A stretch of 62,958 bases of DNA, filler included, from Porpidia crustulata (lineage: Eukaryota): NCBI GenBank assembly GCA_964255105.1. It is 11 parts of 11 records of this genome, joined end to end, with 100 filler letters (N's around TTAATTAATTAA, not from the genome) between each part and the next. Parts side by side here need not be neighbours in the genome. Positions count along the whole stretch, not along the records: positions 57,342 to 62,958 come from CAXUWE010001758.1; 10 more parts are not named here. The stretch is one strand, 5' to 3'. Positions 1-62,958 of the stretch are shown here, one piece after another. The translations under genes were made by a program, and so were the position numbers. Position 1 is the first letter of the stretch, and every line of letters begins with the position of its first letter. The notes beneath the pieces were generated by a model, which saw only the letters and a list, made by a program, of their open reading frames with translations, did no database searches and was not told the origin of the DNA.

Positions 1-1106
1 GAGTGAGGTGGTGGAAGGCCGGGGGAGGGGAATGCGGGTCGATGGTTTGAGTGGGAGGAGCCAGAATTAGAATTGGAGTGGTAGAAGCTGCTACGATTCG
101 GAGCTTCACCTCGGTGGACGCCAAGACCTTCATTGGCAAAAACGTCAGTGATCGGGGGGAGGCGATTGTTTGTTTGTGTCGCCGGGACATGATGGATGTG
201 AGAGGTATTCGATAGGTTGGAGGGTTGGTTAGCGATATGTCGAGTCATTACATTAGGTTGATGCCTGCCGGTGAAACTTTGGTGTAGTGGTGCGGATTGA
301 ATGACCCTTTCATTTTCGAATTGGGCGGCAGACGGAGGGATGATTGATAGACCGGCTGGAGGCCTCTTCTTGGATGTGGACGGAGTCTTCAGTCCTCCCG
401 CAAAAGCGGTATGCTCCGAACTTCTTGTGCCGTCTGGGTCAGTCGGCTTCGCCGTCTTTTGTAATCGTGATTCGATAATATGTCGTTGTTGGTCTCGGAC
501 GGAAATGCTCCTTTGTAACTGTTCTCGCATCGTAGGATCTTGGGTTTGGAAGCCAGGTGACAAGCATGCCAAGCCAACATCGTGCATGTGCAGACCTCCA
601 CTGTCTCTTGCTGTCAGCGGTGCCGAAGGCCGCGATGAGATTGCCCCCTGTCCTTGCGAAGTACTTGATGATAGGTCGAGTTTTCGAGGTCTATGTCTGG
701 AGGTTGCAGGTACTTCTGGCGAACCGGGGGGCTCCTTTTTCACGATGATCTTTGGTGGGCCATGCCTTGATCTGGATATGGTGTGAGTGCGACGTTGGGT
801 CATGGTCATCGACATTGTGGATCGTAGTAATGTGTAGGAAAGATGGAGGTTGCGGACTTACGAGTTTGGAGAAAGCTTGCCATCTGGAGTCAACTTCGGC
901 TGTGCCGTAGTTTCGTTGATTACGACTGGTGCAGTACTGGCGGATGCCGCATTGGATGTGGCTGACGCAGGACTTCGTTCGAGCTGAACGGGGGTATGGG
1001 TCGAAGGAGCGAGTGTTGGATAGGATGACTTTGGGCTCGCATCAGGCTCGGATTGAGGCGGAGCCAGTGAGGGAGTCGCAGCAACAGATGCGACTGCTGT
1101 GGACAT
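1..1106 (-). CDS. Ser/Pro-rich fungal protein of unknown function, 3'-truncated by contig end
   Basis: Exon 1 is 1106-862, followed by a GTAAGT...CTCAC...CAG intron (861-772). The frame then stays open toward the contig end: SRHGPPKIIVKKEP...RHRPRKLDL...DVGLACLSPGFQTQDPTMREQLQRSISVRDQQR...KKRPPAGLSIIPPS...ERVIQSAPL. Confidence 0.75.
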
Positions 1107-3252
1107 TGCGATCCGAGTGAGCCGATGTCAGTGCTTTGGCGTCTGTCGAGGGCCTGATGGTCTTGCGAAAGCGCTGGAGCGACGGACGCGCCGGGGGCGA
1201 GTAAGAAGTCGCTTGTGTGCGGCCAGCAAGAGTACACTCTCTCGAGATTACAATCGAGGGCTGTGCTTTGGCCAACAATTGCAGGCGAAACGAACAACGG
1301 TCAAGGGTTCCACTAACAGACAGGCAATCCACCTGGTAGGCTGACTGAGTATATCTTGCGTCGTGTACAGAGACGAAGATTGCAAACACAAGAAGTGGGA
1401 TTGAAGTGGTTTCGAATCCTTGAACAGAATAATTTGGGAGTAGGAGGATAAGGAGGGGTGAGTAAATGGGTGTCTAGTGGGAACTGGGGGTGGACAAATA
1501 GTAACAAGAATCATCCAATCTGAATCTGTCAATCTTTGGAGCGGTTAAAACACGGGCGTTTCGTATTCAGTTTAGTTCAAAATCAAGTGAATTAGGGAAC
1601 ACGTAGGGGGCTGCTCTTCACTTGGATTTGGGGGCAACGGATGGATTAACAATTGATCAATCGTAATTATTTATTATCATTAATTGTGAATTATTAATTC
1701 CTCCGATAGAATTTGGTGTGACAGTCATGCAGCGTGTACACTGTCCTGTGCAATACTACTACTACTACTATCACGCTGTTATTGTTGGTGTCCCTGTCGA
1801 CAAGACACTAGTTCTGGATTTCTGATGACAGGATGAAGATGGAACACATTCTGAAACACAAACTCATCTTAATATCTAGCATTGATATTGACCGTAGACT
1901 GTTCACAATATCACACAAGTGACACAATAGCCTCCAGATAGGCGTACCGGCCTCTAACCACGGTCGAGCGCTGTACCTGGAAGCCTTCCCTAGCAACGGC
2001 AGCCTAGAGGATTGAAGGACTGGACTTGTACGCTATGACTAACCTCACCACCTCACCATCGTCTCCAACCGTTTCGCATGACAAGCGTTATAATGATCAT
2101 CCTCCTAGATAAGATGTCCAATCTTGGCCGCTTATCAATCGCATCAGTTGGCAAAACTCTTTCATGCCCTGGGGTAGGTCAAATGTGTCTCACATTGTTC
2201 AACTTCTTGGGGCGAACCTTGAATCATTCAATGAATTCATCCCATCCGCGGTGTCTCGTTGTGTTCATACGCCTCTGATGGAGGGTCAAGTTCCACCAAT
2301 AACGTGCACGACCAATATGTACTTGAACGGCTGTGACCAAGCAGCCACTCTGGCACTCTGGCTTTAACAGCCTATCAGCCGCTCCCGGAAGCGAGCTGTA
2401 TACGAGTCGTTCTGTTACACATGCTCAACTTGGAAACCTTTCAGTATTCCTTCAAAGTAAAACCAACGGCCATCTTATTTTTGTCCCATCTCCATCAACA
2501 ACACCCCTCTGCATGGCTACTTGAGAGTCACTTTGATTCGGCTACTCTTCCACCTTTGAAACGTCGGACCATTCCGCCGCCAATCCCGATACACCCCTTT
2601 GTTTCTGCTTCCCACACCGCGAGTTGGTATCAGATCCAGACATCCCACAGCCGTTCCACTTCCTGCGACCTAGATGGCAAGTTAGCAATACACTCAATAC
2701 CGTAGATACACCTCGGCCATTATCGGGTCCGGACATGATAGAGGAAAATCGGAAATCGTAGGATAGAAGCATTGCGCTGATCCGAAAGGGTGCAGTGTCC
2801 GCTGTCCTCCGCGACTGAAAAGCTCAATGAAGAAACATCTCCGACGCCAGTCTTTCAATAGTTTCCTGCACGATGGTTCAGGAACTGCTCGATATGGAAG
2901 TATTCGCATTCTTCTATGCCGCGCGCCTGTTTCCCCACAACATGCATGCAACCGATTAAAGGCCTTTCGAGACCCCGAAGGCTACATTCAACATGCATCT
3001 GTCAGTCAGGGTAGGATGCACTTGGACTGTCATCAAGGACGACATCCTCAGGCTTCGTGGTACCTTTCGTATTACAATTGATTGTAGAACAAGGCGAGCA
3101 TGGCATGCAACGATTATCTGCCGATAGTCCCACCAAAGTGCAAGCCACCAAGCGAGGCAGGAAACGGGCGCTAAAGCCGTGTCCCAGGGATTTCCAATCA
3201 ATCAGTACAGCTTCGACAGAAATACATCACTGCCTATTCGATATATTTCAAA

Positions 3253-3842
3253 ATGCCTTCGCGAGTCTCCGACGCACAAGATCAACCCATGCAGGATGCC
3301 CCAAATGACAATGACGCCACCGCCAACACAACCACACCCGAACCGGTCCTGGAATTCGGTGAACAACGGATTCGAGTAGTCAGTCCTCCTTAAACCTTTG
3401 TGAAACCTCGTATCTAATATGAATTTGATTTTAGCTACCTGGCGCAAGTGATACAGCGGCATCCTTTGAGTTTGAAAACGAAGATCACACCTTAGGGAAT
3501 GCGCTGCGGTACATGATTATGAAAAAGTTAGATTACCCTATTTAGGGATTTCCTATACATGACGCTAAGCCTGATACGTGCAGCCCTGAAGTTGAGCTTT
3601 GTGGGTACTCGATCCCACATCCCTCGGAAGCGAAGATGAATTTGAGAATTCAAACATATGGTAAGTTGACGACTTCTTTGACGGTAGACTTTCTGAACAC
3701 TACTCATGACAACGCCACAGATGGCACGACGGTATACGATGTGCTAGAAAAGGGCTTTGACGACCTGATGGATCTTTGCGACGTAGTGACAGATAAATTT
3801 ACGACGGCGAGGGATGACTTCATGACAAAGCAGGACAGTTGA
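3253..3842 (+). CDS. RPC19: RNA polymerase I/III shared subunit AC19 (3 introns)
   Basis: Spliced translation gives ...QRIRV/LPGASDTAASFEFENEDHTLGNALRYMIMK/PEVELCGYSIPHPSEAKMNLRIQTY/DGTTVYDVLEKGFDDLMDLCDVV, which carries the RPB11/AC19 family motifs. Confidence 0.93.
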
Positions 3843-3942
3843 TTCACTGCATTAAAGGCGTTACGGTTGGATCAAATTTGGAATTTCGATATTCCCGATA
3901 TACGATATGTGCAATGCGAACGCCAGCTCAGAACGTTGAGCC

Positions 3943-4619
3943 TCAATTTCGACCCTGCAAATCTCATTAGTCAGTGGACAAACGCTGGCACCTAAGCACT
4001 ATACCTCAAGGAATGCTTGCATGAAACTATTGGGCAATTGTGCCGTAGCATCCTCGGTGTCTCTGAAATATTTCAGGATATGAGGTAGTTGCTTCCAATA
4101 GTTCAACGTCTCCTGATACCGTCTTCTTGTAAGCGTATGCTGCACCAGGTTCCTCGAGTATTGCCCCATCCCATGGATCTCACTGTCCCACCGCAATAGC
4201 CCTCGCGATTTTATGCCTTTACAACCTGTAACCAAGTGGTACACATACCTGGTATTCAACGTGACTCTGCGTGAGTAATACATCGACCACCGGTAGCTGA
4301 CTGACGTATCTATGCCTCTCGAACTCCTGCCGTATTTTCGTCCGTATTTTCGAGACTGGGAAATTGAGCGAATACATTTGTTGAACCTCAGGAGCCTGTC
4401 AAGATAGAAATGGAGGCTATCAGCGCACAACGAAACCAGAGCCCTGCTATGGAGGACTAACGGATCTCAGCCATTCCCGGTAGGACTTGATGACCCTCTT
4501 CTGGGCATCGTGCCAGCTGACAGCTGCGATTCTGGTCAACAAAGTCTTGTGTTCGTTTTGAAGGGAAAGTACGAACATGAGCGCGTTCGCTGAGCGAGGT
4601 AGGTCGGATTGATCACCAT
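3943..4619 (-). CDS. NADH:ubiquinone oxidoreductase 14.8 kDa / B14 (NDUFA6, LYR family) subunit, multi-exon
   Basis: N-terminus [14 protein letters not shown]; internal RKYGR-frame exon equivalent to the [14 protein letters not shown] motif; C-terminus [39 protein letters not shown]. Confidence 0.88.
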
Positions 4620-4867
4620 TGTCCGAATGTTCGCGGACGAGGGCTTCTGGGAGTCAAGAAGAGGGACAAGCTCTCGGCTCGACCGTTCGCTCGGAAGCGG
4701 CGCTAGCGGGACTTGCCGGATGACGCAGCGCTTCAAGGTTTCCTTTGCGGCCTCTAGAATAACCATAATCATCTGCTATCAACAAGATTAGGAGCTCCAG
4801 AGGAGCATCATAGATACTTAGTGTTCTGGAAGTGTATCCCGCAGAAACGTCCTATTAAACTCAAAGT

Positions 4868-5444
4868 ATGCCGCCCATTCGATCGGCGCGAAATCGTAAG
4901 CCCCCACCCGATGGCTTCGACGACCTCGAGGACACGCTGCTCGAGTTCAGCAACAAGATGAAGGACGCCGAGAACGCCTCGCACGAAGGCAAAAAGCGAC
5001 ACGAAGTACTATGGCCTATATTCCAGATCAGCCACCAGCGTGCGTGCCTGAGCATCCGCCGCTAGACTCCTCAAATGGTATTGTTTACTAACAGCTACTG
5101 TTCGCATAGGATCGCGATACATCTACGAGCTCTACTACGACAAAGAAGCCATTTCGAAAACGCTGTACGAGTGGTTGCTAAAAAACGGCTACGCGGATGG
5201 AAATCTGATCGCCAAATGGAAGAAGCAAGGGTACGAGAAGGTACGTGGCGCCTTTACGAGAGCAGCGCGCAGAATGCCGCTGACCGCGGTGAACGTGTAG
5301 CTATGTTGCTTGCGATGTATACAGACCAAGGAGACGAATTTCAACGCAACCTGCATCTGTCGGGTCCCAAAGGCGACCCTCAAGGAGGATCAGACGATCG
5401 AATGTGTTGCTTGTGGGTGCAGAGGATGTTCTTCGAGCGATTGA
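4868..5444 (+). CDS. BUD31: Pre-mRNA splicing factor Bud31/Cwf14 (G10 protein), 2 introns
   Basis: [27 protein letters not shown]...[76 protein letters not shown]...[13 protein letters not shown]. Confidence 0.96.
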
Positions 5445-5651
5445 TAGTAGCATTGGGATGATACCAAGGGAAATGGCGGGGTACAGGCGTTTGAGGCAAT
5501 CGGGGGATATGGCGTTGAGGCAAAGGCACGGGATATCATAGTAGCCCAACGCATAAGCTAGACAAAGTCTGCGGCATCAACATACACCTCCGGGGTATCA
5601 TAAAAATCAAACCAAACCACCACTGCTACCACCATCACCATCCCCTAAAAC

Positions 5652-5751
5652 NNNNNNNNNNNNNNNNNNNNNNNNNNNNNNNNNNNNNNNNNNNNTTAAT
5701 TAATTAANNNNNNNNNNNNNNNNNNNNNNNNNNNNNNNNNNNNNNNNNNNN
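5652..5751. other. Artificial 100-bp contig linker (N44-TTAATTAATTAA-N44); same linker at 11396-11495, 17134-17233, 22871-22970, 28605-28704, 34339-34438, 40072-40171, 45798-45897, 51522-51621, 57242-57341
   Basis: Identical linkers carrying stops in all frames. Flanking segments fall in length from 5651 to 5617 bp, as expected for size-sorted contigs. Confidence 0.98.
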
Positions 5752-6378
5752 CACCAACTCCGACAAAACCCCCGCGGGCCGTTTCCCCGCCAACCTGCAA
5801 AACTCCACCGCCGCTTCCGTGTGGCCCCTCCTCTCCCTCACGCCCCCATCTCTCGCTCTTAATGGAAACACATGCCCCGGTCTGCGGAAAGAAGCGGCGG
5901 TGCTGGATCCCGCGGCCAGGGTCCGACAGGTCAAGGCGCGGTCGTGCGCGGAAATTCCGGTGGTCATGTCGGGGTCGGAAGAGTCAACGGAGACGGTGTA
6001 GGCGGTGCCGTCGATTTCGGTGTTGTGGAGCACCATTTGCGGCAGGCAGAGGTGGGTGGCCAGCGCGGGGGATACGGGACAGCAGATGAGGCCGCTGGTG
6101 TGGCGGATGAGGAAGGCCATTTTGTCGGTGGTCATGTCTTCGGCGGCGCAGATCAAGTCGCCTTCGTTCTCGCGGGAGGCTGAGTCGAGGGCGATGATGA
6201 AGCGACCGAGTTCTGGGGTGGTGGTTAGATCATGGGTTTTTATTGAGATAGGTGTCAAACTCATACTGAACGCGTCGATGGTATCTTCGATGCTATCAAA
6301 CTTCATCTTCGAGATTCCATTTGTTACGGTTCTCGTGGACTCTTGGCCCATGGACTCGTCGGTGAAAGACTCCGACAT
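5752..6378 (-). CDS. RIB3: 3,4-dihydroxy-2-butanone 4-phosphate synthase (riboflavin synthesis), one in-frame intron, 3'-truncated
   Basis: Contains the motifs RENEGDLI, HTSGLIC, TTGISAHDRALT, FRRPGHVFPLRA and RRGHTEAAV. Confidence 0.95.
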
Positions 6379-6750
6379 CTTCTGGCTCGAGTAGCTGATA
6401 GCTCGGGGTCAGATATTTGTCTCCTCCAGCTACTGAAGCACTATCCTACTAGGCCAATACCATGGCGATGCCTATTGTCAATTACTTGCTTCTCATCCCA
6501 ATTTACCAACTAACATCTCGTGCGGGCATTGCCCACTCCCGTCTGCGCCCAGTCAGGCCATACGTGCAACGGCAAGCATGCACCCAAAATTCCTCCTGAC
6601 TACATGAAAAAGCACTACCATCAAGCGTTATCCCTGACGCAAACCATCACGGTCGGCGTCACAAGTCCGAGCTCCACGGCGAACCCAAATGAGGACAATC
6701 CAGCTCACTTATGCAGAATTATCGATTTGCGGGCAAGCTAATGCATTGAT

Positions 6751-6840
6751 AACCGAGTAACACCGAAGATGCGGATCAATAACCGGGTACCACCAAAGAG
6801 ACAGATGAAAAACCGAGTACCACCGAAGATGCGATCCGCA
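6751..6840. repeat. Three imperfect 30-bp tandem repeats (AACCGRGTAMCACCRAAGA... core)
   Basis: Units start at 6751, 6781 and 6811: aaccgagtaacaccgaagatgc / aaccgggtaccaccaaagagac / aaccgagtaccaccgaagatgc. Confidence 0.85.
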
Positions 6841-7391
6841 AAATATCGCCGCGTTGCAGGAGCTACGATTCAACCATAGTCCTATAATTTCGAATTTCAT
6901 TGGCGCAGATTGAATTTTCAAGTGGCTTCCTCCGATATTGTTGGCAACAGTAGCACTCGGGTGATTACAGTCTGGCTTGCAGAATTCCAGGGTCAAATTA
7001 TAGCGAGGAAAGTTCCTGTTGGTGCTAATCGGATGATCGAGTGCTTTTGATTTAGTATTGTCAACCATCACTGGAAGAGAAGCTCGAAGTACCTGTGCGT
7101 ATGACGTTGTAAACGATCAATACAGATCGGCAATGATACATGCGAAGGGCGTGCTTTTGAAGGATGTGCATAGCCAGTTGCTGTGGCACCCCAACTCTGC
7201 AGATGTAGAGCCGAATCAATCACAAAGCTAGGATTCTATGAGGAAATATCCTCTGTGAATCGAACACGGGTCTCGTGGGGCGATCCCTTCGACTGTCAGT
7301 GCTAAGAGCAGAAAGGTGTTTGACAGCCGTTGCCGTCACTACCAGACTATAGTCAGATATCTTGTCCTGCTCATAGAGCAACATCGCCAGC

Positions 7392-8786
7392 ATGGGCTCC
7401 ATTTGCGAGAACGTGAATCTGCTGGAGCATCTGCGTTCTAAGAGTCAAGTCGACTGCGATAGCTTAGATATACAGCGTGAGATCGTCCCTTGCATGGTCA
7501 CTATTCCAACTGAATGTCGCAGCACTGACCTTGGGTGATCTCCATTAGTCGCCACAGAGCTCGGGCCATTCGTCGACTGTACCTCGAATCAGGTATGAGG
7601 CTCGAGATCAATTCACATAGGAGGCGGTTCCGATCCTAAAGCCGTTCAGGCCGATTCGTATCTTGAACTCCTTACTCCCCAGCGAGCGGCGATACTCCAG
7701 AAGTCGGCTGTTCTGGGCCGGCAACTCCAGTCTGACTATCCTGATGTCAAATATGAACAGCTAGCTGTGGAAATTGCGGTTTGTATTTCAGCATTGGTGT
7801 AGCTTTTTCCAAATTCTGATAATAAGTTCCAGATGGTCAGCTTATCGCTAACAGTAGCACCCCTAATAACCGGCGTCATCCATGTCATGTCAAATCCAAC
7901 TCTTAAATCTACCCCCGAGATAGTCGAGAATTCTAAACGTAAGCTACTTTTTAGCACAAATGTTTGTCAGGAAACAGCTGTCGGATTAGACTTCTAATAT
8001 CATGTCATACATTAGGCATCGCCAGTCTATGTCAACGTTTGGATCCCAGCTTCGATATGTCCAGACTTTGCGTCAAAATTGTGGCAACTTGGGAGGGACT
8101 CCAGGCCTGCCACCAATTGACAGCTTTGGGCATCAAAACCCTGGCGACTACTCTGTTCACAATGGAACAAGCCATGCTGGCTGGTGAAGTTGGGTGCGTC
8201 TATATCGCGCCATTCGTACATGAGCTGAAAGCTTTCTTCGATGAAACGTTAGTGGCATTCAGCAAATATTCAACTCTTTATTGGTCATAAGAACTGATAT
8301 AAATAGATGGGATGATGGTGGCCCAAATCTCGGACTATGTCTGGACGCTCAACACTATTATCAGCATCACAAATATAAAACAAGAGTCAAAGCTGCTGGT
8401 CTGCTCGATATAAGCGAAGCGAAGCGGTTAGCTGAGGTCGATTCCATGACGATTGCTCCAGACCTTTTACGGACACTTTCGAAGATGAATGAGCCGGTAG
8501 TGGATGTGACAGAATCTTCCATTTTCAAGCAAGAGATGAAAGCACATGTGAAGGCGAGGGAGCTGACTGGTTTCGTCAACGATGAGACCAAATACCGAGA
8601 AGCATTTGCGCAAAGCTACGGAGGTAAGGGGCTATTGAAGACAATGCAGGTACGTTTGAATGAATTCCAACATGCGAGAAAGTGCGAAATGCTGAACCGA
8701 AGCTGAAGGCAATCGAAATTTTCTGCGAGTATCAAGTGAAGGCGGAGGCTCTGATGGAAGATACTCATTTGGCAACGACCGAGTAG
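7392..8786 (+). CDS. Transaldolase-like (class I aldolase) protein, multi-exon
   Basis: MGSICENVNLLEHLRSKSQVDCDSLD.../GPFVDCTSNQ/...RLCVKIVATWEGLQAC...GIKTLATTLFTMEQAMLAGEVGCVYIAPFVHEL...RVKAAGL. These are transaldolase motifs, including the Schiff-base Lys in the VKI motif. Confidence 0.85.
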
Positions 8787-9458
8787 TGGAGAATAGGTTT
8801 TTGAGATTTTTGTTAGGAAAACATGATAAATCAGGAGATCAGCAAGCGTAGCAGATGCAGGGACAGCCTTGGAGTGCTGCTGATTCGATCAAGTTCATCA
8901 TGCAGTCGTTATCAGTGACGCATACCGCGTACGATGAGTTGTCGAGGTAGTTCATCATCCAGTTGCTCGGCCGGATCTCTGGGTCGGATTCGTCCAAACA
9001 GGGCTAGACGAATAAACGTGAACTCAACGTCAGGAATTGTAGGAAGATCTGTAGCCATATATTCTTGAACGGTTACGCCACCTCATTTGCATGCGTATTG
9101 GTTTTTCGGCCAGTACCGCTCGAGATGTTGATTGAAGTTCAATGTGATCTAATTGGAAAGACCGAGTAAATCCTGAACATCCCAGAGCCCAAGGAGACTA
9201 GTCGAAGATGTTCAACTCCGGTAATCGGTAGATATCTCTCTTGACCCGCTAGAATTTGCTTTAGTCCGATCTTGCCGTCCAAGGATCCAATAGATCTTGT
9301 TAGTAGTAGTCAAGTATCGAAGTCGAGACATGCGTCGTCGACCGGACTAAATTCTACTTCAACTGCGATACGCTTCGTGTAGAAGGAAATTCTTCGAGGG
9401 CTAATAAAAACCAGCGCAATGCATATTTAAAGCTGTAAAATCTGGCCCAATCGCTGTT

Positions 9459-11054
9459 ATGATATCTCAAAGCTTTCGCGCATCTAAGACATTCACTACT
9501 CTGGTTGTTTGCGTGTCCATCTTCACAGACATACTTCTCCAGAATCTCGTCGTGCCTGTACTTCCATATGCCCTCTCTGAGCGAGTTGGACTGTCAAAGG
9601 AGGATGACGTCCAGCGATGGAATTCTATCTTGCTTGCGTCTTATGGAGGATCATTGATGATTGGATCTTGTATGTCAAGCCTTGGATCAGCTTGGTACAC
9701 ATTCCATGATCGTTTTGCAACCATCCCAATTGTTCTGACCTCTTCCTGTACGGCCCACATTGGTAGCAGCAACTCACAACATGACCCAATATCACCTTCA
9801 ACCCCAGAATTTTAGGGAAAAGATGCTGACCAAATGTGTGAATTCCTAGTGTTTTTTGGCTGGTTAGGAGATCGACTCCCAAGTCGACGTACTCCCTTCA
9901 TTCTGGGCGTTGGAGTCTTGGGAGCTTCTACCCTATGCTTCGCTCTGGGGAAAAGCCTGCCTATCCTGCTCATAGCTCGTATATTGGAAGGATTATCGAC
10001 CGCTATTGTATGCACACTTGGCTACACTCTCCTCAACAATGTCGTTGGGACAGAACGGATCGGACAGGCAATGGGTTATACCAGCATGGCCTTGAGCCTT
10101 GGTTTGTTCACTGGGCCTGTAGTGGGAGGAGTCCTGTACGAGTATGGAGGCTATTTCCAGGTTTTCCTACCTGCGTTTGGTTTAATCGTGGTGGAGTTGA
10201 TACTTCGTTTAATGATTGTCGACCCCGAGAAGCTGCCACGGTGTATAAGCCCTGATCAGAAGTTTGCTCCACCTATCGGCACATCGCCACAGTCCAACAA
10301 TACCAGAGCTTTACAAGAAGCGAGCGAGGCAGAAGCACAGCCGCTTCTACAAGCTACAGCCCCGAGGGCGCCTCGTCACGCGTTCTCTGTGTTGCTATGC
10401 TCCCCCCGATTCCTAGTCGCAGTCACTGGTCTTTTCATTCTCAACAGTATCGGCTGCGGCTTCGATGGTGTTCTGGTACCATACATCAAGGACGCCTTTG
10501 GTCTAAATGCAATGCACGCCGCGGCGTTGTTCCTGGCAATCGCCATACCAATGTTTCTTGCTCCTATATCCGGCGCTATCACTGATCGAATTGGAGCGAA
10601 GTGGCCAGCAGCCGGTGGATTCCTGATTGCTATCCCGAGTCTTATCCTTCTACGGTTGGTCGCACGCGGTACTTCGATGCCATTCGTGAAGCTGGCGGTG
10701 CTACTATTTTTCGTTGGTCTTGCTTTTGCATTCGCAATGCCACCGCTTAGAGCTGAGGCGTCCAAGGTTGTGGATGCTATCGAGCGTGATAGTCCTGGTA
10801 TCTTCGGGCCATACGGTGCATATTCTCAAGCTTACGGACTGATGAACACTGCCATTGCTGCTGGCGGTCTCGTTGGTCCACTTTATGCTGGATTCGTTCG
10901 AGTATGGCTGGGATGGGGGGCGATGTCTCTTTCTCTGGGTCTTTGGAGCTGCATCACGCTGGTGTTCGTGACATGTTTCACTGGGGGAAGAGCTCAGCGC
11001 ATCCAAGATTTCGATGGAGAGGTCAGTGAGGCTATGAGCGACGAGATATTGTAG
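9459..11054 (+). CDS. Major facilitator superfamily transporter (vesicular amine/DHA1-like), intron about 9670-9850
   Basis: IFTDILLQNLVVPVLPYAL, MFS motif A (GWLGDRLPSRR; GAITDRIGAK), about 12 hydrophobic segments, GAYSQAYGLMN. Confidence 0.92.
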
Positions 11055-12128
11055 ACGCTGCTGGTATCACACTCATTGGTAGCAGGTTTGAGGCATAGAA
11101 TGCAACATTTTCTTAGTATGGATACTTTATCTTACTCTTAGTTTACTTTGGAGATTTAAGATACACTTAAAATACGATACGAGAATTATAAGATCGGTAA
11201 GAAATCACCCCTGATCATCACGAAGACTTCTACGCAATCACAGTTGGTCGGATTGCTCTTTCCAGATGGTCTCAACCTCCTTAATCCCAAGGTTGCCAAA
11301 GATCAGTTCTCATTTCACACTCATCGGTCATCAAGACCCGTTAGGAGTATTCCCGGGCCCGTGCACGTTCCGGTCCCCTGCACACCCCACTTTACNNNNN
11401 NNNNNNNNNNNNNNNNNNNNNNNNNNNNNNNNNNNNNNNTTAATTAATTAANNNNNNNNNNNNNNNNNNNNNNNNNNNNNNNNNNNNNNNNNNNNGGGGA
11501 GTACAGGAGGAGCATGAGGGAGCATGGGGGAGCAGCGAGGGAGCATTGTGAGGCAGTGCACGGCCGCACTTAGTAGGAGTCTGAAATGGATCCCCATCAT
11601 TCGGCTTGAGCTGCCCTCCTTGTTATGTATTATGTGTTGACACAAGTATACAGTATATAGAAACAGATATCTGTTGAGTTTTTGGCTAGTCCATTGGGGT
11701 ATGTGTCATTCTGCACATGTGATGTAGCCTATGTCACTTCTTTCAGTGTCATTCCCTATCACGAGCGGCCTCGTGACAGGTGTTGATGCAAGTATTGTCG
11801 CATGCATTCAGCACCCTTTGTCAGTGTTTAACACCAGACACTGTGTCATGCTCCTATGTGCCTGACACTTCTCGAATGATGCATAGAACACACTTGTCGT
11901 GTGTTCTACGCAGGACACAGCGGTCATGTATTTAGTCTGGGCTTCTCCCATCCTCTCCTTCTCTCCTTCGTTAGTTGTCTTCTCAATTCAACACCGACAT
12001 CGACTCGCTCTGTGCACGGTCCTGACATTCCCTTATTGACACAAGAAATCTTGTATATTTGAACGAAGTCCATAGCAGTCAAAATTTCCCAAACACAAGC
12101 ATCATTCAATAACATCACCTTTCGTAAT

Positions 12129-13783
12129 ATGGATTCTCGCATCATTTTCTCTGCTTTCTGTGATCGAGCGACGGCAGCGGCAGCGGCAGCTACGATAGAG
12201 CTGCCATCCTCGTCATCAAGTCCGTTATTCTTTGCTCAGCAATTTTCAGACGCTATTATTGAGTCTCTAAACTCAGCTGAAATTCAAGCGGTCTTCGACT
12301 TTCTGAGCCCTCAAAATCTATCAATGGTGAAAGGTGGAGACCTCTATCCAAAGTTTAAGAAGATGCGACAAGAGTTCGAAAAAGAAGAACTCCAGCTATC
12401 CGAGCAAGAGTCTCAAAAGCTGGTTCAACATTCTGGACCCCTGGATGCAGGAGTTGGTGTGGTATTGCACGTGCAGCATTATAAGGCGGAAGACGAGGAC
12501 ACCTTCATTGCGCGACCATTCTGGGATCCCTATAACCAATCCGTTCAGGTGCAAAAGGCTTTTCAGACGCATTCACCTTCTGTATTGATTGGCATTGGCG
12601 CGCGGCAGCAGGGCCCCTAGGTTGTCCTATGAAGTCATGGGGAAGGAAGTTACGTGCGGGTCATGACTCCATCTCATTACATGTCTTGGATCTTATCCCG
12701 TGTCCACTCCTTATTATCGGCGGAGTATGCGCTTGGGAGTCTTATACCAAAGCGATTCCTAAATATTCCAAGATTATTACATTTTCTATATGCGAAGGTG
12801 TCAATGTGCAATTCGCATTAGAATTCAATGTAGCTGGAACAACGCTTCGGAGAATCGCGGCAAAAATCGATCACCCGTCATTCGGGTATAGAAACCCGAC
12901 GTCTGGACACTTGGCCGCAATCCGCTTCGACGTACAATGTGATTTCATTCTCTGGTTAAGTGGTAAGGATTTCATCGCTAAATCACATGAGACGACTATA
13001 CAGAAACATCGTCGCGGCAAACCAGGATCAGCGCCTTTCCCAGCACTCTATATGTATCGGGATCAGCAAAAGCGGTCCGGGATAGTTCTAAAACGTTCAG
13101 ACTTCGACTGGCACTTTCTTTGCTGGGCGAGTCGTTATCTAGGAGCATCAGTTGATTTCATTCTTGAGTCTGGTCAGTCTTTGGTCCACGTTATCGATAA
13201 TGAGCATCGCCGGCGATGTAGTGAACAAGAGACTCGTCGTCAAGGAGATGCATCGTCTAAAGCCTTGCTTCAAGGGTGGGAGCGAATCATTAATCGGCGG
13301 AATGACTTGAACCGGATAGGCCTTGATTTGACCGTCCGAGGCATGAAGATCCCAATTCCCTACCTCACCGTCCTCGGTGAGGTAATGCGACGCCAAGGAC
13401 ATCTCAGTATTCTTCTCAAGGTCGACTTCGCGGAGAATCAGCCATCTTCTGCCCTTTGCGCTCCAAATGCACGACTTTGCGATCCTGCGTATAGTATGCG
13501 TATTAAGTGTACCTATGTTCTTAAGAAGCAGGAAGAAATACACTGGAGAGAGTTGTGGGTGACTCAGGGACGGAAAACACCGACCCATATGCGACTATGC
13601 CAGATGAACTCTCTGGCAGACCACGTGAAGGGAAGGGATAAACAATACACTTTATCACAGCCACATCGATTCATTTGTGCAAATCTATACAAGCGAATCG
13701 AACCGGTCAAATGGAATCATTACACTATCTGTGAGGAGGCTGGCTGCGAGGGGTGTGCTGGCATTCAAAAGACCAAGTGGTAA
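12129..13783 (+). pseudogene. Intronless hypothetical fungal protein gene with an apparent frameshift near 12551
   Basis: ORF1 reads ...FWDPYNQSVQV. The shifted frame continues KGFSDAFTFCIDWHWRAAAGPLGCPMKSW directly into the 384-aa ORF at 12629-13783, and there is no room for an intron at the shift. Confidence 0.6.
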
Positions 13784-13873
13784 TTAAAGCCACGTTCGGG
13801 TGTGCTCTAGGGTAGGTGACCCACGGAGGGGCATGGCCCGTATAGGGGGTGGGGGGTGAATCCTTCTACATAG

Positions 13874-16088
13874 TAAGTCTGGGCCGCTCCCCAGCAACCT
13901 GAGTCGTTCATACACACATAAATGCTCGTAGGAATAGAGCCACTTTGATGGAGATTTTTAGTACGATGAAGTTGTCCCATCGCCCGGCGACCTCCGTGCT
14001 AACTCACCCCCTATTCCTCATGCATAGCTATCCTATCATATCGCTCGGATATGGTCGCTCCAGCAATCTCCTTTGCGACATATGTAAATAGCACATAGCT
14101 GACACACACAGAGATCTTGGGGTACTGCTTTGGGCGTATCCTGTCGCGATCAGCGGCCAATTGTATGGTGTTTTGAGACAATTCTCCCAAAGGCTTTCTC
14201 TTTCGTCTCTCATTCTCTGGCTTCACCTTACTCCCTTTCGCTACACATACAGAACAGTTCTTCTGTTTGTCTTCTAACCTCATCGGCTCATCATGGTTGG
14301 CCGCGCTTGCTTGATGTACTTGCGCATGTAGAGGCCGTTTGAGAATAGCTCTAGAATGAACACTCATAGTGTATGGTCGTTTCGACTGAGCGAACAGTTG
14401 AGCGGCTAGCCTTGTTCGAAAGGCCTTATGGGTCGAATGATTCTATGGCTCACTGAATGACCGTTGAGGTATACAATGGCTGATCTTTTAAGCGTTCACA
14501 ATTGAGATATCCAACAGAAAATGCTATAGCGGATTTCAGTTCTTGACGTATATGCGCTGTGTATTATAATAGGGGCGGAGCTGGTTGACTACTCCTTTGA
14601 AATGGTTGTATATATCGATGAATTGGGGTATTGCTAGTTTCTTAACAGCGTCGTCTCCGAATACGGCTCGAGAGGTACGCGCATTGGTAGCTGTTTTGGT
14701 AGGTCGACGGCGAGGTCTAGTCACTGTAATCTGGCCATCGTCAACAGTAATTATGAATAACATCACATTTTGATTTTTCTAAACGAATTCCAGTACTTGG
14801 CCGTCTTGGCTCAAGCGCCCGTACAATTTGCCCTATTTCAGTTGAGCGTTATGCTCCAATTTCAGGGCAGAAAGGGAGTATCCGACCCTTTTTTCGCCTC
14901 CTTTGATAGCTTCTTCCGCTGCATTGTGGATCCTGAGGTCTCTTTTAGTACCTCTCGGGCGGTTATTTGTGTTCGAACAGTCCCTGCTGCACTGAAGCCC
15001 TCCTCTTTCAATGTAGCTAGTAGTCGGGCTGACGTGGATAGGTTATCTAGCCATATTGTATGGCAGAAGTCCTTTGAGATACCATCTTGACTCAGTAGGT
15101 CTAATACCACCGCTTGTGTCTTCGAGAACCCTTTATCATCCGTTCAGAAATCATCAAGGTCTACCGGCCCTCCGTCGTCGCTTTTGGCATGGTAGGTCAA
15201 GAACATAGCCGTGATTGGCCAGAACCCAGATCTTGAGGCCCTGAGGTATCGGCTTTGAGGGCAAATTGACGGTCTCTTTGGTACGACCCATGAATCGTTG
15301 AATCGTTTCGTCAACGGCTAGGTGGGTCCCTGTATGCCAGTAGTCCTTGATTTTCTTCCGCAAATGCTCGCTCAATGGCTTTAGCTTATCGAATGGAGTC
15401 TGTTGGCCTTGAGGCAAAGGCTTGGAGACATAGAAGAATCTATCGATTTGTTCCCAACGTTCAAGCTGATATGCTGACGAACGATATCATGTATTAGCCC
15501 TTTAGCTGGGTCGGTATTCCAAAAGTCCTTTACTTCTTTTTCTAGATATACACCCATCCAAACGTAAGCAGCAATGTAAGCGCGAAGCTCTTCTTTCATC
15601 CTTAGAGACCATGTTCTCGTGTGAGGCTTGTCGGCTGGAGCTGGGTGTACTTGGGCGTACTCAGTGGTATTGTTGGCGAGGATAGTAAGGGTTTCATCGT
15701 CGAAGAACAGGATAAAGATCTCGTAAGGGTCGTCGGTCATGATGTGAGGAGGGAGATTACTACTCCCATAGGTAGAAGCAATTCGTAATGGCGCATGCTT
15801 TGGGAGGCTCCAAGGCTCTGGAGGGGGGAGTTTTGGATACCTTTGTAACTTGCTGGTCAGCTGGCACGTGATCTAGGTCGTTGGAGACGCGATTTCGTGG
15901 CATGAATAAGGGAATGGGAGCAAAATGGTTGAATATGAGGCTGAGCAGGGCCAAATCTTGGTGGTTTTGCGCCGGGCGATGGGAGAGAACGCAAGCAGTG
16001 CTGTGATTCGAAAGCGAAAGCTCTGTTCCATAGCCGTTTCTACATATTCTACACGGCTGTCAATATGGTGTACATGCGCCCAGACTTA
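13874..16088 (-). mobile_element. Decayed piggyBac-family (DDE_Tnp_1_7-like) DNA transposon with 11-bp TIRs TAAGTCTGGGC
   Basis: TIRs at 13874-13884 and 16078-16088 (inverted). Transposase fragments: PYEIFILFFDDETL, AVDETIQRFMGR...PSKPIPQGLKIWVL, WLDNLSTSARLL...AAGTVR, IDIYNHFKGV, and a Cys-rich C-terminus. Confidence 0.9.
14028..15903 (-). pseudogene. piggyBac-like transposase pseudogene (multiple frameshifts and stops)
   Basis: Split across the ORF fragments 15760-15954, 15381-15740, 15154-15417, 14862-15110, 14536-14766 and 14011-14367. In-frame stops occur at presumed Trp codons (KN*NPL*HFLLD). Confidence 0.88.
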
Positions 16089-16284
16089 ATGGGTGACCCT
16101 TAACCTGATATCCTGAGTAAGATATTCGCCCACGTCCCCTACCCGATATCAAACTGGTCCGCACCTTCACTAAGCCTTTTGCCTGATTCCATAATGATTA
16201 GAATTCAGCAAAAAAAGACTACCGCGATTAGCTCATCCTATTTCGTAGTTGAGGGCACAAAAAACAAAAATAAATAAAAAGTAG

Positions 16285-16297
16285 AAAAAATTAAAAA
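16285..16297 (-). terminator. Pol III oligo(T) terminator of tRNA-Lys
   Basis: TTTTTAATTTTTT begins a few nt 3' of the discriminator base on the minus strand. Confidence 0.8.
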
Positions 16298-16300
16298 TGA

Positions 16301-16488
16301 AGCCGAAGGCGGGGCTCGAACCCGCGACCTTGAGGTTTTCTTTGTTAAGAGCCACACGCTCTACCTACAAGGTGTTAGAGACTACTACGTTCAACCAACT
16401 ATTTCAAGTAGCCTACCGATTGAGCTCTGCCATTCTTATTAGCAGGCTTAGCGGGCAAGCAAGGAATTTCGAGAACTTACACCCCGGC
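16301..16488 (-). tRNA. tRNA-Lys(CTT) with two spliceosomal-type introns (16480-16427, 16416-16365) and a 9-nt canonical anticodon-loop intron
   Basis: Spliced sequence GCCGGGGT|AGCTCAATCG|GTAGAGCGTGTGGCTCTTA[acaaagaaa]ACCTCAAGGTCGCGGGTTCGAGCCCCGCCTTCGGCT folds into a full cloverleaf. Acceptor GCCGGGG/CTTCGGC, D stem GCTC/GAGC, T stem GCGGG/CCCGC with loop TTCGAGC, and one T:T mismatch in the anticodon stem. Confidence 0.93.
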
Positions 16489-16567
16489 TACTCCACTTGA
16501 ATTATCTAAAAACCCTTATTATAATATATATTCTAGTTGCTAGAGATGGCCATTGAGAAAAAAGATA

Positions 16568-16826
16568 CACGCGGTCACAAAATAAATCCATACCGCTAAT
16601 TCCGATCCCCCGCCCACACCATCAAATATACATACTACAGCATCTGTAGAAAACATTAACTAAACGCTACAGAATTGAATGATGCCGATCTTAAAAAACA
16701 AGATTGAAACGGTACGCTATTAAACTACATAGGTTCATGAAAAAAACAGTCTTGAAACAATGATCGAATCTGATTTATTTGATGAGGGTCGAGTTTTGCG
16801 GTATGGATTTATTTTCTGGCCGCGTG
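16568..16826. mobile_element. MITE, family 1 (CACG...CGTG termini, about 30-bp imperfect TIRs)
   Basis: The start cacgcggtcacaaaataaatccataccgc is the inverse of the end gcggtatggatttattttctggccgcgtg. The interior is homologous to 29642-29892 (caagattgaaac...cttgaaacaat...aatctgattt...gtcgagttttgcggta). No TSD is retained in this copy. Confidence 0.82.
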
Positions 16827-16921
16827 CTTGGTTCTTGACATATTCGAGTAGATCGGAGCAGACGTCTCCACCAGGCATTCCCTCGATCCTTAGATAGCGC
16901 GTTGGCATTAAATGAAGGTCC

Positions 16922-17133
16922 TAAGTCTGGGCAAGAGGAGGCCGAGCTTGGGTAGTAGGCCTGACAAAATGTATAAAAAGATCTTGGGCAGCTACATGCA
17001 GGTACAGAGTAGCCAACTTCGGCTCCCTTGTGTTGCCTTATCTGTTATCAAGAGCCGTTACGGGCTCCTCCTTTAATACTCCCTCGTATATTCCTTCGTG
17101 TTCCCCTCTGCTCCCCCCTGCTTCCCCTTGTGC
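16922..17133. mobile_element. Possible end of a second TAAGTCTGGGC-terminated element, cut by the contig end
   Basis: An exact 11-bp copy of the piggyBac-like TIR at 16922-16932, followed by TGCTCCCC-type low-complexity repeats at the contig break. Confidence 0.45.
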
Positions 17134-17781
17134 NNNNNNNNNNNNNNNNNNNNNNNNNNNNNNNNNNNNNNNNNNNNTTAATTAATTAANNNNNNNNNNN
17201 NNNNNNNNNNNNNNNNNNNNNNNNNNNNNNNNNGGCGTGGGGGATTTGTGCCGCTGTGAAGAAGGTGCGGGGATTCTTCGCTGCGCTCGAGAATGACAAC
17301 GAAAAGAGAAGAGCTGGGTGGGTTCATGAAGGGGGGGAACACGGCCTTGGGGTTGGGGGGTGGGGTTAGGAGGTTGCAAACAACCGGACATGATACTCAT
17401 TTCGAACCCTCAAAGTCACGAACTGATTCATTCCAAGCACTTTCACGCTTTTCTATCTATGCTAGAGTACCGACTTTAATTTCAAATTCCACGTTTACAT
17501 CAAATGCCAGTCCAAAAGGACGGAGCGCCTTGTAAATGCCCAGGCTCACAATACTAAATACACGAGCACGCTTGCCTATGATAATGCAGAATGCACGGAC
17601 AACAGCAATGCTGAATCGAAGAGGTGGTATTGTAAAAGCAGAAGCAGGAACAGAAGCAAATGTTGAATTTTTCAAACGCCGGCCCAGGTTTACAAGAGAA
17701 GGGTTTGGTGAGGAGCTTTCGTTGTTGTAGTGAGAAAACGGTAGTAGTTTCCCTACGTAACTGAAGATACGAAAATGGGAT

Positions 17782-19985
17782 TCAGAAATCATCGGAATCG
17801 AACTGCTTCAATGGGCGGCCCAGTTGCCTTAGTAAATTATCGAGGTCCTTCCAGTTTTCCGCTGTGAGAGCAAATTTACGATGTTTCCGTCCGATGATAT
17901 GCTGGATTCCACATTAGCCTTGCACGATTGCTAGTGAGCACCATACTGACCTCATCGAAATCATCATATTTCTCTCGGCAATTCTCACAATACCCGGGCT
18001 TCGGATCCTTGGCCGCCGTGTGCTTGTTCAAAACCACTTCAGCTCGTTGAACCTCTTCCGCCGTCCAAATATCTTCTTCTTCCTCGGATTGAGTGGACTC
18101 TTCGTCGATATGTATTAGCATTTCCTGGGCCTTTCTCCTTGTCTGCCTAGCCACGGGGGGGTTCCTTTCAGCTCTAGCTACTCCAAGTGTGCCGGAAATT
18201 CTCTGGTTTGCTTGTATATTGCCGAGCACTGGCCCACTGTTCTTTTCCAGGACCTTCCTTTTTAGCCCGTGCACCTCTCTACTAAGACCAGTCTTGGCGC
18301 CGGGAGCTGCAGCTGTCGAAGAGATCATCTGGGAACGGATCGCTGAGGTGATGTTTGACGCTTGCAGCCCTGAAGCTGCAGGCTCACCACCATAAAGTCT
18401 AAGAGAAGCCGCGTTTGGCTGGTGTTTGTATTCCATGTTTGGGCTCCTGGGTTTGATATTAGTTGTGGCGGGGGGCGGGCAGAGCCCGTTGGTACGAGGC
18501 TTCTCTGGAGTCGGTAGCATTGGGTTCACAACATTCTTCGATTCAGTGAGTGGTTGCCTCTTTGTGACCGTTTCAGTCGCTTGCATTCTCGTAGTTTGTG
18601 CAGCTGCTGCAGCCCGAGTACGTGGAGCTGTCTGCGCCTGTACAACAGATTGAGCAGCCACCTCTTGCTCATGAGCTCTGACTCTCTCATGCTCTAGCTT
18701 ACTATCCTCAACAAAAGGACATTTGCCTTGGCAGGCGCTCCGGAATTGAGGCCACTCCCCCGCCTCTTTGTACTCGGGGGTTGGGTATTCCCGAATCAGT
18801 ACAGGTTTAGTTTTCTCGTCCATATCTCGAATGTAGATGTAGGGCCCTTTGAACGGGATGAGCTCGCTTGGAGTTATAGTAGAATCAAGGTCGGATGGTC
18901 CATTGAGTTGTTCGTTGAGTAGCATGCGAGATAAATCAGCATATCCGGAATCTTTATTGGCTACTCCCTTGATGGGCATATTGCTTCTGGTGTTGTGTCC
19001 ATGTTGAACCTGGCTTTCCGTACGAGAATCAAACATTGTATTTGTTACGCGTTGTAGTTTTTCCAGCTGCCATATTTTCATCCCCATCTCCCTACCTCTG
19101 AAGAGGATATCCGCCTTGGCGCCATTATTTCTCTTTTGCTCGGCATCGCGAACAATACCTAATGTGGATTTTCGGCCTGCTGTTTGCTCAAAGGTGAACC
19201 TATTCCTGTGATGTTGCGACTGATTCTGATACTGTGCTTCATATTGTCGGTCAAGAAGCGAGGGATTGATGGTACGGCTGTGGCCAGCATTCCTTGAGCC
19301 TGTGGTCGTAGAAGTCGGTGCAACGATTTCCGTTGGACTCCTAGGACCGGCTTCAGCAGGCACAGCTCTTGTCGTGACAATATGAGTTACTTCTTTAGAG
19401 AAGAATTTTTCTTCCCTCTGTCAATATGCATGAATCAGTAATAATAATAAGATCCTTTTGGGACCAACTCACCGCTCCTAGTAATTTGATAGCTTTTGAG
19501 CACCTTGCTCGAATATCCTCTGGGATACTCTCAAAATAGAATACAAAATAAGGGAAAACCCTTCGGTAATGTTTCTGCCATTGTCTGATATCGTTCAGGG
19601 ATTCGGCTGATCTCTCATTCATATCATCCTTCGGCTCATCTTGATTGCTCTCTACTGCCAGCAGCCTAGGCTCGAATGTCACAGGCTGGCCATTGATGGG
19701 CCGTCGATTGAAAACTCGACCCTCGGCTGGTTGCGATGAAAGCTTGCGGGATGGCGTACGTAGGGTAGGACGATCAACTGCAACAGCTTGCCTCTTTGCT
19801 GGCGGTATGTGACCATATGATGATTCTTCTTGGGCATTGTTTTGCTCTCTTGAGCGCTTCTGAGCTGCGGCTGCAACCGCCCGATACGGTGAATTAGCAG
19901 CGTTTGGATTGTCGGCCAATGGCGGTCTTCGTGTTGACATTAGTTCAATTCTGGCTGCTCCAGGTGACATAGATATTGCTGCCAT
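17782..19985 (-). CDS. DBF4: Cdc7/Hsk1 kinase regulatory subunit Dbf4/Dfp1/NimO, 2 introns
   Basis: Motif N (IRQWQKHYRRVFPYFVFYFESIP), motif M (PFKGPYIYIRDMDEKTKPVLIREYP...WPQFRS) and the motif C zinc finger (KPGYCENCREKYDDFDE/HIIGRKHRKFA). Confidence 0.93.
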
Positions 19986-20598
19986 GCGTAAAAATGTGAA
20001 GTGCTCTCTATATCTGAGGCTTATGGAGGGGCAGTGATCGAACGCGACGTGCTACAGATCAGAAAGGATAACAATTCTGTTATAAAGATATCATGATTGC
20101 TGTAGAGCTTGACCAAGTGTCTGTACACACACTCGAGGCCTTAGTGATTGTCAATGGAGTGAAGGTGGTTGTTGTTGTTGTTGGTAGAGGTTCTTGGGAG
20201 CGTGAGGTGGGAGAGTTGATGGGTTGAGCTTGTTGATTGGATTGGTTTCCCCGGGCCAACAAGCGACTAGCGTGAATGCACCATCCACAAACCCAGTGCT
20301 CTTTGTAACGTATCCAGATGGATCGAAGTATGAGGGTACCTACTCGATCGCATGTTCATTGACAAATATATTATGTTAACACGCGGTGGGGAGCTTAGGA
20401 AAATAGAATATGCGCCCCGATGCTTCGCTCAAAGTATTTGATACGCTCATGTGCTCGCTGAAGCGCTTCAGGTAAACAATGTGTCTAGTCCGTAGGAAAA
20501 TGCCTAAACACCTGAAGCGTGAACGCCAGAGGCGTTCCAAATTGGTATTATCTCCACAGCATACAGGATGCTCTCACCAAGGCCTTGACTTTTCAATC

Positions 20599-22410
20599 TC
20601 ATAAAACCTTCACCTTCATCCATTCATTAGTTCCCACCCCCAAGTTCAGCCCATTCCTTGCCCACCAGGCCCGAATCCTGTCCTCCCCATCGCCACCCAA
20701 ACTATCTTCCAAAGCCTCTTCTATGTCACAAGTCTTGTACTCAACCCTATAGCCACTTTGCTTCCACCATTCGAGGATATCAGCATGCCCGTTTTTAGTA
20801 GGACCTACGAGGACTTGGTGGTCGTAGTGCATCTTCTCGCCTTTGAAGTCTCTCCACATCTGAAGCACGTCAACGTGTCCACTTGCAGACGCTATACGGG
20901 CAACAGCCTCTTCGTATGCTGTGGGAATTCTAGAAGCCCCCCACCATCTCAACGCGGCGGTCTGGCCATTCTGGGCAGCGAAAATCAAGGATTTGCCGAC
21001 CTTCAGGCGTAGCGGAAGGAGAGTCTCGGCACTTTTGTTGCTGAATTTGTAAACTTCAAGCCGGGGATTACTTGATAGCATACAGTGCTCACTCGCGCTA
21101 CGGCTCATGGGCCCACTTGGAGTAAGATTGTCGCTGTCAAAGCTCTCATATCCAGTCTGATGTAATGAAGCGTTACGCCACCACTCAAGTACATCAATAT
21201 TTCCTTTGGAAGATGCTTGTTCTAGCGCAGCTTCGGTGTAGCGCAATGGAAGCCCTGAGCTACGCCACCAATCCAAGATATGGATGAAGCCCGCTTTCGA
21301 AGCAGAGTCAAGAGCCTCGGCTGTATACTCTTTGCTAAGAAAAGACGGTGAAGTGCGCCACCACTCCAATATTGAGGTCTTCCCAAATACTGCAGAGGCT
21401 TTCGTCGGAAGTAAGGTGTGTCCAAATGTAGACCAGAATAGATCTTTATGCTTTGCCTCCAGGTATGCAAGTAAGTCTACTCGAGCGAACTTGATAATCA
21501 ATTTCACGCAAAGCTTAGATAACCATTTCGGTGGGGATCCCGACTCGATGTGTCTGACAAAATCGGCGAAGCCACCCGTTAGGATGATCCACTCAAGGTC
21601 TTTCGCGTCAGTTTGTGACATTTGCTGGTCGTTCTTTGGCCAGACAACAACACGTCGCCATTCTCCTGGCTGGGGCAGGTTCGTATAGATCCCGAGCGCC
21701 GTTGCAACTTCCCAGTCTCCAACATGCTCAAAGATCATCGACCATATCTCGATAGGCAACGTGATCTGATTCCCACATGCTGCCGTTGCTACTTGTTGGG
21801 TAGTGGTGGTTGTGGATTCTTGATCCTGACCAAGAGTCATCAAGTCGGCCTGGTTCTGTAGTGTCTGAACGAGGTCCTCCATGGCTGTCCACTTTCTGGG
21901 CGTCTTATCCTGGTACCCTTCTTTGCTATTCCACAATAAGGGCTCGAGGATACGAATCCAGTTCCACTTCCTTCGCACCTTGCTGAGTTGCTTCTTTGTC
22001 ATTGGATTCTCCCACATTGCGAATGACATTCCTGGCACCAGTAGGATCTTTTTTGAAACGTCCCATGATCGCAATACCTCAAGAAGAAAATTGTCGGCGA
22101 TGCCGTGCAGCATTTTAGCTAAGGAATCGGCGCGGAGCGAGGCCACAACAAGAAGATCTCCCCATTCAATCAGTTCGTCAATCGAAATCGGCGAGACATT
22201 TCGAGTGATCAAACGTGTGTTGTCGATGATGTATAGCTCATTCCGGGGTATTTCCTTTTCAGGGAACCCGTGAACCAGAGTTCTCGCTTCAATATTCGAG
22301 CGCCCTTGCAAGCTATCTGCAATGAGATGGGCAAAAGTATGTGATAGCACTGTATCCTGAATAACGATGACTTTGACTGATCTTGTCGGTTCAAGAGATC
22401 TGGTTGCCAT
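20599..22410 (-). CDS. Flavoprotein (HFCD/PPC-decarboxylase-like) domain plus ankyrin-repeat protein
   Basis: N-terminal WGDLLVVASLRADSLAKMLHGIADNFLLEVLRSWDVSKKILLVPGMSFAMWENP. C-terminal ankyrin-like repeats (ALDSASKAGFIHILDWW, ALEQASSKGNIDVLEWW, AAQNGQTAALRWW). Confidence 0.85.
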   Translation of the reverse strand: MATRSLEPTRSVKVIVIQDTVLSHTFAHLIADSLQGRSNIEARTLVHGFPEKEIPRNELYIIDNTRLITRNVSPISIDELIEWGDLLVVASLRADSLAKMLHGIADNFLLEVLRSWDVSKKILLVPGMSFAMWENPMTKKQLSKVRRKWNWIRILEPLLWNSKEGYQDKTPRKWTAMEDLVQTLQNQADLMTLGQDQESTTTTTQQVATAACGNQITLPIEIWSMIFEHVGDWEVATALGIYTNLPQPGEWRRVVVWPKNDQQMSQTDAKDLEWIILTGGFADFVRHIESGSPPKWLSKLCVKLIIKFARVDLLAYLEAKHKDLFWSTFGHTLLPTKASAVFGKTSILEWWRTSPSFLSKEYTAEALDSASKAGFIHILDWWRSSGLPLRYTEAALEQASSKGNIDVLEWWRNASLHQTGYESFDSDNLTPSGPMSRSASEHCMLSSNPRLEVYKFSNKSAETLLPLRLKVGKSLIFAAQNGQTAALRWWGASRIPTAYEEAVARIASASGHVDVLQMWRDFKGEKMHYDHQVLVGPTKNGHADILEWWKQSGYRVEYKTCDIEEALEDSLGGDGEDRIRAWWARNGLNLGVGTNEWMKVKVL

Positions 22411-22818
22411 GCCTCAGTGTTGAATGATAATGGAAATGACTCGACGGAGGCAACTACCCGAAGTACTGTGTGTTGATTGTTCCAATACTTCACCTAAAGC
22501 CATCAAGCACAAGGACTGTTCGCATTAATCATCGATCGGTTGAACTTTCAAACAATTTAGCGTAAAGAGAATATTCATGAGTGCGTGGAATGAAATGGGA
22601 GTCGATGTAAAATCAAGTGAGTGGCCACCCACGCCACCTTCCCTTGATGACTTCTTTCCAATGCGTTTGACCGAAGACTAGTCTTAGATAAGCCTATATC
22701 ATTTGAGCCTTGCCCCTCTGACCATGATCGTGAAGCGTCGATGGAAAATTAAACATACAAATCACACAGTCCATGGAACTCGAAAAGCCTCCCAATGTGG
22801 TAAGGTAGCTACTACGTA

Positions 22819-22870
22819 ACGTAGTCTACCCTCAAACGAGACACACCCTCAAACGAGACAGCGCCCCACC
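22819..22870. mobile_element. Terminus of a Fot1/pogo-type (Tc1-mariner) element, truncated by contig end
   Basis: TA|ACGTAGTCT followed by two 17-bp direct repeats (ACCCTCAAACGAGACA). This is the TA-target plus ACGT terminus plus paired direct-repeat TIR layout of Fot1/Tan1-like elements. Confidence 0.65.
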
Positions 22871-23786
22871 NNNNNNNNNNNNNNNNNNNNNNNNNNNNNN
22901 NNNNNNNNNNNNNNTTAATTAATTAANNNNNNNNNNNNNNNNNNNNNNNNNNNNNNNNNNNNNNNNNNNNGCGTTGATGCTTCTTCTTCTCCTTATTAAT
23001 GTTTTTTTTCCCTTGTTTTTCTCATCCTCCTACTTTTGTGCCTTTTTCTCTTACCCTTCACCATCCGCCTCGACAACCCGCATCTCCCACATCTTTAAAC
23101 ATGCACAAACGCTCATGCTATCAGATCTGTGGCTCGTGGCCTTGTCTCCTTCCACACGTCTTACTCTTTTCTTCCTTTCACCCATTTTCCTCTTACTTTC
23201 TCTCTTTCTTTCTTTCCATTTTTGCATAGAAGAAATCCGAGGATGCGCTGGTAGACGGACTAGACGAAAACGACGGCGCGCTCAGATACACACTGTTCAG
23301 AAACGATAGCGGGCGGGGGTGAATATTTGATGGTGTGGGGGTTGGATTTTGATGGAAAGGGCGTAGAGGACAGGTTAGGGTCAAGGGGTGGGAGCGGGAT
23401 AAGGAATTTCGCGGTCGGAGATGAGGGTATTTCAGGCCCTCGGGCGATGAGGTGCGCGTGGAGTTTTATGGGATGTGGGTTGAGAAATTGGGAGGTGGGG
23501 ATTCCCATTTTTGGTAAGAACTGATCGTGACTATCCCAAATGTGTATGAAATTCAACACCCCCAGATCCCATGATGTGAAAACTTTTCCATCCCAGTTCC
23601 TCCACTGAAAAGCTCTTCACTGGAAATAATGAACCACTATCCTTAAAATTGCCCACCACCGTATTTGTTTTCATGCCACCAAACTGATCCAATATTGACA
23701 AAATCATAATTAACAACTTTTCTGAAATCAAGTTTGCCAAAAAGTGCCCCAAAAAACAGGGTTAATATCTATGAATCCCGGGGGAA

Positions 23787-25865
23787 TCATCGATCTGCCT
23801 CGCCATTGGCCTTGGCCTCCAAAGCTTCCACGACGTTCACGTTGCCGTTCAGTTTCGCGTTTGTTCCATTTGATTCGATGATGGTGTCGGGATGCTTGGG
23901 GCGGAACGGCATGGTTGTGTTTGGGTGCGATGATAGGAACTATAGTGGTCAGATTAATTCCTGATCTTTTTATTAAAATGAGGATATTGATGCTTACGGA
24001 AGAAGCAGCAGACAAAAGCGCAATCAAACTGGCTTGGACCGCGTCCTCATGAATGCCCACACCCCAGACTTTCTCCCTCTTGCCGGAAACGGTACATTCA
24101 ATATAGGTTGCCGCTTTGACGTTTTTGCCTTCGCCGATGGCGTGTTCTTTGTAATCTGCAACGTCGAGATCGATGCCCAGAGGATGTAGAGCGTTGGCAA
24201 GTGAAGAGATGGGCCCATTGCCAACGCCCTTGATGGGATGTTCGGCGCCATCAACAGCAATCACTCCTTCGAATACTCGCTTGAGGTTCTGAGTGTTTTG
24301 ACTACGGCCTTTTTCTGGAGGAACAGGGCTGCTTGAGCGATCAATAGCGATGCTATAGTCGATCAGGGTAAACCGGGGATTTGTCTTGAGGTAATAGGCG
24401 TCTTCGAACAATTTCTGGATTTCACGAGGCAGCATTTCTCGGCCGAGAACGTCGGCCTCATTTTGAACAATCTTTGAGAACGCGACTTGTAAGCCACGTG
24501 GAAGATCGAGCTCAAGAGATCTCTGGATAATCCACGCGGCGCCTCCTTTTCCGCTTTGCGAGTTGACGCGAATGATTGCCTCGTATGTTCTGCCAATATC
24601 GGCTGGGTCAAGAGGAAGATACGGCATGGACCAGTGATCTTCATCAGATGCGCCTTCTGCCTTGCGAACTTGGAATCCTTTCTTGATGGCGTCTTGATGG
24701 GATCCACTGAATGCGCAAACAACAAGTTGACCTCCGTAGGGTGCGCGAGGGTGAACGGGGATTTTATTGCACTCTTCGACTACCTTGATGACTGGGTTTA
24801 TGTCCGAGAAATCGATATTCGGATGTATGCCTTGGGTGTATAGATTCAAGGCTAAAGTCACCAAGTCGACGTTCCCAGTTCTTTCTCCATTACCAAATAG
24901 CGTACCTTCAACGCGGTCAGCACCAGCCATTTGAGCGAGCTCTGCTGCGGCAATAGCACAGCCACGGTCGTTGTGTGGATGTAAAGATACGCTTATCTTT
25001 TCCCGCTCTGTAATATTCCGGCAGAAGTATTCTATTTGATCGGCGTAGATGTTAGGGGTAGACATTTCCACAGTCGCAGGCAGATTGAAAATAATGGGAT
25101 TTGACTCCGTTGGTTCCCAAGCAGCTTTGACGGCTTCACAGATTCGCACCACAAACTCGGGATCGCTGTCGGAAAAATTCTCGGGGGAGAATTCGTACGT
25201 CCATTCGGTTCCAGCTTGAGATGGATCGTCTTTTGTGATTGAGCGGGCGAGCTTAGTACACTTGACCGCAAGGTAAAGGCTCTCTTCCGGAGTAAATCCA
25301 AATACTATCCTTTGAAAGCATTCGCTTGTGGCTAGATATAGATGTAAAATCCCCTTCTTGGCACCCTTCAGAGAATCGACAGTGCGCCGTATCAGATCTT
25401 CTCGACAAGGGGATAGAACTTGTAGTGCCACATCGTCAGGTACCACTCCAGGGGTTTCGACGAGGCGTCTCGTGAAGTCAAAATCGGTATTTGATGCCGA
25501 GGGAAATGAGACTTCAATCTCTTTGTAGCCCAGCTCTACCAGCATCTTGAAGTATCGAAACTTCTGATCCGAGTCCTACAAAACCACAAATTCAGTATTT
25601 TGACCGACTAGACAGGACATCTTGTCTATAAAATGAACATTCAAGCTTTAGCGTACCATAGGGTCTATCAAAGACTGGTTGCCATCCCGAAGATCTGTTG
25701 CCAGCCACCTTGGCGGTTTCTCTATCGTCTTGTTTGGCCATTGTCTATCAGGTAGGTGGATTCGCTTGAAGGCACGATACTTCTTCGATGGATCCGCAAG
25801 CCTTTATGTCAACGCTGCGTTAGCACCAGAGGAAGTTGTTGAGATGGATTGACCCACATAGGCAT
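23787..25865 (-). CDS. LEU4: 2-isopropylmalate synthase, 3 introns
   Basis: [85 protein letters not shown] and a C-terminal regulatory domain. Confidence 0.97.
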
Positions 25866-26114
25866 GATTGAACTTCTCAGAGCCGAGGTAGCTGGTGGTA
25901 TGTAGAATTGGAGGATAGCAAACACGACCTACCAGACCTATGATATTATCCTAACAGGCTGTGCTTAGCCCACAGATAATGTGCCTTTAGGTGAAGTGCA
26001 GGTTTTCAGGTGGTGTCAGGATTACCAGCATAGCTTGTAAATCAATGGAAGCTCATAAGTATTCACCTGGATATGACGCAGAATTAAAGGTTTGACATGG
26101 GGTACACTACTCCG

Positions 26115-26147
26115 CCGCTGTCGGCTTCCGTCCGTAGCCGACCGCGG
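26115..26147. promoter_or_regulatory. Two candidate Leu3/LeuB binding sites (CCG-N4-CGG) upstream of LEU4
   Basis: CCGCTGTCGG at 26115-26124 and CCGACCGCGG at 26138-26147, about 250-280 bp upstream of the LEU4 ATG. Confidence 0.6.
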
Positions 26148-26170
26148 GGTAGCCCTAACCCTGATAGGCG

Positions 26171-26253
26171 CTCCCACCCCTCAACGGACTACCCTAACCG
26201 ATACTAGTAGGTATAACCTAGCCCTAGTTTGAGCAGTCCGTTGAGGGTAGGAG
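26171..26253. repeat. Short (about 83 bp) palindromic dispersed repeat / mini-MITE, family 2
   Basis: Inverted arms CTCCCACCCCTCAACGGACT and AGTCCGTTGAGGGTAGGAG. A related copy lies at 58761-58843 in the opposite orientation. Confidence 0.75.
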
Positions 26254-26299
26254 CTCGCATCCAAGACCCTCCGTGTATGCACTTATACCCTATATCCAT

Positions 26300-28200
26300 T
26301 GCGAGAGATGTAGCAATGAGTTGTCGACACTTGATGACAATATCTGCGTTGGAGTTAATATATATAGTGGATTAGCAAGCAACACGAGCGGTCGCATTTT
26401 CTTCAACAACCTGATCACTACTAGCAGTGCTTGCTCCCTGGCGAGAAAGTTTTGTCCGATTCCGTCTTTCAACGACGAGAACTTATTAGAACCTCCCGCA
26501 CAAGACTGATGAGAATTACGGTCCAACACATAGCAGTATCGTTCATAAAGGAAGCTACTGAATTACTTGGCTCTTTTTTCCCCCCTGCGTTATGGCATTG
26601 GGCTTGCATGTGTACCTTTGACCCGAACAAGATCTCATGATCTTCTCACCATTGTTGGCTCTGACTCAACTCTTAAGGGCAGAGTTGAACCCATGTATTC
26701 TCTGTAAGATAGTCCGCCAGACTACTATGAGCGATCTTCAGGGTTCCCGTGGAAGACTTTGGCGCAATCCTCGACAATGCCGGCACCGGAGCTGTGTGCA
26801 CATGTCCATTTCAGTGCGGGAGAGTACCGATAAGCACTGCTTGTGGCTTTTTCAGCCAATGTATTGCTTTTTCTTGGTAAGTTGCTGCCGCAAGGTGTAT
26901 ATCAAGAGCTTTGGGTCGTACGTTAGATATGGTTCAGAGCACAATACGACAGCGATCCCCTCTCCTTGTCAGTCAACGACCATCGGAAATGGCTGCCTTG
27001 CTATGATTACAATGAAGACACTTCTTTTCGTACTAGCTGTCAACTCTTTACCATCTCTGACTTCTCGGTCCTGATCTTCTCGACGTCAAACTCATGTTGA
27101 CAGCAAATATATACATCTTTCAGCAAAGAACGTCCACACGAACTACTGTGACAACGAGATCCTCGAAATCACTTTCCAAAACCCCGACTCTCAACATCTT
27201 TGGTCCAGTTTGATTTCGTAGTGAGAAATCTAGCTCACTGCTGAATTATTTTCCTCTTTGCTTGTACTGAGTCTGTCTCGCATTTACGTTACGTTAGGGT
27301 CGCCGATGCTAAATGTCTACGTAAAATTGTCATCGCCTTTCGCTGGCTCGACACCAGGGGAGTACCTCGCTCTTGATAATGGCACGTTAGATCACCATGG
27401 AGACGGTCTGAAGGTACGATTGAGATGATGAATGTCTTGACTCGCATGTTCAGACTGGCGGCAAAGTAATGGAGGAACACGCTGCTCTCGGATATGAATG
27501 ATCTATGAATAAGAAATGCGAAGTCGTCTATTCCAATAAAGACTTCAGTCTTCTAGATCGGTTTGCTACTGCAGAGTACTGGAGCTGCTTAACGCTACAC
27601 CATTCCTTCTTAATGAACATCATGCTGAAAATCTGGAAAGATCACCTTTCTACGCTTCGAGTCCAGGATATTCTGCCAGCCTATTAGGACTCTCATATAT
27701 ATCGCTTCGACCTCATTCCCTTCTTAACCACAGCCAAACTTGACTTCAATATTGACTGATCAATTTGGCCTATATCCATGAATTAAGACGAGACAAAAGC
27801 GCTATAGATCAATCCGTCACTTATATCTGTTGATTGCTCAGAGAGTCTCGGAACGAAACAATCCCAGAACTCGGATTTTCTTGATATGAATGAGCGGAAC
27901 ACGGGCCACAAGTAGCTCGGACAGAAATCACTACAAGGAAAGTATTAGCATCTCATCGTCCGTAAAGCGGAACAGTCCCCATATCCTGCTCCTCGTCATC
28001 TCATTGTCTAGACCAATCGCGCTGCTTACCACATCTATGATACCCTTAATTGACGAAGTATGATATATTGCTCCCCTGCTAGAGCCCCTTCCTCGGTCTA
28101 GAAGTAGGGGCTCGCAGGAGCAAATAGGCCACTCGTCGATAAAAATGGCGCAAGGGACAAGTTGAGAGACATGAAAAGCGTCCAAATTGTTACTATTGAT
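26300..28200 (-). pseudogene. Probable heavily decayed gene of unknown family
   Basis: Protein-like fragments on the minus strand (LDNEMTRSRIWGLFRFTDDEMLIL, SVFLHYFAASL, SRGFGK) interrupted by many stops and shifts. Boundaries are approximate. Confidence 0.3.
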
Positions 28201-29641
28201 CTGAAGAAACGCTTTACCAAATCACCTTACTCAAATATATTTCTCCAAGCATTATTCCGAAGCTCCTATTCTACTAGCGCTCTTCCCAGAGGAAGAATCC
28301 TAAAGCTTGAAACCGAAACGCACAGAATAAACCCTTCTTTAAATCTTATACAAAATACCAAGACATTACTAGACGTATCTAATCGAGAAAACGCACCTGC
28401 GTTTCCTTCTATGTTACCGAAATCGTTCAACCAAAGCTAGTATGACTGAATCTATCAGTGTTACTCAAGTGTGTTCATTTCTAATGAGTCAACGCTCAAC
28501 GAGATGAAAGCTCGATATACATCTCACAAAGTCATCTACTTACAAAGATCTCTTCTTAAAACAAAAACAACAAATCACATCAACACACCCACACAACTTA
28601 CTTCNNNNNNNNNNNNNNNNNNNNNNNNNNNNNNNNNNNNNNNNNNNNTTAATTAATTAANNNNNNNNNNNNNNNNNNNNNNNNNNNNNNNNNNNNNNNN
28701 NNNNCTCCACTAGCGGCGCTGGCAAATTACCCTTGCCAAACAGACTCCAGTGTAGATAGACGAGAGACCTCCTTAAGTATCTTATTTGTATACGCCACTT
28801 CAGAGGCATCTATGGAACCGTCGATTAACTGGTGTTCACGAGTAAGGACCTGAATCTGTGCCCGCTTCATGGCTGCTTCTGTTCTACATATTAATAAATA
28901 TTGAATTGCTAATGGTTCCGCAGCGGCTAGTGGCACAGAAGCCAACACATGTAGCTTGTAGCCTGTGAGTTCATCGATATCTGCAGATCCAATGCCTTTG
29001 GAGGCGCCATCTGCACATCTACATAATCCCCGGTTCCATCACGAATCCATACGTAATGAACGCTGCATGCGTTCACATGATTCAAGATTGATGACTGCCA
29101 TGCCGTAAGGAGTCCGTCAAAGGTGTCAATTGTAGCTTAAGACTTTGGGTGAGGCTCTCCACGACCAAGAGTACAGGATTTTGATTTCTGAGGTTGTACA
29201 AATGTGGGGAAGGACGAAGGAAGGTTTCCCCTCGGGCGTCCTGCCGGCCTGTTCATGTCGAGAGTTTCATCCTAGAAAGCTTCAGAGGTCAACCAATGGT
29301 CTTATCACATGCATAAGCTGTTGTATCGATGAGCGGCCTAGGCCTCGATGGTACAGCAACTGCTGCACTGGTATCTTTGCCTCTTTGCACAAAACATATC
29401 GATTTGTGGGTTTGAGCAAAACACAGTCCTCGGTAGTCAGATTGTAGTGGGGTGGTTGGAAGGTAAGCTCGGAGCACCTGCAGGCATGCTGGCCAACCCC
29501 ACAGTTGATTATCGACTCCTTCACACCCTTAAGCCCACAACAACAACAGCGGTGGTGTTTCTGGTGCTTCAGGAACTCCAATTTGCATTAGAGAAAAAAG
29601 CGGTGAGCGTTACGCTTACCGGTCTGGTACTAGTACCCTCA

Positions 29642-29892
29642 CACGTGCCAGGCAGATTAATCCATACCGCAAATATTGATCTTCCGCCCACATCACCAAA
29701 TTTACTATTGGATCTGTAGAGCACATCACCTGAACGCTAAAAAGTCAAGTAATGATGAACGTCAAATACAAGATTGAAACAAACGCTGTCAGATCACATA
29801 GATACATCGAAAAATCTTCTTGAAACAATCAAAATCTGATTTGTATTGATGGAAGTCGAGTTTTGCGGTAGGATATTCTTGCCTGGCACGTG
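29642..29892. mobile_element. MITE, family 1, with 5-bp TSD CCTCA
   Basis: cctca|CACGTGCCAGGCA...TGCCTGGCACGTG|cctca; interior homologous to 16568-16826. Confidence 0.88.
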
Positions 29893-30322
29893 CCTCACCA
29901 AGGGTCCAGTGCCCCCGCTACCACCCACTATCACCCTGTGCCCTCCCTGCCATGGCACATCTGCAGTGCGCTTGCGCCTCGTAGCCGGAACGTGAATGAA
30001 ATGCTCTCTTCGGTTAATATGCCCGATTGGGCAGGGGTCTTGATCACTTCCTGATCACTTCCATGGCCAAGTAGGTAGGTCAGCAGTATGGATTGAATGA
30101 CCAGAAATATTGAGGCATAATGGTTACGATTTCCACCCGAAAGAAGCCGCCAGAACCGGTGGAAGTAGATCAATCCCTCGCCCACAGCGAGGAACCGATC
30201 CCTGTACGTGAAGTCGATCAACAGACTTTGACATGTTCAAGATACTGAGAGGTGTCAGTCAGCCGCAAATCCCACAAAGAAACGAGTTAGAAAAATTGTC
30301 AAGTCGCAAACCGCAAACCAAG

Positions 30323-33300
30323 ATGGAGCGCGAGATGTACCGACACCAGTCGAGCAGAGAGCTCAGCAGACTGGTCGAGGCGACGTAATGATCCTGTCCG
30401 ATATTTTATGCTGAGGGCAAACGGCCTGATCCCGTGTAGGGCTTTGATGCTCTGCTCGAGCCTTTTTATCAAGGAAAGTCTCTGACTGAGCCCATTGATA
30501 CCGCAAAGGTAGATCAATGTCCCATTGTCGCCTCTCTCATTGTTGGATCGTGCTAAGACTCCCGAGGATAAATGGAACCTGCTTCCCGCCTTCCTGAAAG
30601 TAAAAGGGCTCGTGAAGCAGCACATCGATTCGTTCAATTTCTTCATTGAGGTAGAGCTGAAGAAAATTGTTGAAGCAAATCGAACCGTCGTCAGCGATGT
30701 AGACCCCAAGTTTTATCTCAATTTTACCGACATCTACATAGGAAGACCGAATCGCACCGATGAGGAGCAGTCGGATTACTCTAGATCCGAGTGGAATTCG
30801 ACAGTAACTCCAAACGAGTGTCGGCTGCGCGATTCGACCTACGCAGCCCCAATCCTGGTCAACATCGCTTATTGGCGTGGAGTTCGTGAGGTTCGAAGGA
30901 AGGCAATCTCCATAGGCCGACTCCCCATGATGCTCAGAAGCTCGAGATGCGCGCTTACGGGCAAGGCCGAGGAGGACATGAGCCTGCTGCATGAATGCCC
31001 CCTGGATCCTGGCGGCTACTTCATTGTCAACGGTACCGAAAAGGTCATTTTGGTTCAAGAGCAACTGAGTAAAAACAGAGTCATTGTCGAACGAGAGTCT
31101 CGCAAAGACACGATCCAGGCATCCGTCACAAGGTATCATCTATCAAATTCTCTACTGTCAAATGCTAAGCAATACAGTTCAACACATGAGCGTAAATCGA
31201 AGAGCTACGTTGTGATGAAAAACGACCGAATGTTCCTGAAGCACAATGTGCTCAACGAGGACATTCCCATTGTCCTAATCTTAAAAGCCATGGGAGTTCA
31301 TTCCGATAATGAAATCCTCGTCATGGTTGCTGGACGAGACGCCACCTACCAGGATCTTTTCGCAGTCAACTTTGAAGAATGCGCTAAATTGGGGGTACAC
31401 ACGCAACATGAGGCTTTGGAATACTTGGGCGCTCGGATAAAAATCGTTCGAAAAACAGTAGCAGGAATGCCTCGGAGAATGTTCTCTCAGGATGCACTGG
31501 AAGCCCTGCGTTCGGTGATAATCACACATGTCCCCGTGGAGGGCTTGAATTTTCGACCGAAAGCCTTATATGTGGCATATATGGTGAGAAGAGTTTTAAT
31601 GGCCCTTCATGACCCAAGCTTGGTGGATGATCGAGACTATGTCGGCAATAAAAGACTTGAGCTAGCAGGGCAGCTTCTATCGTTATTATTCGAGGACTTA
31701 TTTAAGAAATTCAACCGAGATGTCAAAATGACCATCGACAAAACACTGAAGAAACCGGCGAGAACGGAGGCATTTGATGCATTCAACATTTTGCAAGTGC
31801 ACGCTAACCACATCACACAAGGCATGAACAGGGCGATATCAACGGGCAATTGGGACTTGAAGCGATTTCGGATGAAGAGAGCCGGTGTCACACACGTGTT
31901 GAGTCGATTGAGCTACATCAGTGCGTTGGGTATGATGACTAGGATTACTAGTCAATTTGAAAAGACAAGGAAAATCAGTGGGCCTCGAGCCCTACAGCCA
32001 TCTCAGTTCGGAATGCTTTGTCCATCCGATACTCCCGAAGGAGAAGCTTGTGGCTTGGTGAAAAACCTGGCCTTGATGACACATATCACTACCGATGATG
32101 AGGAAGATCCTGTCCGTATATTAGTGTTCATTCTTGGCGCTCAGGACATCGCAGCTGTCAACGGCAAGGATCTATACGCTGGAGGAGCATATATAATCTT
32201 CATCAATGGTACTCCAATTGCTTTAACCCGCCTTCCAAAACAATTTCTGGACGCTTTTCGGCGGCTTCGACGTCTCGGACGTATTTCGGAATTCATAAGC
32301 ATCTTTATCAATCATCACCACAATGCAGTCCACATTGCTACAGATGAAGGACGAATCTGCCGGCCGCTAGTTGTCGTTGAGAAGCGTAGATCCAAAGTTA
32401 CTGCTAAATATTTACGAATGTTACGCCGAGGCAAGATTGATTTTGATGGATTCCTCTCTCGTGGACTTGTCGAATACCTTGACGTTAACGAAGAGAATGA
32501 CTCCAATATAGCCATGTACGAAATTGAGATTAACGATGCTACTACGCACCTGGAGATTGAGCCATTCACAATACTAGGTGCGGTCGCTGGCCTGATACCA
32601 TATCCCCATCACAACCAATCACCCCGAAATACGTACCAGTGCGCAATGGGCAAACAAGCCATTGGTGCGATTGCGCACAACCAGTTCTTACGAATCGATA
32701 GTCTGCTCTACATCATGGTTTACCCACAGAAGCCCATGGTAAAGACTCGAGCCATAGAGCTGATCAAGTATGACAAGCTGCCAGCCGGCCAAAATGCAAT
32801 TGTTGCCGTTATGAGTTATTCTGGCTACGATATTGAGGATGCGCTCGTCTTGAACAAAGCTTCGTGTGACCGTGGCTTTGGACGTTGCCAGGTTTTCCGG
32901 AAATACTCCACCACCCTACGGAAGTATCCTAACGGAACCGAAGACCGCGTTGGTGACCGTTATGAGGAGAATGGAGCGCCAATCAAGAAGCATGCTCTTC
33001 TCGACGAGCATGGGTTAGCGCAGGTAGGGGAAAAAGTCAGTTCAGGCGAAGTTTACATCATGAAACAAGTTCCTCTGAATTCTAGCACCAGGGGACTCGG
33101 GTCGGATTATGGGACGAATGAGTATAGAGATACCCCGATGACTTACCGACTTCCAGACCCAAGCTACATCGATAAGGTCATGATTTCCGTCACCGAAGCC
33201 GACCATCGGTTGATCAAGGTCCAAACGCGGCAGACAAGACGGCCCGAAGTCGGTGACAAATTCTCTTCTCGTCATGGGCAGAAGGGCGTCGTCGGCATAA

Positions 33301-33986
33301 TCGCGGAGCAAGTAGACATGCCTTTCAACGACGATGGAATTGTCCCCGATATCATCATGAACCCTCACGGTTTTCCTTCGCGTATGACGGTTGGAAAAAT
33401 GCTCGAGCTCGTGTCTGGCAAAGCCGGTGTCATGTCCGGCGAGCTACAATATGGGACCGCTTTCGGCGGGAGCAGAGTCGAAGATATGGGAGATATCCTC
33501 ATCAAGAATGGCTTTAGCTACTCCGGCAAGGACTTTGTCACTAGTGGTATCACAGGCGAGAGCCTCCCCGCATACGTCTTTTTCGGTCCCATCTACTACC
33601 AAAAGCTCAAGCATATGGTCCAAGACAAGATGCATTCTCGAGCCCGCGGACCCAGAGCGACTCTCACACGTCAACCCACCGAGGGACGATCGAGAGATGG
33701 AGGACTACGTCTCGGAGAAATGGAGCGAGACTGCCTTATTGCTTATGGGGCCTCGCAACTACTTCTTGAACGATTGATGCTTTCGAGCGACGCGCATCAG
33801 GTCGATATTTGTGGTACCTGCGGGTTGATGGGGTACCAAGGGTACTGCCAGACTTGCAAAAAGTCCGAGGGAATGGCAAGAATGACGATACCATATGCGG
33901 CCAAACTCTTGATTCAGGAGCTACTGAGTATGAACGTGATGGCGAGGTTGACTCTCGAGGACGAATTCCCAGCTTGGATGCCCTAA
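30323..33986 (+). CDS. RPC2: RNA polymerase III second-largest subunit (C128); exact start uncertain, short 5' exons and an in-frame intron near 31132-31177
   Basis: [95 protein letters not shown] and a C-terminal zinc finger. The N-terminus is of the Pol III type. Confidence 0.96.
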
Positions 33987-34438
33987 GAACGAACTGTGAG
34001 CAGCATTTGCAGGTGCATTGTGTAGCGGGATGTCAGTGTGCCTTAGACTTGTATCACTAGGTAGACATAGCACGGTGGATCTACTGCACGAGAAACAGCC
34101 CGCAATGAGCGGAAGTCTCCGCTCATGAAGGGATGACGTCAGCTCCACACTCATTCAGATCCACATATCACGATCTACTACAATCCACGTTTTGATTTCC
34201 AAGCTGATTTATCTATTCTCGCAGCATGCCCCTCATTATACCCCAAACAGTAGCATCACTCACGCCCCCCGCGGAGTCTTCACCGGCCACTGCCTCCTCT
34301 ATCCCCTCCCATCCCGTCATTCCCACCCCCGCAAGCCTNNNNNNNNNNNNNNNNNNNNNNNNNNNNNNNNNNNNNNNNNNNNTTAATTAATTAANNNNNN
34401 NNNNNNNNNNNNNNNNNNNNNNNNNNNNNNNNNNNNNN

Positions 34439-35685
34439 GAAGTGGTAGAGGGTGCGGAAGTCGGACCAGGCGAAGGCGGAGTCGGGGAAGTGGAGCTCGC
34501 GTTTGTTGGTGAAGAAGGGGGATTTGGAGAGGTCTTGGAGGTCGTTGGTGTGGGCGCGTTCGAGTGGGAATATGCGCTTTTCATAGTGGAGCTCGATGTA
34601 CTTTTCCGGGTCCAGGCTTTTGAACTTGGCAGGCGCTGCTGACGCTTCGGAGTCGTCTCGTCCGATGGTGTAAAATTTCTTGGTGATTGAGCTTGAGGCT
34701 TCATCAGCTTCCCTTCTAGAATGTAATGAGGGGGTTTCGAGAGGTCATACCCTTTGGAAACTTGGCTGTCATGTTCTTTGGATGAGTCCTTTTTATTTCC
34801 GTTGGTAATGGCAGGCTTTTTAGAACGTGGTGAAGAGGCATATTCCATTTCACGTTGCAGCATCTCATATCGTTTTCGGCTTAGAGGTCCATCACTGGAA
34901 GAACAATCGCTACAGCCAGGCCGGATTGCTTGATAGACAAATGGTCCTCGTCTCTGTCCTGACGACCTTGTATTATGGGAGGGGTTCCACGATGAAGGTT
35001 TATCAGATAGCCTTGTATTGATCAAGTATTGGAGCGCCAGGAATTTAGATCCATGTCCAAGAGCCTTCCCTTGATGATCTGAACAGCGTGAAAGGTAAGC
35101 ATGGATCATCTGGTGCAGTAAGGCGGTGAAAACACCGGTCTGGGTAGCTTTCAATATCATAGTCTCTGATAATTCAATAGTGACGCGAGGGCATCTAACG
35201 CCGGCTTGGCTTGTCCTACCAGGAACACCTTGTGGAAGGTTCCTGGTTAGTACAAGATGAACATTCCCTTTGAGCTTGGAGCAGAAGAACATCGCATCCA
35301 GTTCATTGAAAAACAATAACGGCCATAAGTCTTGAGGCAGAGTAGAACTCGCTTTGATCAAAGCCTGTCCTAGGGCCGGAGATGACTGAATTAACGACTT
35401 CGCTGCCGCAAACGCTCGCCCAACAGGCTGTTCACCAGCTGGAGATAAAGGTCCGGCATGTCTATCCTCTAGCCGATCGATGTCTTTCTTGCTGGGGAGT
35501 CGGCCTGGCGAGCGATCAAGCCCACTGGGCCCATGATGAGGGTCAACTATATCATCCCGTGTGGAACTAAAACCTCTATGGACCAGATCACCATGGGAGC
35601 GGCTATTTGCAGGCTTGGTCCTACGAGGGCGGCCATAACCGTAGGCTCTAAGATGATGTCCGGGCATCATTGTGGACGGATCCAA
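34439..35685 (-). CDS. SprT-like domain protein with HQxxH in place of HExxH; 3'-truncated, start approximate
   Basis: LFFNELDAMFFCSKLKG...GRTSQAG...VTIELSE...ALLHQMIHAYL...GHGSKF. Confidence 0.7.
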
Positions 35686-37224
35686 GTGTTCTGGGATACG
35701 GTCTGAAAGGATTTGCCTGCTGCAGGGTGGTGATCTCCGGGAGCCCAGGGTGCATTAAAGGAACCGACTAGATAATGGAGATCTCATGTCCGCCATATAT
35801 AGGAGACTCCCACAATCGGTGCTTTGCTGGCAAATCGGACAACTGCCACGAAAACCATCTCTGTGAAGCACGTCAATAGTCTTCCTGTTGTTTGCAGGCG
35901 TCCTAGTATTAATATCTTGTGTCAAAGTTTGTTTGAAATATCGGATATGATTTCGTTACACCTTTGAGAAAGCTGATGCTAGCTGTCAGGAATTGGACAA
36001 TCTCTTCGTGGGCCTTCGTTTGGGCTGCAAGACCATTTCCGTAGCATCATGCATTACGGCAGTCTCGTATAGCTGAAGTGTTAGGCAGGTTGGAGGTCTG
36101 CAAATGTCCCCCAGACAAGTCCAGAGCCACTGCTTTTCCGATCGAACTCTGTGGCCCTCTAAGTACATCCCAATTCACACCTACCCAAAGTAATTCAGTT
36201 CGACGCTGGAGGATAGACAAGCATTCATGAAGCAAACTTGTGTTCGGGTCCTGACCGTTGCCCAGCGAGGACCTTCTCGCCACCCATGTAGTGGTACAAT
36301 GCTGACCACGGCTTGGAAGTCCGAGCAAATTATTATGACTGACCCATGCGGCGTCACTTGAAATGTAAGGCTACCTCGACAAGTCGAAATGAAGAAATGT
36401 TTGTAGGTGCATCTCGACCATCATTGCCAAATGCATTTCTTCTTCTGGGACCATTCCGTCGATGTCTTGGGGCTCATGGGCATGCAATCATAGGCTATAG
36501 TCCTAGTGTTACTGTTCGTCACTGAGACTACTACTCCAAGACCGACAATGGACCACACAGATCAAGTGCGCACACATGCCTGCGAGGCCTGTTGATGGTT
36601 GTACTAGGATAGATAGAAGGTGAAAGGTGGTTGGTGTCCTCATTGAGTCATGTCACTCCTTACGTTGTTAGCGCAAGCTTCTCAAAGTTACTGACTGGTG
36701 CGGTCTTCGCTCGAATAGACTACATTCCCTCCAAATCTTTCCTTAGGGTTGGCGGTGGTCAATACCTGGATGGAGTCAACATGTTGATATGAATGAAGGG
36801 TGGAAAAATGCGATGGTATCATTGGCGGACGTGTCATGAATACAGCTGCCCAAAGCAGTGCCACAGCTCGGACACCTATTTATTTCTTACGAAAATTCAG
36901 CGATCAGAGCTCCAATGAATAGACACAAATGCTGTTTGCTGTAATCCAAAGTTGAACTGGTCGTGCGCTGCCGGGAACGAAGTCAATGAATTCATATTCC
37001 CTGGCGCTGCCACAGATTGGAGGAGTGGCCTGGGAGGAAAGAGCTGCCTTAATTCACGACAACATAATGGTGATGGCAGACTCAAACGGAGAACTCAATA
37101 TTACAGCAATTAGAGACTGATACCTCCCGCCGGTGAACAACTTGTTTGGATTCAGCCCAAGTATCACGCACATAAACACAGCTAGTAATCAAATTGAAAT
37201 TCGGTGTTCCAAGCAAATCAGAAG

Positions 37225-38135
37225 TTAGTAGTCGCGTCTTGGGTAGTCTTCAGTCCTGCCTGCGGCGCTTCGCCCATCACCGTAATGCTAAAACATTGGT
37301 CAGCGTAATCGCAAAAATCCACCCCCTCGCACACGCACCTTCTTCCTCAATGCATCCAATCTCTTCTTCTTAGTATGTGCGTTGATGTAGGTGCCGATCA
37401 CAAAAGCGATGATGTTGAAGAACGGGACCCACGTCTGCTCAGGCAGGAATTTTTGGGCGAAGGCCAGCGCCAGTGGCGATGTAATCCAGCTGACCTTCAT
37501 GACGGGCATGAAACCCGCCTTAACCGTTGCTCGGACCTGGTGGAAGGTCCTTGCGCCAGCAATGATGGCCATCGACGTGAGATACACGGTATTCTGGATT
37601 GGTGATACCTGGACAATGCCCAACATTAGCAAGCGATTCTGGTGTGGCAACTGCTAAGTGGCCAAGATACGCACAATCAAGTTGCTAACGAGGATCTGTA
37701 GAATCTTCGCTTTCAAACTCGTTCTTCCTGCGAACAGCTTCTGCAGAATGGTAATCAACACGTGTCCCAATGGCGCGCTGATAAAGGCACCGTAAACGGC
37801 CATCTTAGGAACTCGAGTGCTGATGTAGTGGCCATGTTTGCTCTTGTCCTTTGCGATCCACGATGCCAGGACTTCTTGCGTGGCTGCCAAAGATCCGGAT
37901 GTAAGCATTTTTGTGCGCAAGGGGTTGGTTTGAAGCTGCTGAAGATACATCTGTCGCGATTCATCTGTAAGCTCTACGCTCCACGAGTCGATCATGGTCT
38001 TCCACCCACTGCAAGATATCCGGTCTGACTTTCACCTCCGGTAAGTTTTTCTCCAATTTCGTGCGCAAGCTCATGTTTTCGTCCGCCAGGAATCGGCGTG
38101 TCCCTGATGGTCTCTTTCTCGAACTTGACCGACAT
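37225..38135 (-). CDS. Mpv17/PMP22-family peroxisomal membrane protein, 3 introns
   Basis: MSVKFEKETIR.../YLQQLQTNPLRTKMLTSG...KMAVYGAFISAPLGH.../SPIQNTVYL...SPLALAFAQKFLPEQTWVPFFNIIAFVIGTYIN. Confidence 0.92.
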
Positions 38136-39138
38136 GATGAGTTGGGGCTTGCTCACAGGTTCGCTGGCGAGCAGCTATGGCTAATCCAAAGAACCTAGCT
38201 ATGGTTGACTCAGCTGTGCGATTCAGGCTGAAGTTCCTTGAGCTATCATGGAAATGCAGGCAGTTATGCGCGACGACGTGTTTGTTGTTCGGTGATTCGG
38301 CGCTCAGGATGGGCGGGGAAACCGGGATAGAATTAATAATTGAGGCGCTGAATTTATCTAGCTCGAGACTCATTGATATCACGCCTAACATCGACACTTA
38401 AAACTGCGAGAGCATTCAATTCAATTGAATGAACAAAGGCTGTCGCTCACATTAAATGATAAAATGTGCCGTTGATTCAAAGCCCAGAGTTGAGAAGTTG
38501 AACAATGTGTTTTCGCAATGATCTGATTAGGGAGCGGACACTGTAATCTGATTGGACATAACTAATAACAACAGCAGTTTATTCATTTCTCGTGGTATGA
38601 TGTGTATTGAAGGAAGCCTGTCCTTGCCTCATCTTTTCTATGTTTAACATCCGTCGGTCAGCTAATTGCTTCCGCTAATTGCTTCCGCTATTCAACTTGT
38701 GCACCTAAAAGATTCGTAGCATAGCATTTCTTCTAGCTGTCTACCAACCGTGCCAGTCTATGGCACTTCAAGAAGATCAAAGGGAAACAATCCCATCCCA
38801 GACCCACAATCAAACCCAACCCCAAAAAATTCAGTTTCCAATAAAGACTGATAAAGTGGACAATATCCATAATGAAAGCGGCGCGATTGCGATGACTCAA
38901 GTCTGCCAGAAGAGGAGATGCGAACAGCTCGTTTCTACTGCAGTGAATGGATGACAGAAAGGTTCAAAAGTATCGAGGGCATCACGATAGCCTTTTCCTC
39001 AAAGCATCGAAGACTCCAAAGCACACTTTCAAGACCGACCCAGTATATCCATATACGTGCTGCCCAAAGGGGAGCGTTGAGGCTCCCGAATACTACATCT
39101 ATAGCCGAAGGTATCTTTCAACATCCACAATCACAAGC

Positions 39139-39796
39139 TCAATGCTCGGTAAACTTCACGTACTCCTCCCCGCTCATCAACTTCTCCACTTCCCCCTTAT
39201 CGGTCACCTCTATCCTCGCCAACCACCCCTCCGCTTCAGGTCCCTTATTGATCGTGCCCGGCTTTTCTTCCAATACACTATTTGCCCCTATGATCTTCCC
39301 CGACACAGGCGTCATGATATCGGAAGCCGACTTGACCGATTCCACCGCTCCGATTGAGTCGCCCGCGGCGACCTCGAGTTCAAGGGTGGGGAGCTCGACG
39401 TAGACAACATCTCCGAGGGATTTGGCGGCATAGTTAGATATGCCAATTGTGCCTGGGGAGCAATGGCGGTAAGCTGAGAGCTATGGCGTTCGCCATGGGT
39501 TACGGGAGGGTTTACCAGTTTTGCTGTCGTCAGATAGTTCGATCCATTCGTGATCCTGCGTGTATTTCTTTTCTTGTACTGAGTTATCCATTAGTCTCAG
39601 ATAAGTATTCAACGTAGAAAGAATGTCACCGACAAGCGGTCGCAACAGTAAAGTGTCTTGTACTCAGGATCGGTATCGCTACCCTAGACTTGTGGAGCTG
39701 CCATTTCGCAGGAAGCCGTAGCTGGACACATGGCAGAGCCGGAGAAGAAGTCACTGACGACCTCAGAGGTATTCGTATCCTTGCTATTGCTGCCAT
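39139..39796 (-). CDS. GCV3: Glycine cleavage system H protein (mitochondrial), 2 introns
   Basis: Mitochondrial presequence MAAIARIR..., then KKYTQDHEWI, GISNYAAKSLGDVVYVELP and the lipoyl motif VESVKSASDI. Confidence 0.95.
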
Positions 39797-39970
39797 AGTG
39801 GTGCAATGGAAGGAAGGTCGAAGTGGGGAATCAAGCTCGACCGTTGAGCTTTCTGGCATAGGGCTGACGGACATGCGGGATATTTCCGCTTACTGGGGCA
39901 TAATTTCTTCGTACTCGCAAATATAGTCTAAGCTATCGACATCCAGTGATGAAGATCCGACTCAGCTAAA

Positions 39971-40071
39971 ATGCTGTACGAGATGATAGCCGTGGTATAC
40001 AATCCTCTGAACGCTACTATCGTCGCCGCGCTCACATCAAAGCAGGTCCGGCCAGGATCCATCTCCGAGGT
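39971..40071 (+). CDS. MRP17: Mitochondrial ribosomal protein S6 (5' fragment), divergent from GCV3
   Basis: MLYEMIAV/intron/VRPGSISE matches the fungal bS6m N-terminus; truncated by the contig end. Confidence 0.75.
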
Positions 40072-41411
40072 NNNNNNNNNNNNNNNNNNNNNNNNNNNNN
40101 NNNNNNNNNNNNNNNTTAATTAATTAANNNNNNNNNNNNNNNNNNNNNNNNNNNNNNNNNNNNNNNNNNNNGTGACGAGGACGTGAAGAGCCAGCTTCTG
40201 TAGGAGAGGACGCAAAGGGCGAGAAGGTTTTCAACGCAGTCCGCGAGACGTCATGACTCTCTGACTTCCTCTTCCTGACTGATTTTTCTGTGGTAGTATA
40301 GATCGCGTAGAGCTTGATTGAAGGCATGATAGATATAGCTAGTATGTGGCACTGTCGGAGAAAGATCGGCAGATTACCGGAAGATCGAGAAAATTGGTTC
40401 GATGCTTGAGTCTCTGGTGAAGATCAATGGACCATATCCAAGTACCAAGGGCTAGTGGCGGTCCGGATAAGATACATCTGGTGTGGCTCAGAAAATCTAG
40501 AATGGCGATTTCCAAGGCCGCGTTACGGCGGCATGGCAAAGACCGTGGTAGATCGGAGGCTCTGGACAGACACAAGGGACCGTAATTGGGAGGTCGTCGG
40601 ACAAAACTTCTAGCGATGAGATCAAACGATCGTATTCAGTGCACTCCGCAGGGTGATTCTCCCACGAGCAGATTTTCGTATTGATACTGGATTCCTTTTC
40701 AATCCAGACGGGAGTAGATCCCCACAACTGGTTTGACGGTGATCATAATCGTATTGAGGATAGTGGTGTCTCCCCAGACTGCAATTGTCGAGCTTCGAGC
40801 TATAATTCAAGAGGTTTCTTCATTCGCACGCCTGAGGGGATATCCACGATGCCACCACGGTCAGCGGAAAAGCCATCAAAGACCCAGACGGGTGCAACTC
40901 CACGCATTCGATCCGGACCGAGGTCTTCTTTGTGTATCCGCCCAATAAGGTCGAAACCCAGTCGGAAACCCAGTTAGAATCTCAGCCGGAAGGTCATGCC
41001 ACGAACTCGGGAGGAAGTGCCACGGGGGAGGAAGGCCATGATCCGGGCGCTGGAGCCCATGCTACTGGCCATGCCGCCAGTAATACACGCTCCTGCGCGC
41101 TCTAGACAATCATAAAGTAAGCCGCTGACCGTTCCTCTCAGTCGTAATACAGGATTTCGCGCTGGGGATAGCGATTTTATTCCAAGGCACATCAATTTTT
41201 GTACGCAAAATAAAAACTTATAGCAAATCCTAGTGTTGCTTGCTACCAAATGTTTCATCTGTTTTGATCGTGTTCACCTAATCTTGCCTGTCTTCATGAG
41301 CATTCTTTTTCCCGACGAGAAGCATTCGATTCTGAGTACAAGGATCTCTTATTTCTCCTATCCTAGAGGACAGGCAAACCGTTCAATATCAAGCCTCCCT
41401 TTACCCTTTAA

Positions 41412-43486
41412 TCATTCAATTACGACCGTCGTCCTAGAGCATTTCTCAAACAAATAGTTGTGCCGCACCTTATCAATCTCTTTGAAATGTCCCAGACGCC
41501 GATATCTCCCATTGGGAGTACTAATGAGTATCAGCCCCACGGACCAAAATGCGTCAGATCCCTGCCACATGTTGAGTAAATTTGTTTCATTAAGAGTGCT
41601 ACCAGCCTCGTAACTGTGCCGGACAATTTCCAGAAGGCGGATTGTCTGACCTTTCAACGCTGCCGACCATTCTTCAAAGTCGTCAGGCGTGATGGCCAAG
41701 CGGGCTGAACCGACATTGAGCTCAGTCTGTCTAATGTACGAAGGTTTACAGATGCAGTCTCTGATATAGCCACTAACTTGAAGGAGACCTCCAGTCACCT
41801 GCCCGAAGGGGAGTATCGGATTTTTTAAAGTGACTTTGCATTCTGAAATCTGCACGGTAATGTCGATCTTATGGTAGCTTTCCTCGTAGCCTCGATCAAA
41901 GGTGTCACCATCTTCTGAAAGCAAGGGCCCCTCGACTGATGCCCATGACCAGGTTGGGGCTTCATGTGTTACAGCTCGCCGGAGCGGTGTCAATTCCCTT
42001 CGGAACAGAGTCTTTTGAAACGCGTTGACTCCGTGCCATAGTAGACCTTGAGGGATGTACTCACGCCAGAGCCCTGCAACGTACTCGCTCTGCAGACGCT
42101 CTTGAAATCGTATTGCCAAGCCGCCTAATGCGGGAAGCTTGTCTTGCCTTTCAGTGAGTTGCCTCTGAGTGTAATGGCGAAGGATCTTGTCCCAAGCCCT
42201 TAATAAATCGGCGCGATTGTCGTGGTTACTGCCATATTCATGATCCAATATTGTAGCAAGGGTCATAGAAAAGGTAACCTTAGCTGCCTTCTTTCTTGGA
42301 TCAGGTACGTCTGAAATCTTCTTTTCTCGGCACGACTTTTTAAGGCCCAAAGACGTGTAGTCTAAGAGCCTTCTAGACAAGTATCGCTCTTGTAGCGCCC
42401 ACGCTCTTCGATCCAACGGGTCTATGTGATACCACGGATCTTCCCCAATGAAAGCGTGGCCGGTGGAGCCATCTGGATACAGCAATGGGAGCCGATGGCT
42501 TGAAGTATCATAGTACTCATGGTTTAAGAACCCACTGTACACGGAGAGTGCATTTGTCGCAGATATGGTTACAAAAGTATTTTGATAAATCTTGTCCATT
42601 CTTGAGATTTCCTTCGTCTTGTCGTCGTGAGAGTCTTGGATAATACAAAGAGAGTCGACCCATAGACATCGAATACTCAGCTGAAGTGCCACGCTGGCGG
42701 CATCTTGAATGGTTTGGGGTAGATCTGATATAGGAAAGGGTTGACTCCGCGTTTCAAACGAGGACTTTGTGGTAAGGAATCCAAGATCACCTCCCCAAGG
42801 ATAGCTTAGTGCAACGTAATGAGCTTTCTGGCCGTCAGTAGGGTGAAGCCTGACGGTTTTGCCATCTCTCGATAGTCTCAAAATTCTGGTTGGCATTGGC
42901 ATGGGTGTTGCATTCGCGCATTTCTTATGGGACTTTGCACATTCGGCTACCCAAAATTTCACCTCTGCCATCGTTTCGGCGCTAGCATAGTTTGTCTTGA
43001 CAACTTTCTGGGGCACGTATTTCGCACCTGCGTCATCTAAATCTTAATAGTCAGTCAACGACACTGAATCGATATAGGGAATGATACGTCCACACCAGAC
43101 GTGGTTTATATATCATATCCAACATCACTCCACTCCGACTGTTGCTTAGGGACGTAAAGACGAGCTAGCTCAAATGGGGGCACTTGATCAAACCTAAACC
43201 AGATCTCTCTTCTGTGCCCCTTGTCCCAGTCCTTCCTTCTCCATCCCTCGACAGGATACAGCAGCTCCCCACTCGGCTCCAAATCATGAAGCATCTGATT
43301 TTGAAGCAAATGACATAAAGGGCAAGAGACTTTGAGTCCCGCCTCGAGACGAGCTCGGCTGGTCGTGAATGTAACTCGATGACCCTCCATATGATCGTCC
43401 CTAGCGTTGATATCCCTTGTCCAAAGCCTATCCATCGCTTTACGATTAAAGACCTGATCTCTGCAGAGATCGCAAACGCCCTCCAT
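41412..43486 (-). CDS. HET (heterokaryon incompatibility) domain protein, one intron near 43040-43105
   Basis: PTRILRL...YVALSYPWGG...PQTIQDAASVALQLSIRCLWVDSLCIIQDS...EISRMDKIYQN...RRAWALQERYLSRR...DKLPALGGLA...APTWSWAS. Confidence 0.92.
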
Positions 43487-44040
43487 AGGCCATACATTTG
43501 TCTAATGCTTGTGAAGAAGCCGAGCGATGGATCGATGGACCAATGGATTCAGAGAGGTCGTTTACTACCAAAAAGGTGGTATCTCACTCCCCACAGTTTC
43601 ATTCCTACCCTGATGTTTAGGAGACGTTAGGCCTCGCCAATGGGTTTAGCGCATAGTCTCGGTCAAAGCAGCAGCTGTGGCAGTGTCGTCATATTTTATA
43701 ACTATTTGTGATTTGGTGGTTGTTGGCTGTTTTACCTGTCTTTCAAGTTGGTGCCAGTCGCACCAATCGCATATCAATTTTTATTTTTATTCTTGTTGAA
43801 ACAGAGCAGGCGATGCAAATGCGGCACGAACCCTGCCTGCTTTCATGCTGGCCAAGTCTAATGCGCCCTGCCACCTACTGATGCCTAGATCTGCCCTATC
43901 CGACCATCATCTACCAATGTGTTCTTTTCTTCAACCTTTGTCTCTCTGTCTCAGCTTTAAATCATAGCAAGCCGTGTATTCTTCACATTTCTCATTATTC
44001 GATATCGTACAATCGAAAAAAGTCGCGTTTATATTAATCT

Positions 44041-45797
44041 ATGATGTCTGAACCTGAAGCCTTTACCCTCGTAACCCGTTCTAGCCACCAAAAGCTATAT
44101 GATGACTATGAGGAACTCTATTCGAGTCATGCTTATGAGCCAATAACTTTTCTTTCCGCTGCTCTTCGCCGTCAGTATCCAGAACTATGCCTTACAATCA
44201 CCAATGCCTACTCCCCAGCGCTGCTTCAATTCGCCGCTGCTGGACATGCTGTCGCAGAGCTCGACACAACGACTGATTCGATCCAGCGATTCCGTGGTTA
44301 CTACCCGGGCGATCCCCGTCGTGGCCTTCCCGAACAGCTCGCTGAGGGCAGATTATTCGCCAAGTACCACTATCGATGGGGTAATGAGGATTTCATCGTA
44401 TATATCATCCAGACCGGGATGGCATATATGAATTACATACTCAAGGAGCCTAGCGAAGCTGAGACTGTTATGTCGAATAACAGCTGGACTAGTGCCTTGA
44501 TGATGGCTGTGGGTAGATGGCAATTTCCCAAGGACGACGAGTACGTGTACGTGTACGATGGGTACTGGCAGGCGAGCAAGGAATTGTGGAAGCAGGTCCA
44601 GAAGGCTGAATGGAAGGATGTGATTCTTAACGAGGAGATGAAGACGACGTTGGTGGATCTTATGAAGAAATTCTTTGAAAGTGAATTTTCCTACTCTCTC
44701 TCAAAAGATATATGTGGTATGCTTATCCCAAACAGGTGAAGACGTTTACAAAGACCTTGGGGTTCCATGGAAGGTTTGTGATGCCGTTTCATCGATTCGT
44801 TCTATGGACACTCGAGTATAGCAAAAACACCAACTAATACTAACCCTTTCTTGGTAGCGAGGTGTGATATTCCATGGCCCTGCTGGTAAGTACTTCGGCT
44901 TACACGTAACAATGAGACCAGTTGCTGATACCAATCAGGAAACGGGAAAACGATATCGATCAAAGGTAGATTTTTGCACTCTTGGTATTTTAGCGGAAGT
45001 ACTAACCGTTGCACAAAGCCCTAATGCACTCCCTCTCCAAAATCCAATCCCGATCCATTTCCACCCTCTACGTCAAATCCGCTCCTCGAACCTGGGACAT
45101 CCGCTCCATCTTCGTCCAAGCCCGCTACATGGCCCCCTGCATGCTCATCCTCGAAGACATCGACACCATCGTCACGCCCGGCAGCCGGTCCTACTTCTTC
45201 AACGAAGTCGACGGCCTCGAGAACAACGACGGCATCTTCATGGTCGCCAGCACCAACCACCTCGACCAGCTCGACCCGGGCCTCTCCAGCCGCCCCTCGC
45301 GCTTCGACCGCAAATACCTCTTCCCCCTGCCTTCCGCCGACGAGCGCATCCTCTACTGCGACTACTGGCGCCAGAAACTCCAAGGCAAACCCCGCATCAA
45401 TTTCCCCAGGAAGCTGTGCCCCGCCATCGCCGGCATCACGCAGGATTTTAGTTTTGCGTATCTCAAGGAAGCTTTCGTCGCCACGCTGCTCGCTATCGCG
45501 GGTCACCGCTCCGAAGAGAGCGCGTCGCCTGACCTCGGTGGCGGCGACGAGGATCAACCCGGCGATCTCGACGACTACGAGCTCTGGCGCGAAATCAGAA
45601 AGCAAGTGCTCTCCCTCCGCAAGGACATGGACGACGGTCACGCCGCCGCTGCCGCCACGGACAAAGCGTCATCGTTCCCGATGGACTTGCCGCTTCAGGG
45701 CCCGCCGCCGAAACCTGTTTCCCGCGCGGAGATGATCAGGCAGGCGAACGGCGATAGTGGTGGTGTTGCGGATATTGTGCCGGCGGCGGGGCGGAAG
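44041..45797 (+). CDS. AAA+ ATPase, multi-exon, 3'-truncated
   Basis: Walker A split over exons (GVIFHGPA/GNGKTISIK), Walker B (LILEDID), FFNEVDG, and the second region of homology STNHLDQLDPGLSSRPSRFDRKY. Confidence 0.9.
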
Positions 45798-46210
45798 NNN
45801 NNNNNNNNNNNNNNNNNNNNNNNNNNNNNNNNNNNNNNNNNTTAATTAATTAANNNNNNNNNNNNNNNNNNNNNNNNNNNNNNNNNNNNNNNNNNNNAAT
45901 AGCTTGAAATTATGAAAATTCGTTGATATTTCGTACTTGGATTGTATTTCGGTGGGCGCTGTCTCGTTTTAGGGTAGACTACGTTATCTCAGCATGCTTA
46001 GGTAATAGTAATCCCTGCATAAATTTCAAATGCTCCTTTGCCATCTCCATCATCACATAATAAATTTCGACCAGAGAGCTACGGGCCTACGACGAGAGCC
46101 CCACGGTTGAGGCGATGAATCTTCCCTCCCGGTTCAACTGATTGCCCTCCGACTGTATCAAGTTCTCGCTCCCGACTGTAAAGTTTGCCGCTCTTTTTCT
46201 CACGCATACT

Positions 46211-49200
46211 ATGTTGGTACGATCTGCGAGGCGCAGATTGCAAGAGACGCAGTATAGGCATTTACAACCATGCTTCGATGATCTATGCCTGCCATGGCTT
46301 TGTCCCGCCATGTACCAAGATGGCCGTCCGACGCGAAAAGGCGTAAGGGAGACCTCAAGCATCGCCTCTGCCTACTCCGCAAGCGTAGGGCACTCTCGCT
46401 CTAGGCTTCCCACTTCATCGACGAGGGAGAAACGCTCGAGCCAACGGGGTCTTGCTTCCGCCGCAGCTGTTGATTATCGGCTCGCTCAAGACGACTTCGT
46501 TCCTTTTGAAGGTTCGCAAAATGCCTTTCAACAAAAACCGAATATACACAGTGCTCTCACCAGACCCGAAGGCATCTCAACGCTGCGCGAATTTGATCCT
46601 TCTTCAACCATTGTCATCAGAGACTCCCCTTCAACAATCCCTAGGAGGTTTCGTACTGTTAATGCCATCAGTGGGGAAATCGCCGAAATACAGCAGACCC
46701 TTCATGCATGCCTGCAGGTAGGCCGTTTTGAACGAGCGGCCGTCCTGATGCGAAGGCTGAACAAAATTCACAAAAGCGACGCGCCAGAGCTATTAGCATG
46801 TCACAACAATTATCTAAGAGAACTGAGCCTAGCGATTATGCGTACTAGAGACGAACAACTGTTGAAAAGTATCCACAAATGGTTTGAGGTCGACCTACGG
46901 GGCGTTGGGGTGACTCCTGACCCAATAACCTATTTCTGCATGATTCAAGCTAGTCTCAAGCAACGAGACTCGAAAAAAGCCGAACGAGCAATCCGAAGAT
47001 ACCTACAACTTGCAATGGAAGCCGGTTTACGAGACGAAGTGATGAAAGTCATGTTAGGACTGATGAATGAGCAGGACTTTGGCAGGATTACAAGCGTGAG
47101 CCAAATCCAAGAACAACATTGACAGTATCTGACCTATGTCTAGATCGCACCCATGATCGGGTATGGAGCTGATGCGAATTTGGGGGACGACGTGACAAAT
47201 TATGTTCCGACCCCAGAAACCTCGAGGTCTGAGCCTGCCACCACTATACCCGAAATCCGTGGCGTCAATCAGAAAGGCTTAGGTCTAAGTAGTTTAAAGA
47301 AGGCCTTGTCTATATTTACAGATCCTGCTCCAATGCCTTCCGATGGAATACTCAAAGGCTCGCCACAGGAGAGGGACAGAGCGTTTGCTTATCAACGACA
47401 AGAGCGCCTTGAAAATGATAATTACGACGCTGCTATAGAGCGTTGGCGTAGTGAGAACACCCAGCTGAAAAAGTTAGGCATCAACAATGCCCTGAGGCAA
47501 GAAGCCGTCGGTTCGATGATGTGGACATGGCAGGAAGCTCTGGTTCCGCTAGTCGTAGAGGAAATACGCAAATCAAATGAAGCAGAAAGTATGTCAACAC
47601 GAAGTCAAGATAACCAGTGGCGAGGGTTATACGGACCATATCTGCAATTTCTTCCCCCCGACAAAGTCTCTGCGATCACGATATTAACCTGCATGTCTGA
47701 AATGAGTAAGCAATTGAGAGGAGACGCAAGCCCTAGAGTCACACACGTCGTGACAGCGATTGGCCAAGCGATTCAAGACGAAAGCATTGCAGAGTCCATA
47801 CGAAATAACAACAAGCATAATTACTGGCAAGGTCTAACTAGACATGAACGTTCTGAAAGACTTACGAAGATGTTAAAAAAACGTCAGATACACGATTCCT
47901 TGACGAAGCTTATAGCAAACGCAGACGCAAAAGAGAATTTTGAATGGAGTCTCAAGGTGAAAACCAGGATCGGTGCCATCCTTTTGTCTCATCTGCTAGA
48001 AATTGCAAAAATTGAAGTCACTTGCAAAAACTCGGAGACGGGGTCTGAGATAAAAGAAATGCAGCCAGCCTTGTTTCATACTTACCGATACCTGGCAGGG
48101 AGATCCACTGGCATAATTCGTTTCAACCAAGCCATGATCAGCAAACTGGGCAAAGCGCCTGTTGCGAGTACCTTGGCCAAAAGTTTACCAATGGTGGTAG
48201 AGCCAAAGCCATGGACGGATTATAGGGTAGGCGGATTTCTTCAAAGTCCAATGGCCGTGGTACGTTTCAAACAAGAAGACCTATTCGCCCGCAAGTACGC
48301 CATTGCTGCGTCACGAAACGGTGATATGGCTCAGGTATTTGCTGGGCTTGATGTTTTAGCAAGGACGCCCTGGAAGATCAACCGGTCTGTTTTCGACATT
48401 ATGAGCGCGGCGTGGAATGCCGGAGAAGAAATAGCCAAGATTCCTCCAGAGAACCCCAAGGCTGAATATCCCCCAGAGCCGCCTCCGTCAGATGATACCC
48501 TTGTTCGTCAACGGTGGTTTAAGCAGATGAAAGAAATCGACAATTGGGAACGCGGTGTCAGAAGTGAAAGAAGCTTTCAAAATTTCCAACTTGAAGTGGC
48601 CAGGGCATTCCTGAATGAAGAATTCTATTTTCCTCACAACGTTGATTTCCGAGGCCGGGCCTATCCCATGTCGCCTTTCTTCAATCACATGGGGGCTGAC
48701 AACTGCCGCGGACTCCTTATGTTTGCCAGAGGTAAAGAGCTTGGTCCGAGTGGATTACGATGGTTGAAAATCCAGATTGCAAGCCTTTATGGGTATGACA
48801 AAGCAAGCTTTGGGGACCGCGAAAGATTTACCGACAACCACCTTACGGAAATATACGATTCTGCGAATAAAGCTCTGAACGGCAATAGGTGGTGGTTGAA
48901 AGCGGACGATCCGTGGCAGTGTCTTGCCGCATGCATTGAGCTCAGAGATGCGCTGCAATCGCCAGATCCCCAACGATACGTTTCGCACATCCCGATCCAT
49001 CAAGATGGGACTTGCAATGGACTTCAACATTATGCAGCCCTCGGAGGCGATGTTGCGGGAGCCAAGCAGGTCAACTTGGAGCCTGGCGACCACCCTTCGG
49101 ACGTCTACACTGCCGTTGCTGATATGGTCCAGGCAGAAATCTCCGAAGAAGCTGGGCAGGGAATTGAGATAGCGCGGCTCCTGGACGGGAAAGTGACCAG

Positions 49201-50577
49201 GAAGATCGTCAAGCAGCCAGTTATGACGAATGTTTATGGAGTCACATTCATTGGTGCCAAGGCGCAAGTTCGAAAGCAGATTGACGAAGCCTTGACAGAT
49301 TTCCCGGATACTGATTCGATCAACCGGGATGCAGCCTCCTCTTACATCACCAAAAAGATTTTCAAGTCACTCTCAACTATGTTTAGTGGCGCGCACGACC
49401 TACAACATTGGCTCGCCGACTGCGCCAACCGCATTTCGAATTCTCTCACACGCGAGCAACTCGACTGGATAGAGAGCGAATCGGAGCGCGATGCCGCGTC
49501 GTCGATATACAGCAGGAAACCTATAGGACAGAAGCTGAAAGTGCGGCAAGAAACATCATTCAGAACTCCCGTCATCTGGACCACGCCTTTGAAGATGCCT
49601 GTTGTCCAACCGTATCGCACTAGCGCTATGGACGAGGTGTTGACTAATCTTCAGAGGATCCAAATCACTGCTCCATCTGCAGCAGACCCAATAGATAGGA
49701 GAAAACAGCGGCAAGGATTTCCCCCCAACTTCATACACTCCCTCGATGCCACACATATGCTTCTCTCGGCCCTGAAGTCCAATGAACTTGCATTAACTTT
49801 CGCAGCAGTACACGACTCATTTTGGACGCACGCTGCTGACGTGCCGGTCATGAATCGGATCCTTCGGGATGCGTTTATCAGAATGCACTCTGAAGACATC
49901 ATTGGACGGCTTGCCGCCGAATTTGCGGCAAGATATAAGGGCTCGATGCGTCTTACATCCTTGAACGTGACCAGCGCGCTCGGAAAGAAGATCAAAGCTT
50001 TCCGCACCGCGTTTCGCAAATCAAAAGGATACAAAGGAAGGTGTGGAGAAGAACAGAAGCATGTGGAGTTGCTACAAGAGTCTCGTCGCTTGACTTTGTT
50101 GGCCTCCGACAACCCAAAGGAGCGAGAGGAAGGAGAGGCAATGGTGACCGCTGGCAAGATCTATGCCGAGAATATTTATGACCACGATCTGGCTACAGCT
50201 GAAGAACTGGAAGAAATCGGTATTGGTCATATCCCTGGAGATAGAAGCTCGGAGATTGAAACCAATAAACAGCTTGAATCCGAAGACTCCGATGACATCA
50301 AGTCTTCAGCGTGGCCACATTCTGATGTCACAGCCATAGAAGCGGCAGACGCAGCGGGGGATGATAGCGCGGACCTCAAGGAAGAGCCTCAGAAGAAGAA
50401 GAGGAAAGTGTATGTGACCAAAGTCTGGGTTTGGGTACCGCTGACCTTTCCGCCTGTTCCTAAGAAAGTACGTGATCGCCCTGATATTGTGATCAAATTC
50501 GTATGCGGATGCTAATGTTGAGACAGGGTGGATTCGATATCTCAAGGCTTCAAGAAAGCTTATATTTCTTCTCCTGA
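46211..50577 (+). CDS. RPO41: Mitochondrial (T7-like) DNA-directed RNA polymerase, 2 introns
   Basis: FPHNVDFRGRAYP, HQDGTCNGLQHYAALG, RKIVKQPVMTNVYGVT, FPPNFIHSLDATHM, AVHDSFWTHA and the C-terminus GGFDISRLQESLYFFS*. Confidence 0.97.
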
Positions 50578-50981
50578 CCTTCAACTTATTCTACTCATAT
50601 ATTGAAGATGCTTACTGTACCATATTTCCTTTTAAGCGGTTGTTCTATAATACCAAGTCTCTCCGAAAAGCTCTGTGAATTAGTGAGAGAGGGCCCTTTT
50701 GATGCATTTCTAGCGGCATATCTAGCGTTGAAGCGGCGTTTGAACATTCATAAACTTAAGATATCATTGTGGTAATAGTGTATTGCAAAGACGCCTTGGT
50801 TCATAGCTAGGAGGCTGTTACTCTCTATTGTATTAGTCAATATCAAAATTCGACATCTGTGCTTCTTGGACTATCCTTAACAAAAGTGATCTTAAGCGCA
50901 CACAACCCTTGAACGTCTTCGGCGATATAGATTAATATCTGCAAAAGCTGTCTCTTCCTGCTCAATCTACTATTCTGCATA

Positions 50982-51521
50982 ATGTCTGACCTCATAACCA
51001 CCATATCCCCCTCTAACAACCTTCCTATTATTACCCGCCCCTCACTCTCCCACTCCGAACTCTCCTTACTTCCAACAACCTCAACCCAAGCCTTCAACTC
51101 ATATCGCCTCACCACCCTGTCCCAGCGGCAGACTATCGTTAGTCGCGCTCTTGCACTGATACTCGAGAATCAAGATGAATTGGCCCGCGAGCTTACGGAA
51201 CAAATGGGGCGACCGATTGCGTACGGGAAGACGGAGATCACGACCGCGGTGAAAAGGGGGGAATATATGTTAAAGATCAGCGATGACGCGCTGAGAGATA
51301 CAGATGGGGAGCCAGAGAAGGGATTTAAGAGGTATATACGCAAAGAGCCGGTTGGGCCTGTGCTCGTGCTCTTCGCATGGAACGTAGGTCCTCCCTCAAT
51401 TCCCCTTCCCACGATATTCGCACTGCCCCTCCAAACTATCGAGGCACTTCGAAAGACTGACAATCTCAAAGTACCCGTATCTCATCCTCATCAACTCCCT
51501 CATCCCTGCCCTCCTCGCCGG
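50982..51521 (+). CDS. Aldehyde dehydrogenase family protein, 5' fragment
   Basis: TTISPSNN...ELARELTEQMGRP...RYIRKEPVGPVLVLFAWN/YPYLILINSLIPALLAG. Confidence 0.9.
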
Positions 51522-51621
51522 NNNNNNNNNNNNNNNNNNNNNNNNNNNNNNNNNNNNNNNNNNNNTTAATTAATTAANNNNNNNNNNNNNNNNNNNNNNN
51601 NNNNNNNNNNNNNNNNNNNNN

Positions 51622-54207
51622 TTGCGTGATAGATTGGGTGATTAAGCTGAAACGGGATTGCAAGGTGAATAATTTATTGAAAATTGCTTACCCGAATCGT
51701 CGTTCCCCGGTAACCCCGAGGTATTCGTGCTAAAATACGCTGGGATGTAGGTGTGCGAGCGGTATGAGGAAAGACCCGGTCGGCCGGCATAGTGGTACTG
51801 GAAGACGGTGAGGAAGGATGGCTCGTTGCCGATATAATTCAGGCCTGATTCGTGGAGGTAGTTGAGGCGGGATACGAAGGCGTCGGGCCCGCCCATCAGG
51901 GTGATGAGGGAGGCCATGTCACCCGGAACGAAGCTGGCGTAGGATATGTTAGGCATTTTAATAGCTTTTGATGCGAGGAAGGGAGCTAAATGTGCGGAGA
52001 AGTAGAGAGTTGGATGCTACTTACAAGCTGTACTCCCAGATGCTCGATTCAAAGGTCTCCTGACCGGTGTTCTGTAGCGAGCACGCGACGTCTTGTTCGT
52101 TGGGCAGGTTACTGCACAGTGCTGGATCCTGGAAACCGAAAGTTTGATTGAGATACTTTGGCTGGAAGAACCCGGAATAACCCAAAGACGTTTGATTGGC
52201 CTTGAAAAGGTTCTTCCAGCTACCGGCTCGCTTTTGATACTTTGCCGCATCTGCAGTTTTACCCATTCTTTGGGCCATGGCCGCAATGTTGAAGTCGTTG
52301 TACGAATACTCCAAGGTACGAGAAACACTGCGGGTATAAGTGCCAAAGCCGACGTAGTCAAAATCTTCCGCTGGAATATAATTGAGACTTTTCCAGCTCA
52401 TGAGTCCGCCACGTCCTTCGTTTGACCAGTCCCGAGGCTCGTCTTCGGCATCGTGGACGACGGCTTCATATGCGAGTTCCCAGTCGATGTCGCCTGTAAC
52501 GTTTTTGAGGTAGGCATCTACAATGACGTTGTCGGCGTTTGAGCCACCTTGGGTGAAACCTTTGCAGAGACTCATGCGGCAATCTGGAAGGTAGCCTCCG
52601 TTCTTGTAGATGTTTAGAAGGCCGCGGATCATGCGAGACAAGGAATTGGGATCCAGGATTGTTAAGAAAGGCAGCTGAGATCGGAAGGAATCCCACAAAC
52701 TAACGTTGTCAGCCTGGGTCATTCTGCATTGCGTTCTTTGAGGTCATAATCACCAGTAGAAAGAGTCAAAGTAGGGTTCTGTGCTTTGCCATAGAGCATT
52801 CTCGCCAGTGTAATCTTGGGGGTTGATCAGCCTACATGCTTATCAGTACATAGCACTCCTAACGAGTTTGTTCTGGGTAAAAATCACGTTCGATAGATTC
52901 CACTCCAGAAGATCGTCTGGATATCGTCGCTGACTCCAGGTCCTGGGTCTACTATGATTGGGCTAAACTTCTTCCGCCAGATATCCTCTGCGACCTTCTT
53001 GGTTTTCTCGAAATCCCAATTTGGGATTTCTTTCGCGGCATTTTGACAGGCTTGTTGATTGCTGATGAAGCTGACTCCAACTCGGGCAAGAATCGTCCCA
53101 TTCGAAGTTGGTGGCTGGAACCTTGTGAAGGCACCCCCAGGTAGTGGGTAGCCATTGATTCCTCGAGTGATGAAGAGTTCTTTGGGTCCAGTACCCGCTC
53201 TATCGTTCACAAATATACCATTATCTCGCACGGCTGCTCCTTTAAATTCCGTGCAGAAGTGTAAAGAATACGATCCAGAACCAAAACTTGGAAGGAAGGT
53301 GGCGTTGCCTATTATCTTTCCACTGTCGGCATCCACGGATATAGATCCATTTTGGCGTGAATCAGAAAGGTCTGTCAAGTCCATAAGAATTAGAGGGCTG
53401 AGAGGGCTACCGTCAATAGTCGATGGTGGAAATTGGAATCGAAACAAGGACGTGTGATCCGACACAGTCATGTCAACATTGATGTTACTCGCTAATCCAA
53501 TATTGAAATAGCCAGGGCTGGCTTTCAAGGAGCCATTCAATGTAAGAATACTCCTTGTTCTCTTTGGAAAGAGACAACCGTCAATCTGGTCGTTCTTACA
53601 GCCAGCGTGGGGAAAGAGAGGAAAATTTCCAAGGGAGCCTGACTACTTCGGGTGAGCAAAACTTAGGGTAATTAGGAAGCTATTGGGGAACATTGAATGC
53701 ACTCACACCACCGGTCCCGCTATCGTGCATCTGCGAGAAGCCAGTTACATTGCTGCCTTTTGCACACTTCAATACTCTGCTTATCAAGACTTGAAAGGCC
53801 GTTGTTACCATCGGTTGCAAATCCGCCTATTCAGCAATTAGTGGGAATCCCTCTTTTACCGTAAGTTGTATACCTGTATTCTCCCCATTCACGTCTGCGA
53901 CGGCTTTTGCCATACCTACAAACCATTAGAATTTAGGTAGCGGGCTTGAGGACTTTGGTAACTGACCATAAGGTAGGGTAGCACCGGCGAATACATTCCC
54001 TACTGCAGCGTTAGCGACGGAAAGGCATTCAATAATATACTAGAGCAGTCTCCAGAGAGCAAGGGTACCATAATTGTTGGTACCAATTAGCTGATCGACA
54101 TATTTGAAGACATCAAAGGTACTATTAACCGCATTGATCTTAGATGCTACCATAGGAATACCTATTGTTAGAATGGAAACAAAGACCAAGCTACTAGAAA
54201 AGCGCAT
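51622..54207 (-). CDS. Secreted GH92 alpha-1,2-mannosidase, many introns, 3'-truncated
   Basis: Signal peptide MRFSSSLVFVSILTIG, then YVDQLIGT, NVFAGATLPYG, GFSQMHDSGTGG, WDSFRSQLP, TQGGSNAD, SVSRTLEYSYNDF, IGNEPSF and LPGNDDSG. Confidence 0.94.
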
Positions 54208-55302
54208 GATCGTAGATTATGGTTAGACGAGTACAAAAAAATATGCGATCTAGAGAAATAGTAGTAGAACAGACCCAGCAAAAGAACAGACGTGAGAGGA
54301 CCATGAGGATATATAAACTTGATTTCTTGACAGGGGGAGGTTGTACTGCAGAAATAAGAAGCGGAATTCTACTCTCTAGGTCATCTACCTTGATCACAGA
54401 TGAACTGGAAGTATGGAATAGCCATATCAATCCAGTCATCAGATTGTTCATGCAGATTGCTCATGCAGCGTGCCGAAGAATAATCTCCCTCAACAAAATA
54501 ATCCCAGCGAAGCAAGGAATATCAGACGACAATCGGGAAGTAAGGGAATCTCTTTATGAGGAAGCTATGTAATGTATAAAAACCCTCAATCATGAATCAA
54601 AACAATCGTCCTGCTGACGATGCTGGCGGAGGAAGGTCTGAAGTACAGTTGGGCCACCTCGAGGTCTGCGACTTTCAGCATTTGCGGTGATATTGGAAGC
54701 ATCCTTAATTCGGTGATGAGAACGACAAGATAATCAAATGCACAAAATGGAAGCTGAGACATTTGGAAACGCCGAGGATAGAAAATGGGCCTGCTCATGT
54801 GGCTCATGGCAAGTGACTCGAGCAATCATCGGTCCACGTACACGATCAGTCGCAAAAGGAACCAAAATGTTGTAATCAGCAAATATTTCGAAGGGTGACC
54901 TCGTTGATAGGTGACTATTTCTGAAATGAGATGTCCCTCTCGACCTTCCGAATAGAGCTTTGGACAGCTAAATAAGGTGAAACAGTTTTCGCATTATTGT
55001 TATGCAGCAATGAGCAACGCTTTTAGTACTGTACCGTAATAAACTGTTAGTTCGTAATATTTCAGAATTGGTGCACCTCAACTTCGATCAAAGCTCAACC
55101 TTCCGTGCCCACCAAGATACCTGGACCATCCATTTGCCAAAGCTACAGCATTGACTCATCACTATCATCTGCTACCGTAAAGCCACTCCCACCCTCTGAA
55201 GCCGACCTTTCATTTCGCCGCACTTCTTCAGGACCGTCACAAATTCTACCAACAACTTACATCCTAGAAAGACTCCAGATATTCTCATAAGCCTCATTAA
55301 CA

Positions 55303-56133
55303 ATGTCCGAACGTAAAGTCCTCACCAAGTACTACCCCCCCGACTTCGACCCTTCTAAGATCGCCCGCACCCGTGGTCCCAAAGCCCCCGGCCCCAAAGT
55401 CCAAACCGTCCGCCTCATGGCCCCTTTCAGCATGAAATGCACCACCTGCGGCGAATATATCTACAAAGGCCGCAAATTCAACGCCCGCAAGGAAACCACC
55501 GATGAGAAATACTTCAGCATCGCCATCTACCGCTTCTACATCCGGTGCACGCGCTGTAGCGGGGAAATTACCTTCAAGACGGACCCGAAGAATATGGATT
55601 ACGAGTGCGAGAAGGGTGCGAAGCGGAACTTTGAAGTGTGGAGGGATACATCGAAAGACGGGCAGGAGAAAGAAAGCGAGGAGGAGAGGCTCGAGCGGCT
55701 GGAGAGGGAAGAGGAGGAGCGGGGGGCGATGGAGGAATTGGAGATGAAAGTTGTAGATGCGAAAAGGGAAATGGAGATTGCGGACGCCTTAGACGAGATC
55801 CGAACACGCAACGCGCGCAACGAACGAGCAGCAAAAGACCCTAGCAGACCCAACGAAAGCGACGAAGATCGCCTCGCGAGATTGGAAAAGGAAAAAGTGG
55901 ATCGCGAGATTGATGAGCAGGCCCGACGCGCCTTCGAGACGGAATCCGGAGAGCGGGTGAGGAGGATCGGGGAGGGTGGAGGCGGTGACGAGGGGCTGGA
56001 TGACGAAATTGCTGGAAGGGGGAAGGCAGGCGCGATGCTCCCACCACCACCGCCAACGTTCAAGCGCGCGCCGAAGAAGAAGAGGGATCTATCGGCCGTG
56101 CTGGGGATTAAGAAAAGGCCAGCTTTAGTGTGA
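55303..56133 (+). CDS. YJU2: Splicing factor Yju2/Cwf16 (CCDC94)
   Basis: MSERKVLTKYYPPDFDP...VRLMAPFSMKCTTCGEYIYKGRKFNARKE...YRFYIRCTRCSGEITFKTDPKNMDY. Confidence 0.96.
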   Translation: MSERKVLTKYYPPDFDPSKIARTRGPKAPGPKVQTVRLMAPFSMKCTTCGEYIYKGRKFNARKETTDEKYFSIAIYRFYIRCTRCSGEITFKTDPKNMDYECEKGAKRNFEVWRDTSKDGQEKESEEERLERLEREEEERGAMEELEMKVVDAKREMEIADALDEIRTRNARNERAAKDPSRPNESDEDRLARLEKEKVDREIDEQARRAFETESGERVRRIGEGGGGDEGLDDEIAGRGKAGAMLPPPPPTFKRAPKKKRDLSAVLGIKKRPALV

Positions 56134-57139
56134 GGAACGGCCGATCGGCGACTTTCAGTTCGCACCTCGAAGCGGAAAATTCAAATCCAGAGTATATCCG
56201 CAAGCCCTCGAATGACTGTGACGGCGACAGGCCAGGCAACAATCATTCGGCGCCGTGCTGAAGATTGGGGAATCCAAAGGCACCGTCGCTCTATGTGCAC
56301 ACGTCTCCTGCATCAGCATCCTCGAAGACATCCCATCAGCTGGGCTTTTTAAGAGCCGACGCGCCATATACAGCGCCCTGGCGAGTACAACGCTAGAGAA
56401 GAAGAGGTTGTAATTTACCCGAAATCAATCGACAGATTCCATGGTCACCCTCAACATTACTTAAGAATTGTCCTCAAGCTGGTCATTTGACGCCAGATAG
56501 CTCTCAAAATTCTTGCTATTGTCATCTTTCACTTTCAATAACAATTAGCATTTCGACGCTGCTGTACACGATGCGGAGTAACATGCAGTCTACAGAAATC
56601 CTCAAAACGCGTGCCTGCTCCATTACCCTACAGATCTTCACTAGATCTGCTTCTCACTTTCTCAATTCTCTTTTGTCCCGCGTTCTAAATTGCTGCATCT
56701 ATGCGCTTATTGTATGGTCCGCACATCTCCGTAGCTGTTTGCATGTTGAGAGTTTCCTCCATATAGCCCTAATGATGTCCTTGGGGCGACAGTATGTAGC
56801 TGCTTATAGCCGCCATGATTACCGTGCATGCTTCTTCCACACAGACATATGGTTACTCGGCTCTCAGAAAAAGGACCATCATATAGTGACATCGCTTTGC
56901 GACTCTCGATATAGTTCGAGGGAGTCCAGATGTGGTAGTGATGATCTGATAGCCCGTTGAGCGTGGACAACAGGTCCGAACACTGATGTGTATATTTGAG
57001 CCATATTTCGTTGAAACAAGATCTAATATTCTGTGTATGAAATAGATACAGCACTGAAAATCGTGCAATACTCATCACAAATTTCAACCAACCAACTACA
57101 ATCCCTCCACAACACTACCACCTCAAGCCCCCCTCGAAA

Positions 57140-57241
57140 ATGACCACAGACACCTACATGCTCGAACGCTCCTACCGCGCCTCCGCCCGCCTCAACCTCC
57201 AGCACCACATCTGGACCTCCACCTTCTCCTACCTCCTCCAC
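57140..57241 (+). CDS. Probable SAM-dependent methyltransferase, 5' fragment
   Basis: MTTDTYMLERSYRASARLNLQHHIWTSTFSYLLH resembles the RLNLQH N-terminus of a fungal methyltransferase family; truncated. Confidence 0.6.
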
Positions 57242-57570
57242 NNNNNNNNNNNNNNNNNNNNNNNNNNNNNNNNNNNNNNNNNNNNTTAATTAATTAANNN
57301 NNNNNNNNNNNNNNNNNNNNNNNNNNNNNNNNNNNNNNNNNAAACCCATATGATGATGAAAACTCGCCGATCCTACAACCCTTTTTCCCCAATATGCTTA
57401 AAAAAACCGGAAAAGGGGGATGATGTGGAGGATAACTTTTTCCCTGAACCGACATCGTCTGAACAATCTCCTCGATACCCAATTGAACACCGAAAGAAAT
57501 CAGATTTTGAAGAAGAGTTGGTACTGATGAGAAAAGGTTCTTCCGCTGGGAAACATGGACACGGGTCGAT

Positions 57571-58581
57571 CTACTTTCTCGCATAGCCACCGGATCCCAT
57601 GGTCAGTTCCTGCAGCAATTCGGCCTTGGTTTTCCAGCATTCCAGCTGGAGTTTGAGGGTGTCGCGTTCTTTCTCCGTGGTCGCCAATGCTCGTTCTAGT
57701 TCGTCGATGCGATCGAGGCGTTTTTGGCGATATTTCCGGGCTGAGATTGAGTTGCGCTCGCGTCGGGATGCTTTGCTGGTTGGATCATAGGTTCGAAGTT
57801 TGCCGAAGCCGAGGTGGGGAACTTCGCTTGGAATCTTCATTTGGTGGTAGTTGTTGGGGTGTTGATCATGTGCAGTCGGGTATAATGGTCTTTGGGAGTT
57901 CTGGTCTTTACTGGATTTAGGCCCTGGCGCAGCAGGTTTTATGGTATTCTCAGGACCGCAAGGGGGGTTGGTCGTCGATGGGGTAATCGTCTCTCGGCTC
58001 CAGGTCGGTGGATAAACATCATGTGCTCTCTTTGGCGTGGAGCTAATTTCAGATAATTTGGCTGGCTCAGAAGACGTATTTGAGCACATAGGGGCTATTA
58101 AATCGGAAGGACTATAATTCAATGATGGCCATGGCATGGATTCGTCCTCCAAGCTGGGAAATGGAGTAAGAGACTCGGTATTTCTAGCCTCTAATAGACA
58201 GTCATAACGCGATATTGTGGGCAGTTGTTGTGGCGGAGTGACATTAAATGGGGTAGTAGTTGAAGACGATCCTGTACTCATATACGAAAGGGGTATGGGC
58301 ACGCTCTGAGGAAAACTTTGGGATAAGAAAGACGGAGAAGGAACCGTAACGGACGATGAAATTTCTTCAAAACCACCGCAAAAATCAAGAGACGGCCATA
58401 TTTGATTTAGAGTCGGGTCCGCCGGATTTGAGGAGAAGCCGTTGAAGATATCATCTTGCTGCACGAAACCTGGAGAGCAGTGGTCTTCATGGTGGTCTTT
58501 CTGAGATACTGTATTGTCGTGGTCTAAAGAAGATAATGTAAGTTGTTGATGGGCAGACAGAGTATTGAATGTAGGTGACAG
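57571..58581 (-). CDS. bZIP transcription factor, JlbA/IDI-4-like; start uncertain (possibly non-AUG)
   Basis: C-terminal bZIP RRERNSISARKYRQKRLDRIDELERAL...ERDTLKLQL. The frame is open well upstream of the first in-frame ATG. Confidence 0.8.
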   Translation of the reverse strand: MSPTFNTLSAHQQLTLSSLDHDNTVSQKDHHEDHCSPGFVQQDDIFNGFSSNPADPTLNQIWPSLDFCGGFEEISSSVTVPSPSFLSQSFPQSVPIPLSYMSTGSSSTTTPFNVTPPQQLPTISRYDCLLEARNTESLTPFPSLEDESMPWPSLNYSPSDLIAPMCSNTSSEPAKLSEISSTPKRAHDVYPPTWSRETITPSTTNPPCGPENTIKPAAPGPKSSKDQNSQRPLYPTAHDQHPNNYHQMKIPSEVPHLGFGKLRTYDPTSKASRRERNSISARKYRQKRLDRIDELERALATTEKERDTLKLQLECWKTKAELLQELTMGSGGYARK

Positions 58582-58725
58582 ACATGACTGAATGACGATT
58601 GGCCCTAGATCAGGGCCGTTTTACAGTTTCTACAACGTTGGAAATATTCGAAAGGAAGACCTGATGAAGGAAAATGTAGGTAGGAATTTTTGACGATCAA
58701 ATACTCGGACCCCCTTAGCGAGAGG

Positions 58726-58732
58726 TGAGTCA
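58726..58732. promoter_or_regulatory. TGAGTCA Gcn4/CpcA (AP-1-type) element upstream of the bZIP gene; second copy at 59196-59202
   Basis: Two perfect TGAGTCA motifs lie 5' of a JlbA/IDI-4-like gene, a family known to respond to amino-acid starvation. Confidence 0.45.
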
Positions 58733-58760
58733 CAGTCCAGGTCAATAACCGAGCGCTTGT

Positions 58761-58843
58761 TCCCACCCCCCAACGGTCCGCCATACCTAAGGTTAGGGTT
58801 ATATCGACCATTTTTGATTGAGGCGGACCGTTGAGGGGTGGGA
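58761..58843. repeat. Short palindromic dispersed repeat / mini-MITE, family 2
   Basis: TCCCACCCCCCAACGGTCCGCC ... GGCGGACCGTTGAGGGGTGGGA; homologous to 26171-26253. Confidence 0.75.
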
Positions 58844-59407
58844 CTCATCGATAACAGATAGAAGCAATATCAGAGAATGTATGAAACATCCAGTCGACTC
58901 ACTCGCTTTTCTAATTCATGTGATAGGCATTCGAACACTAACTCTTGAAGCTACTGTCAGAGCATCATAACATTCCAAAAAAATATACACATGCACGGCT
59001 AGTTGAATGTTGTTATTCTCACCCTTGATTCGTCCACCATCGCAGCTGTGTGACTATGTCGTGCTGGCGAATTACTGCATGTTGATAAAGCGCGTCGGAT
59101 GCTGTCGGCTAGCCTCGAATCCGTCGTCCTTTGTAACTCTTTGCTTTTTGCCTTGCGCCTTGTTGCTGCCTCCTGCCAAGCATGCTGCCGGTGGATGAGT
59201 CACAGCATCTATGTTATGCCTGACCAAGGAGCGGTAAGAAGAAGATCATTAATGACAAAGGTAAACCGTCACGGATTGGCCTACTCAGGATGTCAACCTA
59301 CGCAGACATCAGAACTGCCCATTTAGCCATCATTGGTTAGTGTCGATGTGCCTCGAGTCTAGTGCCGCACTAGCGTCTCGACATAGTAGAGACTGGGTTC
59401 TTCTAGG

Positions 59408-59640
59408 CACGCGGGTGAAAAAAACTGATAGTTCAGAAGTTCCACCCGCCCTGAGGAACTTCATCAAATTTACAAGTAAATCTGATTCAAATTTGTCAAA
59501 ACAACGGTTTTAATAAAGCACGACTTGTTATTTATCGAGAATTTGATAATTTATTTCATTATTGAAGCGTTGTGTGTAATATCTAAATTTGGTGAAGTTT
59601 CTCGGGGCGGGTGGAACCTCAGCTTTTTTTCACCCGCGTG
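59408..59640. mobile_element. MITE with CACGCG termini, long imperfect TIRs and 5-bp TSD CTAGG
   Basis: ctagg|CACGCGGGTGAAAAAAA...TTTTTTTCACCCGCGTG|ctagg. The inner arms TTCCACCCGCCCTGAGGAACTTCATCAAATTTA are also inverted. Confidence 0.9.
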
Positions 59641-60056
59641 CTAGGTAAACGGTGATAGACCAACGTCATGCTTGGCACGCTAATTCCCCACAAACGTGCC
59701 TCGGTCCCAGACGAACAAAAGGTGATGGGCAGCTTGACAGGCAGGTTGACTGGCACACCGGGTGGAAATGTTGAGGAATATGAACCGGCAGATTCAGTGA
59801 CATATGTGCTTTATAATATTCAACAACGCCCGACTTGCTGACTGCAGCGAGGCTGAGATGCAGGCAGAATCGTCGCTGCTTTGGCGTTCTTGCCCACAAG
59901 AATTGCTCATTGAAGGAGGCTGAGCCTCGAGCTAAATCACAATTCTTTATCGGGCGCCCTGCCTTGTATAATTATATAGAGTGCACGGATAGCAGGTCTG
60001 AAGCATCAATTTTCACCCTCGTAACCTCACGACAGTAGGTATTCAGTGTCACGAGC

Positions 60057-61787
60057 ATGGCCTCACCAGTATCACCAGGCGAGGTAATCGCACTTGCGAA
60101 GTTTGCTTACCGTCTCTGGAAGTCATGCAAAGCTGCGAAAGGCGAGTTCGACAATATAGCAATGGAAGTTTCCACAACGAACACATTAGTCCAACTCGTT
60201 CATTGCGATCTTGAAGATCCCGAATCGATCATGAACCTTGTTGACAATAAAGAGAAGACCATACGGAAGCAATTAGGCATTCATATCCGCAACTGCAAAA
60301 ATGCGCTGACGGATGTTGAAAACCTGCTAGAGCGTTATAACAACATGTCTGTCCTGGACAAAGCAGCATGGATTCTGTGGGGGCACACGGAAGTTGCCGG
60401 ACTGAAAGCCAACCTTTCATCCTTTACTACCCAGCTAGATAGCTGGATAGCCAGATTGACTCTCAAAGCGGTTGGCTTGGTTAATCGCAATGTTGTGAGT
60501 GGCATCGGACGTATCGAGCAGGAGCTTGAGAAAAACAATGGCAATGACAGAGCCGCAGTGGCAGAAATTATGCGTGATATGAAAAAGTCTGGCGCTTCGC
60601 ATGAGCGATCGAACAGGTACTCGGCGATCATCAGCAGCTATGCCAAGGAGGTATCGAGCTCAGAGAGCTTTAAGAAGACGCAGCGGGCTCGTACGCCTGA
60701 TCCGCCTCGAGGGCGCCATGATACAAACACGCTGGAGGTTCCGAAGGGGCATAACCGAGCTCAGTCCGCGGATACTTTGAAACCCGGTAATGGCTCTACT
60801 GGTAGAAGAAGGGCATCTATTGGCGACCCCGCGCAGAAGAAACCAAAGTATCGCCTTGAATGTTGGCTTATTCAGATCAAGTCGGGTCAGGCTTTGTTTG
60901 TCACGTTTCAGTTGTCGGAGAAGGAGCAACAGATTCGTGGCCAGTGGAAGCTAGAAGAAATGGCGAGCCAGTTCAAGTCGTCCCGGACCCCACATACGTT
61001 AGAAGATGACCACGACCTTGTTCAGTGGGTAGTTAAGGACAGGAAAAAGCACGAACATGATAATGACTACACTTGGTGTCCGCATGCTGCCAAAATAGAG
61101 CGCAAAGGGTCGCTGTCCTTAGGCTTGGGCGTTGAAGAGCAGGCGATGGTAATTATCAAACGACAACGGACGGCTAAAGCGCAGCTAAAATTCGACGAGG
61201 AGCAAGCGATTGCTGCTGCAAAGAGAAAAGCCGAACAGGAAAAGGCGCAGAAGGAGAAACTCCAACGGGAAGCTGCAAAGCGAAAAAAAGATGAAGCTGC
61301 GGCGGAAGCAAAGAAAAAGGAAAGAGAAAAGCGAAAAAAAGACGAAGCCAAGGCGAAAGCGAAGAAAGAGGAAAAAGAAAAGCGAAACAAATTGGAGGAA
61401 GAAAACACAAAGCTGAAGGCGGCCGTTGAAAAGCTCGAGAAGGAGAAACAGTCAAATTTAGGCCCGAACACAGCGCAGGAAAGTAGACAGGGCGAGGTCA
61501 ATGTGCAAACAGAGAAGCGTTCTAAATCCAAGGAACCAAAGTTAAAAAAGGAGGCCGATGCTGAAAAGCCGGCGAAGAAGGAGAATCAACCAAGGCCAGA
61601 ACAGGGCAAGGCACAAGAGTTGGAAAGAGTCAAGGCAAATGGCAAAGGCCAGCGGGTGATTCCGGACATCACCAATGCCAAATCCGAAAATTCCGAAAGG
61701 TCCAACGGCGCTGGCGCCGGCAAGAAACCAACGAATAAGAAGGATGATCGTAATCCAATGAAAGACAAAGATGTGAACAAGATGTGA
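60057..61787 (+). CDS. Hypothetical protein with SesA/HeLo-like (fungal STAND N-terminal) helical domain and Lys/Glu-rich coiled-coil tail
   Basis: 576-aa intronless ORF. The N-terminus SPGEVIALAKFAYRLWKSCKAAKGEFDNIAMEV...CKNALTDVENLLERY is typical of fungal N-terminal helical effector domains. No P-loop is seen. Confidence 0.65.
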   Translation: MASPVSPGEVIALAKFAYRLWKSCKAAKGEFDNIAMEVSTTNTLVQLVHCDLEDPESIMNLVDNKEKTIRKQLGIHIRNCKNALTDVENLLERYNNMSVLDKAAWILWGHTEVAGLKANLSSFTTQLDSWIARLTLKAVGLVNRNVVSGIGRIEQELEKNNGNDRAAVAEIMRDMKKSGASHERSNRYSAIISSYAKEVSSSESFKKTQRARTPDPPRGRHDTNTLEVPKGHNRAQSADTLKPGNGSTGRRRASIGDPAQKKPKYRLECWLIQIKSGQALFVTFQLSEKEQQIRGQWKLEEMASQFKSSRTPHTLEDDHDLVQWVVKDRKKHEHDNDYTWCPHAAKIERKGSLSLGLGVEEQAMVIIKRQRTAKAQLKFDEEQAIAAAKRKAEQEKAQKEKLQREAAKRKKDEAAAEAKKKEREKRKKDEAKAKAKKEEKEKRNKLEEENTKLKAAVEKLEKEKQSNLGPNTAQESRQGEVNVQTEKRSKSKEPKLKKEADAEKPAKKENQPRPEQGKAQELERVKANGKGQRVIPDITNAKSENSERSNGAGAGKKPTNKKDDRNPMKDKDVNKM

Positions 61788-61879
61788 GGCAGTTGTTGAA
61801 TGCGGTGTACTTCGAGGACCTGTGGAAGGACTTTGAGACGTTTGAAGAACAGAGACTTCACATTTCACAGATTTCCATT

Positions 61880-61966
61880 ACGATTTAGCCGAAGCTTTCT
61901 CTAAAGTCGGTTAGTCATACTATCCTTTGTTTGAAAGCACAAGCTTACCAACTGAGCTAATACCGC
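61880..61966 (-). pseudogene. Degenerate tRNA (Phe-like) 5' half containing a 48-nt spliceosomal-type intron at position 18/19
   Basis: GCGGTATTAGCTCAGTTG|GTAAGC...ATGACTAAC...TTTAG|AGAAAGCTTCGGCTAAA. The 5' exon resembles eukaryotic tRNA-Phe (GCGGxTTTAGCTCAGTTG-GGAGAGC). No intact T arm is found downstream. Confidence 0.6.
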
Positions 61967-62958
61967 AGAGGTCGTTGAAAAAGACTTGATTTGAACCTAC
62001 ATCCCAAGCTTTCCCAATGCGCTTCAAACCCAAAACTTACATCGGGACAAGCGCAAAGCTCTGCCAATTTTATCACGAGTTCGAACGCTTGCTTAAGATT
62101 ATTCAAGGGCGTAAAGATCCAGTACTTCCTAAGTCCTCCCCGAGCAAATCCCTCAACCTACGGAAGTGCTAAACACTCCCTCGACGAGTGCTCCGCCCAC
62201 AAACCATCCCAACTTCGAGACACGGGCAGTGCTCCCCTAATGAAACTCTCCCCACGAGCCAGCTTCCGCACAGCTCCTTCACTCGCACGACGATAGGGAA
62301 AACAAAGTCGTGCACAGAGGGGTGAATTCCGCGTTTTAATTCCGCCCAGTCTCACCGTGTAAAGGCAGCAAAGAGCGATGAATCGGTCAAAATAGATATA
62401 CAAGCGACCACTCCGACATTTCCCCTGGAAATCACCGTAGGACTTTGGAAAAAAATAACAAAGCAATCGAATTCCCCCCTTCACATGTAAGATTTATGCG
62501 CCGGTTTTCTAATTTCCATTTCCCAATTCAAAAGCCACACCATCGAGACCAAGAGATATACCACCCACATCAATCAACCATCTCAAACCTAGGGCTTTAC
62601 GAAAGTGTGACATCCACCTCGATCCTCTCCAATCGCCGGCTTTGCTAGTCTCAACATAAATTAAACCCACTCTCATGGTTATCGTGCAAGACAACAGGGA
62701 TAACAGATGGCGTGCCAGGTGCGGGACCAGAAATTATGGCAGAGACAATGCAGAACGCGAGAGATGGGATGCTGCGACTTCGAGCTAGGGTCCGTGTATC
62801 TACCATATTTACCTCCAGCCCTTGCATCTTTCTCAAAAAGATTTGCATGTTCCGGTACGTGCCGTCGATATCGCTTTACATTTACGTCAATCTGAGCTTG
62901 CCCTACCTATTTCCTTTCTACCCCAACAAATCATCCAACCCGTTCCCCTGCCCCTGCC

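Follow-up and report, generated by a model that had tools for sequence, protein, structure and literature searches.

A tRNA-Lys(CTT) gene in the genome of Porpidia crustulata is interrupted three times, by two inserts of spliceosomal type between tRNA positions 8 and 9 and between positions 18 and 19, and by a canonical tRNA intron between positions 37 and 38. Judged from its sequence, the locus is probably a working nuclear tRNA-Lys(CUU) gene that combines two U2-type spliceosomal introns with an endonuclease-type intron at 37/38. Joining the exons restores a fungal tRNA exactly, and across species the exons and most of the splice signals are conserved. The window, meaning the whole 62,958-nt stretch of DNA that was analysed, holds the nuclear fungal genes for Dbf4, isopropylmalate synthase, RPC2 and the mitochondrial RNA polymerase. 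For RPC2, compared over residues 1-500, the best matches have 70-77% identity and come mostly from lichen-forming ascomycetes (Pleopsidium, Hypocenomyce, Lasallia, Umbilicaria, Usnea and Xanthoria), with none closer among the proteins searched. The host is, on the basis of such sequences, a lichen-type ascomycete.

Anatomy of the locus and the restored tRNA

The split gene occupies positions 16488-16301 on the minus strand, on which all of its features lie, as determined by reading that strand and by splicing in silico. Exon 1 (16481..16488, 8 nt) supplies tRNA positions 1-8, that is, the 5′ strand of the acceptor stem and U8. It is followed by insert 1 (16427..16480, 54 nt), which starts with GTAAGT, carries a CTAAT motif whose A lies 12 nt from the end, and ends in CAG. 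Exon 2 (16417..16426) is a micro-exon of 10 nt contributing positions 9-18, which comprise the 5′ D-stem and most of the D-loop. Insert 2 (16365..16416, 52 nt), located between G18 and G19, opens with GTAGGC and closes with TAG, the A of its CTAAC motif lying 10 nt from the end; its bases 1-4 are the same as bases 1-4 of exon 3. Exon 3 spans 64 nt overall (16364-16301), including a 9-nt insert after position 37. Its first part (16346..16364) holds positions 19-37, with the 3′ D-stem, the 5′ anticodon stem and the anticodon CTT, and its second part (16301..16336) holds positions 38-73, with the B box in the T-loop region (16322-16312). The canonical 9-nt tRNA intron between the two parts (16337..16345) is also given as an intron in the ARAGORN call.

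The flanks of the gene carry further elements. An A/T-rich, TATA-like block at 16515..16530, read on the same strand, is a putative promoter element; the 10-mer that closes it, TTATAATAAG (16524-16515), stops 26 nt short of exon 1. Runs of T5 and T6 (16285..16297) resemble a Pol III terminator, and the first of them begins 4 nt past the 3′ end of the tRNA. A set of transposase-derived ORFs lies on the same strand, starting about 430 nt downstream of the split gene. The coordinates and strings in the preliminary description of the locus were rederived by strand reading and by scripted, coordinate-based splicing, and all proved correct.

Gene-finding programs recognize this tRNA only in its spliced form. 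In the comparison of genomic and in-silico-spliced sequence that had been proposed for the locus, ARAGORN reported no gene in the genomic form and none when either insert 1 alone or insert 2 alone was removed; only after removal of both did it call a tRNA-Lys(ctt) with a 9-nt canonical intron. The spliced cloverleaf is regular, its sole mismatch being a T:T pair in the anticodon stem, and the ARAGORN fold displays the conserved U8, A14, G18G19 and T-loop together with the anticodon CTT. Run on the whole window, ARAGORN found no tRNAs with the intron search on or off, and Rfam gave no match in the window at gathering score. The expectation that standard tRNA finders would miss or mis-score such genes was thus borne out, with only partial scores elsewhere.

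The identity of the spliced product is evident from other loci. Metagenome contigs were scanned with a 23-nt T-arm bait, which returned at least 118 matches at no fewer than 117 loci. ARAGORN called a tRNA over 108 of the 118 T-arm matches listed and made no call over the other 10; the matches listed include 16 tRNA-Lys(CTT) genes that are of eukaryote type and uninterrupted. In at least 12 of these loci, both halves of the product (37 nt on the 5′ side, 36 nt on the 3′ side) recur base for base, including the T:T mismatch, with nothing but a canonical intron of 10-24 nt between them. Three uninterrupted tRNA-Lys genes scored 48.6-52.4 bits over their full length against Rfam RF00005. At the level of sequence, the spliced product is therefore exactly an established fungal tRNA, and not a near-tRNA or a product of chance; chance reconstruction is excluded because both halves match at least 12 independent uninterrupted loci exactly.

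Split genes in relatives and their transcription

Three of the 10 listed matches that drew no ARAGORN call are themselves split tRNA-Lys genes, found at loci L080, L096 and L034. L080, on a 754-kb contig, has inserts of 54 and 51 nt and a 9-nt canonical intron with 3 differences from that of the window (6/9 identical). L096 has inserts of 54 and 52 nt and lacks the canonical intron. L034, a more distant locus, contains insert 1 only (58 nt) and a 9-nt canonical intron, insert 2 being absent; its insert 1 shows approximately 45% identity to that of the window, no better than chance. All four split genes, the window's included, are invisible to ARAGORN in genomic form and yield a tRNA once spliced. 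The labels it then assigns to L080 (Leu(caa)) and L034 ('???') reflect its placing of the 9-nt intron, and the exons in both cases are those of tRNA-Lys(CTT). L080 and L096 are, by sequence, orthologues of the window gene, because their flanks can be aligned with it.

None of the other seven listed matches lacking an ARAGORN call is a split fungal gene. L005, L082, L089 and L109 resemble copies, truncated or with a long intron, of a different tRNA whose CCA is encoded; L074 begins at a contig end, and in L016 and L105 an orphan 3′ tRNA fragment adjoins coding-like DNA. A 22-mer that spans exon 2 and is invariant had, as expected, no matches in a prokaryote contig collection.

The exons of the four split genes are closely similar. 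Exon 1 is identical in the window, L080 and L096, and exon 2 is identical in L034 as well. Exon 1 of L034 bears a single change, from G4:C69 to C4:G69, which is compensated in the 3′ acceptor strand on the far side of the insert; also across the insert, G5:T68 is replaced by G5:C68. The compensatory change in the acceptor stem indicates that both pieces end in one folded RNA. The three interruptions, as read from these sequences, are gained and lost independently of one another, because L096 has lost the canonical intron while keeping both inserts and L034 is without insert 2.

Four public sequence runs were compared with positions 15900-17133, and they contain further copies. Contigs of two related organisms, X2 (1797 nt) and X3 (3817 nt), each cover the complete split gene, both inserts included, and their insert 2 is shorter than the window's by 3 nt in X2 and by 7 nt in X3. 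The substitutions considered were 40 of 88 in all, and 40 of 53 for X2 within the piece 15900-16535; among those listed, the 18 that fall inside the gene in X2 are divided between insert 1 (10) and insert 2 (8), and exon 1 shows no X2 change. X2 also has two in-gene deletions (2 nt and 1 nt), both in insert 2, and its listed in-gene substitutions and deletions all sit between the donor, branch and acceptor motifs. All 30 gap letters of the X2 contig piece fall outside the exons. Paralogue contigs overlie exon 3 in X2, which leaves its invariance there unproven; the paralogue contigs of X2 and X3 match exon 3 only and then run into an uninterrupted 5′ half. No second contig covers exon 3 in X1, the run that probably comes from the host itself, and this gap in cover does not bear on copy number. 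In X3, the orthologue and an uninterrupted paralogue are both reported to lack 2 nt at 16317, inside the T-loop, and this gap could mark a damaged copy in the X3 organism. A 12-kb contig from a fourth organism, X4, matches exon 3, which is preceded there by a different sequence that contains CTAAT and ends in TATAG at, or within 1 nt of, the site of insert 2. Comparison of the orthologous locus in relatives, another of the checks proposed, thus finds both inserts kept in X2, X3, L080 and L096.

The flanks of the split genes bear on which polymerase transcribes them. Both orthologues, L080 and L096, keep the TATA-like 10-mer 25-26 nt ahead of exon 1, and an A/T block resembling it precedes the gene in L034; TATA-like blocks at -45 to -30 also occur in 7 of the 16 uninterrupted tRNA-Lys genes listed. 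A run of four or more T occurs no more than 39 nt downstream in all four split genes, and no more than 80 nt downstream in 14 of the 16 uninterrupted genes listed. The B box is intact. Insert 1 cuts the A-box region off from exon 1; however, a contiguous A-box-like block remains in the DNA, formed by exon 2 and the first 4 nt of insert 2, because insert 2 and exon 3 begin with the same 4 bases. Avoidance of T4 runs was considered as a Pol III signature and set aside: none of the seven inserts in the four genes contains TTTT, but shuffling gave P = 0.13, which is not significant. Since the flanks of the split genes look like those of uninterrupted tRNA-Lys genes, Pol III appears somewhat the likelier of the two polymerases.

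Production of the precursor by Pol II is an alternative that differs in the polymerase alone, with the same gene and the same spliceosomal introns, and so forms part of the main reading; it is rather unlikely. The tRNA would then be carried in a stand-alone non-coding transcript, or in the leader of a downstream gene, that is spliced co-transcriptionally, and RNase P and RNase Z would free it. Splicing by the spliceosome is as a rule tied to capped transcripts of Pol II, the conserved TATA-like element (25-26 nt ahead of exon 1) would suit Pol II as well, the A-box region is parted from exon 1, and the transposase-derived ORFs follow on the same strand. However, T runs begin 4 nt past the tRNA and are close downstream in every split gene, and the layout of the flanks matches that of uninterrupted tRNA-Lys genes for both the T4+ run and, in fewer of those listed, the TATA-like block. 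The intact B box and the surviving A-box-like block would also speak against Pol II, as does, weakly, the lack of T4 runs in the inserts. Pol III transcripts can be spliced as well, U6 being the case described in the available portion of one article (PMC5855946).

Conservation of exons, inserts and flanks

Variation was counted by column over three orthologues, those of the window, L080 and L096. None of the 73 exon columns is variable, a count that includes positions identical by construction, as L034, L080 and L096 were found via the 23-nt bait, which covers 23 of the 36 nt in the second part of exon 3. Outside the bait, 0 of 50 exon columns vary, compared with 37 of 106 insert columns (Fisher p = 8.9e-8). 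Taken alone, the pair of micro-exons gives 0/18 against the same 37/106 (p = 0.0015), exon 2 having no variable column among 10 and the first part of exon 3 none among 19. Variable columns number 14 of 54 in insert 1 and 23 of 52 in insert 2. Relative to the window, insert 1 of L080 and L096 is 80% identical and insert 2 is 67-73% identical, while identity is 58-61% in the 100 nt upstream and 58-65% in the flanks overall. The preliminary description had named exons decaying as fast as the flanks as the mark of a dead pseudogene; the contrast between invariant exon columns and variable insert columns is the opposite of such decay.

The splice signals are also largely preserved. In insert 1, the GT and AG ends are invariant, and variation is seen at donor position 3 and at the last base of the branch motif. 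Most donor, branch and acceptor columns are unchanged across the three orthologues while the interiors of the inserts drift. The exons are invariant in three orthologues and the stems are compensated in L034, a pattern of purifying selection on tRNA structure.

It is improbable that the locus is instead kept for a role other than that of a tRNA, such as a TFIIIC/Pol III binding site or an unspliced regulatory RNA, or that it is a disabled copy which has not yet decayed. In favour of this, the same mature sequence is encoded by uninterrupted genes at other loci, and the X3 orthologue may carry the 2-nt gap in its T-loop. However, a binding-site role would explain the B box only and not the invariant 8-nt and 10-nt exons, and it leaves the largely conserved donor, branch and acceptor motifs and the compensatory change in L034 unexplained. 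Decay is excluded by the lack of any variable exon column outside the bait, set against inserts that are only 67-80% identical and flanks that are only 58-65% identical. Conversion by uninterrupted gene copies would wipe out the inserts. A working tRNA gene remains the preferred reading, and the split copy may be a redundant one, because uninterrupted genes of the same sequence occur at the metagenome loci and X2 and X3 have uninterrupted tRNA genes with similar 3′ parts.

Nature of the inserts and their place among known introns

Seven inserts are available for comparison, two each from the window, L080 and L096 and one from L034. All seven have GT..AG ends. Their donors are GTAAGT, GTGAGT, GTTAGT and GTAGGC, of which GTTAGT, found in L096, departs from strict GTRNGY at position 3. 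A CTAAT or CTAAC motif lies near the end of six of the seven, with its A 10-12 nt from the end by the window values; the exception is insert 2 of L096, which has CTTAC at the branch place and TTAAT further upstream. In every insert, the acceptor that restores the tRNA is the first AG past the branch motif. These features were compared with mRNA introns of the host, for which a script sought GT..AG segments bridging two long open frames and returned 22 candidates in the window. The five clearest, chosen by judgement for long frames on both sides and thus a small sample drawn without curated gene models, measure 48-91 nt and have GTRNGY donors, CTRAY branch motifs and YAG acceptors. The 52- and 54-nt inserts fit the length range and motif classes of these five candidates, in agreement with the earlier observation that they resemble the mRNA introns of this genome. 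On these sequence features, both inserts (54 and 52 nt) are most likely spliceosomal introns of the ordinary U2 type. A blastn-short search of the seven inserts for repeats or introner-like elements, which covered the window and the metagenome loci (at least 117) rather than the whole genome, recovered only orthologous inserts and 12-nt matches at E of 0.3 or above.

Another way in which the inserts could be removed is by tRNA endonuclease and ligase, as non-canonical tRNA introns recognized through bulge-helix-bulge-like structures. Multi-intron eukaryotic tRNA genes, with interruptions in the D arm among them, exist and are spliced, according to the available sections of a review of tRNA introns (PMC4090602). 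Bulge-helix-bulge motifs at the junctions, which the preliminary description had singled out as evidence against spliceosomal removal, are absent at symmetric cut positions, where no more than 2 of 4 central pairs form in any of the seven inserts. A permissive search that allowed asymmetric cuts did find all 4 central pairs in insert 2, both for the window and for L080, a score reached by 101 of 2000 shuffles for the window and 66 of 2000 for L080. In L096 the same search gave 3 of 4 pairs only, which 795 of 2000 shuffles attained, and the permissive match of insert 2 was rejected, given the negative symmetric test and the L096 copy without it. The parts that are conserved are the GT start, the CTAAY motif 10-12 nt from the end and the AG end, and not pairing between exon and intron. 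In addition, the SEN enzyme of fungi takes its measure from the body of the mature tRNA, which is unformed before the D arm has been joined. Removal of the two inserts by the tRNA endonuclease is therefore very improbable. Group I or group II self-splicing is dismissed, as the inserts have 51-58 nt against a catalytic core of hundreds of nt, and Rfam intron families are found neither in the window at gathering score nor in L034, L080 and L096 at E values up to 1.

Under the preferred reading, in which the spliceosome acts on both inserts, maturation of the tRNA would proceed in a fixed series of steps. Transcription would run from just downstream of the conserved TATA-like element to the T-run terminator. 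The spliceosome would take out both inserts by intron definition, joining the 8-nt exon, the 10-nt micro-exon and the rest, and the D-arm and tRNA body would fold only once both inserts are gone. SEN endonuclease and ligase would then remove the 9-nt intron, after the spliceosome because the D-arm and tRNA body cannot form earlier, and RNase P and RNase Z would trim the ends. Some features count against this reading. For the spliceosome, a first exon of 8 nt (plus leader) and an internal exon of 10 nt are extreme substrates, and a Pol III transcript without a cap is unusual; insert 2 of L096 has CTTAC where the other copies of insert 2 have CTAAC.

The preliminary description was not aware of spliceosomal introns being established in tRNA genes, and a search of the literature likewise found no report of them. 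Related cases are known from other structural RNA genes. For instance, spliceosomal introns in ascomycete nuclear rDNA, especially that of lichen-forming species, were reportedly described by Bhattacharya et al. in 2000. Such introns are on record in ascomycete rDNA in the accessible parts of two further articles (PMC5855946, PMC6652019). The rDNA introns share with the present inserts a broad host group, a short GT..AG form with branch motifs, residence in a gene for a structural RNA rather than in a normal Pol II mRNA gene, and gain and loss between relatives. They differ in that the host molecule there is rRNA, made by Pol I, whereas the present gene encodes a tRNA of 73 nt, two of its exons measuring 8 and 10 nt, and in that a second, unrelated splicing system is proposed to act on the same molecule here.

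Another example is provided by the snRNA genes. Introns in the snRNA genes of fission yeast and Rhodotorula are said to have been described by Tani and Ohshima in 1989 and 1991 and by Takahashi et al. in 1993 and 1996. The available text of a 2018 article names U1, U2, U5, U6 and rRNA in its list of non-coding RNAs with spliceosomal introns, a list in which tRNA is not named, and mentions mRNA-type introns in the Pol III gene U6 (PMC5855946). The U6 gene resembles the split tRNA gene in its transcription by Pol III, its upstream TATA element and its spliceosomal intron, the origin of which is thought, in the portion of the literature at hand, to be reverse splicing into a small RNA of high abundance. 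However, snRNAs sit in the spliceosome and are hence exposed to reverse splicing, while tRNAs do not.

tRNA genes with several interruptions are also known. Multiple tRNA introns in Cyanidioschyzon merolae and in nucleomorphs were reportedly described by Soma et al. in 2007 and 2013 and by Kawach et al. in 2005. As in the present gene, those of C. merolae and of cryptophyte and chlorarachniophyte nucleomorphs include tRNAs with 2-3 interruptions, some of them in the D-arm, that are missed by gene finders, as reported in the available part of the review of tRNA introns (PMC4090602). That part describes these introns as 3-24 nt long or bulge-helix-bulge-dependent, ascribes them and eukaryotic non-canonical tRNA introns generally to the endonuclease, and contains no word beginning with 'spliceosom-' (PMC4090602). 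The inserts here, in contrast, are 51-58 nt long and have donor, branch and acceptor signals and no bulge-helix-bulge. The 9-nt insert at 16345-16337 conforms to the canonical 37/38 intron, removed by SEN and tRNA ligase, for which the uninterrupted relatives have 10-24 nt at that place; the other two inserts, at 8/9 and 18/19, differ from it in position and in their set of signals. Reviews from 2014, 2023 and 2026 portray tRNA splicing, in the sections available, as protein-enzymatic and independent of the spliceosome (PMC4090602, PMC10275265, PMC13149111). As far as sequence can tell, the split gene most likely extends to tRNA a known phenomenon, that of spliceosomal introns in fungal structural RNA genes.

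If this reading is true, tRNA joins the list of non-coding RNAs with spliceosomal introns, and a further class of tRNA intron is added. The gene would offer a naturally occurring example of a single small RNA dependent on two unrelated splicing systems that act in a set order, and a natural test bed for the spliceosome on an 8-nt first exon, a 10-nt micro-exon and a probably uncapped Pol III transcript. It would also lend weight to the idea that introns are gained through reverse splicing into structured RNAs of high abundance, as for fungal rDNA and snRNA genes. tRNAscan, ARAGORN and Rfam would then undercount tRNA genes in these fungi, and further hidden split tRNA genes would be expected in their genomes. 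It is conceivable, if slightly on the doubtful side, that the lichen-forming ascomycetes of this lineage routinely use the spliceosome in maturing tRNA, with a Pol III precursor spliced twice before the endonuclease, RNase P and RNase Z act on it.

The upstream flank of the tRNA gene

The tRNA-Lys(CTT) gene (16488-16301, minus strand) was compared with contigs from public sequencing runs over a stretch bounded by the N-block pair at 17134-17233. Such blocks recur through the window: 20 of them, each 44 nt long, lie in pairs (for example 5652-5695 with 5708-5751) that follow one another every ~5.7 kb, for 880 N in total. This regular spacing looks like masking, not assembly gaps.

Beginning 48 nt upstream of the gene, ~290 nt (16536-16825) are missing or replaced in the orthologues from X2 and X3, two runs from related organisms that carry the whole split gene; the contig joints there skip 290 and 326 nt. 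Three short pieces, two within this stretch (16584-16632 and 16694-16745) and one at its end (16777-16827), also occur on other contigs of X1, the run from which the window likely derives, at a depth of at most 240. The stretch 16536-16825 looks like a repeat-bearing insertion in the window's lineage, placed a short way upstream of the tRNA gene.

The downstream flank and the T-loop

Directly downstream of the gene lies a series of minus-strand open frames (14011-15872) interrupted by shifts or introns. The single frame tested from this series (15381-15872) gives a match, at E = 9e-11, to DDE_Tnp_1_7, a transposase family of the piggyBac type. The X2 and X3 contigs show good conservation of the DNA that separates these frames from the gene (15900-16300); the X2 orthologue has 25 nt inserted at 16083, which both the window and X3 lack. 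Inside the T-loop, at 16317, two nucleotides are reported as missing from two X3 contigs, namely the orthologue and an uninterrupted paralogue, and a third X3 contig of low depth matches the window exactly.

Metagenome loci and intron turnover

Two metagenome loci that match the T-arm, L016 and L105, hold only tRNA 3′ fragments (T-arm and acceptor strand) beside apparent coding DNA, and no 5′ tRNA half was found within 300-450 nt. They resemble attachment-site remnants from integrated elements of bacteria, and they are unrelated to the fungal split tRNA-Lys gene. In one orthologous metagenome locus, L096 (JAABUZ0100086692.1, 463-1085), both spliceosome-type inserts are retained, yet the canonical intron at 37/38 is gone, a precise loss; thus, the three interruptions of the tRNA-Lys gene turn over independently.

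Follow-up and report, generated by a model that had tools for sequence, protein, structure and literature searches.

The minus strand of the window, by which we mean the whole stretch of DNA analyzed here (62,958 bases), carries at positions 61966-61949 an 18-mer, GCGGTATTAGCTCAGTTG, that reads as the 5' end of a tRNA and is followed immediately by a 48-nt segment, GTAAGC...TGACTAAC...TTTAG (61948-61901), with the form of a spliceosomal intron. This observation is confirmed. The locus itself does not qualify as a tRNA gene. It is a dead stub and does not add a second split tRNA gene to the one for tRNA-Lys in the same window (hereafter L1), a genuine tRNA gene that two spliceosomal-type inserts interrupt. 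Tentatively, we interpret the stub as what is left, in truncated and non-functional form, of a tRNA gene that carried an intron as L1 does. Taken alone, it is weak support for the invasion of tRNA genes by mRNA-type introns, and by itself it cannot show a recurrent phenomenon.

The window consists of 11 fragments of ~5.6 kb each with runs of N between them, and the locus lies in the last fragment (57342-62958). Within the 18-mer can be read the acceptor 5' strand, U8/A9, the D-stem 5' strand and the D-loop as far as G18, with the A box inside. The segment that follows begins with the donor GTAAGC (61948-61943), contains the branch motif TGACTAAC (61917-61910), whose branch A is 10 nt ahead of the 3' AG, and ends in the acceptor TAG (61903-61901). 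Directly after it stands AGAAAGC (61900-61894), the would-be start of exon 2. Farther along the same strand is ACCGCA (61806-61801), a possible acceptor 3' strand with discriminator, which the MFE fold of 61970-61795 shows paired to GCGGU. The initial annotation had placed all four elements on the minus strand, with correct coordinates. It had also claimed that the insertion point was that of the second tRNA-Lys intron, and this is formally so: by linear count the junction of 18-mer and segment falls after nucleotide 18, the position of insert 2 in L1 (16417|16416).

In both signals and length, the 48-nt segment agrees with the candidate intron type of this genome, in keeping with its initial description as an intron. 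It has a donor of the form GTRNGY, a CTRAY branch site 3-20 nt before YAG and a length within the range of ~47-90 nt, and it resembles the candidate introns found beside long ORFs of the window. Runs of four or more T are absent from it. A strict motif, GTAAGY..RCTAAC..YAG, is present twice in the window, one occurrence being this segment, while 0.29 occurrences are expected from 100 dinucleotide shuffles or 0.66 from 300 mononucleotide shuffles; a looser intron motif was not enriched (26 seen vs 29.2 expected). By chance, a GTAAGY donor is continued by the strict pattern in 1.1% of cases and by the relaxed CTRAY..YAG pattern in 9.6%. The segment shows no significant similarity to either insert of L1. 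Local alignment between the loci or their inserts scored 20, which was reached by 48/500 shuffles, and comparison with L1 insert 2 gave a score of 0.125, which 7.5% of background intron pairs also attain. The start of the insert, GTAAGCTT, and the sequence just past its end, GAAAGCTT, are equal at 7/8 positions in fixed register. An origin of the insert by tandem duplication was considered and rejected: no tandem repeat was found, and the alignment of insert with downstream sequence was reached by 496/2000 shuffles.

The tRNA-likeness of the 5' end was assessed with both motif and profile comparisons. The A-box 12-mer TAGCTCAGTTGG has a single exact occurrence in the window; with one mismatch allowed, 0.20 matches are expected. 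The 18-mer extended by the next G (a 19-mer) was found at 45 loci in a metagenome collection. At 37/45 of these an ARAGORN tRNA begins exactly with the 19-mer and at one more (L015) it begins one base before it, and at the remaining 7/45 ARAGORN calls no tRNA over the match. None of the 45 is an orthologous locus, the matches to the window being only 19-25 nt long. The 37 tRNAs are assigned to Asp (12), Arg (9), Gly (9), His (5) and Lys (1), with one undetermined. None is a tRNA-Phe, and the label "Phe-like" given to the locus at first is not upheld; an isotype is not assignable. TAGAG follows the 19-mer in 9/37 of these real tRNAs, and four real tRNA-Gly loci are identical to the stub over 22 nt (61967-61946, through GGTA).

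A 27-nt 5' profile was constructed from 40 unrelated tRNAs neighboring the matches in the metagenome loci (40/46 distinct neighbor sequences, 6 having been dropped for odd characters, length or lack of T at position 8). Its top site in the window is 61965-61944, at 8.4 bits (nhmmer E 0.39), a match that reaches 5 nt into the 48-nt segment. This score was reached by 0/60 shuffled windows, for which the best score per window averaged 4.9 and had a maximum of 7.4. The 18-mer followed by random sequence scored 4.08 +/- 1.23 bits, and of 1000 random continuations only 0.5% equaled the unspliced one. The locus can be read as an uninterrupted tRNA-like stretch at 61966-61942 on the minus strand, in which positions 1-21 are followed by AGC(T) as a D-stem 3' strand minus one base. 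A full-length tRNA profile (24 tRNAs) gave 7.3 bits at the locus, a score exceeded in at least 8/60 shuffled windows. We conclude that the tRNA-likeness is beyond chance, real but modest, and restricted to the first 22-25 nt. The strict intron motif is rare and the 5' profile score was matched in none of 60 shuffled windows, but the full-length profile score is not exceptional. The pattern of a tRNA 5' end joined to intron signals exceeds chance modestly.

The rest of a tRNA was sought in several ways. ARAGORN called 0 genes on the locus, unspliced or spliced, and 0 tRNAs among 272 variants from which one or two GT..AG segments had been excised, also with -ps95 and -ps90. An exact B box (GGTTCRANYCC) is absent from the locus, the only occurrence in the window being that of L1, and no B box with 2 mismatches was found on the minus strand below 61966 in the fragment. 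There is no Pol III terminator near the locus, the nearest downstream run of at least four T being at 61690, 210 nt beyond the segment. With neither B box, anticodon arm nor nearby terminator, and with no tRNA among the 272 variants, the suggestion that this copy is probably a pseudogene holds. The idea that excision of the intron restores a tRNA fails on the same variants and on the profile scores, which drop on removal of the 48 nt from 8.4 to 5.2 bits (5' profile) and from 7.4 to 6.4 bits (full profile); removal also breaks the G18-G19 pair. AGAAAGC had been regarded as a decayed D-arm strand. As the spliced continuation it scored 5.2 bits on the 5' profile, a value that 18.1% of 1000 random sequences attained, and it ranked in the top 1.4% on the small full-length profile. 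For ACCGCA as an acceptor end the evidence is weak. ACACCGC (61808-61802) can pair with GCGGTAT at 6/7 positions, at a distance of 166 nt from G1 (118 without the insert) and with no preceding T arm. By arithmetic, any one 5-mer should occur ~0.14 times per 150 nt, and a complement of 5-6 bp some 160 nt away may be due to chance.

Upstream of the 18-mer by 21 nt, and hence on the wrong side, is a B-box-like sequence, GGTTCAAATCA, followed by T5 (61997-61987, minus strand). The sequence departs from the consensus at 2 positions, and matches of this quality are no more frequent in the window than chance predicts (51 seen, 53.9 expected). A weak profile match to tRNA positions 31-61 at 62018-61988 (4.2 bits) is not significant. 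A permuted or tandem tRNA relic that includes this motif was rejected, as neither the profile match nor the motif match is significant. Rfam gave no family at gathering score in the whole window and no tRNA at E up to 10 in 61500-62300. This silence at the locus is uninformative, because the whole-window E-value scan also misses the real tRNA of L1, of which only the T arm was matched, to tmRNA. The 176-nt region forms a somewhat better fold than shuffled sequence (z -2.21, 5/200), and in the fold of 61970-61795 both junctions lie within continuous helices and not in bulges, as judged from the MFE structure only.

The locus is situated, in antisense orientation, within the 3' flank of a neighboring protein gene on the plus strand, an ORF of 576 aa (60057-61787) whose stop is 93 nt from the tRNA-like sequence. 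The C-terminus of the protein, ...KDKDVNKM, is common to five close homologs, which indicates that the stop is genuine, and an extension of this gene across the locus is thereby ruled out. On the minus strand, the open frames over the junction have 36, 27 and 2 codons and no Met. The initial annotation had named an unannotated minus-strand mRNA as a refuting alternative, and its coding version is excluded by these short frames. Pfam gave no match for ORFs in 61957-62493, and no recognizable gene was found in 61788-62958. The window contains no second copy of the locus; among the contigs of one sequencing run, searched at 80% likeness or more, there was none beyond one identical contig, perhaps the source of the window. 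A tRNA-derived SINE was rejected, given the lack of a B box and of a second copy in the window or the run contigs. Elsewhere in the window, Pfam identified a HET domain, Pol III RPC2, a mitochondrial RNA polymerase and a bZIP factor; these domains, together with short GT..CTRAY..YAG introns, point to a filamentous ascomycete. The nearest named relatives of the RPC2 protein, at 82-83% identity, are lichen-forming Lecanoromycetes (such as Hypocenomyce, Pleopsidium, Loxospora, Umbilicaria, Lasallia and Xylographa), and the genome appears to be that of a lichen-type fungus of this class.

The stub was compared with L1, a tRNA-Lys(CTT) gene on the minus strand (about 16489-16299) that contains two GT-AG inserts (16480-16427 and 16416-16365) and a 9-nt canonical intron. 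ARAGORN found 0 genes in the raw window and called tRNA-Lys(ctt) at L1 solely once both inserts had been excised, upon which the profile score rose from 19.0 to 33.7 bits. The gene has an exact B box, and T5/T6 runs from 16297 follow right after it. Both ARAGORN and Rfam overlooked it when run unaided. Removal of the intron makes the structural-RNA host intact at L1 but not at 61966-61901.

The two loci share a feature that complicates the comparison. The GTAAGC of the stub is equally readable as tRNA G19-U20-A21 plus the D-stem 3' strand with one base absent, and both inserts start with such a D-arm look-alike, GTAGGCT in L1 insert 2 and GTAAGCT in the stub. For insert 2 of L1, too, the unspliced continuation ranks with the best 0.5% of 1000 random ones. 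The shared junction position is partly automatic, since any tRNA with GGTAGAGC has a donor-like GT exactly there, and because a D-loop ending GG-UA-GAGC supplies this GT, the positional match is weaker as evidence. The same feature suggests why the site after G18 would be favored, since the tRNA brings its own 5' splice site.

If the stub is a remnant of an intron-bearing tRNA gene, a short spliceosomal-type GT-AG intron with a branch site would have been gained in the D-loop after G18 of a tRNA gene, the site probably being favored in that the G18|G19-U-A-G-A-G-C of the tRNA already resembles a 5' splice site. The stub would descend from this real tRNA gene, and its 48 nt would once have been spliced. 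What survives would be the 5' exon and the intron, with no more than ~7-13 nt beyond it, while the anticodon arm, the T arm with its B box, the 3' acceptor strand and the Pol III terminator would have been lost, and no tRNA would be made. This reading is favored by the occurrence of L1 within these same 62 kb and by the documented rDNA spliceosomal introns of lichen fungi. The absence of any tRNA continuation downstream argues against it, as does a donor that equally represents D-loop and D-stem with a 1-nt deletion. A perfect 18-mer and splice signals beside an unrecognizable 3' part also mean that the truncation would have to be recent, and a recent truncation is at odds with the lack of a close parent or paralog among the run contigs (at least 80% likeness, a search of uncertain sensitivity for matches of ~70 nt). 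How far the balance tips toward a remnant depends on how common split tRNA genes are in this genome.

In an alternative that we consider unlikely, the locus is a plain tRNA relic that never held an intron. Approximately 25 nt (positions 1-21 plus AGC, one base deleted) would survive, the deletion would have made a GTAAGC donor look-alike of a GGTAGAGC-type sequence, and the branch site and acceptor 40 nt downstream would be coincidental or cryptic. The unspliced reading is indeed the more tRNA-like (8.4 vs 5.2 bits), with a profile match that continues 5 nt into the "intron" (61965-61944); four real tRNA genes share the exact 22 nt through GGTA, TAGAG follows in 9/37 real tRNAs with the 19-mer, and the sequence past the segment is without tRNA-likeness. 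An intron-like continuation of the relaxed kind is also found after 9.6% of chance donors. The strict continuation seen here (RCTAAC, 10 nt from branch to AG, 48 nt in all) follows only 1.1% of them, however, and this signal quality argues against both a plain relic and a coincidence. A specific 1-nt deletion is required as well, and at L1 there is a true insert at the same junction. A further reading, to which we likewise give little credence, takes the 48 nt as an ordinary spliceosomal intron of an unannotated minus-strand RNA that codes for no protein, perhaps antisense to where the 576-aa gene ends, with an A-box likeness that arose by chance at the end of the upstream exon. The signals are of high quality and the length is typical. 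The region beyond a convergent gene's stop is a common place for antisense transcripts, and the locus is 93 nt past such a stop. A consensus donor after ...TTG automatically yields a D-loop-like GGTA, the 18-mer with random sequence (4.08 +/- 1.23 bits) scores near the best of a shuffled window (4.9), and the fold of the 176-nt region is somewhat better than that of shuffled sequence (z -2.21, 5/200). What tells against it is that no open frame crosses the junction and no gene was found in 61788-62958, so that selection would have to preserve perfect signals in a non-coding RNA. Moreover, the exact A-box core lies directly upstream of the donor, and an exact 11-mer core before a given donor is expected at ~2e-5 per intron (by arithmetic, with ~100 variants allowed).

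It is more improbable still that the locus is neither a tRNA remnant nor an intron but a coincidence, picked out by a look-elsewhere effect after the tRNA-Lys locus had been noticed. Such a view accommodates the lack of an Rfam tRNA match (E up to 10, 61500-62300), a weak test that L1 also fails, as well as the full-length score of 7.3 bits that was exceeded in at least 8/60 shuffles and the 7/45 metagenome loci at which the 19-mer has no tRNA call. It has to reckon with a joint improbability: the best 5' match (0/60 shuffled windows) coincides with one of only two strict intron motifs, at the junction position of L1. The preferred reading, in which the stub is the truncated leftover of a tRNA gene with an intron, can be extended to the proposal that, in this lichen-type ascomycete, spliceosomal-type introns recurrently colonize tRNA genes transcribed by Pol III at the G18|G19 site of the D-loop, using the tRNA's own GGUAGAGC as 5' splice site. 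L1 would then be the live example and the stub a second, independent and now truncated case. We regard this wider proposal as conceivable, though on the doubtful side.

If it is true, the spliceosomal introns known from the rDNA of lichen fungi extend to tRNA genes, and these fungi can rely on the spliceosome for tRNA maturation. Questions would follow as to how Pol III transcripts meet the spliceosome and how new introns arise at sites that are already splice-site-like. Standard annotation may miss such tRNA genes, as ARAGORN and Rfam miss L1. The stub would then speak for recurrence and for a favored site, and its main value would be as a pointer to L1. Literature searches listed no paper with a title or abstract that describes a spliceosomal intron in a tRNA gene, of fungi in particular.

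To our knowledge, eukaryotic nuclear tRNA introns are almost always located at 37/38 and are cut by the tRNA endonuclease. Non-canonical, bulge-helix-bulge tRNA introns and disrupted tRNA genes are described for red and green algae, nucleomorphs and archaea (PMC3978253). These introns resemble the present case in being inserted in the tRNA D-loop region, outside the canonical 37/38 site. They differ in that the tRNA splicing endonuclease cuts them at a bulge-helix-bulge motif, with both junctions in 3-nt bulges on either side of a 4-bp helix, and in that they have no GT..branch..AG, whereas the stub has spliceosomal signals and its MFE fold lacks such a motif. tRNA pseudogenes, tRNA fragments and the heads of SINEs share with the stub a lone A-box-bearing tRNA 5' end without tRNA function, but ordinary tRNA relics lack the flanking set of intron-type signals found here. 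Closer parallels are the snRNA introns of fungi. mRNA-type introns were reportedly described by Tani and Ohshima in 1989 and 1991 in the U6 gene of fission yeast, a Pol III gene, and Takahashi and colleagues are said to have found them in 1993 and 1996 in U6, U2, U1 and U5 of Rhodotorula hasegawae. These snRNA introns have been explained by the place of the snRNA in the catalytic center of the spliceosome, which permits reverse splicing. Like the putative tRNA case, these are small genes for non-coding RNA that hold a spliceosomal intron, U6 being among the Pol III transcripts. Unlike the snRNAs, a tRNA has no such proximity to the spliceosome, and the snRNA genes are functional while the stub is not.

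The nearest known system is nuclear rDNA. Bhattacharya and colleagues reportedly described spliceosomal introns in lichen-fungal rDNA in 2000. Spliceosomal introns of 57 bp are placed ectopically in the nuclear rDNA of lichen-forming ascomycetes, and yeast spliceosomes excised such an rDNA intron from Pol I transcripts (Armaleo & Chiou, 2021, PMC8527467); the word tRNA occurs 0 times in that article. The rDNA introns interrupt functional genes of an rRNA host transcribed by Pol I, in contrast to the putative tRNA host proposed here, which would be transcribed by Pol III. Their removal restores the host, as does removal of the inserts at L1 but not at the stub. The likeness is that each involves a short GT-AG intron with a branch site, putative at the stub, in a structural-RNA gene not transcribed by RNA polymerase II, and that the rDNA introns occur in the same fungal group as the nearest named relatives of the window's RPC2.

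The tRNA-Lys(CTT) gene L1 (positions 16299-16489 on the minus strand of the window) is split by two spliceosomal-type inserts in addition to a 9-nt canonical intron. The first insert follows U8 and is 54 nt long (GTAAGT..CAG), and the second follows G18 and is 52 nt long (GTAGGC..TCTAAC..TAG). Unaided ARAGORN and Rfam scans of the window did not detect the gene; ARAGORN called it when both inserts had been excised, and otherwise made no call. Both inserts are free of T stretches of 4 nt or longer, and T5/T6 runs lie directly 3' of the gene.

At the dead tRNA-like stub (an 18-mer, 61966-61949, minus strand), the 48-nt intron-like segment (61948-61901) is bordered by a short repeat. Its start, GTAAGCTT (61941-61948, minus strand), and the sequence just past its end, GAAAGCTT (61892-61899, minus strand), are identical in register at 7/8 positions. 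The second insert of L1 is comparable, with GTAGGC at its start and GTAGAGC after it. As sequence features, the border repeats at these two sites hint at an origin resembling target-site duplication. Alignment around the intron-like segment revealed no longer duplication.

A B-box-like motif, GGTTCAAATCA, followed by T5, occurs 21 nt upstream of the 18-mer (within 61976-62018, minus strand) and overlaps a region that aligns weakly, and without significance, to positions 31-61 of the tRNA profile. The motif and its T5 run may represent the 3' remnant of a further degraded tRNA, or may have arisen by chance.

The 18-mer and its next G form a 19-mer that is also present in metagenome loci. Two AT-rich contigs of eukaryote-like character, L018 (391-520) and L036 (401-530), each hold a tRNA-like gene beginning with this 19-mer. 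Both genes possess a B box as well as a complementary 3' acceptor strand, yet they contain extra inserts, one of which apparently adjoins the T loop; ARAGORN called no gene in either locus with its intron option on or off. At positions 401-460 of L004, L019, L022 and L040, an isolated tRNA 5'-end look-alike consists of the same 19-mer followed by CAGAGTG, beyond which the sequence is not tRNA-like. The stretch examined after the 19-mer is identical in L004, L019 and L040, three contigs from a single sample series; L022 departs from it at a few sites.

A long hairpin (59421-59626, plus strand) separates the bZIP gene from the gene for the 576-aa protein. Its match to MIR2606 is weak: at 42.4 bits (E = 0.0048) it falls well short of the family's gathering score, 139.7, and the hairpin is probably an inverted repeat rather than a microRNA. 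The 576-aa gene itself (60057-61787, plus strand), which is convergent with the tRNA-like locus, lacks a CCCH zinc-finger block of about 57 aa that is present in all five of its closest homologs (P0122-P0126), four of which are flagged for PF14608. Because the N-terminal region and exact C-terminus of these homologs are retained, the protein comparison looks like an in-frame deletion of the zinc-finger block, and the locus is possibly decaying.
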